This document shows positions 1 through 32,000 of a stretch of 32,000 nucleotides of DNA, piece after piece. Below the pieces are notes generated by a model that worked only from the letters and a program-made list of their open reading frames with translations, was not told where the DNA came from and did not search any database. Position 1 is the first letter of the stretch. Every line of letters starts with the position of its first letter. The translations under genes were made by a program, and so were the position numbers. Origin of the DNA: Akkermansia muciniphila ATCC BAA-835 (lineage in GTDB: Bacteria > Verrucomicrobiota > Verrucomicrobiia > Verrucomicrobiales > Akkermansiaceae); assembly GCF_000020225.1 (NCBI RefSeq), contig NC_010655.1:690001-722000 (forward strand), written 5' to 3'.

Positions 1-1797
1 TCCGCCGGCAAGCCCGAAACTGAGCTCCCCAGAGGAAACTGTCAGCGCATTCGCAAATCCGGTGGAAGAACTGAGCGTGAGCTTGCCCGCTCCGCTCTTG
101 GTAAAAGCACTACGGCCATCCAGCACCGTTGCGTTGGCAATAACGGCATCCGTCCCTTCTCCAGCGGAAATTTCGTCAAACCCGGAAATGGAGGCGTTCG
201 TGAACATGTCCGCGCGCGTCACTCCGTTCAAATTCAACACGCTTCTGGTAACCGTATCCCCCCGGCCCTGGCCGGAAAGAGTTGTCGTTCCGGTAAAAAT
301 GGCGTCATTGCCCGTAATGGTCACGTTGGCCAAAGCCGTAGTCAGGGCAGTGCCATTGACCTTCTGGCCGCCCGCATAAATGGAAACATTATTGAACGTC
401 CCTCCGCTGATGGAAAGATTGGCTTCCCCAATCGTCAACGCGGAACTGGTATTGTTGCGTTCCACATAAGTGCCCAGGGATATTTGAGCTCCATCAAATG
501 TGCCGCCCGTAATTGTTATATTGGTGGAACCGATATTCCCGGTAAGGGCGGCGGTAGCGGTTCCGTTAATATAGGAGCCGCCCCAGATTTGTCCCGTATA
601 TGTCCCGGACTTGAAAGTCAAATTGGTGGAACCTGTAATATTCAACGTGCTCTCCCCCGTTTCCACCCAGCTTCCCCCCGCAATCATGGCCGCCACGGTG
701 CCGCTGCCCAAGTCCAGCGTCATATTGGTATCCGCCAGGTTCCAGGCAGACGTGCTTAAACGGGCGCCCGCAAAGATTTTCTTGGTCCCGTCTCCGGAAA
801 AAACAGCTCCCGTGATCGTTGTCGCCACGCCCTGCGAAAATAAACTCTGAGCAAAAGTCCCCCCGGTGATTTCCACGGAAGCGGACGAATGCTCCGCAAT
901 ATTTGCGGCAGAACCTGAGGATGTCGCATCGGACAGGCCATATACATTCGCGTTGTACTGGCCTCCCGTAATGCTCAACCTGGCCGTACAGGCATTCGTT
1001 CCATCTCCCAACTGCACTTGGCCTCTTCCCAGAAGGGCGACGGAGCCGTTAAAAGTTCCCCCGTCCAGATTCAGGGAGACATTGCCGACGATGGTCGATT
1101 TCTGCCCCGCCCCGCGTGTCGTTCCAGCCGTTACCAGCTGGGCGAAGGTCCCGCCGTCAATGGTGAATGTCACATCCCCCGTGTGGCGGAAGGATTCCTG
1201 CCCCAGCCCTATGCACCAGCTGGAACTGGGGTTGGAGACAGAAATTCCGGCCCATTCCCCGCCATGAATGTTGACGGTATATGTCCCCGTCGTCTGGTAG
1301 GCATCATTTTTGTTTCCATCCCCCACCAGGGAAAAACCATTAATCGTGCCGGCATTCCGGTCTACATTGAGGGTAATGTCGGCGGACACAATCCGGTCCT
1401 GGTTGCTCCACCCCATCAACTGGGCATTTGTATTCAACAGGGATGCACCTTCCCCGATATTGATTACAAAGGAATTGGTTCCTCCGATGGTGACGCCGGA
1501 GGCAGTACCCGCAATATTCCATAATTGCAGTTTTGTATAGGTTCCTCCCTCCAGATTGAGAACCCGGTTATAGCCGTCTTCATAGGTCCCGCTTGCCGTA
1601 ATATCCGTTAGATAAATATCGCCGGGAGAATCCGCCTGAGTCACGGGATCCCCTTCCGGAGGCGTAATCGTGTATTGGCCGTCGGCAAAGGAAATCGTCG
1701 TATCTCCATTGCCCGTCAACGTATAATCAGACCATGACGGAGAAATGAAACAGGCCAGAAGAGCGGATAAAAGAACAAGGGGCAAGCGCGGTCGCAT
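1..1797 (-). CDS. Secreted beta-helix surface protein with autotransporter-associated (PATR-type) beta-strand repeats. The N-terminal 599 codons are present; the C-terminus lies beyond the window start.
   Basis: The minus strand is open from the ATG at 1797-1795 to position 1 with no stop. It is missing from the ORF track because it has no in-window stop. Hand translation starts MRPRLPLVLLSALLACFISPSWSD (signal peptide). Recurring rungs follow: IDGGTFAQLV, LDGGTFNGSV, ITGGQYNANV, ITGGTFAQSL, ITGGTFDGAQ, ISGGTFNNVS. Near position 1 it reads TKSGAGKLTLSSSTGFANALTVSSGELSF, a typical PATR signature. Confidence 0.8.
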   Translation of the reverse strand, partial: MRPRLPLVLLSALLACFISPSWSDYTLTGNGDTTISFADGQYTITPPEGDPVTQADSPGDIYLTDITASGTYEDGYNRVLNLEGGTYTKLQLWNIAGTASGVTIGGTNSFVINIGEGASLLNTNAQLMGWSNQDRIVSADITLNVDRNAGTINGFSLVGDGNKNDAYQTTGTYTVNIHGGEWAGISVSNPSSSWCIGLGQESFRHTGDVTFTIDGGTFAQLVTAGTTRGAGQKSTIVGNVSLNLDGGTFNGSVALLGRGQVQLGDGTNACTARLSITGGQYNANVYGLSDATSSGSAANIAEHSSASVEITGGTFAQSLFSQGVATTITGAVFSGDGTKKIFAGARLSTSAWNLADTNMTLDLGSGTVAAMIAGGSWVETGESTLNITGSTNLTFKSGTYTGQIWGGSYINGTATAALTGNIGSTNITITGGTFDGAQISLGTYVERNNTSSALTIGEANLSISGGTFNNVSIYAGGQKVNGTALTTALANVTITGNDAIFTGTTTLSGQGRGDTVTRSVLNLNGVTRADMFTNASISGFDEISAGEGTDAVIANATVLDGRSAFTKSGAGKLTLSSSTGFANALTVSSGELSFGLAGG

Positions 1798-1861
1798 AAC
1801 ACTATAACGTATTGATAATGAATAAAATTATTTACAAGACTATATGCTTGTTAATAATTAG

Positions 1862-2033
1862 CGGATTAGAAATCCGGAGTCAATGACAATTTTTGAGGCC
1901 AAGCCCTTTAGGTGCATGGAACGGCCTGAAAGGGGAAAGAGAGAAAATGGGGGTGTCCGTTTCAAGAATCGGCATTATTAATATTTTAATCATTATCTGG
2001 ATTCATTTATATCATTTACGGATTTCTAATCCG
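1862..2033. repeat. Perfect 15-bp inverted repeats bracketing a 142-bp AT-rich segment; candidate invertible promoter element or paired operator.
   Basis: CGGATTAGAAATCCG (1862-1876) and CGGATTTCTAATCCG (2019-2033) are exact reverse complements. Each is internally palindromic (CGGATT-N3-AATCCG). AGTCAA at 1878-1883 reads TTGACT on the minus strand, pointing at the CDS that starts at 1797. The repeats are certain; the function is inferred. Confidence 0.85.
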
Positions 2034-2172
2034 TCCGGTTATTTAACCTGTTTCTCCCAGCAAGAGAAACCCGCATGCAGGAAAAAATGATTTCTTGTCT
2101 TGCATTCCCATGGGAGTGCCTGTATAAGCCTCCACGTCCCCGCCGCAAGGCAGGGACGGCATCCAAGGTCAT

Positions 2173-2250
2173 GGAGCGGTAGCTCAGTTCGGTTAGAGCG
2201 CCAGCCTGTCACGCTGGAGGTCGCGGGTTCGAGCCCCGTCCGCTTCGCCA
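2173..2250 (+). tRNA. tRNA-Asp (anticodon GUC), CCA encoded.
   Basis: The sequence folds by hand into a cloverleaf. Acceptor GGAGCGG pairs with CCGCUUC, followed by discriminator G and CCA. The D arm is GCUC/GAGC. The anticodon stem CCAGC/GCUGG carries loop CUGUCAC. The T arm GCGGG/CCCGU carries loop UUCGAGC. Confidence 0.95.
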
Positions 2251-2267
2251 CCTTGTTCAGGAAAAAC

Positions 2268-2292
2268 AGCCGCCTCCGGGCGGCTTTTTTTT
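2268..2292 (+). terminator. Rho-independent terminator after tRNA-Asp.
   Basis: Stem AGCCGCC (2268-2274), loop TCCG, stem GGCGGCT (2279-2285), followed by a T8 run to 2292. Confidence 0.8.
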
Positions 2293-2393
2293 CGTCCAGA
2301 AAACCTGAATTCCAGAAAACAGGCCGTCCTCCGGGAATGTTTTACTGGAAAAAGGGGTTGGACTTCAGTAGAATGGGGGCCAGCATTACAATC

Positions 2394-3953
2394 ATGAGCA
2401 TACTTTCGGACCGTCTTTCCGAGGAAATACTGCAAGCCCGCCAGCGCGTCTATACCGTTGGCGAACCGACTCCTCTCCAGCGATTGAATCTGCCGGGCAT
2501 CAAGGCCCCGGTATACGCCAAAAGGGAGGATCTGGGGCCCATCCGGGCTTATAAGTGGCGCGGAGCGTTTAATTGCATGGCCGCATTGAGCCAGGAAGCC
2601 CGTGACAAAGGCATTGTGGCGGCTTCCGCCGGCAATCATGCCCAGGGCGTGGCGCTGGCGGCCAGAGTGCTGAACTGCCATGCCACCATTTTCATGCCGC
2701 GCTCCACGCCGGAAGTGAAGCAGACGGAAGTGCGCCGCCACGGCGGCAGGCATGTGAAGATCATGCTCCATGGGGACTGCTATGACGAGACGGCCGCAGC
2801 CGCCCATGAATACACGGAAACCCACGGCTGCACTTTTGTCCATCCTTATGACGACCTGGTGACCATGGCCGGACAGGGAACGCTGGCGGACGAAGTGGTG
2901 ATGAGCGGAGAAGGCCCTTTTGACCGCGCGTACGTCGCCATCGGCGGCGGCGGCCTGGCCGCATCCGTGGCGTGCTGGCTGAAAAAATTCTGGCCCCATA
3001 TCAAGGTCATCGGCGTGGAAGGCATCGACCAGGCGTCCATGAAAACTTCCATTGAGCAGGGACGCCGGGTGAATCTGGATTACGTGGATGTCTTCTGCGA
3101 CGGCACAGCCGTCCACATCCCCGGAGAATTAACCTATCCCCTTTGCCGGGAACTGGTTGACGAGTTCGTGACCGTGACCAATAATGAGGTCTGCCAGGCC
3201 ATCCGGGCCATGTGGGAATCCTCCCGCGTCGTGCCGGAACCATCCGGAGCCATGAGCCTGGCAGGATTCCTGAAACAATGGAACCGGGGCGAAGTAAAGC
3301 CGGAGGAAAAGAGTTTCGTGGTCATTTCCGGAGCCAATATGGATTTCACCCACCTTACCCAGATTGCCCGGCAGGCGGGCATCGGCAACCATGAAACGCG
3401 CTATCTGCGCATTTCCATGGATTCCAAGCGCGGCCAGGTGCTTAAATACCTGCGCCACATTCCGCAGGATACGACGCTGGTGGATGTGCAATACGGCAAA
3501 ACGGAGGGAAACACCCAGCACCCCGTGTTCGGCATTGCCGCTTCCGATGAAGACCTGGATACCATCCGCACGACACTGAAAAAGAAAGGAATCGAATTCG
3601 AAGACATCAGCGAGGACGACGACGTGCGCTTCCGCATGATTCACTACCAGCCGGAACTGTGTCAACACCCCCTGTTCGTCCACATTGAATTTCCGGAACG
3701 CGCCGGCGCCTTCCTTGACTTCATGGAACGCATCGCGGATCTGGCTTCCCTCTGTTATTTCAACTATACCTACACCGGGGAACGCGTAGGCCGCGCCCTG
3801 GTGGGCATGGAATTTGATACAGCGGAAGACCGGGAAACCATCCGGAAACGCATGGGCGCCTTTTCCAAAAACATTATCAGGTCCATTCGGGAAATTTCCC
3901 CCGAGGCTTTCCAGAGGATTATGGGAAGCAGACAGTTGACAGGCAATCATTGA
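2394..3953 (+). CDS. ilvA: Biosynthetic threonine dehydratase (threonine ammonia-lyase), PLP-dependent, with a C-terminal regulatory region.
   Basis: Track ORF 2100..3953, but its first ~50 codons overlap the tRNA and terminator. I place the start at ATG 2394 (MSILSDRL); ATG 2373 is an alternative. Motifs seen: YKWRGAFN (PLP lysine region), SAGNHAQGVA, GGGGL. At about 519 aa it fits the long biosynthetic form. Confidence 0.9.
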   Translation: MSILSDRLSEEILQARQRVYTVGEPTPLQRLNLPGIKAPVYAKREDLGPIRAYKWRGAFNCMAALSQEARDKGIVAASAGNHAQGVALAARVLNCHATIFMPRSTPEVKQTEVRRHGGRHVKIMLHGDCYDETAAAAHEYTETHGCTFVHPYDDLVTMAGQGTLADEVVMSGEGPFDRAYVAIGGGGLAASVACWLKKFWPHIKVIGVEGIDQASMKTSIEQGRRVNLDYVDVFCDGTAVHIPGELTYPLCRELVDEFVTVTNNEVCQAIRAMWESSRVVPEPSGAMSLAGFLKQWNRGEVKPEEKSFVVISGANMDFTHLTQIARQAGIGNHETRYLRISMDSKRGQVLKYLRHIPQDTTLVDVQYGKTEGNTQHPVFGIAASDEDLDTIRTTLKKKGIEFEDISEDDDVRFRMIHYQPELCQHPLFVHIEFPERAGAFLDFMERIADLASLCYFNYTYTGERVGRALVGMEFDTAEDRETIRKRMGAFSKNIIRSIREISPEAFQRIMGSRQLTGNH

Positions 3954-3967
3954 CAGCCCATCATCCA

Positions 3968-3999
3968 GGGAGCTTGAGAAAGATTGGCTCCCTGTTTTT
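3968..3999 (+). terminator. Probable intrinsic terminator after ilvA.
   Basis: GGGAGC (3968-3973) pairs with GCTCCC (3987-3992) around a 13-nt loop, followed by TGTTTTT. Confidence 0.55.
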
Positions 4000-4019
4000 C
4001 ATGACCGCTTTTTTCTCCC

Positions 4020-4589
4020 ATGATTCCCCCCGTCATCCTGGCCTCCCAATCGCCCCGGCGGCGTGAATTACTGGAGAAAACCGGCATTCCTTTTTCCATT
4101 ATTGTCCGGGACACGGAAGAACTGAAAGAGGCTTCCATGCCCCCGCAGGAACTCTGCCTGCACAATGCCGCCGCCAAGGCGGAAGCCGTGTTCCGGGAAC
4201 ATCCGGATTCCACCGTCATCGGCGCGGATACGCTCGTTTTTCTGGAAGGCTTCCCTCTTGGCAAGCCGGAAGATGAAGAAGAAGCCCGGTCCATGCTCCG
4301 GAAACTGTCCGGACGCACGCACCATGTCTGCACGGCGGTTGCCATCCGTTCCCCGCTGGGCATGAAAAACCTGGCCGTGCTGACGGAAGTAACGTTCCGG
4401 GAGCTGACGGAAAAAGACATCCGCCATTACATGGAACTGGTGGACGTGATGGACAAGGCCGGCTCTTACGCGTTCCAGGAACACGGGGAGATGATTATTT
4501 CCTCCGTGCGCGGGGATACGGACAACGTCATCGGACTGCCTGTCAGGGATGTGATGAAATGCCTGAACGGCCTGGGATACCGGGCTTGA
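4020..4589 (+). CDS. maf: Maf-like nucleoside triphosphate pyrophosphatase.
   Basis: 189 aa. The N-terminus ILASQSPRRRELL is the Maf family signature. GADTLV and AGSYAFQ blocks are also present. Confidence 0.85.
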   Translation: MIPPVILASQSPRRRELLEKTGIPFSIIVRDTEELKEASMPPQELCLHNAAAKAEAVFREHPDSTVIGADTLVFLEGFPLGKPEDEEEARSMLRKLSGRTHHVCTAVAIRSPLGMKNLAVLTEVTFRELTEKDIRHYMELVDVMDKAGSYAFQEHGEMIISSVRGDTDNVIGLPVRDVMKCLNGLGYRA

Positions 4590-4692
4590 CCCGTCCAGGA
4601 ATCCGGATACTGTCTCCGGAAGAAAAAACGCTTCCCGCCCCGGAACGGCCTTCGGAACGCAAGGCAAAGCCCCAGGCTTCAGGAACAGGGTA

Positions 4693-6006
4693 TTACCTGT
4701 CTGCCAGGAATGACTCCAGTTTATTGTAAAAGGCCACAGGAAGCACGGCTTCCAGCAAGGTCCCTTCCTCTACATATTCCGTAGAGAAAACCTTGCCTTC
4801 ACTATGCATGGCGGCCACCAGGTCGCTGCGGGTATAGGGAATCAGGAACCGGGCGCGCCGGACACGGCTTTCCAGCATTTCCACGCAGGCATTCAGCAGG
4901 TCTCCCTCACCATTCCCTTCTTTCACGGACATGGGAACCACCCTGCCGCTGAAATGAGGCGCCAGCAGCGTTTCCAGGGCCCCGCGCCGTTCTTCCGGCA
5001 CCAGGTCCACCTTGTTTAAAACTACGATCATGGGCTTGTCACCCGCACCCAGTTCATTGAGAACCTCCAGAGTCGTTTCATAATGGCGCACGGCTTCCGG
5101 ATCGGAAGCGTCCACCACCTGAATCAGGAAATCCGCCAGAACGGCTTCCTCCAGCGTGGACTTGAACGCTTCCACCAGACGGTGCGGAAGGTTGCGGATG
5201 AAGCCCACGGTATCCGTCAGCAGCAGCGGCTGCCCATGGGGAAGCTCTATCTTCCGCGTTGTGGTGTCCAGCGTGGCAAAAAGCATATCCCTGGCCATGA
5301 CTTCAGACCCGGACACCAGGGACAGGAGGGAGGATTTTCCGGCATTGGTATAACCTACAATGGCGGCCGTGGCGACAGCCTGGCGCTCCCGTTCCTTGCG
5401 CTGCGTGGCACGCTGACGGGTCACCAGGACCAGTTCCCTTTGAATAGCCTCAATTCTGGCGCGCGCCAGACGACGGTCCACTTCAATCTGCTTTTCCCCT
5501 TCCCCCCTGGCGGCTCCGCCGCCTCCCTTGCCGCCGCCGGAGCCCCCGCCCTGGCGGTCCAGGTGGTTCCACATGCGGGCCATGCGCGGCAGGGAATACT
5601 GCATGCGGGCCAGTTCCACCTGCAGGGTGGCTTCCCGTGTCCGGGCGCGCCTGGCAAAGATGTCCAGAATGACCTCTTCACGGTCAATGACGCATTCGTC
5701 AACAAGCCGTTCCCATTCCCTCTGCTGGGAAGGGGAGAGCATATTGTCAAAAACAACGCAATCCGCCCGGCAATCCAGCGCCAGCTGTTTCACTTCCTGC
5801 GCCTTTCCGGTGCCGCACAGGAATTTGGCGTGCATGTCCCTGGACTTGATAAGGTGCTTCCCTGCGATGCCGATGCCGAGATTGGAGACAAGGTCTTCCA
5901 GCTCATCCAGCATGGCCTGTTTTTCCCCAGCCTCGGAGGGATCGAAGTAAACGGAAACGAGCATGGCCCGTTCCACCATTTCCGGTTTTTCGCGGATTTC
6001 AAACAT
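4693..6006 (-). CDS. hflX: GTPase HflX.
   Basis: 437 aa with an HflX-type N-terminal domain and a Gly-rich linker. GTPase motifs: G1 GYTNAGKSSL, G3 DTVGF, G4 NKVD. Confidence 0.9.
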   Translation of the reverse strand: MFEIREKPEMVERAMLVSVYFDPSEAGEKQAMLDELEDLVSNLGIGIAGKHLIKSRDMHAKFLCGTGKAQEVKQLALDCRADCVVFDNMLSPSQQREWERLVDECVIDREEVILDIFARRARTREATLQVELARMQYSLPRMARMWNHLDRQGGGSGGGKGGGGAARGEGEKQIEVDRRLARARIEAIQRELVLVTRQRATQRKERERQAVATAAIVGYTNAGKSSLLSLVSGSEVMARDMLFATLDTTTRKIELPHGQPLLLTDTVGFIRNLPHRLVEAFKSTLEEAVLADFLIQVVDASDPEAVRHYETTLEVLNELGAGDKPMIVVLNKVDLVPEERRGALETLLAPHFSGRVVPMSVKEGNGEGDLLNACVEMLESRVRRARFLIPYTRSDLVAAMHSEGKVFSTEYVEEGTLLEAVLPVAFYNKLESFLADR

Positions 6007-6015
6007 ATAGGAAAT

Positions 6016-6147
6016 TTAACGGAATTGCTTGCTGGAGGTAGGCTGGTAATCCTTCAGAGCGAAGTCCGCGGGCTTATGACAATCACAACTGCATGAAGAG
6101 AGGAAGCCGGCCACGCATGCCAGCGTCAGAAAGCTGATCAGTCTCAT
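6016..6147 (-). CDS. Possible 43-aa lipoprotein, not in the ORF track.
   Basis: Hand translation of the minus strand gives MRLISFLTLACVAGFLSSCSCDCHKPADFALKDYQPTSSKQFR*. It has a signal-peptide-like start with a lipobox-like FLSSC. It ends 10 nt upstream of the hflX ATG on the same strand. Confidence 0.35.
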   Translation of the reverse strand: MRLISFLTLACVAGFLSSCSCDCHKPADFALKDYQPTSSKQFR

Positions 6148-6355
6148 GCGGCTATGAGACCCGCACGAAGTACCCTAGGCAAGCAAATTTTACTTCATCA
6201 CCATTACTTTTCTCCAAATCCGGAACAAAGGCATTTGCCCGGACGGTTTTCCTTTTTTCCAGCCCGTGGGCAGCCGGCAAAGCACGCGGCGGGGGCAGAA
6301 ACCTGCCGGCGGCAGCAACCCGCCGCCTTTCAAGGGACTTTATTCCCTTACTGAA

Positions 6356-8938
6356 TCAACTTGATTTTCCATCGTCTCCCGGCAGCCCTTCCTCCGCCTC
6401 CAGACTGTTCATCCATAAATTCCATTTTTCAATGAAAGAGCGGTCCATCTGAAGCAATGCTTTTTCCTGCTGTGTGGCGGAAATGGTTCCCGTCAGCCTG
6501 CCAAAAATAAGCAAAGGCTTGGAATACGTATCCGCCAGGGAAGAAAATTCCGCAGGCTGCTTCTGGCGGCATTCCCGCGCCAGAGCATGCAGGGAGTTGA
6601 ACGGAAGCTCGTTCCAACTGACCTGGTACGCACCGCTTCCTTCCCGGCTGTCCTGAGGCTCCACGGTCAGCAGATGCCCCTTCATTCCTTTCAGGCGCAC
6701 CCTGGAGCCATCTCTGAGCACCAGAGTTTTCCCCGGTTTCTTTTCCAGCAGTGCGGGCAAAAGTCTCTCCATGCGGGAGAACAACGGAAGCATCTGGTCC
6801 GTCATTTCCCGGCGCATGGCCAGGCGGGCTTTCACCGCAGGAGAGGAAATGACTTTTTCCGCCTCTCCATAAACAGTGGAAACTTTCTCATAATCACCGG
6901 TTTCCTTCATGATGCCCTCCCCTTCCCGGCAGACGTCTTCATAACTTCTGGATTGGGCGGCCAGCAGAATTTCCCTCCTCTTTTCCTCCTCCAGTTTTTT
7001 TTGCCTCTCTTCCGCCTTTTTCCTTTCAGACGCCTTCACGGCTTCCGCAGCCTCCCAGTCCCGCGCAGCCTGGTACTGCATCCTCAAATGATCCAGTATT
7101 CCTTCCAGCGCGGCATAAGCCGGAGACATGGAAGGAACTTCCCCGCTGACCATCTGTCCCCGCAGGAAATCCGCCGCGGACCGTTTGGCCTCTACTTCAG
7201 CCACCGTTTTTTCCGGCATGTCCTGAAGACGTTTCAAGCGCGCGTACTGGTCCGTATACCTCTCCAGGTTGCTGAGCCACGCGGAAGCCAGCTCACGGAC
7301 GTTCCTGTCCCGGTCATCCGCCGCATCAGCGGCCACCCGGTCCAGAAAGCCGCCGTATTCCGTCCATCTCCCGGCAAAGTACCAGGATTTCAGCGCCATG
7401 CCCACATAATAATGCACGGCCAGGTCAGAATTGGAGCGCAGCCCCGGCATCCGGGAAGACCAGTCCGCGGAGCTCAGGTACATGACCAGGTTGCCAATAT
7501 CCCTGGAACGTTCCAGTTCCTCAGGGTCCCCGCAGGCTTCCATTTTTCTGCCCAGTTCTTCCAGACGCTCCACCCCTTCCGGGAACTGACCGCGCACCCA
7601 CATGCACAGAACCTGGTTCAAACCGGCCCAAAGGGATGTGGACAGGGGGCAGTCCGGCTGAGCCGCCAAATCGCCGAACATGGCGGCGGCTTTCACCAGA
7701 TCCCCCCGGTTCAGGGATTCCTGGGCTTCGTTAAACAGTTTGCCGAAGCGGATGCTGCGCTCCAGCCGCGATTCCGCCGCCCCCCTGTCTTCCAGGGCTG
7801 CTTCCGCCGCAGGAGAAATGGGCGAAGGCGGAGTTGCGGGAGCAGGAGCTCCCTCCTCCCGCCATTTCGTCCATCCCCAAACGCCCAACGCCAGCGCCAC
7901 TATGAAAGCAATGGAGGAGGCAACGATGATGCGGCATTTCCTGCGCCGTGCGCGCCGGGCCTCCACCGCGCGCCGTTCCGCCCAGGTGAGACCGGATTCC
8001 TGCATGGCCCGGGCGTATTCCTCCTGCGCCTGTGCCACGGCATCCATCAATTCGGGATAGGAAGAGAACCTGTCTTCCTTATCAAAAGCCATCAGCCTGT
8101 CCACAATGAAACAGGTCATTGGGGAAACGTCGTTCACCACCTGCTCCAGGCGAGGGAGATTTTTCTTGTTCTCCAGAAGAATATCGGAAGACTGGGAAGC
8201 GTCCACACGGGGAGGCGCACCTGCCAGCAAATGGTACATGGTAGCACCCAAAGCGTACATGTCCGTACGGAAGTCCTCCTCTCCTCGCAACAGCGTTTCC
8301 GGCGCGGCGTAATAAGGAGTAACCCATATTTCCCGCTCCATGTCGGATTCACTATGAAGCAGGGACAGGCCGAAATCCACGATTTTGGCGGCTCCGTCGG
8401 GGGACAAAAGAACGTTGGCGGGCTTGATATCCCTGTGCATGAGGCCCGCATTCCATGCGGCGTCCAGCCCGCGCACGATATCCAGCGTCAGGCGCAGCAC
8501 CCTGTCTTCCGGCACACGTTCCTCCGCAGCAATCAGGGCATCCAGGCCATTGCCCTCCACCAGCTCCATGGCAATGTAAAAAAGGCCCTGGTCACGTCCG
8601 ACGGCATAAAGCTGCACCAGGTTTTCATGGGAAACCCGCGCCATGATCCGGGCCTCCCGTTCAAAACGTTCGCAGCGCAGGGCATCCCCGGCATAAGTAT
8701 CATTCAGCACTTTCAGGGCCACTTCCCGCCCCAGAACGGCATCCTCCGCCCGGAACACCACGCTCATGCCGCCTTTTCCCAGTTTTCCGGTAATACGATA
8801 AGGCCCCATGCGCGTTTTTACACGCGTCAGCGCCTGGCAGCCCGGGCAAATGGCGTTGGCGTACGGAGGCAGCAGGGAAACATCCATGGGCTGTCCGCAC
8901 GCCGGGCAATTGACGATGTTTTCTTGCTGGGGAATCAT
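6356..8938 (-). CDS. Membrane Ser/Thr protein kinase: N-terminal zinc ribbon, Hanks kinase domain, one TM helix, and a ~490-aa helical extracytoplasmic region.
   Basis: 860 aa. CPACG..(20)..CPGCQ forms the zinc ribbon. Kinase motifs: GKGGMSVVF, VALK, HRDIKPANVLL, DFGLS, YYAAPE. The TM helix is IIVASSIAFIVALALGVWGW. A K/E-rich coiled segment reads KASERKKAEERQKKLEEEKRRE. Confidence 0.9.
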   Translation of the reverse strand: MIPQQENIVNCPACGQPMDVSLLPPYANAICPGCQALTRVKTRMGPYRITGKLGKGGMSVVFRAEDAVLGREVALKVLNDTYAGDALRCERFEREARIMARVSHENLVQLYAVGRDQGLFYIAMELVEGNGLDALIAAEERVPEDRVLRLTLDIVRGLDAAWNAGLMHRDIKPANVLLSPDGAAKIVDFGLSLLHSESDMEREIWVTPYYAAPETLLRGEEDFRTDMYALGATMYHLLAGAPPRVDASQSSDILLENKKNLPRLEQVVNDVSPMTCFIVDRLMAFDKEDRFSSYPELMDAVAQAQEEYARAMQESGLTWAERRAVEARRARRRKCRIIVASSIAFIVALALGVWGWTKWREEGAPAPATPPSPISPAAEAALEDRGAAESRLERSIRFGKLFNEAQESLNRGDLVKAAAMFGDLAAQPDCPLSTSLWAGLNQVLCMWVRGQFPEGVERLEELGRKMEACGDPEELERSRDIGNLVMYLSSADWSSRMPGLRSNSDLAVHYYVGMALKSWYFAGRWTEYGGFLDRVAADAADDRDRNVRELASAWLSNLERYTDQYARLKRLQDMPEKTVAEVEAKRSAADFLRGQMVSGEVPSMSPAYAALEGILDHLRMQYQAARDWEAAEAVKASERKKAEERQKKLEEEKRREILLAAQSRSYEDVCREGEGIMKETGDYEKVSTVYGEAEKVISSPAVKARLAMRREMTDQMLPLFSRMERLLPALLEKKPGKTLVLRDGSRVRLKGMKGHLLTVEPQDSREGSGAYQVSWNELPFNSLHALARECRQKQPAEFSSLADTYSKPLLIFGRLTGTISATQQEKALLQMDRSFIEKWNLWMNSLEAEEGLPGDDGKSS

Positions 8939-9025
8939 GAACGCAGGGCGGCGGAACGGGAATCAGAAAAAAGGAAGGAGGAAAAACGGCGCGGATTGGC
9001 CGTCCCCCCCCTCCGAATATGAGCA

Positions 9026-9053
9026 GGGAGGGCCCCCAGCCAGGGCCCCTCCC
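9026..9053 (-). terminator. GC-rich hairpin between the sugar-kinase gene and the Ser/Thr-kinase gene; possible terminator or attenuator, with no U tract.
   Basis: On the plus strand, GGGAGGGCCC (9026-9035) pairs with GGGCCCCTCCC (9043-9053) with one bulged base. It sits 20 nt downstream of the stop at 9073 on the minus strand. Confidence 0.3.
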
Positions 9054-9072
9054 GCAAATTTGATTAATCCCG

Positions 9073-10455
9073 TCAGGAGAGAGCCGGAAGGGAAGCGGCA
9101 GCTACGGCCTGTCCGTGGCGCTTGGTCTTTTCATCCGGCACGCGGAGCTGGATCTTCAGCTCGGGGAATTCGGTGCGCAGCACTTCTTCCGCCTTGTCAA
9201 TGATGATCTGGCCGCCGTCTCCGGAAGCCACACGGCCCAGGAAGAGCAGGTTGCGGATATCATAGAACCTGGCGTAATGGGCAATGGCATAGCCGAAGTG
9301 CACGCCGATGGTTTCATAAATCTTGCGGGCGCGTTCGTCGCCTTCCGCCATGGCGGCCTGAACCTTTTTAAGCTGTTCCGGGAAGGGCATTCCTTCAAAC
9401 TGGAAACCGGCGCGGGGGGCCAGGCGGGCCACAGCCTGCTGGGAGAAGTAAAGGGCGCCTACGCCCATATCCTTGGACCATTCGTCCACTCCGCCTTCCT
9501 CCGAGTAGTCCACAGGGGCGAACGCCAGTTCATTCAGCCAGGGCTTGATGTGGCCTTCCGGATCCACGTAGCCGGCGGCCTCGGAGGTGCCCATGGCCAC
9601 GCCGAGCACGGCGTTATCGTTCATGCCCATGGCCCCTGCGAGGGCGGTGACTTCACCGTCATTCACCACTTCAAAGGGAATGTTGTTCCATTTTTCCTTC
9701 TGGAGGGTGCGGAATACCTTGCCGAGAGTCTTTTCAATGTCTTCCTGGCTGACGCCGCGGAACAGGGAGGAAGTGCGTACTTCACTGTTGATGATCACGC
9801 CGGCGGAGGATCCGCCGATGGCGTCCACCCGGGGGAGATGAGCGGCGGCGCGTTCCAGAGAATCCTGAATTCCGTCAATGTGATACTGGGGGTCCTTCTG
9901 GAAGTAAGGGTCCCAGACCACTTCCTCGGAATAAACCACTTCCCCATTCACCACGGCGGCGCATTTGCGGTCGGAACCGCCCAGGTCAAAACCAATGCGG
10001 CAGCCGTCCAGGTTGCGGCCCAGTGTCATGGAGCCGGAGTATTCCTCGGGAAGTTCTTCCACGGAAACCTTTTTCACTTCAATCGGGGAGCCGTAAATCT
10101 TCTTGCCGATGAAATCCCAGTCGAATTCGCGGATACCGCCTTTGCAATAGCGGGAGGCCAGCATGTCCGCAATAGCGTCATCCCCGGCGACGAGGATGAT
10201 ATTGCCGCCCTTCTGCCACAGCAGGAATTTCACAATGCGCTCCACATAGGTCTCATTCAGGGCAATGTTTTCTCCGGTATGGGGAAGAAGCTTGCCGGAC
10301 CAGCGGAAACAGGTCCCGTCATTGCGGGTCAGAGCGATATCCACTTGATGAGAAGCGGGATCGGCGGCGGCTTTGGCCTCAAAAGCTTGATTCCAAAGAA
10401 CGGCCGGCACGAAGCCGGGGTCCAGCACAGGCGTGATTTTGGGTTGAATATTCAT
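9073..10455 (-). CDS. ASKHA-superfamily (ROK-like) sugar kinase with a ~140-aa N-terminal extension.
   Basis: Track ORF 9073..10509; I prefer the ATG at 10455 (MNIQPKITPV). Motifs: FDLGGSDRKCAAV (phosphate-1), IGGSSAG, NDGEVTALAG, GVAMGTSEAAGYV. I could not find the CxCGxxGCxE zinc motif of canonical ROK kinases. Confidence 0.75.
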   Translation of the reverse strand: MNIQPKITPVLDPGFVPAVLWNQAFEAKAAADPASHQVDIALTRNDGTCFRWSGKLLPHTGENIALNETYVERIVKFLLWQKGGNIILVAGDDAIADMLASRYCKGGIREFDWDFIGKKIYGSPIEVKKVSVEELPEEYSGSMTLGRNLDGCRIGFDLGGSDRKCAAVVNGEVVYSEEVVWDPYFQKDPQYHIDGIQDSLERAAAHLPRVDAIGGSSAGVIINSEVRTSSLFRGVSQEDIEKTLGKVFRTLQKEKWNNIPFEVVNDGEVTALAGAMGMNDNAVLGVAMGTSEAAGYVDPEGHIKPWLNELAFAPVDYSEEGGVDEWSKDMGVGALYFSQQAVARLAPRAGFQFEGMPFPEQLKKVQAAMAEGDERARKIYETIGVHFGYAIAHYARFYDIRNLLFLGRVASGDGGQIIIDKAEEVLRTEFPELKIQLRVPDEKTKRHGQAVAAASLPALS

Positions 10456-10655
10456 GGCGATAATCCGTTGGAAACGTAGCATACCCGCTTTTCCTTGAAA
10501 AGTATTCATTCCCTTTCCTGATGATTTTTTTTGCGGAATGAGGGGAGATAGCTCATTTTCTGCTGGAAAATCACCGTGTTTCCACTAAAGAGACAGGAGC
10601 TTTTCTTCCGGCGCGGTACTCTGGAAGGGCGGCCCATTCCACACATGCCTATTCC

Positions 10656-11519
10656 ATGAATGAATTAACGGACCAGCTCATTACCCTGTTCTCTTCCATC
10701 CTGATTACCGTCATGTTCCTCGCCGTGGCGGTAAACATATTCCGCCGGAATCATGCGCCTGATACCCGGCATCCGCTGAAATGGCGTATTCCCGTAGGCC
10801 ATCTGGACATGCTGGACATCGCCATGTGCGGCATCATTGTGCTTTACTTCAGCCTGGGGGCCCTGTTGGCGGCAGCCACGCCTCCGGGGGCTTCCGCTCC
10901 GCCCAGCACAACCAACATGGAGCTGGACAGCTACAAGGTTTTCAACGGAACCTGCCTGAATCTCATTCTGGCCTTCGTCCTGCTGGTGCGCATGTTCCAT
11001 ACGGGCCGGATGGAGGCGCTGGGATTGAAAAAACATTCCCTGAAGGTCCTCCTCTACGCTCCGGCGGCAGGTTATCTGCTGGTGCTGGCCATCCACTTCC
11101 TGCTGGACAAGGCGGGCCTGTTCCAGTGGATTGAACACGCCACCAACGCCCCGGCCGAACAATCCATTGTTTCCGTGCTGAGGCACTCCAGCGACATTCC
11201 CCTGATCACGGTTATCTGCTTCAGCGCCGCCATCGCCGCCCCTCTGGTGGAGGAACTTATTTTCCGCGGTTATCTGTACCCGATCATGAAAAAATACACG
11301 GGCGTCTGGTTTGCCCTGATCACCACCTCCCTCCTCTTCGGCATCATCCACGTCAGCCTGGTTCCGTTCATCCCCCTGGCAATCTTCGGAGCCGTACTGG
11401 TGCTGCTGTACGAATACACGGGCAGCATCTGGACGCCCATCATCGCCCATTGCATTTTCAACACCGCCACTCTCATCAACATTCTGTATCCCGGCATCCT
11501 TCTTCCGTATGGAACCTGA
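10656..11519 (+). CDS. CPBP (CAAX/Abi) family intramembrane metalloprotease.
   Basis: 287 aa and polytopic. Motifs EELIFRGYL, FGIIH and HCIFN appear in the order expected for the family. Confidence 0.85.
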   Translation: MNELTDQLITLFSSILITVMFLAVAVNIFRRNHAPDTRHPLKWRIPVGHLDMLDIAMCGIIVLYFSLGALLAAATPPGASAPPSTTNMELDSYKVFNGTCLNLILAFVLLVRMFHTGRMEALGLKKHSLKVLLYAPAAGYLLVLAIHFLLDKAGLFQWIEHATNAPAEQSIVSVLRHSSDIPLITVICFSAAIAAPLVEELIFRGYLYPIMKKYTGVWFALITTSLLFGIIHVSLVPFIPLAIFGAVLVLLYEYTGSIWTPIIAHCIFNTATLINILYPGILLPYGT

Positions 11520-12405
11520 GCCCAGCATCCGGCAGATGGGAGAGGATGCGCTGGTAGCCCGCCTCCTTCCCCTGATGCCTTCCAATCCGTCCCTGGAGAC
11601 GGGGCCGGGAGACGATTGCGCCATAATCCGGGGGTCAGGAAACCGTCAGCTGCTCCTGAAAACGGACTGCGTGGTGGAAGGCATGCATTTCCTGCCCGGA
11701 ACGGACCCGGAACTGATCGGGAGGAAGGCGCTGGCACGGGCCGTTTCAGACATAGGGGCCATGGGCGGCACGCCCCTTCACGCACTGGTGACCCTGTTCG
11801 TGCACGCAGACCGCCCCATCTCCCAAGTGGAAGGAATTTACCGCGGCATGGGGCGGCTGGCACGGCAGTTCGGCATCAGCATCGCCGGGGGGGAAAGCTC
11901 CGGCCTGCCCGCGGACGGGCTCATCATCAACGTGGCGCTGACCGGAGAAGTGGAGGCAGGCAAAGCCGTACTGCGCAGCACGGCGCGGGCGGGGGATCTG
12001 ATTGCCGTAACGGGAACGCTCGGCGGCAGCTTCCCCACCGGCCACCATCTTTCCTTCACGCCGCGTGTCAGGGAAGGAGGCATCCTGGCCGCCTCCGGCG
12101 TAGCCACCTCCATGATGGATCTTTCCGACGGGCTGGGAACCGACCTCCCCCGGCTGGCGGCCGCCTCCGGGCTTGGGTTCCGTATTCATGAAGAGCTTCT
12201 TCCCGTGCGCCCGGGGTTTACTGCGGCCCAGGCTGTAGGGGATGGGGAGGATTACGAATTGCTGGTGACCTTCCGTCCCGGCGACCGAGAACGGGCGGCA
12301 CGACTGGCCGCGGAGCATTTTCCGGAAACGCCTCTCACCGTCATCGGGGAAATGACTGCGGAAACGGCCTCCGCCCTTCCCCCAGGTTACAGGCACTTCA
12401 GCTAG
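11509..12405 (+). CDS. thiL: Thiamine-monophosphate kinase.
   Basis: 298 aa. Motifs: GDDCAII, DCVVEGMHF, GGTPLHALV, DLSDGL. It overlaps the preceding gene by 11 nt. ATG 11536 (MGEDALV) is an alternative start. Confidence 0.85.
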   Translation: MEPEPSIRQMGEDALVARLLPLMPSNPSLETGPGDDCAIIRGSGNRQLLLKTDCVVEGMHFLPGTDPELIGRKALARAVSDIGAMGGTPLHALVTLFVHADRPISQVEGIYRGMGRLARQFGISIAGGESSGLPADGLIINVALTGEVEAGKAVLRSTARAGDLIAVTGTLGGSFPTGHHLSFTPRVREGGILAASGVATSMMDLSDGLGTDLPRLAAASGLGFRIHEELLPVRPGFTAAQAVGDGEDYELLVTFRPGDRERAARLAAEHFPETPLTVIGEMTAETASALPPGYRHFS

Positions 12406-12449
12406 CCCGTTAAGAACCGGGGGCAGAGCCACGCAAAACGCCTGCGGAA

Positions 12450-14291
12450 TTATTCCGCCGCCTTTTCCTCCTCTTTCTCCCGCTGCATGTAAGGCAGGAG
12501 CTGTTCATACGCGTCTTTGCCCAGATAACGCTTGATGGAACGCTCCGGCGTTTTGAAAATGTCCACCAGGATCAGGCAGTCCAATACGTCGCCAAAATGC
12601 TTATCCACGCTGAAGGAAAGAATTTTGCCGTTCAATTTCAGATATTGGCGGAGCAATACGGGAATACCCTTGCCATCCTCTTCTATATCAGCGACCAATT
12701 GGGACAGCCCCTGGGCATCTGCCAGCCCCAGAGGGAGGATGCATGATTCCGACCTCTTCAGGTCCGCTTTACGGGGCGGATTGTAGGCCCTCACCTCACT
12801 CACCAGCACGGGCTCCATTTCATGCGCCTTCAGATAGGAGACGATGAGGGCGCGGGAAAGGTTGGTGTAATCCCGGGAAATGCTGACTGTGCCGAACAGG
12901 TAGCGGTAATGGTGGTTGCGGGCCATGAACTGGCCGATGCCCTCCCAAATGAAACCGAGAGCCAGCGGCCTCTTCTGGTATTCCGGAACAATGAAGGCGC
13001 GCCCCATTTCCAGAGAGCGGTCCAGCACCCGCAAAGCGGCAGGGGAAAAGGAAAAGTATTCCCCGTTGTACAACCCTTTCACACCGTAGCGGGCAAGGAT
13101 TTTGTCCGTTTCCCCCATGCGGTAGGCGCCCACAATTTTCTGGTGCGTTCTGTCCCACAGGAACAGGTGCTTGTAATGGTTGTCGTATGTATCCAGGTCG
13201 CAGGCGTTGCCGGAACCTTCCCCCACCTGGCGGAAAGTATATTCCCGCAAACGCCCTATTTCAATAAGGATATTGGGGATTTGCAGGGCATCCGCCACGT
13301 ACACGTCCCAATCTCCATTTTCCTGACGGGCATGCAGACACTCCGGGGGCAGCGCGTCGATTTCCGCCTGCATATCCTGCACGGAAACGGGGGAGGTCAG
13401 CGCGGCCATCTTCGCCTTCCGGTCCTTTTTGTGCACATGGGGGCGGCGGCTTTTTTCATAACTTTTGCCCAGCAGATAGGTGCGCAGGCGCAGATGGGAG
13501 ACGATGGCTTCATCGGAATCATATTGTCCAAGCTGGCTGAACGGAATGGGCTTGCCTACCACAATGCGGTGTGTCCGGCGGCCGTCCCGACCCACTTCAC
13601 GGGGAAGGAACGCCACGCGCGCCTTGCGGTTGATCAGGGAAATGCCCTGGAACAGCAGGCTGTTGCGCCCCGGGAAATATACGGGCACCACCGTCGCTTT
13701 CGTCATGCGGATAATGGCGGCGATATTCGCGTTCCAGGGGTCGTCCGTCACCCTTTTGTGGGCCAGGGAAAAGCTGGAGACCGTGCCGGCGGGGAAAATG
13801 CCCAGAACCCCGCCCTGCCGCAGCCAGGAAATCATCTTGCGCATGCCGGAAAGGTTTTTGCGCCGGGCGTTCTCATCCTCATACACGTCCACCTTGATGA
13901 GCCAGGGATCCAGCTCCCCGCACAGGGAAAGCTGCTCGTTGACCAGGATGCGGACATCCTCCCTTACGCGGGTAAGCAGCTCCCCGAACATGATGCCGTC
14001 CGACAAGCCGTGCGGATGATTGGCGACGACGACGACAGGCCCTTTCTTAGGAATATTTTCCAGGTCCCCCGGGCGCAGCTGAAGCTTCAGATTCAAATGC
14101 CTGGAGGCAAGCTGAAAGAAATTTTCCTGAGAACCGGACTCCTTGTCGCGCACGATCTTGTCATAAGCCTTGTTCAGGCGTTCCAGGCCCAGCAGCTTTT
14201 CGGCGGACGCGGCCACCAGAGCAGGCAGACGCGTATTCTCGTCCAAAATGTCTCTGATGTCCACCATCTTCGGGTGCTTGAGCTGGGCCAT
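12450..14291 (-). CDS. Two-domain acyltransferase: an N-terminal lysophospholipid (PlsC/OlsA-like) acyltransferase fused to a C-terminal OlsB-like GNAT N-acyltransferase. This is an OlsF-like architecture.
   Basis: 613 aa. The N-terminal half carries VVVANHPHGLSDG and GIFPAGTVS blocks. The C-terminal half carries REYTFRQVGEGSGNACDLDTYDNHYKHLFLWDRTHQKIVGAYRMG, the pattern of the OlsB / hemolysin-like GNAT family. Confidence 0.8.
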   Translation of the reverse strand: MAQLKHPKMVDIRDILDENTRLPALVAASAEKLLGLERLNKAYDKIVRDKESGSQENFFQLASRHLNLKLQLRPGDLENIPKKGPVVVVANHPHGLSDGIMFGELLTRVREDVRILVNEQLSLCGELDPWLIKVDVYEDENARRKNLSGMRKMISWLRQGGVLGIFPAGTVSSFSLAHKRVTDDPWNANIAAIIRMTKATVVPVYFPGRNSLLFQGISLINRKARVAFLPREVGRDGRRTHRIVVGKPIPFSQLGQYDSDEAIVSHLRLRTYLLGKSYEKSRRPHVHKKDRKAKMAALTSPVSVQDMQAEIDALPPECLHARQENGDWDVYVADALQIPNILIEIGRLREYTFRQVGEGSGNACDLDTYDNHYKHLFLWDRTHQKIVGAYRMGETDKILARYGVKGLYNGEYFSFSPAALRVLDRSLEMGRAFIVPEYQKRPLALGFIWEGIGQFMARNHHYRYLFGTVSISRDYTNLSRALIVSYLKAHEMEPVLVSEVRAYNPPRKADLKRSESCILPLGLADAQGLSQLVADIEEDGKGIPVLLRQYLKLNGKILSFSVDKHFGDVLDCLILVDIFKTPERSIKRYLGKDAYEQLLPYMQREKEEEKAAE

Positions 14292-14429
14292 GCCCCGCTG
14301 TATAACGGATTTACGGGAAAAAGTGAAACTCTTTTTGCAACGCCCTTCGGAACGCAGTCTTGATTTCCACAGGGCTCAAAGCTACAATTCAAACGGCTTT
14401 AGCCCCCATTTCCAACTCAGAAGACACTC

Positions 14430-15071
14430 ATGCATCCAGCCATCGCCATTGACGGCCCCGCCGCCTCCGGAAAATCCACCGTCGCCAAGCTCATCGCGGA
14501 CCGCCTCGGCTATACGTTCATCAACACCGGGGCCATGTACCGGGCCGTTACCTGGTACATGCTGGAACAGGGCATCAACCCTGCGGACACGGCGGCCGTG
14601 CTGGAATCCCTGCCGTCCGTGCCTCTCTCCTTCGGCAAGGACGGCAGCCGATCCGTAGTTCTGTACGGACAGCATGTGCTGGGCGAAGAACTCACGAGCC
14701 GGCAGGTCAACGACCACGTTTCCACCATTGCGGCCATCCCGGAAGTACGCGCCCTGCTGGTGGAACGGCAGCGGGAATATAACCGCCGGGAACCCGTCGT
14801 GATGGAAGGCAGGGACATAGGCACCGTGGTTTTTCCGGATACGCCGTTCAAGTACTTCGTCACCGCATCCGAGGAAGTGAGGGCCGCGCGCCGCGCTGCG
14901 GAGGGACTGACGGACTCTATCGCGGAACGGGACCGCAAGGATTCCTCCCGCGCCACCGCCCCGCTGGCGCAGGCGCCTGACGCTCTTCTGGTGGATACGT
15001 CAGACATGACGATTGACCAGGTCGTCCGTTTCATCACCGACAACATCCAACAAAAACTCTCCTCCAGATGA
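14430..15071 (+). CDS. cmk: Cytidylate kinase.
   Basis: 213 aa. IAIDGPAASGKST P-loop at the N-terminus, with cmk-typical YRAVTW and GRDIGTVVFP blocks. Confidence 0.9.
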   Translation: MHPAIAIDGPAASGKSTVAKLIADRLGYTFINTGAMYRAVTWYMLEQGINPADTAAVLESLPSVPLSFGKDGSRSVVLYGQHVLGEELTSRQVNDHVSTIAAIPEVRALLVERQREYNRREPVVMEGRDIGTVVFPDTPFKYFVTASEEVRAARRAAEGLTDSIAERDRKDSSRATAPLAQAPDALLVDTSDMTIDQVVRFITDNIQQKLSSR

Positions 15072-15679
15072 ACTCTTTCTACTGGGTTTTCTACACGCTC
15101 TTCAAAAGCATTTCCAAAGCCTTCTTCTCCTGGAAAGTCGTCAACCGGGAAAAACTCATCGAAGACGGCCCCGTGCTCATCGTCAGCAATCACCAGAGCT
15201 TTCTGGATCCGCCCATGCTGGGCATTTCCTATGAGGACGGCATCTATTTTTTCGCACGCAAGACACTGTTCCAGGGCATTTTCAAATGGGCCCTGCCCCT
15301 CTGCCAGGCTATCCCCATTGACCAGGAAAACCCGGATGCCGCCAGCCTCAAGCACGTGATACGCCTGCTGAAATCCGGCAAGCGCGTACTCGTGTTTCCG
15401 GAAGGCTCCCGCACGCCGGATGGTGAAATCCATGACGGCATGGGCGGGATCGGCCTCATCCTGAGCAAAACGAAAGTTCCCGTGCAGCCCCTGCGCATCA
15501 GCGGTGCGTATGAAGCCTTTCCCATCGGCGCCCGGTTTCCCAGGCTCCGCCCCGTCACGGTCACGGTGGGAGACCCCATCCCCTTCACGCCGGCGGAACT
15601 CAACGCCAAAGGAAAAGATGCATACCAGCACCTGACGGACAAAATCATGGACGCCATCCGCTCCCTCCCTGCGGAATAA
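15068..15679 (+). CDS. plsC: 1-acyl-sn-glycerol-3-phosphate acyltransferase.
   Basis: 203 aa. Motifs NHQSFLDP (HX4D) and FPEGSRT. It overlaps cmk by 4 nt (ATGA). Confidence 0.85.
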   Translation: MNSFYWVFYTLFKSISKAFFSWKVVNREKLIEDGPVLIVSNHQSFLDPPMLGISYEDGIYFFARKTLFQGIFKWALPLCQAIPIDQENPDAASLKHVIRLLKSGKRVLVFPEGSRTPDGEIHDGMGGIGLILSKTKVPVQPLRISGAYEAFPIGARFPRLRPVTVTVGDPIPFTPAELNAKGKDAYQHLTDKIMDAIRSLPAE

Positions 15680-15695
15680 CCCCTTTCCCGGCCCC

Positions 15696-16751
15696 ATGAT
15701 CTCCAGGCTGAAATTAATGGACTTCCGTTGCTACGGAAGCTTCTCCTGGCAGATTCCGCAGCAGGGGGCCATCATCCTGGGAAACAACGCCCGGGGAAAA
15801 ACCAGCCTGCTGGAGGCCGTTTGCTTCCTGCTGCGCCTGCAATCCCCGCGCACGGCCCGGACCGGGCCGCTGGTCTCCCACGGAAAACAATCCTTCGGCA
15901 TCCGCGGAGAACTTCCGGGGCAAATCCGGCGCATCCTGTGGGCGCCGGACGCTCCGGACCTCCGCGTCAACGGAGAGCCTCGTAAAGACCAGCGCAGCTA
16001 CCTGGCGGACAGCTATCCCGTGGTATGGATGGGGAATGACGACCTTTCCCTGGTGCAGGCCGGCGCGGACGCCCGCCGGAAATACATGGACTTTCTGGGC
16101 AGCCAGTGGCATCCAGGCTACAGACTGGCTCTGTTCAGCTACCGCCGGGCGCTGAAAACGCGCAATTACCTGCTCAAGCACAGGCACCGGGACAAACTCC
16201 AGCTGGACGCCTACACGCGACAGCTGGCCCTGCACGGCACGGAACTGAGAAACCTGCGCGCCAATCTGCTGGCGCTTCTGGCGCCCCATATCGCCCTGGC
16301 CTACCGCAATATCGGCGGAAGGCAGGAACAGGTCTCCATCGCTTACCGTGCCTCGGAGGAAGGAGACCTGTATGAACGGCTGTGCGCCTCCATGGACCGG
16401 GATATCCGGTACGGACAAACCCAGAACGGCCCCCACCGGGATGACTTGGACATCACGCTGAACGGCAGAAACGCCGCTCAATTCGCCTCCGAAGGGCAGC
16501 AGCGCACCACCGCCATCTCCATGAAGCTGGCGCAGTCCTCCCTCCTGACGGAAGAAACGGGACATACGCCCATCCACCTGATTGACGATGTCTTCGGGGA
16601 GCTGGACCCCACGCGCCGGATAGCCTTTCTGCAGTCGCTTCCAGCGGACGCGCAGAGCCTCATCACCACCACCCATCTGGACTGGCTGCACAATGCTCCG
16701 TGCCCCCTGCCAGCCTTCCGGCTGGAGGATGGCGCCCTTGCCCCCCTCTGA
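15696..16751 (+). CDS. recF: DNA replication and repair protein RecF.
   Basis: 351 aa. Walker A GNNARGKTSLLEA, an SMC-like signature region FASEGQQRT, and Walker B LIDDV. Confidence 0.9.
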   Translation: MISRLKLMDFRCYGSFSWQIPQQGAIILGNNARGKTSLLEAVCFLLRLQSPRTARTGPLVSHGKQSFGIRGELPGQIRRILWAPDAPDLRVNGEPRKDQRSYLADSYPVVWMGNDDLSLVQAGADARRKYMDFLGSQWHPGYRLALFSYRRALKTRNYLLKHRHRDKLQLDAYTRQLALHGTELRNLRANLLALLAPHIALAYRNIGGRQEQVSIAYRASEEGDLYERLCASMDRDIRYGQTQNGPHRDDLDITLNGRNAAQFASEGQQRTTAISMKLAQSSLLTEETGHTPIHLIDDVFGELDPTRRIAFLQSLPADAQSLITTTHLDWLHNAPCPLPAFRLEDGALAPL

Positions 16752-16805
16752 AAAAGCGCGGACAGAAACAACGAACAGGCGTCCGCCTGCGGCATTTCCG
16801 GGGCG

Positions 16806-17312
16806 CTATTCCTTCACCCATACGTTCAGGATTTCCACAATATACATCTTATGGAAATCCCCGGCGGCATACCACTCCGGCACAATAGATTTATCCAGAA
16901 AAGCTTCCGGGTTGAGAGGCTCCGCGTACAGCTTGCGGCACTCCAGCACCAGGCGCGCTTCCGTAAAACTTACATTGCCGTTCTCCGTCACGTATGGCGT
17001 CAGGCCGGAAGCGGCCACCTTGTCCGTATCCAGTCCGCTCGTTGTTCCGCACACGGTCAGAGCCTTATGGTACTCATGGCTGAAAAAGGAAAGCGTCAGC
17101 TCGTCCCCGGCCTCAATAAAACGGAAGGTATGGCGCTGGGGGCGGATAACTACAAACGCCACAGGCTTCTTCCACATGAACCCCAAACCGCCCCAACTGG
17201 CCGTCATCATGTTGAAATGCTCCGGAGAACCCGCCGTCACCAGCATCCAATCGTCCCCAATCAATTGTACGGCATTATCCTGAATCTCCTTTGGTTCAAT
17301 CTTTTTCATCAT
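16806..17312 (-). CDS. Flavin reductase-like FMN-binding protein.
   Basis: Track ORF 16806..17498. The conserved part begins at MMKKIEPKEIQDNAVQLIGDDWMLVTAG, and TASWGGLG is typical of the family. The upstream 62 codons look like read-through of the intergenic region. Confidence 0.75.
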   Translation of the reverse strand: MMKKIEPKEIQDNAVQLIGDDWMLVTAGSPEHFNMMTASWGGLGFMWKKPVAFVVIRPQRHTFRFIEAGDELTLSFFSHEYHKALTVCGTTSGLDTDKVAASGLTPYVTENGNVSFTEARLVLECRKLYAEPLNPEAFLDKSIVPEWYAAGDFHKMYIVEILNVWVKE

Positions 17313-17472
17313 CGTCTCCAACGTTCGTTCGCAAACTATCCTACACCCCTCCTCCCATATGTCAAAGCTGTGGAGAGGCCGGGATGACGCGGGAAAACAA
17401 ATTCCGTCCCCGCCGGGAAGCTCCCTCCGTTTGGAGTTGCATTTCCGGAACGGCGGCCCTAGCATTTCCGGG

Positions 17473-18168
17473 ATGAACCACACCGCGCTGGAAGACAAGC
17501 TGGGTTACCGTTTCAACAATCCGGATCTGCTCGTTCAGGCCCTTACCCACCCCAGCACGGACAGCAAGCCGGAAACGCGCCGGGCGTATGAACGGCTGGA
17601 ATTCCTGGGAGACGCCATCCTGCAGCTGGCCGTCACACAGTACCTTTACCACCACATGCCCCAATCCCCGGAAGGGGAACTAACCCAGCTGCGCGCCCGG
17701 ACCGTCAGCCGCGCCAATCTGGGCAAATACGGCTTTATCCTGGGGCTGGATAAACACATTGCCCTGGGAAAAGGGGAGGAACGGGCCGGCGGACGGGGCA
17801 AAAATTCCATCATCGCCAACACATTTGAATCCGTCTTCGGAGCCATGTCCCTGGATTCCGACTATGAAACGGCCAAGGCTGTAGCCCTGCGCGTCCTCCA
17901 TGAAGCTCTGGATTCCGCGGCCAGCCATCCCAAGGAAATCAACCCCAAGGGGGAACTCCAGGCTATCCTTCAGGACATCCTGCCCGAAACTCCTTCCTAT
18001 GAAACGGAAGAAAAAGGGCCGAGAGACGCCGAAAACCGTTTTGAATCCCGCGTTTTCTGGCATGGTCACGCCATTGGAGCCGGTTCCGGGGCCAGCAAGA
18101 GGAAGGCGGAAGTGGCCGCCGCCGCAGACGCCCTGGACGCCAGGGCATGGCTCCGCATGACCTTGTAA
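17473..18168 (+). CDS. rnc: Ribonuclease III.
   Basis: Start placed at MNHTALEDKLGYRFNNPDLLVQALTHPS. The RNase III signature ERLEFLGDAIL is present, and the C-terminal dsRBD ends AEVAAAADAL. Confidence 0.9.
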   Translation: MNHTALEDKLGYRFNNPDLLVQALTHPSTDSKPETRRAYERLEFLGDAILQLAVTQYLYHHMPQSPEGELTQLRARTVSRANLGKYGFILGLDKHIALGKGEERAGGRGKNSIIANTFESVFGAMSLDSDYETAKAVALRVLHEALDSAASHPKEINPKGELQAILQDILPETPSYETEEKGPRDAENRFESRVFWHGHAIGAGSGASKRKAEVAAAADALDARAWLRMTL

Positions 18169-18311
18169 CCGCCAAAGGGGGACGGGTGGCTATTTTGTCA
18201 CCCTTAAGCCTTGGACACTCCTGTGGCTGGTTTGATAGACAGAAGCCGTCTCCGTGAGGAAGAACCTTCCCCGGAAGACCTTCTCACAGACAAACCAACC
18301 ATAGAAAACAA

Positions 18312-19643
18312 ATGAAGACCTATACTCTCCCCGTCATCGGCCTCATGACTCTCGGAGCCTCCGCCTTTGCCGCTGCCGCGCCCTCTACCGGAAACTCCCT
18401 GCCGGCCCGCGACAACTTTTCCGCCTGCAAATGGCTCGGCGACCGTTTCAAGTGGTTCAACTCGGAACGGGACCACAAAAATCCCTACATCCAGGAATTC
18501 AACGTTTCCCTCCGCATGCAGTACGGCCTGGACTGGATTGACCCGAACGGCGAAGGCCGCGTCATGGGTGAAAAGGAAGGCAACGGTCGCCGCTTCAATG
18601 ATGAATGGCGCCGCTTCCGCGCCGGGTTCAACATGAAGTTTCTGAACAACTTCAAGATCAACAACGTCTGGAACATCGGCGGCATGGACGGCCTGGAAAG
18701 CTACAATGCGAAAACCAACACATGGGACACCTCCGACCTGACCTACTCCCTTTACGAACTGAATCTGGAATACAAGGGAGGCCCCGTCACCTATGCCATC
18801 GGCAAAATAAAGCCGCGCATCACCGGGGAATACCGAACGTCCTCCTCCGCCATTCTGACTATCGAACGCTCCATGCTGGTCAACCAGCTCCGCCCGGAAA
18901 CCAATTACGGATTCCAGGTGAACAATTCCGACAAAAAGGACAAGCTCGGCTGGGCCGCAGGCGTCTGGCTGAACGGTAACGGAGGCACCGGAACCGGCAC
19001 GTTCAACAACCGCATTGAACCCGCTTTCAACTCCCGGGACAACTGCTTCATCACCGGCACGCTGAGCTATGACACGTCCAACGACGTTTTCCTGAAGAAA
19101 AGCCGTCTGTGGCTGGATTACGCCCACAATTTCACCAAGTGGGGGGACGACGCCCAAAACAAGGCGTATGAAAAACTGACCGGTTACGGCTTTAAATCCA
19201 AATACCAGGGTACCGGAGCCAGGGACGTGGTAGCCCTGACCTGGGAAGGTTCCGAGGGAGATTTCTCCCTGATGACCGAAGTCATGGCCGGCTTCAACGT
19301 CATCGGCATGAAAGCGGGGGCTGAAAACGTCTTCGGCGTAACCGTCATGCCGTCTTACAAGTTCACCCCCCACTGGGAAGGAGTGGTCCGCTACCAGATG
19401 GCGGCGGGCAGCAACGCCGTAAAATGGGAAAAACGCTATACGCAGAACTCCACTTATTCCGGAACTTCCGACTGCATGCAGGCCCTGTACTTGGGCGTCA
19501 ACTACTACATTTTCGAATGCAGCCCGAACATGGCCAAGATCATGGCGGGCATCGAATACGCCCATTCCAACGGCACGGACGCCAGCCGGCAGAAAGGCTT
19601 TACCGGATGGAGCTACAACATCGCCTTCCGCACCAACTTCTAA
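18312..19643 (+). CDS. Outer-membrane beta-barrel porin (OprO/P-like by general appearance).
   Basis: 443 aa. Signal peptide MKTYTLPVIGLMTLGASAFAAAAP, an alternating aromatic/polar beta-strand pattern, and a C-terminal ...YNIAFRTNF ending in Phe as in OMPs. Confidence 0.7.
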   Translation: MKTYTLPVIGLMTLGASAFAAAAPSTGNSLPARDNFSACKWLGDRFKWFNSERDHKNPYIQEFNVSLRMQYGLDWIDPNGEGRVMGEKEGNGRRFNDEWRRFRAGFNMKFLNNFKINNVWNIGGMDGLESYNAKTNTWDTSDLTYSLYELNLEYKGGPVTYAIGKIKPRITGEYRTSSSAILTIERSMLVNQLRPETNYGFQVNNSDKKDKLGWAAGVWLNGNGGTGTGTFNNRIEPAFNSRDNCFITGTLSYDTSNDVFLKKSRLWLDYAHNFTKWGDDAQNKAYEKLTGYGFKSKYQGTGARDVVALTWEGSEGDFSLMTEVMAGFNVIGMKAGAENVFGVTVMPSYKFTPHWEGVVRYQMAAGSNAVKWEKRYTQNSTYSGTSDCMQALYLGVNYYIFECSPNMAKIMAGIEYAHSNGTDASRQKGFTGWSYNIAFRTNF

Positions 19644-19672
19644 TTGCCGGACGGTATCATCCCGTCAACAGC

Positions 19673-19698
19673 TGGCCGCTTCTGTTCAGGGGCGGCCA
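19673..19698. terminator. Hairpin between the convergent porin and recombinase genes.
   Basis: TGGCCGC (19673-19679) pairs with GCGGCCA (19692-19698) around a 12-nt loop that contains the recombinase stop codon. There is no clear U tract. Confidence 0.3.
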
Positions 19699-20753
19699 TT
19701 GTTAATGGTGTGACGCCCCGCATGGCAGTTCCCCCAAAAAACGGCGGCCGTCATTTCCGTAATGCCTTCCATATTCAAATACCTGGTCCTCAGCAAATCG
19801 GAAGAAGAATGCCCCATTTCCATCTGCAATACATGCAAATTCTTGAAATGCCTGGCAAAATAACTGGCAAACGTATGCCTTAACATATCCGCAGGCCACT
19901 TCTTTTCCTTCCCGTCCCACCCGGCCAACCGTCTCAGCTCCCTCCACTTCGCCGGCCAGTTGCGCGGGCATACGCTTCCCGACACAAATCCCATAGCAAC
20001 CGCTCTTTCCAGCAGATTTCCCAAAACCGGCCGGATCGTCACGATGCGGGCTCCTCCCGTCTTGCTGTGGCGCGCCCTCAGGGAAACCATTCCCTCCCTT
20101 AAATTAATCTGTGCCCAATCCAGCCTTCTCACTTCTTCCGGGCGGATGCCGGCATACAGCATCAGCCCAACCGCAGCCAGGCACGCCCCTCCGTCATACT
20201 CTTCCGCCGCAGCCAGCAACCGGCGCATTTCTTCCAGGGACAGCACGGGAATGGAATGCTCCTTCAGCCTCGGCAGATCCACATACGCCACCGGGTTTTC
20301 CGTGCACCAGCCGCGTTTCACAGCCGTTCCGAAAATACCGCTGAGCACCAACCGGGCCTTATGCCTCTGCCTGAGGGTATCAAATGATTTTTCCAGGCAG
20401 GCGCGGCATTCCCGAGGCGTGATAAAGCGCACGGGCCGCCGGGCCATTTCCGGACAAAACCTCAACAACCGCCGGCTGATATAACGGAAATCATCCCTGG
20501 TTCTTTTCCTGCGATCTTGCCGGGCCTCCATGGCCTCATCCACGGCTTTCCTGAACGCCACGGTTTTTCCTCTGGCAACCAGGGCCTCCTCTCCCAGCCG
20601 GATGCATTCCCTTGCCCTCTTCCATCGGTTGCCGCGCCCCTTGCTGGCCTGCAGCAATTCATGCGCCAGCTGGGCGGCTTCCACCACATCCAGCCCTGTC
20701 TTTTTCAAAATGGCCAGCGCCGCATGATCCGTTGCTAAAATTTCCTCTTTCAT
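19686..20753 (-). CDS. Tyrosine site-specific recombinase (phage-integrase family).
   Basis: Catalytic-domain landmarks: AGIRPEEVRRL (Arg I), HSKTGGARIV (Lys), LRHTFAS (His-x-x-Arg), GHSSSDLLRTRYL (His/Tyr). A SAM-like core-binding region lies upstream. I prefer the ATG at 20753 (MKEEILATD, 355 aa). The track start at 20834 would run through the inverted repeat at 20770-20786. Confidence 0.85.
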   Translation of the reverse strand: MKEEILATDHAALAILKKTGLDVVEAAQLAHELLQASKGRGNRWKRARECIRLGEEALVARGKTVAFRKAVDEAMEARQDRRKRTRDDFRYISRRLLRFCPEMARRPVRFITPRECRACLEKSFDTLRQRHKARLVLSGIFGTAVKRGWCTENPVAYVDLPRLKEHSIPVLSLEEMRRLLAAAEEYDGGACLAAVGLMLYAGIRPEEVRRLDWAQINLREGMVSLRARHSKTGGARIVTIRPVLGNLLERAVAMGFVSGSVCPRNWPAKWRELRRLAGWDGKEKKWPADMLRHTFASYFARHFKNLHVLQMEMGHSSSDLLRTRYLNMEGITEMTAAVFWGNCHAGRHTINNGRP

Positions 20754-20769
20754 TTCATCTATTTTGCAA

Positions 20770-20930
20770 CGGTTTCGGAATCCGTAGTCAAGCAAAAATA
20801 GTCGTTTATTAATCAAAATGTTCGGCAATTCCATGGATGCCGTTTCACCGCCCCGTCATATCAGCAATTCCCTTCCAGACAGTTTGATGACAAAGAGGAC
20901 ACAGGAATTCCTATACGGATTCCGAATCCG
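20770..20930. repeat. 17-bp inverted repeats (16/17 match) bracketing a 127-bp segment in the recombinase/operon divergent intergenic region; candidate invertible promoter switch.
   Basis: IRL is CGGTTTCGGAATCCGTA (20770-20786). IRR is TACGGATTCCGAATCCG (20914-20930), whose reverse complement is CGGATTCGGAATCCGTA. It is the same CGGNTT-N3-AATCCG family as 1862/2019. AGTCAA at 20786-20791 reads TTGACT on the minus strand. The repeats are certain; the function is inferred. Confidence 0.85.
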
Positions 20931-21254
20931 CTATTGGCAAATGCAGGTCTTCTTCTTTGGGCATCCGCAGTCGCATGACGCTGCACGGAATCTCCCATCA
21001 AAAGAAGGCCTGCCAAAATAATTCCTTTGGCCTGTGTCTCAGGCAAGAGAATGAAACTGGCAGGGAAAACGGCTAGTTCAACGCCCATATGAACCTCATG
21101 ATTATTGAAATGACGGAAACGCGCTGCCTCATTCTGGAAGAACTGCTCAACACCATTCAAAGCTGCGATCTTTAATCCGGAGTTCCCGGCTTGAACGGTT
21201 CGCAACCAAATCTTCCCCTCTACATCAACCCTGTTGCTGAATAGAGTTTATTCC

Positions 21255-21890
21255 ATGAAAAAGTCGGAAAACTTTATGGACGTCTTTCATAATATTGTCC
21301 AGATCATCGGGAAATCCCTAGAAGGAGGGTATTCCCTGACGCTGGCGGAAGAAATCATCGTGTTCATCATGGCTGTCTCGCTGGCCGCCTTGATTTTATG
21401 CTTTGTGGCCTTTTGCAGGAAGACACTAAAGCCGAATGCTGAAAATATAGGCCTCCTGCTAATCGCCCCTTTGATGGGAACAGGTCTGATCGTGACCGTT
21501 TACGCCTACGTGACGGAAGGTTTTTTTGCAAGCATGACTCTGTTATGGATCTTCAGCGCCATTACTATCGGGATAGGAAAGGGTTCGGGACTCCTCCCAG
21601 AAGAGGACACTTTCGGCAGCGTCATTCAAGAAACGAGGGAAGAATGGAAGGCGGAAGATAAATATGCGGATGCGCTCGAAGGTAAAAGCATTGTATTCAA
21701 AGACGGCACCAGAGGCACTATCCGAGGTAACGACATGGAATCTTCCATGGAAAAGTGGGGATTTCGCCTTGGAGGGCTGGGAGTCGGCCTCGCCATAGGG
21801 GCCGCCATCATCGGCCCTATTGTCTGGATAGTATGCATTAAGCAGGCATTCCATGCCGGATGTATTGCTTTTAACCAAAAAACGGAATAA
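21255..21890 (+). CDS. Hypothetical 4-TM membrane protein with a ~65-aa charged loop (operon gene 1).
   Basis: Track ORF 21234..21890 has a TTG start; the first ATG is 21255 (MKKSENF). Hydrophobic helices: IIVFIMAVSLAALILCFVAF, IGLLLIAPLMGTGLIVTVYAYV, FFASMTLLWIFSAITIGIG, LGGLGVGLAIGAAIIGPIVWIVCI. I recognised no family motif. Confidence 0.65.
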   Translation: MKKSENFMDVFHNIVQIIGKSLEGGYSLTLAEEIIVFIMAVSLAALILCFVAFCRKTLKPNAENIGLLLIAPLMGTGLIVTVYAYVTEGFFASMTLLWIFSAITIGIGKGSGLLPEEDTFGSVIQETREEWKAEDKYADALEGKSIVFKDGTRGTIRGNDMESSMEKWGFRLGGLGVGLAIGAAIIGPIVWIVCIKQAFHAGCIAFNQKTE

Positions 21891-21902
21891 TTCCTCTATT
21901 TT

Positions 21903-23060
21903 ATGCTGAGCGTCTCTACACCGCCGGAAACCTGTCCTGAGGAAAACAACGGACATTCCCACAACACGCAGACCTATCCACATGGAGAAAGCTATGCAGG
22001 AGAATGCAAGAACGGCCTGCGCCACGGGAAAGGGATCTATTATTTTAGCGATGGTTCCTGGGTACAAGGGACATGGGAAAACGACAAGCTTTCCGGAAAT
22101 GCCACCTTTTACCATGCTCAGCACCAGCGGACGGATCAGGGAACTTTTTGCGGAACAGCCAGAAAAGGCCGTGGAATGATGACATGGAAAGACGGCAATA
22201 TCTACAAAGGTACGTGGAACGATACGGAAGAAGGGTTGCAGGGCAAAGGAATCATGCTCTCCCCTGAGGGGAAAAAAGAAGCAGGAAAATGGATAAACGG
22301 CTTATGGAAAAGACGCTTTTCTTATAAAAATTCATTTTACGACATCATCTATCCCATCCAAAAACATCCTGTTTCTTCCCTGATTTCCTTTTTCCTTATC
22401 ATTACCCTGCTTATCCCTGGAATAACTATTGACGCAAAGTCGGAATTTTCAGATCCGTATATTATTTTTCTACTTACAGGCGATCTATTCCCGTCAGTAA
22501 AAAATGCCGCTTACGTCAATATGGCCTGCATCATATCAGGTTCCGCCCTTCTTATGCTCTCCGTGTGTAGCCCTGTTTTTAAACGAATTACTGGAATTCA
22601 CCATAATCCTTTAACAGCCATATTTTTGTCATCCATTTTCATTGGCGGATCCATGGGATTTCTGCGTACCTCCTACCAAGGAGAGTTCTTTTACACCATG
22701 ATATCCATTTTCAGTCTATATTTTCTCATTTTTATGGCGAAATGTTATTATCAGTCCGTAAGGTTCGAATTTGCTCTCATTGCAGGTATTCTGTTCTCAT
22801 GGCTGTCCATGTTACTTTTCAGGAATTCCTATTATCTTTTTGAAAATATGTGCTGGCCTTATGCTCTTCCGCTGCTATCGGTGCTCGCCTGTTTTGCATG
22901 GGGCCGCATTAAATACGAGCAAAACGGATTTTTTCCCGCTCATAAATCATTTACGCTGGCCATAGCCGGCATTTCAATAAATTACATTATTCTGCATCCC
23001 TGGTTGGACACCAATAAAATCCTGTCTCATTGGAATAGCATTTTTTCCAGCATCAACTAA
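21903..23060 (+). CDS. MORN-repeat protein fused to a ~8-TM polytopic membrane domain (operon gene 2).
   Basis: 385 aa. The N-terminal ~130 aa carry 4-5 MORN-like units: YAGECKNGLRHGKGIYYFSDGS, WVQGTWENDKLSGNATF, GTFCGTARKGRGMMTWKDGN, IYKGTWNDTEEGLQGKGIM. About eight hydrophobic helices follow. It starts 12 nt after gene 1. Confidence 0.75.
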   Translation: MLSVSTPPETCPEENNGHSHNTQTYPHGESYAGECKNGLRHGKGIYYFSDGSWVQGTWENDKLSGNATFYHAQHQRTDQGTFCGTARKGRGMMTWKDGNIYKGTWNDTEEGLQGKGIMLSPEGKKEAGKWINGLWKRRFSYKNSFYDIIYPIQKHPVSSLISFFLIITLLIPGITIDAKSEFSDPYIIFLLTGDLFPSVKNAAYVNMACIISGSALLMLSVCSPVFKRITGIHHNPLTAIFLSSIFIGGSMGFLRTSYQGEFFYTMISIFSLYFLIFMAKCYYQSVRFEFALIAGILFSWLSMLLFRNSYYLFENMCWPYALPLLSVLACFAWGRIKYEQNGFFPAHKSFTLAIAGISINYIILHPWLDTNKILSHWNSIFSSIN

Positions 23061-23602
23061 TGAATAAACTCATGAAACCTATTCCCCCCATTTTTTCTTT
23101 CCTCATCATTGCCGCCGTGTGCTGGAGCCGGTCATTTGCCGGAGAAGTTCAATCTCCTCCGTCTCTGGAGGGGGCATCGCTGGAAATTTCCGCAAGAAAG
23201 GAAGAATATAAAAATTTGCATCATGATGTTTTTCTGAATTTAAAGGACGGCATTTCCTGGGAGGGGAGTGAAGATAGAATCGTTACATACGAACCCAAGG
23301 GGAAAAACGCTCATATCATTGTCGTTCATTGTGATAAGCGGAAAGAGGATTATTCTTCCGGGGAAATATACGAAAAGAATCCATCCCTGTTCAGACGCTA
23401 TTATTTATCAGGGGAGAAATCCTATGAAAAGGCAAAGGGAGAAAACCCGAAGCCGGCCACCATCACGTTCACAGACAAGGGAGGCTATTGCTATTACAAA
23501 GGGATTCTTCAAGGCTATCTTACTTGTGCTCAAAAACAGGAAGCGGAAGACCTCACCGGAATTCCGGTAACTATTTTGCTGGATGAAGAAAAAAACTCCT
23601 GA
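23060..23602 (+). CDS. Hypothetical secreted protein (operon gene 3).
   Basis: 180 aa. Signal peptide MNKLMKPIPPIFSFLIIAAVCWSRSFAGE. The start overlaps the gene 2 stop (TAATG). I recognised no family. Confidence 0.65.
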   Translation: MNKLMKPIPPIFSFLIIAAVCWSRSFAGEVQSPPSLEGASLEISARKEEYKNLHHDVFLNLKDGISWEGSEDRIVTYEPKGKNAHIIVVHCDKRKEDYSSGEIYEKNPSLFRRYYLSGEKSYEKAKGENPKPATITFTDKGGYCYYKGILQGYLTCAQKQEAEDLTGIPVTILLDEEKNS

Positions 23603-23972
23603 CCCGGAACTGGAAACATTGCTCGACCAGATTGACGGAGGAGAACTCACGGGGCGCCAGAGCAATTACGTACGTCAGGAGCTGTCCGCGTATTGGGAAA
23701 AACGACTTCATAAAGCACATTCGGCCCTCATGAAGCATTACTCCCATGTTCCGGCCATCGCGGAAAAATTGAAGGCGGCGCAGAAGGGATGGGAAAGTTA
23801 TCAGGACTCCCTGGCAGAGGCATATGCCGCATGCCTGATGCAGGAAGATGAAAAAGAACAAAAGAGCCAATGGTTTCAGTTTAACATGCTCCGCCTGGAG
23901 TGCGATAATACCGAGTGGCATTGCCGCATCCTGGAAGAACTGCTGGACACGATCAAACAGAACGGTCTTTAA
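23583..23972 (+). CDS. DUF1311/LprI-like helical protein with no signal peptide (operon gene 4).
   Basis: 129 aa, overlapping gene 3 by 20 nt in another frame. LKAAQKGWESYQDSLAEAYAAC followed by ECDNTEWHCRILEELL resembles the aQraWlkyRDa...C...R...L core of the LprI/DUF1311 family. This match is from memory of the family pattern, not a search. Confidence 0.55.
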   Translation: MKKKTPDPELETLLDQIDGGELTGRQSNYVRQELSAYWEKRLHKAHSALMKHYSHVPAIAEKLKAAQKGWESYQDSLAEAYAACLMQEDEKEQKSQWFQFNMLRLECDNTEWHCRILEELLDTIKQNGL

Positions 23973-24011
23973 CCGGACGAAAACTACCAACCATCACCAT
24001 ATTAAATACAT

Positions 24012-25076
24012 ATGAATATCGCAAAGACATTCCGCACTTTTTCCCGGACAGGCGGAGCCATTAATATTATTCGAGCTGCCGCATTCATTCTTCTTACCGT
24101 CCCGGCTTCAGCGCAAATACCGCCGGAGGCAAAGATGCTGGAACTGACTTTTCAGGAACAGGAAAGGAAAATCAACGACGCGGCTTTTGCCAAGTACAAG
24201 CCGGAGCTGGTCAGGCTCATGAATGAATGCGTTAAAAACGAGGATTTTGAACAGGCCAAGCATATCAGGGATATTCTCGAACGGAAGTCCCTGCCCGGCA
24301 TTCAGGAAGAGGAAAAAGAGGATTACTCGCATTTCATCGGGCAATGGGAAGAAACGGCGGGAGGATACGTTTATTTAAGCCGCTTTGATGGGAAGCAGGC
24401 GCAACAGAAGTCCGGCAATACCGGATGGCTGGGCAAAGGCGGAGTGGACAAGGATTTTTCATCCCCTGACATCATCAGGCTCAATGAAACCCGGACGGTA
24501 TGGTTCTACTGGATCAAAACGGACCGCGACGACCATATTTTCCAGGTTAACCACGCTACCAAACTGGTTTCCCTGTTAAAGCGGAAGGGAGCGCGCGAAA
24601 AAGAAGCGAATCGTTCCACCTATTCCTCATCTTTCCCTAAATTCGACCTTCTTTCTGAAAAAATCCATGCCGATATGGCAACCGGCAAAGGAAAACTGGC
24701 CCGGCAATACGCTCAAGCCCTGCAAAAAAAGAGCAGGGAATGGGGTGTTTCCGGTCATTTGGAAGCGGCCATCTGGGCGCGCAAACGGGCCGAGGGATTG
24801 CAAAAGGGGAATCATAAGGAGAAACAGCAACTCCAGGACATCACCGGAACATGGGACTTCCCTTCAGGCACCGTTCAAATTAAGGATCCGAAAGAATTCC
24901 GAATGGAGGGGGAAAGCATGACGTTCGAGTATCTGAGATCCTTAAATGACAGTGTCCACCTGTTCCATATCCAGGAAACCAAACAGAAGAAAATGGTAAC
25001 CCGGATTAACAACCTGCTTCTCATTATCCCTTATGACTGCCGCGGGCCATTCCAGGAAGGGGTTATGAAACCCTGA
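24012..25076 (+). CDS. Hypothetical secreted protein with an apparent internal two-module duplication (operon gene 5).
   Basis: 354 aa. The signal-like N-terminus is RTGGAINIIRAAAFILLTVPASAQ. There are two helix-plus-beta modules. Module 1 is ...DFEQAKHIRDILER...IGQWEETAGGYVYL. Module 2 is ...GHLEAAIWARKRAEGL...ITGTWDFPSGTVQI. Confidence 0.7.
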   Translation: MNIAKTFRTFSRTGGAINIIRAAAFILLTVPASAQIPPEAKMLELTFQEQERKINDAAFAKYKPELVRLMNECVKNEDFEQAKHIRDILERKSLPGIQEEEKEDYSHFIGQWEETAGGYVYLSRFDGKQAQQKSGNTGWLGKGGVDKDFSSPDIIRLNETRTVWFYWIKTDRDDHIFQVNHATKLVSLLKRKGAREKEANRSTYSSSFPKFDLLSEKIHADMATGKGKLARQYAQALQKKSREWGVSGHLEAAIWARKRAEGLQKGNHKEKQQLQDITGTWDFPSGTVQIKDPKEFRMEGESMTFEYLRSLNDSVHLFHIQETKQKKMVTRINNLLLIIPYDCRGPFQEGVMKP

Positions 25077-25082
25077 GCTTTT

Positions 25083-25107
25083 CCGTAAAAGAGCCTCTCT
25101 TTTACGG
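25083..25107. terminator. Perfect 11-bp-stem hairpin closing the operon; shared with the convergent small gene.
   Basis: CCGTAAAAGAG (25083-25093), loop CCT, CTCTTTTACGG (25097-25107). It lies 7 nt after the stop at 25076. No U tract on either strand. Confidence 0.45.
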
Positions 25108-25154
25108 GAAGCCCATTTCAGAAAACCGCAACCCATGCCTTTCCCGAATCAGGG

Positions 25155-25457
25155 TTACCCAAGCCCACCCCCGTCTGTCGATGATTTTAAGGCCATCAGC
25201 CTGGGCAGAGCCGTGTATTCACGGCCTTTTTTCATCAGGCCGCCGGCGCTCACCAGATTCTGGAGTTTTTCGTAAATCCTCAGCCTCAGGATTTCCTCTC
25301 CGCCCAGGGACATGTGCTTTGCCTTCATCACGACAACGGTACGCTGAAAAATGTCATTGAATTCCAGCATGCCCGCTTCATGAAGAATGAGAATAAGCTC
25401 ATCAGTCACCAAATCCGGTGTTTTGCGCGAGGAACGTGATCTCCTATCCTCCAGCAT
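25155..25457 (-). CDS. Small (100 aa) protein, possibly a winged-helix DNA-binding protein.
   Basis: The pattern DELILILHEAGMLEFNDIF ... EEILRLRIYEKLQNLVSAGGLMKKGREYTAL looks like helix-helix-recognition helix plus wing. No specific family recognised. Coding status rests on ORF length and context only. Confidence 0.45.
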   Translation of the reverse strand: MLEDRRSRSSRKTPDLVTDELILILHEAGMLEFNDIFQRTVVVMKAKHMSLGGEEILRLRIYEKLQNLVSAGGLMKKGREYTALPRLMALKSSTDGGGLG

Positions 25458-25722
25458 GATGATAGGATATTATCATGACACACTTCCAGCCGTCAAGTTG
25501 ATAAAATTTGCGTCATTTTCCACCGGCATACGGCTCAAAAAGTACCAAAGGCGAAGGGTCCGACAGCGAATGAGGCCTGTTCCGGAAACCGGAAATGAGT
25601 TGCCGCCCCTTCTCTCCGGAGGACTTACTTATCCAGAAGGAGAAAAGATTCTCTGCAAGAAAAGGGAACGGGGAACACGTATTACCTGCAGCCCGGGCAG
25701 CAATACGGAGCTTTTTACAGAG

Positions 25723-26484
25723 ATGAAAGGAAATAAACGGTTCATTTTCAGGTTATGTGCAGCAGCCGCGCTTTTTCTTAGCCTTTTTCCCCTGCAGGCC
25801 GGAGAATGCACGCTGATGAGCTATAACGTAAAGAACGGCACCGGCATGGACGGCAGGAGGGATTATGACCGCACGGCCCGGGTAATCACGGAGGAAAAAC
25901 CGGATGTCGCGGCCCTTCAGGAGCTGGACCAGGGGACAATCAGAAGCGGCGGCAGGGATACCCTGCAGGAATTGGCCGCAAGGACAACGTTGACGGGGAC
26001 CTATGCCAAGGCCATTGATTATTCAGGCGGTTCCTATGGAGTAGGTATTTTATCCAGGGAAAAACCTTTGAGCGTCAAACGGATTCCTTTACCCGGCAGG
26101 GAGGAGGCCCGTGTACTGTTGATGGCCGAGTTCAGGGATTACTGGTTTTGCGTCACGCATTTGTCCCTGACCAGGGAAGACAGCAACGCTTCCATTGATA
26201 TGATTGCCGCCCTGGCCGCAAAATGCAGCAAGCCCTTTTTTATTGCAGGGGATTTCAATTTAACGCCGGATTCGGAACCGATAACCCGGATGAAAAAATA
26301 TTTCATCCTGCTGAGCGATCCGGCCCAAAAAACGTTTCCCGCCGGGCATCCGAAGGAATGCATTGATTACATCTGGATGTACAGGGGAAAAAAGACGGAG
26401 GCGTTCCATGTGAAGGAACGCAGGGTAATTGAAGCTCCCGCCGCCTCTGACCACCGCCCGGTCAAGGTGACGGTCAGCTATTGA
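25723..26484 (+). CDS. Secreted endonuclease/exonuclease/phosphatase (EEP) family protein.
   Basis: Track ORF 25387..26484. The realistic start is ATG 25723 (MKGNKRFIFRLCAAAALFLSLFPLQAGE, a signal peptide). EEP blocks: LMSYNVKNG, AALQELD, FCVTHLS, IAGDFN, SDHRPV. Confidence 0.85.
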   Translation: MKGNKRFIFRLCAAAALFLSLFPLQAGECTLMSYNVKNGTGMDGRRDYDRTARVITEEKPDVAALQELDQGTIRSGGRDTLQELAARTTLTGTYAKAIDYSGGSYGVGILSREKPLSVKRIPLPGREEARVLLMAEFRDYWFCVTHLSLTREDSNASIDMIAALAAKCSKPFFIAGDFNLTPDSEPITRMKKYFILLSDPAQKTFPAGHPKECIDYIWMYRGKKTEAFHVKERRVIEAPAASDHRPVKVTVSY

Positions 26485-26502
26485 CATGATGCTTCCGGCC
26501 CG

Positions 26503-27210
26503 TCACCGGGTAGCCCGCGGGGCATTGACGCCGCCCACCAGCAGCACGATTTCCCCCCTGGGGGGGCGTTCCGCAAATTCCGCCGCCAGCCGGGAGGCCG
26601 GACCGCGATGGTAAGTTTCAAAGGTTTTTGTCAGTTCCCTGGCTACGCAGACGGGAATATCCGGATCCAACGCCGCCAGAGCCTGCACGGTTTTGACGAT
26701 GCGATGGGGGGATTCATAAAAAATACTGGTATGGGAAGCTTCCACTGCCGTTTGGAGCACAGCGTTTTTTTTCCCGGATTTGACGGGCAGAAAGCCGCCG
26801 AAGAAGAATGCGTCCGTAGGCAGTCCGGACCCCACCAATGCCGTCACCACGGCGGATGGCCCGGGAAGGACGGTGAAGCTTACTCCCTTTTCCTTGAGGG
26901 TCTGAATGAGACGATAGCCCGGATCGCTCACGCCAGGCATGCCCGCATCACTGATCACGGCAAAGCTTTCTCCGCCGGCCGCGCGCGCCGCAATTTCCCC
27001 GGCACGCGGCTGCTCATTGTGGTCATGCATGCTTACCAGCGGTTTGCGGATTTCATAATGGGAAAGCAGAAGACCGGAATGGCGGGTGTCCTCACACGCA
27101 ATGACATCCACCTTGCGCAGCACGTCCAGCGCCCGCAGGGTGATGTCCGCCCGGTTGCCGATCGGCACCGGAACAAAATAAACGCTGTATTCCACTTTCT
27201 CCATAAGCAC
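26503..27210 (-). CDS. rsmI: 16S rRNA (cytidine1402-2'-O)-methyltransferase.
   Basis: 235 aa. YFVPVPIGNRADITLRALDVLRKVDVIACEDTRHSGLLL and SDAGMPGVSDPG are RsmI / tetrapyrrole-methylase-fold signatures. Confidence 0.9.
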   Translation of the reverse strand: MLMEKVEYSVYFVPVPIGNRADITLRALDVLRKVDVIACEDTRHSGLLLSHYEIRKPLVSMHDHNEQPRAGEIAARAAGGESFAVISDAGMPGVSDPGYRLIQTLKEKGVSFTVLPGPSAVVTALVGSGLPTDAFFFGGFLPVKSGKKNAVLQTAVEASHTSIFYESPHRIVKTVQALAALDPDIPVCVARELTKTFETYHRGPASRLAAEFAERPPRGEIVLLVGGVNAPRATR

Positions 27211-27233
27211 AGATTTTCCTGAACCGGGCGGGA

Positions 27234-27749
27234 TTAGCCATTGGTAAGGGTTTCCGCAATGGAAGTAGCCACCAGACGGGCCGCATAGGAAAGGGCATTC
27301 GTGCGGGCCGACTGAATGTTGCCCTGGTCAAAGAATTGACCTACTTCCTCCGCAGAGCCGGCATACAGAATTTCCTGCGTCCTGGCGTCCACCACACGGT
27401 ATTTGACAGACAGGCGCAACCCAAGTTCCGTACTCTTGTAGGTGTCTTCCCGGCTGGATCGCAACTGGTCGAAGGTGATGGAGTACACTTCCCCCTCCAC
27501 CCGGATATCCGCATCCGCGCCGGAGCTTAACCGGTAGGTGCCGTCCCGCTGCAGCTCATCCGCCAAGGCGCCGGTCACCAGCGTGGCGGCACGGGGCTCC
27601 AAAGAGTTGTTGGCAAAAAGGCATACCTTAACGGTCTGGGCCAGTTCCAACTTGGGCGGCTTGGTGCCGCCAAGCTGGTAACCGCAAGAACCGGCCAGGA
27701 GGCAAAAAACGGGCAGGAAGAGTTTGAAAACGTTCCGGATACGGTTCAT
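27234..27749 (-). CDS. lptE: LptE-like LPS-assembly lipoprotein.
   Basis: 171 aa. Lipobox LLAGSC is followed directly by GYQLGG, as in the LptE family (CGFxLRG). Size and the alternating beta pattern fit. Confidence 0.6.
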   Translation of the reverse strand: MNRIRNVFKLFLPVFCLLAGSCGYQLGGTKPPKLELAQTVKVCLFANNSLEPRAATLVTGALADELQRDGTYRLSSGADADIRVEGEVYSITFDQLRSSREDTYKSTELGLRLSVKYRVVDARTQEILYAGSAEEVGQFFDQGNIQSARTNALSYAARLVATSIAETLTNG

Positions 27750-27767
27750 GAGGACGGAGAGTTCCTG

Positions 27768-28718
27768 TTATCTGCTGGTCACGCGCAGTTCTTTCAGGCG
27801 GGCCTTCGCCCTGGCGGCGGCGGCGGGATTGATGCTGCCTTTGGAGGCTACTTCCTGGTAGCAGAAGACGGCGGCATCCGCATCTTTCATCTTGGTCAGG
27901 TAGTATTCCGCCACTTCCAGCTGCTGGGCCACCAGCTCACGCTTCATGGCCGCCAGATCGGCACGGGCGGCTCCCGCACGGGCGCTGTTGGGATAACGCT
28001 GAAGGTAGTCTTCATACGCTTCCTGAGCGCGGGCCACATTGACGTGGTTGCGGTCTCCGTCCGCAGCAGCCTGGCGATACAGGGTGGCTATCTGGAGCTG
28101 GGCCGTGGGGGCCAGCGGAGAGTTGGGGTAATTGTCCACCAGGTTCTGGTATGCCTCTATGGCCTCCTTCATCCGGCCGCGCGCGGCCAGGTAATTGCCC
28201 AGCACGTTCATGGCCTGCGGGGCGGTAGGGGCATACGGGGCGTTGTCGCGCACATGCTTCAGCCATTCCGTGACGTTCGTGGGATCCATCCTGACGTCAA
28301 ACATCCACAGCACGCGGTTGGTCAGCGCGCCGCTCGCAGCGCCGAAGGCCATTTCCTTCTGCCGGGACATGGCCTGCCTGTACAGGGGGCTGTCCGGGTG
28401 GCGGTCAATGAGTTTCTGGTACTGGTCAAACGCTTCCGCAGGTTCCTTGCGGGCCTCATAGAGTTCCGCCATTCTGAACCGGGCCAGGGGAGCTTCCCTG
28501 GAAAGGGGGTGTTTTTCCACCACGCGCCTGTATTTCTTGATGGCCCCGGAGAGATCATTCTTCGCTTCCTTTGCCCTGGCTTCCTGCATCAGGGCAATCG
28601 CCTGCTGATCCACCATGCGGACGGTTCCGGGAGGAGGAGGCGCTTCCGAAGAGCATTGGCACAGGGCCAGCGCCCCGGAAACGGCAGCCATCATGAGAAA
28701 CAGTTTTTTCACATTCAT
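27768..28718 (-). CDS. TPR lipoprotein, BamD/YfiO-like outer-membrane assembly factor.
   Basis: 316 aa. Lipobox LALCQC. Repeated (H/Y)P(x)S..A units: HPLSREAPLARFRMAELY, HPDSPLYRQAM, YPNSPLAPTAQLQIATLY, YPNSARAGAARADLA. It is adjacent to the lptE-like gene. Confidence 0.55.
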   Translation of the reverse strand: MNVKKLFLMMAAVSGALALCQCSSEAPPPPGTVRMVDQQAIALMQEARAKEAKNDLSGAIKKYRRVVEKHPLSREAPLARFRMAELYEARKEPAEAFDQYQKLIDRHPDSPLYRQAMSRQKEMAFGAASGALTNRVLWMFDVRMDPTNVTEWLKHVRDNAPYAPTAPQAMNVLGNYLAARGRMKEAIEAYQNLVDNYPNSPLAPTAQLQIATLYRQAAADGDRNHVNVARAQEAYEDYLQRYPNSARAGAARADLAAMKRELVAQQLEVAEYYLTKMKDADAAVFCYQEVASKGSINPAAAARAKARLKELRVTSR

Positions 28719-28781
28719 GATTTTACAGCAGAAAAAGAGGGCGCGTCAATCCGGCGAACGCAGATTGACGCGCAAAAAGAG

Positions 28782-29273
28782 TTAATGGCCCTTGCCGTAC
28801 ACGGCTTCGGCATCAAAAACGACGCCTCCGTCCGCTTCACGCAGCGTGACGCCCCCCCCCTGGGGCTGGGCTTTCAGTTCATCGCCGAACGGAACGGAAC
28901 GGTAAAAGCAGGAGTGGTGCCCGGTGTGGCAGGCTCCGGCGCCGCACTGGTCCACCAGCACAATCAGGGCATCCTGGTCACAGTCAACCAGGATTTGCTT
29001 TACTTTTTGCACATGGCCGCTGGTAGCGCCCTTATGCCAGATTTCCTGACGGCTGCGGGAATAGTAGACGGCTTCCCCCAGTTCCATGGTCATGCGCAGG
29101 GATTCCGCATTCATATAGGCCAGCATCAGCGGTTCATGGGTAATATGATCCATGGCGAGGGCCGGAATCAGGCCGTTCTGGTCAAATTTGGGGGCGAATT
29201 CCACGCCTTTTTCCACATTCACCTTGCCGCGGTCGGCAAAGACAATCCGGGATGAGATGTCATTTTGTTCCAT
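28782..29273 (-). CDS. hisI: Phosphoribosyl-AMP cyclohydrolase with a ~40-aa C-terminal tail.
   Basis: Start placed at MEQNDISS (ATG 29273); the track start at 29366 would overlap holB. The HisI core is present: [67 protein letters not shown]. Confidence 0.85.
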
Positions 29274-29359
29274 AACCGGCCCCCTTAGTACATGAAATAT
29301 CCGACATATACCAATCTTTTCTGTTGCCCTGACGCAACGAAATGTTTTCATAGGAGCAT

Positions 29360-30328
29360 ATGGCATTTACGGCATCCCAAGCGTTCGACCTGCTGCGCAC
29401 CGCCTTCTCCCGCAACCGGCTTCCCCATGCCCTGCTCATCGTGGGAGACGAGCACCAGGGAGCCTCCCGCCTGATCCTGCAACTGCTGGAGCTGATAAAC
29501 GGCATCCGGGCAGACCATCTGGACAGTGTAAGGGACGAGTATTGCCGGCTGGTGCGCCCCAAGTCCAAGTCGCGCCGCATCCTGCGGGATGATATCCGCG
29601 CCGTGGAACCCTTTTTGCAACAGCGCGCGGCGGAGGGGAAATGGAAGATAGCCGTGTTCATGGATGCGGAGCGGATGAATGACGAGGCCGCCAACGCTTT
29701 CCTGAAAACCCTGGAGGAACCGCCCGGCCAGTGTCTGCTCATTTTGTCCACCTCCCAGCCGGACCAGCTTCTCCAGACAATTATTTCCCGCTGCGTGCGC
29801 GTCAATCTGCTGCAATCCGGAGAATTCAGGCTCACTCCTATTCAGGAGGCCCTGCTCCCGCACTGGCTGGAGACCTGCCGCAATCTGAATAATGACCTGG
29901 CCGCTCTGGCCTTCCGCAGCAGGTTCATGGACGTCATGGCGGAGGCCAAGGCCGCCATCACCAAAAACCTGAACCAGGCTCTGAAAGATGAAGCCAGGGA
30001 AGCAGCCCAGGGTACGGACGCCTCCGACTGGGAGGCCCGCAATAAGGACGCGAACGCCGCCCAGATAGAGACGGAATATCTGGAACAGCGCAATCAGGCC
30101 CTGGAACTGCTCATCAGCTGGTTTGGCCAGGCAGCCCTGATTGCCTCCGGAGCCCCGGAAGTCGCTCCGATTCATCCGGAGGTGCGCACGCTGGCCGCCC
30201 AGATGCCCGTGAACGAATTGCTGAAACGCATGGAGGCCCTCAACAGGCTCCGTGATGATTTGAATTTCAATATTCACGAAGCCCTGGCCCTGGATGTCCA
30301 CCTGCTGGCGGCCGTCGGGTCCTGCTGA
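29360..30328 (+). CDS. holB: DNA polymerase III delta-prime subunit.
   Basis: 322 aa. [28 protein letters not shown] and ISRC (sensor) appear in the delta-prime order. Confidence 0.8.
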
Positions 30329-30389
30329 CGAACAACCCCGCCTGTTACCGTCGGGCCGCGCACGGCATTGGAAAAGGCGCAGAAGGTCT

Positions 30390-30905
30390 CTATTTTTCCC
30401 TTTCCTTCCGGAGCAGGGGCGCCATGATTTCCTCATAGGCGCGGAATTTCTGCTCATACGTCAGCCGCGCCGCCGCCGGACTGGTGGAAGGCATTTGAAT
30501 GACGGAAAGCGTTTCCCGAAGGAACAGTTCGGGAAAATACCGTTTAAGGTATTTATGGGAAGCGGTGCCGTTGCAGCAGACCACGCCGATGCCCGGGAAG
30601 CGATCCAGCAGGGCCGCAATGTCATTGGGCCGTTCCTGGGAGATGTGCTGGTCCAGGCTGCCGGGCCTGACGCCGGAGGCCACCACGTCCCACAGCCCCA
30701 CCCCGCCCCGGTTGAGCAGGGACAGGCGTTCCCCATATGGCAGGGAGGGATCGAACCCCAGAAGGGACCCCATGATTTTCCAGAACGCGTTGCGGGGATG
30801 GGCATAATACTGGGCCTGACGCAGGGATTCGTCTCCCGGCAGGGAACCGAGCACCAGCACGGAACAGTCCGGGGTGACGGAAGGAGGGAAGGAGCATTTT
30901 TTCAC
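30390..30905 (-). CDS. DNA-deoxyinosine (hypoxanthine) glycosylase, UDG superfamily.
   Basis: 171 aa with a GTG start (GTGAAAAAATGC). VLVLGSLPGDESLRQAQYYAHPRNAFW matches the LGSxPSxxS...YYxHPxNxFW signature of this family. A late STSPAA block is also present. Confidence 0.7.
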   Translation of the reverse strand: MKKCSFPPSVTPDCSVLVLGSLPGDESLRQAQYYAHPRNAFWKIMGSLLGFDPSLPYGERLSLLNRGGVGLWDVVASGVRPGSLDQHISQERPNDIAALLDRFPGIGVVCCNGTASHKYLKRYFPELFLRETLSVIQMPSTSPAAARLTYEQKFRAYEEIMAPLLRKEREK

Positions 30906-30917
30906 GGCGGGAAACGG

Positions 30918-31724
30918 TCAGGGGTTCTGCATGCCGGAATGCCTGCGCACTTCCTTCATGCCCACTTCCTGCCGAAGCAGGGAGGACAGCCACGAGTGGC
31001 TTCCCACGGAGGGGGCCAGGTTGAACCGTTCCGGCCTGGTGATGCGCGTGAAAATGACGCGCCTGATCCGCGATTTGGGCACCGTCCTGGCTCCGTAACC
31101 GTCCGGAATGTTGGAGGACCAGAACGTTACCTGATCCCCTCCATCCTTCACCAGGACGGTCAGATGGCCGGATTCCCGGCGCCCGATGCGGTCCGTCCAG
31201 AAAATTTTCATGAAGTCGCCGGGGCGGGCCTTCCTCCAGTCCTCAAAGTTGATGCCGGCTCCCAGCCTGTGCACCAGGACGGCCAGGCCGGGGCCATTGG
31301 CGTTCGCCCATCCCCACGGCCCTTCCCCGTCATGCTGGCCGAAGCGGGGGATGAGGGCCAGCCACGCGCGTTCGGAAATAACGGGCCGCGGCTGTGCAGA
31401 GTCCCATATCTGCAGGGATTTCAAAAGGAGCAGGTAGCAGGCGGAGGAACAGAAGGAGGGCGTGGCGTTACGGAGAAGAAAAACGGGACGGCGCGTGCGG
31501 GGGTCCCAGCGGCAGGCTTTCTCCGCAAGGGCCTGCATGGCTTCCCTGCTGGTTTCGTAGCCGCCGCCGTTCCGGAACTGGGAAAGTCCGGTCCGCAGGG
31601 CCTGGTACCAAGAAGCCGCCCCCGAAGGCACAACGCTCCCCCGCCCCGTGGAAGAAAGGTCCGCAGCCGATGCTGCGGAGCACAGCAATCCAAGACAGCA
31701 AATTAATGTCAGGGCGTTCCTCAT
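30918..31724 (-). CDS. Hypothetical secreted protein with a Cys...His arrangement reminiscent of a papain/NlpC-P60-like fold.
   Basis: Start placed at MRNALTLICCLGLLCSAASA (signal peptide); the track start is 31763. PSFCSSACYLLLL and PGDFMKIFW...SGHLTVLV resemble the catalytic Cys and His blocks of NlpC/P60-type hydrolases. The functional call is weak. Confidence 0.55.
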   Translation of the reverse strand: MRNALTLICCLGLLCSAASAADLSSTGRGSVVPSGAASWYQALRTGLSQFRNGGGYETSREAMQALAEKACRWDPRTRRPVFLLRNATPSFCSSACYLLLLKSLQIWDSAQPRPVISERAWLALIPRFGQHDGEGPWGWANANGPGLAVLVHRLGAGINFEDWRKARPGDFMKIFWTDRIGRRESGHLTVLVKDGGDQVTFWSSNIPDGYGARTVPKSRIRRVIFTRITRPERFNLAPSVGSHSWLSSLLRQEVGMKEVRRHSGMQNP

Positions 31725-31978
31725 CCTTGCTCCGCAGGGTATACGGACGGTGGAAAATATCAAGGGCGGATTGCGTGCGGCACTGTACGAAAAGGAAAGA
31801 AGGCCATAGCCTTTTCCCCGGAATTCCTGTTGTTTTGTCTGGACTTATCGCCCGGCGTCCCGTACTGTGCGTCAGGTCACGCGCCGGGTATGCGGAGCGG
31901 AGAGGCAACGCACCTTGGGCGGACCTTGTTTCCGGCATTTATTTTTAACCACCACGGACCACATAGAGGCATCATACC

Positions 31979-32000
31979 ATGGCAAAACGCGAAGATATCC
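31979..32000 (+). CDS. Start of a CDS running out of the window; the N-terminus resembles translation initiation factor IF-1.
   Basis: ATG GCA AAA CGC GAA GAT ATC translates to MAKREDI, compared with the MAK(E/K/D)(E/D)xIE start of IF-1 proteins. Only 7 codons are visible. Confidence 0.2.

Follow-up and report, generated by a model that had tools for sequence, protein, structure and literature searches.

A catalogued inverton beside an autotransporter gene of Akkermansia muciniphila, with a putative split promoter and a candidate tyrosine invertase

The locus and its inverted repeats

The left end of the window (the whole 32-kb stretch of Akkermansia muciniphila ATCC BAA-835 DNA analysed here) is occupied by the 5' part of a secreted PATR/autotransporter gene on the minus strand (1..1797), which encodes a signal peptide and a PATR repeat. 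The full-length product has 2302 aa in complete genomes and carries the Autotransporter domain PF03797. The ATG of this gene (1797) lies 64 nt from the end of a short repeat, the first of a pair, and on the far side of the pair come tRNA-Asp (2173-2250) and then a threonine dehydratase gene. The tRNA-Asp is the sole match in an Rfam scan, and a phage database search with a query from the locus gave a match confined to the tRNA part.

The two repeats are the left recombination arm IR-L (1862..1876), which reads CGGATT-AGA-AATCCG (CGGATTAGAAATCCG), and the right recombination arm IR-R (2019..2033), which reads CGGATT-TCT-AATCCG (CGGATTTCTAATCCG). The arms are 15 nt each, 100% reverse-complementary and 142 nt apart, and they enclose an invertible segment of 142 bp (1877..2018); neither the arms nor the segment is assigned to a strand. 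Taken singly, each arm is a 6-3-6 palindrome, and whether the pair is inverted or direct is set solely by the central triplet (AGA versus TCT). GC content is 0.29-0.43 across the inverton region versus 0.5-0.67 in its flanks, and the inner segment is 100% identical in CP071807.1 and in one further A. muciniphila strain.

The motif CGGNTT-N3-AATCCG gives seven strand-matches in the window, which correspond to four sites (1862, 2019, 20770 and 20916). Chance would supply 0.03 matches, and none of 100 dinucleotide-preserving shuffles of the window reached seven. The 22-nt blocks at 1862 and 20770 agree at 18 of 22 positions. A preliminary description of this DNA had reported perfect arms around 142 AT-rich bp, a motif limited to four sites in 32 kb, the 18/22 match between these blocks and a large secreted surface-protein gene 64 nt from the left repeat; all of these hold, the first in coordinates, complementarity and base composition alike, the second against shuffled sequence, and the last with the signal peptide, PATR repeat and PF03797 domain of the autotransporter.

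Within the invertible segment starts a small open reading frame of 47 codons (1948-2090, plus strand), which has an SD-like GGGGAAAGAGAG leader and reads across IR-R. It was rejected as a gene and treated as spurious because its ATG reads ACG in three metagenome contigs (L001-L003), and it is probably no real gene.

A second inverton (20770..20930, no strand assigned), with arms at 20770-20786 and 20914-20930, sits directly upstream of a minus-strand gene for a 355-aa tyrosine recombinase (19686..20753; PF00589, E=3.8e-18), the candidate invertase. This inverton also has a TTGACT -35 hexamer (20786-20791, minus strand), oriented in the window toward the recombinase gene. Among solved structures, XerA and XerD are the closest to the recombinase, and against XerA (5hxy) its segments GIRPEE, LRHTF, GH and RYL fall on the corresponding catalytic blocks (residues Arg, Arg-His, His and Tyr). 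An NCBIfam search with the recombinase returned sub-threshold Xer matches only. The genes across 20770-20930 differ by strain, being either a gene for a 211-aa protein together with one for a MORN protein, or a gene for a TRL-domain protein that in some cases is accompanied by a Chlam_PMP autotransporter.

Inversion in published reads and related genomes

The switch at 1862-2033 is already known to its coordinates, and its motif, inverton family and locus are all published. A 2026 mBio paper (PMC13343947), in its account of the Akkermansia inverted-repeat motif CGGATT..AATCCG, credits the motif to Jiang et al. 2019, and its experiments show capsule production being turned ON and OFF by a cps1 inverton that carries the motif. 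The same motif was recovered independently in a 2025 Microbiome paper (PMC11892184) as inverton group 138, which has 32 members in ATCC BAA-835 and comes with an associated promoter-like motif. In its preprint version, the supplementary tables list the window element as A-mu-ATCC-BAA-835__0:689906-689921-690063-690078 of group 138, identical in sequence and with IR CGGATTAGAAATCCG. The novelty that the preliminary description implied for this switch is not borne out, since element, motif and family are already in the published catalogue, and the discovery value is small because the locus has been catalogued. Compared with the other group-138 invertons, including cps1, the element shares the arm motif, has a size within their range of 129-269 bp, is likewise intergenic beside a surface-protein gene and has the promoter motif inside; nothing about it differs in kind. 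The orientation of cps1 is tied to capsule production, whereas PMC13343947 and PMC11892184 contain no phenotype or transcript link for 1862-2033.

Forward in the published counts is the reference orientation, which is also that of the window. For the 689906-690078 element, paired-end reads from an isolate culture divide into 930 forward and 273 reverse (273/1203, ~23% reverse), and spanning reads from culture into 488 forward and 155 reverse. Pooled mouse stool gave 10652 forward and 363 reverse reads (3.3% reverse, p=1.6e-114 versus culture). By mouse generation, SC1-2 contributed 3130 forward and 0 reverse reads, and SC3-5 contributed 7522 forward and 363 reverse. The orientation-aware read mapping of 1877-2018 suggested in the preliminary description had therefore already been published with a positive outcome, both orientations being present in culture and in mice.

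Assembled genomes of A. muciniphila present a single orientation. All 12 assemblies covering 1862-2033 match the window: three metagenome contigs, which were the contigs matched in a metagenome scan with the left flank plus IR-L that could detect either orientation, and nine genomes retrieved through threonine dehydratase. No flipped copy was found among the three contigs of the scan or among the 12 assemblies together. A locus from another Akkermansia species (L069) is syntenic with the window, having the autotransporter gene, the inverton, tRNA-Asp and threonine dehydratase, and its inner segment aligns in the flipped orientation only (score 123 versus 25 unflipped; shuffles 31 +/- 8, maximum 58). 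The flip at 1862-2033 is known from the published reads and from cross-species comparison only, and these two sources uphold the earlier reading of the element as an invertible, motif-sharing switch.

The arm centres also carry a signature of recombination. Five strains (L128-L132) have changed both centres of this inverton jointly, from AGA/TCT to TGA/TCA, with complementarity kept. The centres are reverse-complementary within the pair at 23 of 24 Akkermansiaceae loci found by a scan of a genome collection and in 17/17 of the BAA-835 members assessed from the published tables, and the triplet varies between loci. Such covariation is expected of the strand-exchange (overlap) region of a tyrosine recombinase, whereas a transcription-factor operator has no need of it. 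The further idea that each locus has one unique triplet, barring recombination between loci, was rejected because triplets recur: within ATCC BAA-835 the centres AGA/TCT, TAG/CTA and AAC/GTT are each seen twice, and one MAG has TTG/CAA centres at five paralogous loci.

Several related loci deserve mention in their own right. The BAA-835 entry 2374711-2375010 of Table S5, which lies outside the window, has the same arms as the target, with TCT/AGA centres, and recombination between the two loci is conceivable. Another locus with the same AGA/TCT centres (L110) was rejected as an orthologue of 1862-2033, there being no blastn hits. In the Akkermansiaceae MAG U.3_4, five or more paralogous invertons have almost the same inner sequence and TTG/CAA centres (L097, L080, L085, L121). 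Two of them, at 1059-1253 and 2389-2583 of L097, are 1.3 kb apart on a short contig with a coverage of 71 versus 22-23 elsewhere in the MAG. Two family-type invertons of Akkermansia glycaniphila (L008; 5857-6044 and 6328-6515) are ~300 bp apart.

Inversion is directly visible at the recombinase-linked locus. Among eight assemblies with identical flanks, which are public contigs encoding an identical recombinase protein (L133-L140), the inverton has the window orientation in two (L134, L136) and is flipped in six (L133, L135, L137-L140). The arm nearer the recombinase gene has a single mismatch in its outer half, and this mismatch remains with the flank in both orientations, indicating that strand exchange occurs inward of the mismatch position. 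This inverton, 20770-20930, was sought in the published hCom2 inverton tables and was not found there.

Promoter geometry and the candidate invertase

The -35-like hexamer TTGACT of the target (1878..1883, minus strand) lies 1 nt inside IR-L and points outward through the arm to the autotransporter gene. Candidate -10 elements on the fixed flank (1854..1860, minus strand) are AATTAT, at 18-nt spacing, and TAATTA, at 17-nt spacing, and a promoter scan recovers TTGACT-18-AATTAT spanning IR-L on the autotransporter strand with 9/12 matches. The hexamer, which the preliminary description had noticed reading toward the minus-strand gene, proves to be a conserved feature of the family. TTGAC(N) occurs 1 nt (rarely 2) inside exactly one arm, pointing outward, in 21/24 Akkermansiaceae invertons, often preceded by an A/T-rich run. 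Similarly, 13/17 published BAA-835 invertons have a -35 hexamer inside exactly one arm, always at a distance of 1 nt, compared with a background of 2.9%. One nucleotide, a 15-nt arm and one further nucleotide add up to a promoter spacer of 17 nt, and many family flanks carry TAnnnT exactly where that spacer ends (TATGCT, TAGGCT, TATACT). Across the family, the flank -10 candidates are heterogeneous and often weak. Several reference assemblies (for example L085, L097 and L121) have the -35 beside a flank lacking a TAnnnT hexamer and such a hexamer on the opposite flank, and their sequences are read as putative OFF states.

At the target, the flank opposite to IR-L begins tCCGGTT, and a promoter scan of 1877-2018 found no other promoter-like site facing the autotransporter gene. 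Promoter geometry thus suggests that the window orientation is ON for the autotransporter and the flipped orientation OFF or low; the -10 element and the transcription start are likewise predictions from sequence. The -10 candidate of the target is weak. Between IR-L and the ATG, entirely within the fixed flank, there is also a second sigma-70-like site (TTAACA-16-AATAAT, 1854-1827, minus strand; 10/12 matches), which could provide basal expression that is independent of orientation. Because this second site is complete and does not move, the switch may modulate expression of the autotransporter rather than gate it.

Several lines of evidence link the recombinase family to this type of site. 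Recombinase homologues at 41% (L122), 45% (L023), 53% (P0084), 56% (P0014) and 64% (P0012) identity each adjoin a pair of the same motif, in a family with 1301 homologues at E<=1e-10. Given this conserved adjacency of recombinase and inverton in six independent loci, the invertase is most naturally sought in this protein family. The recombinases at the loci examined next to invertons are all of the PF00589 tyrosine type, and no serine-type recombinase was found beside family members there. From these associations we infer that the 19686-20753 recombinase, 18.7 kb away, is most likely the enzyme that acts at 1862-2033. The 32 group-138 sites with one motif in BAA-835 are consistent with a single trans-acting invertase, and one recombinase serving many switches, as the preliminary description proposed, is plausible but unproven. 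Neither PMC13343947 nor PMC11892184 names an invertase for invertons of the group-138 type, and the proximity analysis of invertase linkage in PMC11892184 names none for group 138.

Proposed mechanism and its alternatives

It is very probable, in our judgement, that the inverton at 1862-2033 controls the divergent 2302-aa autotransporter gene by means of a split promoter, with a tyrosine recombinase acting in trans. The recombinase would bind the two 15-bp arms and exchange strands in the central part of the arm, at the locus-specific triplet between TT and AA, and this exchange would flip the 142-bp segment. With the segment oriented as in the window, TTGACT would read through IR-L, the arm would serve as a spacer of 17-18 bp, and AATTAT/TAATTA on the fixed flank would act as the -10. 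The resulting promoter, ~50 nt upstream of the autotransporter ATG, would constitute the ON state. After inversion, the -35 would face CCGGTT on the tRNA-Asp side and the autotransporter gene would lose its promoter, giving an OFF or low state. The enzyme would be the recombinase encoded at 19686-20753; its gene adjoins a family-type inverton of its own, and 1862-2033 would be a target in trans.

The more specific proposal, that the arm is the promoter spacer, that inversion assembles or dismantles the promoter instead of reversing an intact one, and that the dedicated invertase is the inverton-adjacent tyrosine recombinase, has about an even chance of being correct, and the split-promoter geometry and the invertase candidate may have been partly described already in Jiang 2019. 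If the split promoter is real, binding of the recombinase to the arm would cover the core of the promoter. If the adjacent tyrosine recombinase is the dedicated invertase, its own inverton may also affect its expression.

Other explanations share parts of this evidence. One would dispense with inversion altogether and treat the palindromes as operators at which a dimeric transcription factor forms a DNA loop; 6-3-6 palindromes are of a type bound by dimeric regulators, and the spacings between arm centres, 157 bp (~15 helical turns) and 146 bp, are near whole turns. We give this next to no credence, and the orientation data rule it out: published reads carry both orientations, the L069 orthologue is flipped, the recombinase-linked locus is flipped in 6/8 assemblies, and the two centres of a pair change in step as reverse complements, for which an operator has no use. 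Alternatively, the segment may invert without splitting a promoter, TTGAC(N) being an asymmetric accessory site for the recombinase and expression responding through read-through, interference or another promoter. This is improbable, although the heterogeneous and often weak flank -10 candidates, the complete fixed promoter-like site between IR-L and the ATG, and the published promoter-orientation test, in which the group-138 motif did not reach the p<0.001 cut-off (PMC11892184), all fit it. Against it, the hexamer fits the sigma-70 -35 consensus and occurs at one arm only, outward and 1 nt from the arm; the arm plus 2 nt makes a canonical 17-bp spacer, with TAnnnT at that point in many flanks; and 1877-2018 offers no other promoter-like site facing the gene.

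Rather more weight, though still well short of the preferred reading, goes to the possibility that inversion is real and a different recombinase elsewhere in the genome flips 1862-2033, the neighbouring enzyme serving only its own adjacent inverton. The candidate gene is 18.7 kb from the target, group 138 was linked to no invertase group in the published proximity analysis (PMC11892184), and with 1301 homologues at E<=1e-10 there could be paralogues within one genome. However, the two invertons of the window are alike in arm motif, size and -35 geometry, and all of the recombinase homologues examined adjoin a pair of the same motif, which ties the protein family to the type of site.

The arm motif has to be read with its context. 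Outside Akkermansia, bare motif pairs in a genome-wide pair scan are often tRNA anticodon arms or multi-copy REP-like hairpins, so the bare CGGATT-N3-AATCCG motif is unusable as an inverton detector there. The motif is the anticodon arm of tRNA-Cys(GCA), tRNA-Ser and tRNA-Arg (L005, L013, L021, L027, L044 and others), and tRNA arrays consequently match the paired pattern. The inverton arm itself is shaped like an anticodon stem-loop, with a stem, TT-NNN-AA and the second half of the stem; that this shape reflects descent from tRNA-targeting integrases is speculation. Bacteroidota, Chloroflexota, Planctomycetota and one cyanobacterium have CGGATT(TGC/GCA/TGT/ACA)AATCCG hairpins in numerous copies at each locus (L012, L032, L042, L058, L062, L009, L082 and others), some spaced regularly at 35-90 bp. 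These look like REP-like or tandem repeats unrelated to invertons.

Well-studied phase-variation systems offer partial parallels. The fimS switch of Escherichia coli is a 314-bp segment with the whole promoter inside and 9-bp inverted repeats, and it is the single target of the tyrosine recombinases FimB and FimE, whose genes lie close by. The element at 1862-2033 resembles it as a short intergenic promoter segment that would be flipped by a tyrosine recombinase to turn a surface structure ON or OFF. It differs in that the Akkermansia -35 is apparently parted from its -10 by the arm, and in the dozens of sites with one motif. RecV of Clostridioides difficile is one tyrosine recombinase that flips several dispersed switches (cwpV, flgB and others) at surface and motility genes. 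Dispersed short switches near surface genes and a tyrosine-type recombinase, here a candidate, are common to both systems, whereas the inverted-repeat sequences are presumably unrelated and some RecV switches work at a post-initiation step, such as formation of a terminator. Mpi of Bacteroides fragilis is a serine recombinase. The polysaccharide promoter invertons of B. fragilis have a shared inverted-repeat motif, affect surface molecules and are presumed to be served by Mpi as one trans-acting master invertase (PMC11892184). The Akkermansia family is similar in its many promoter invertons, common inverted-repeat motif and association with surface molecules. Unlike Mpi, the Akkermansia candidate is a tyrosine recombinase (PF00589), and Bacteroides invertons hold a complete promoter inside.

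Beyond the catalogue, the present analysis adds two things that neither PMC13343947 nor PMC11892184 mentions: a candidate for the invertase, in conserved synteny, and a putative split-promoter geometry that can be tested. Among the genes beside other invertons of the motif family are those for PEP-CTERM proteins, very large autotransporter-like proteins, a GT1 glycosyltransferase and acyltransferases, and such surface or secreted neighbours fit the surface variation described in the literature. In the gut, A. muciniphila is associated with health, and it is being developed as a probiotic. Its invertons make populations heterogeneous in surface proteins and capsule, and the contrast between ~23% reverse in culture and ~3% in mice is a hint that the forward, putatively ON, state of this switch is favoured in the gut.
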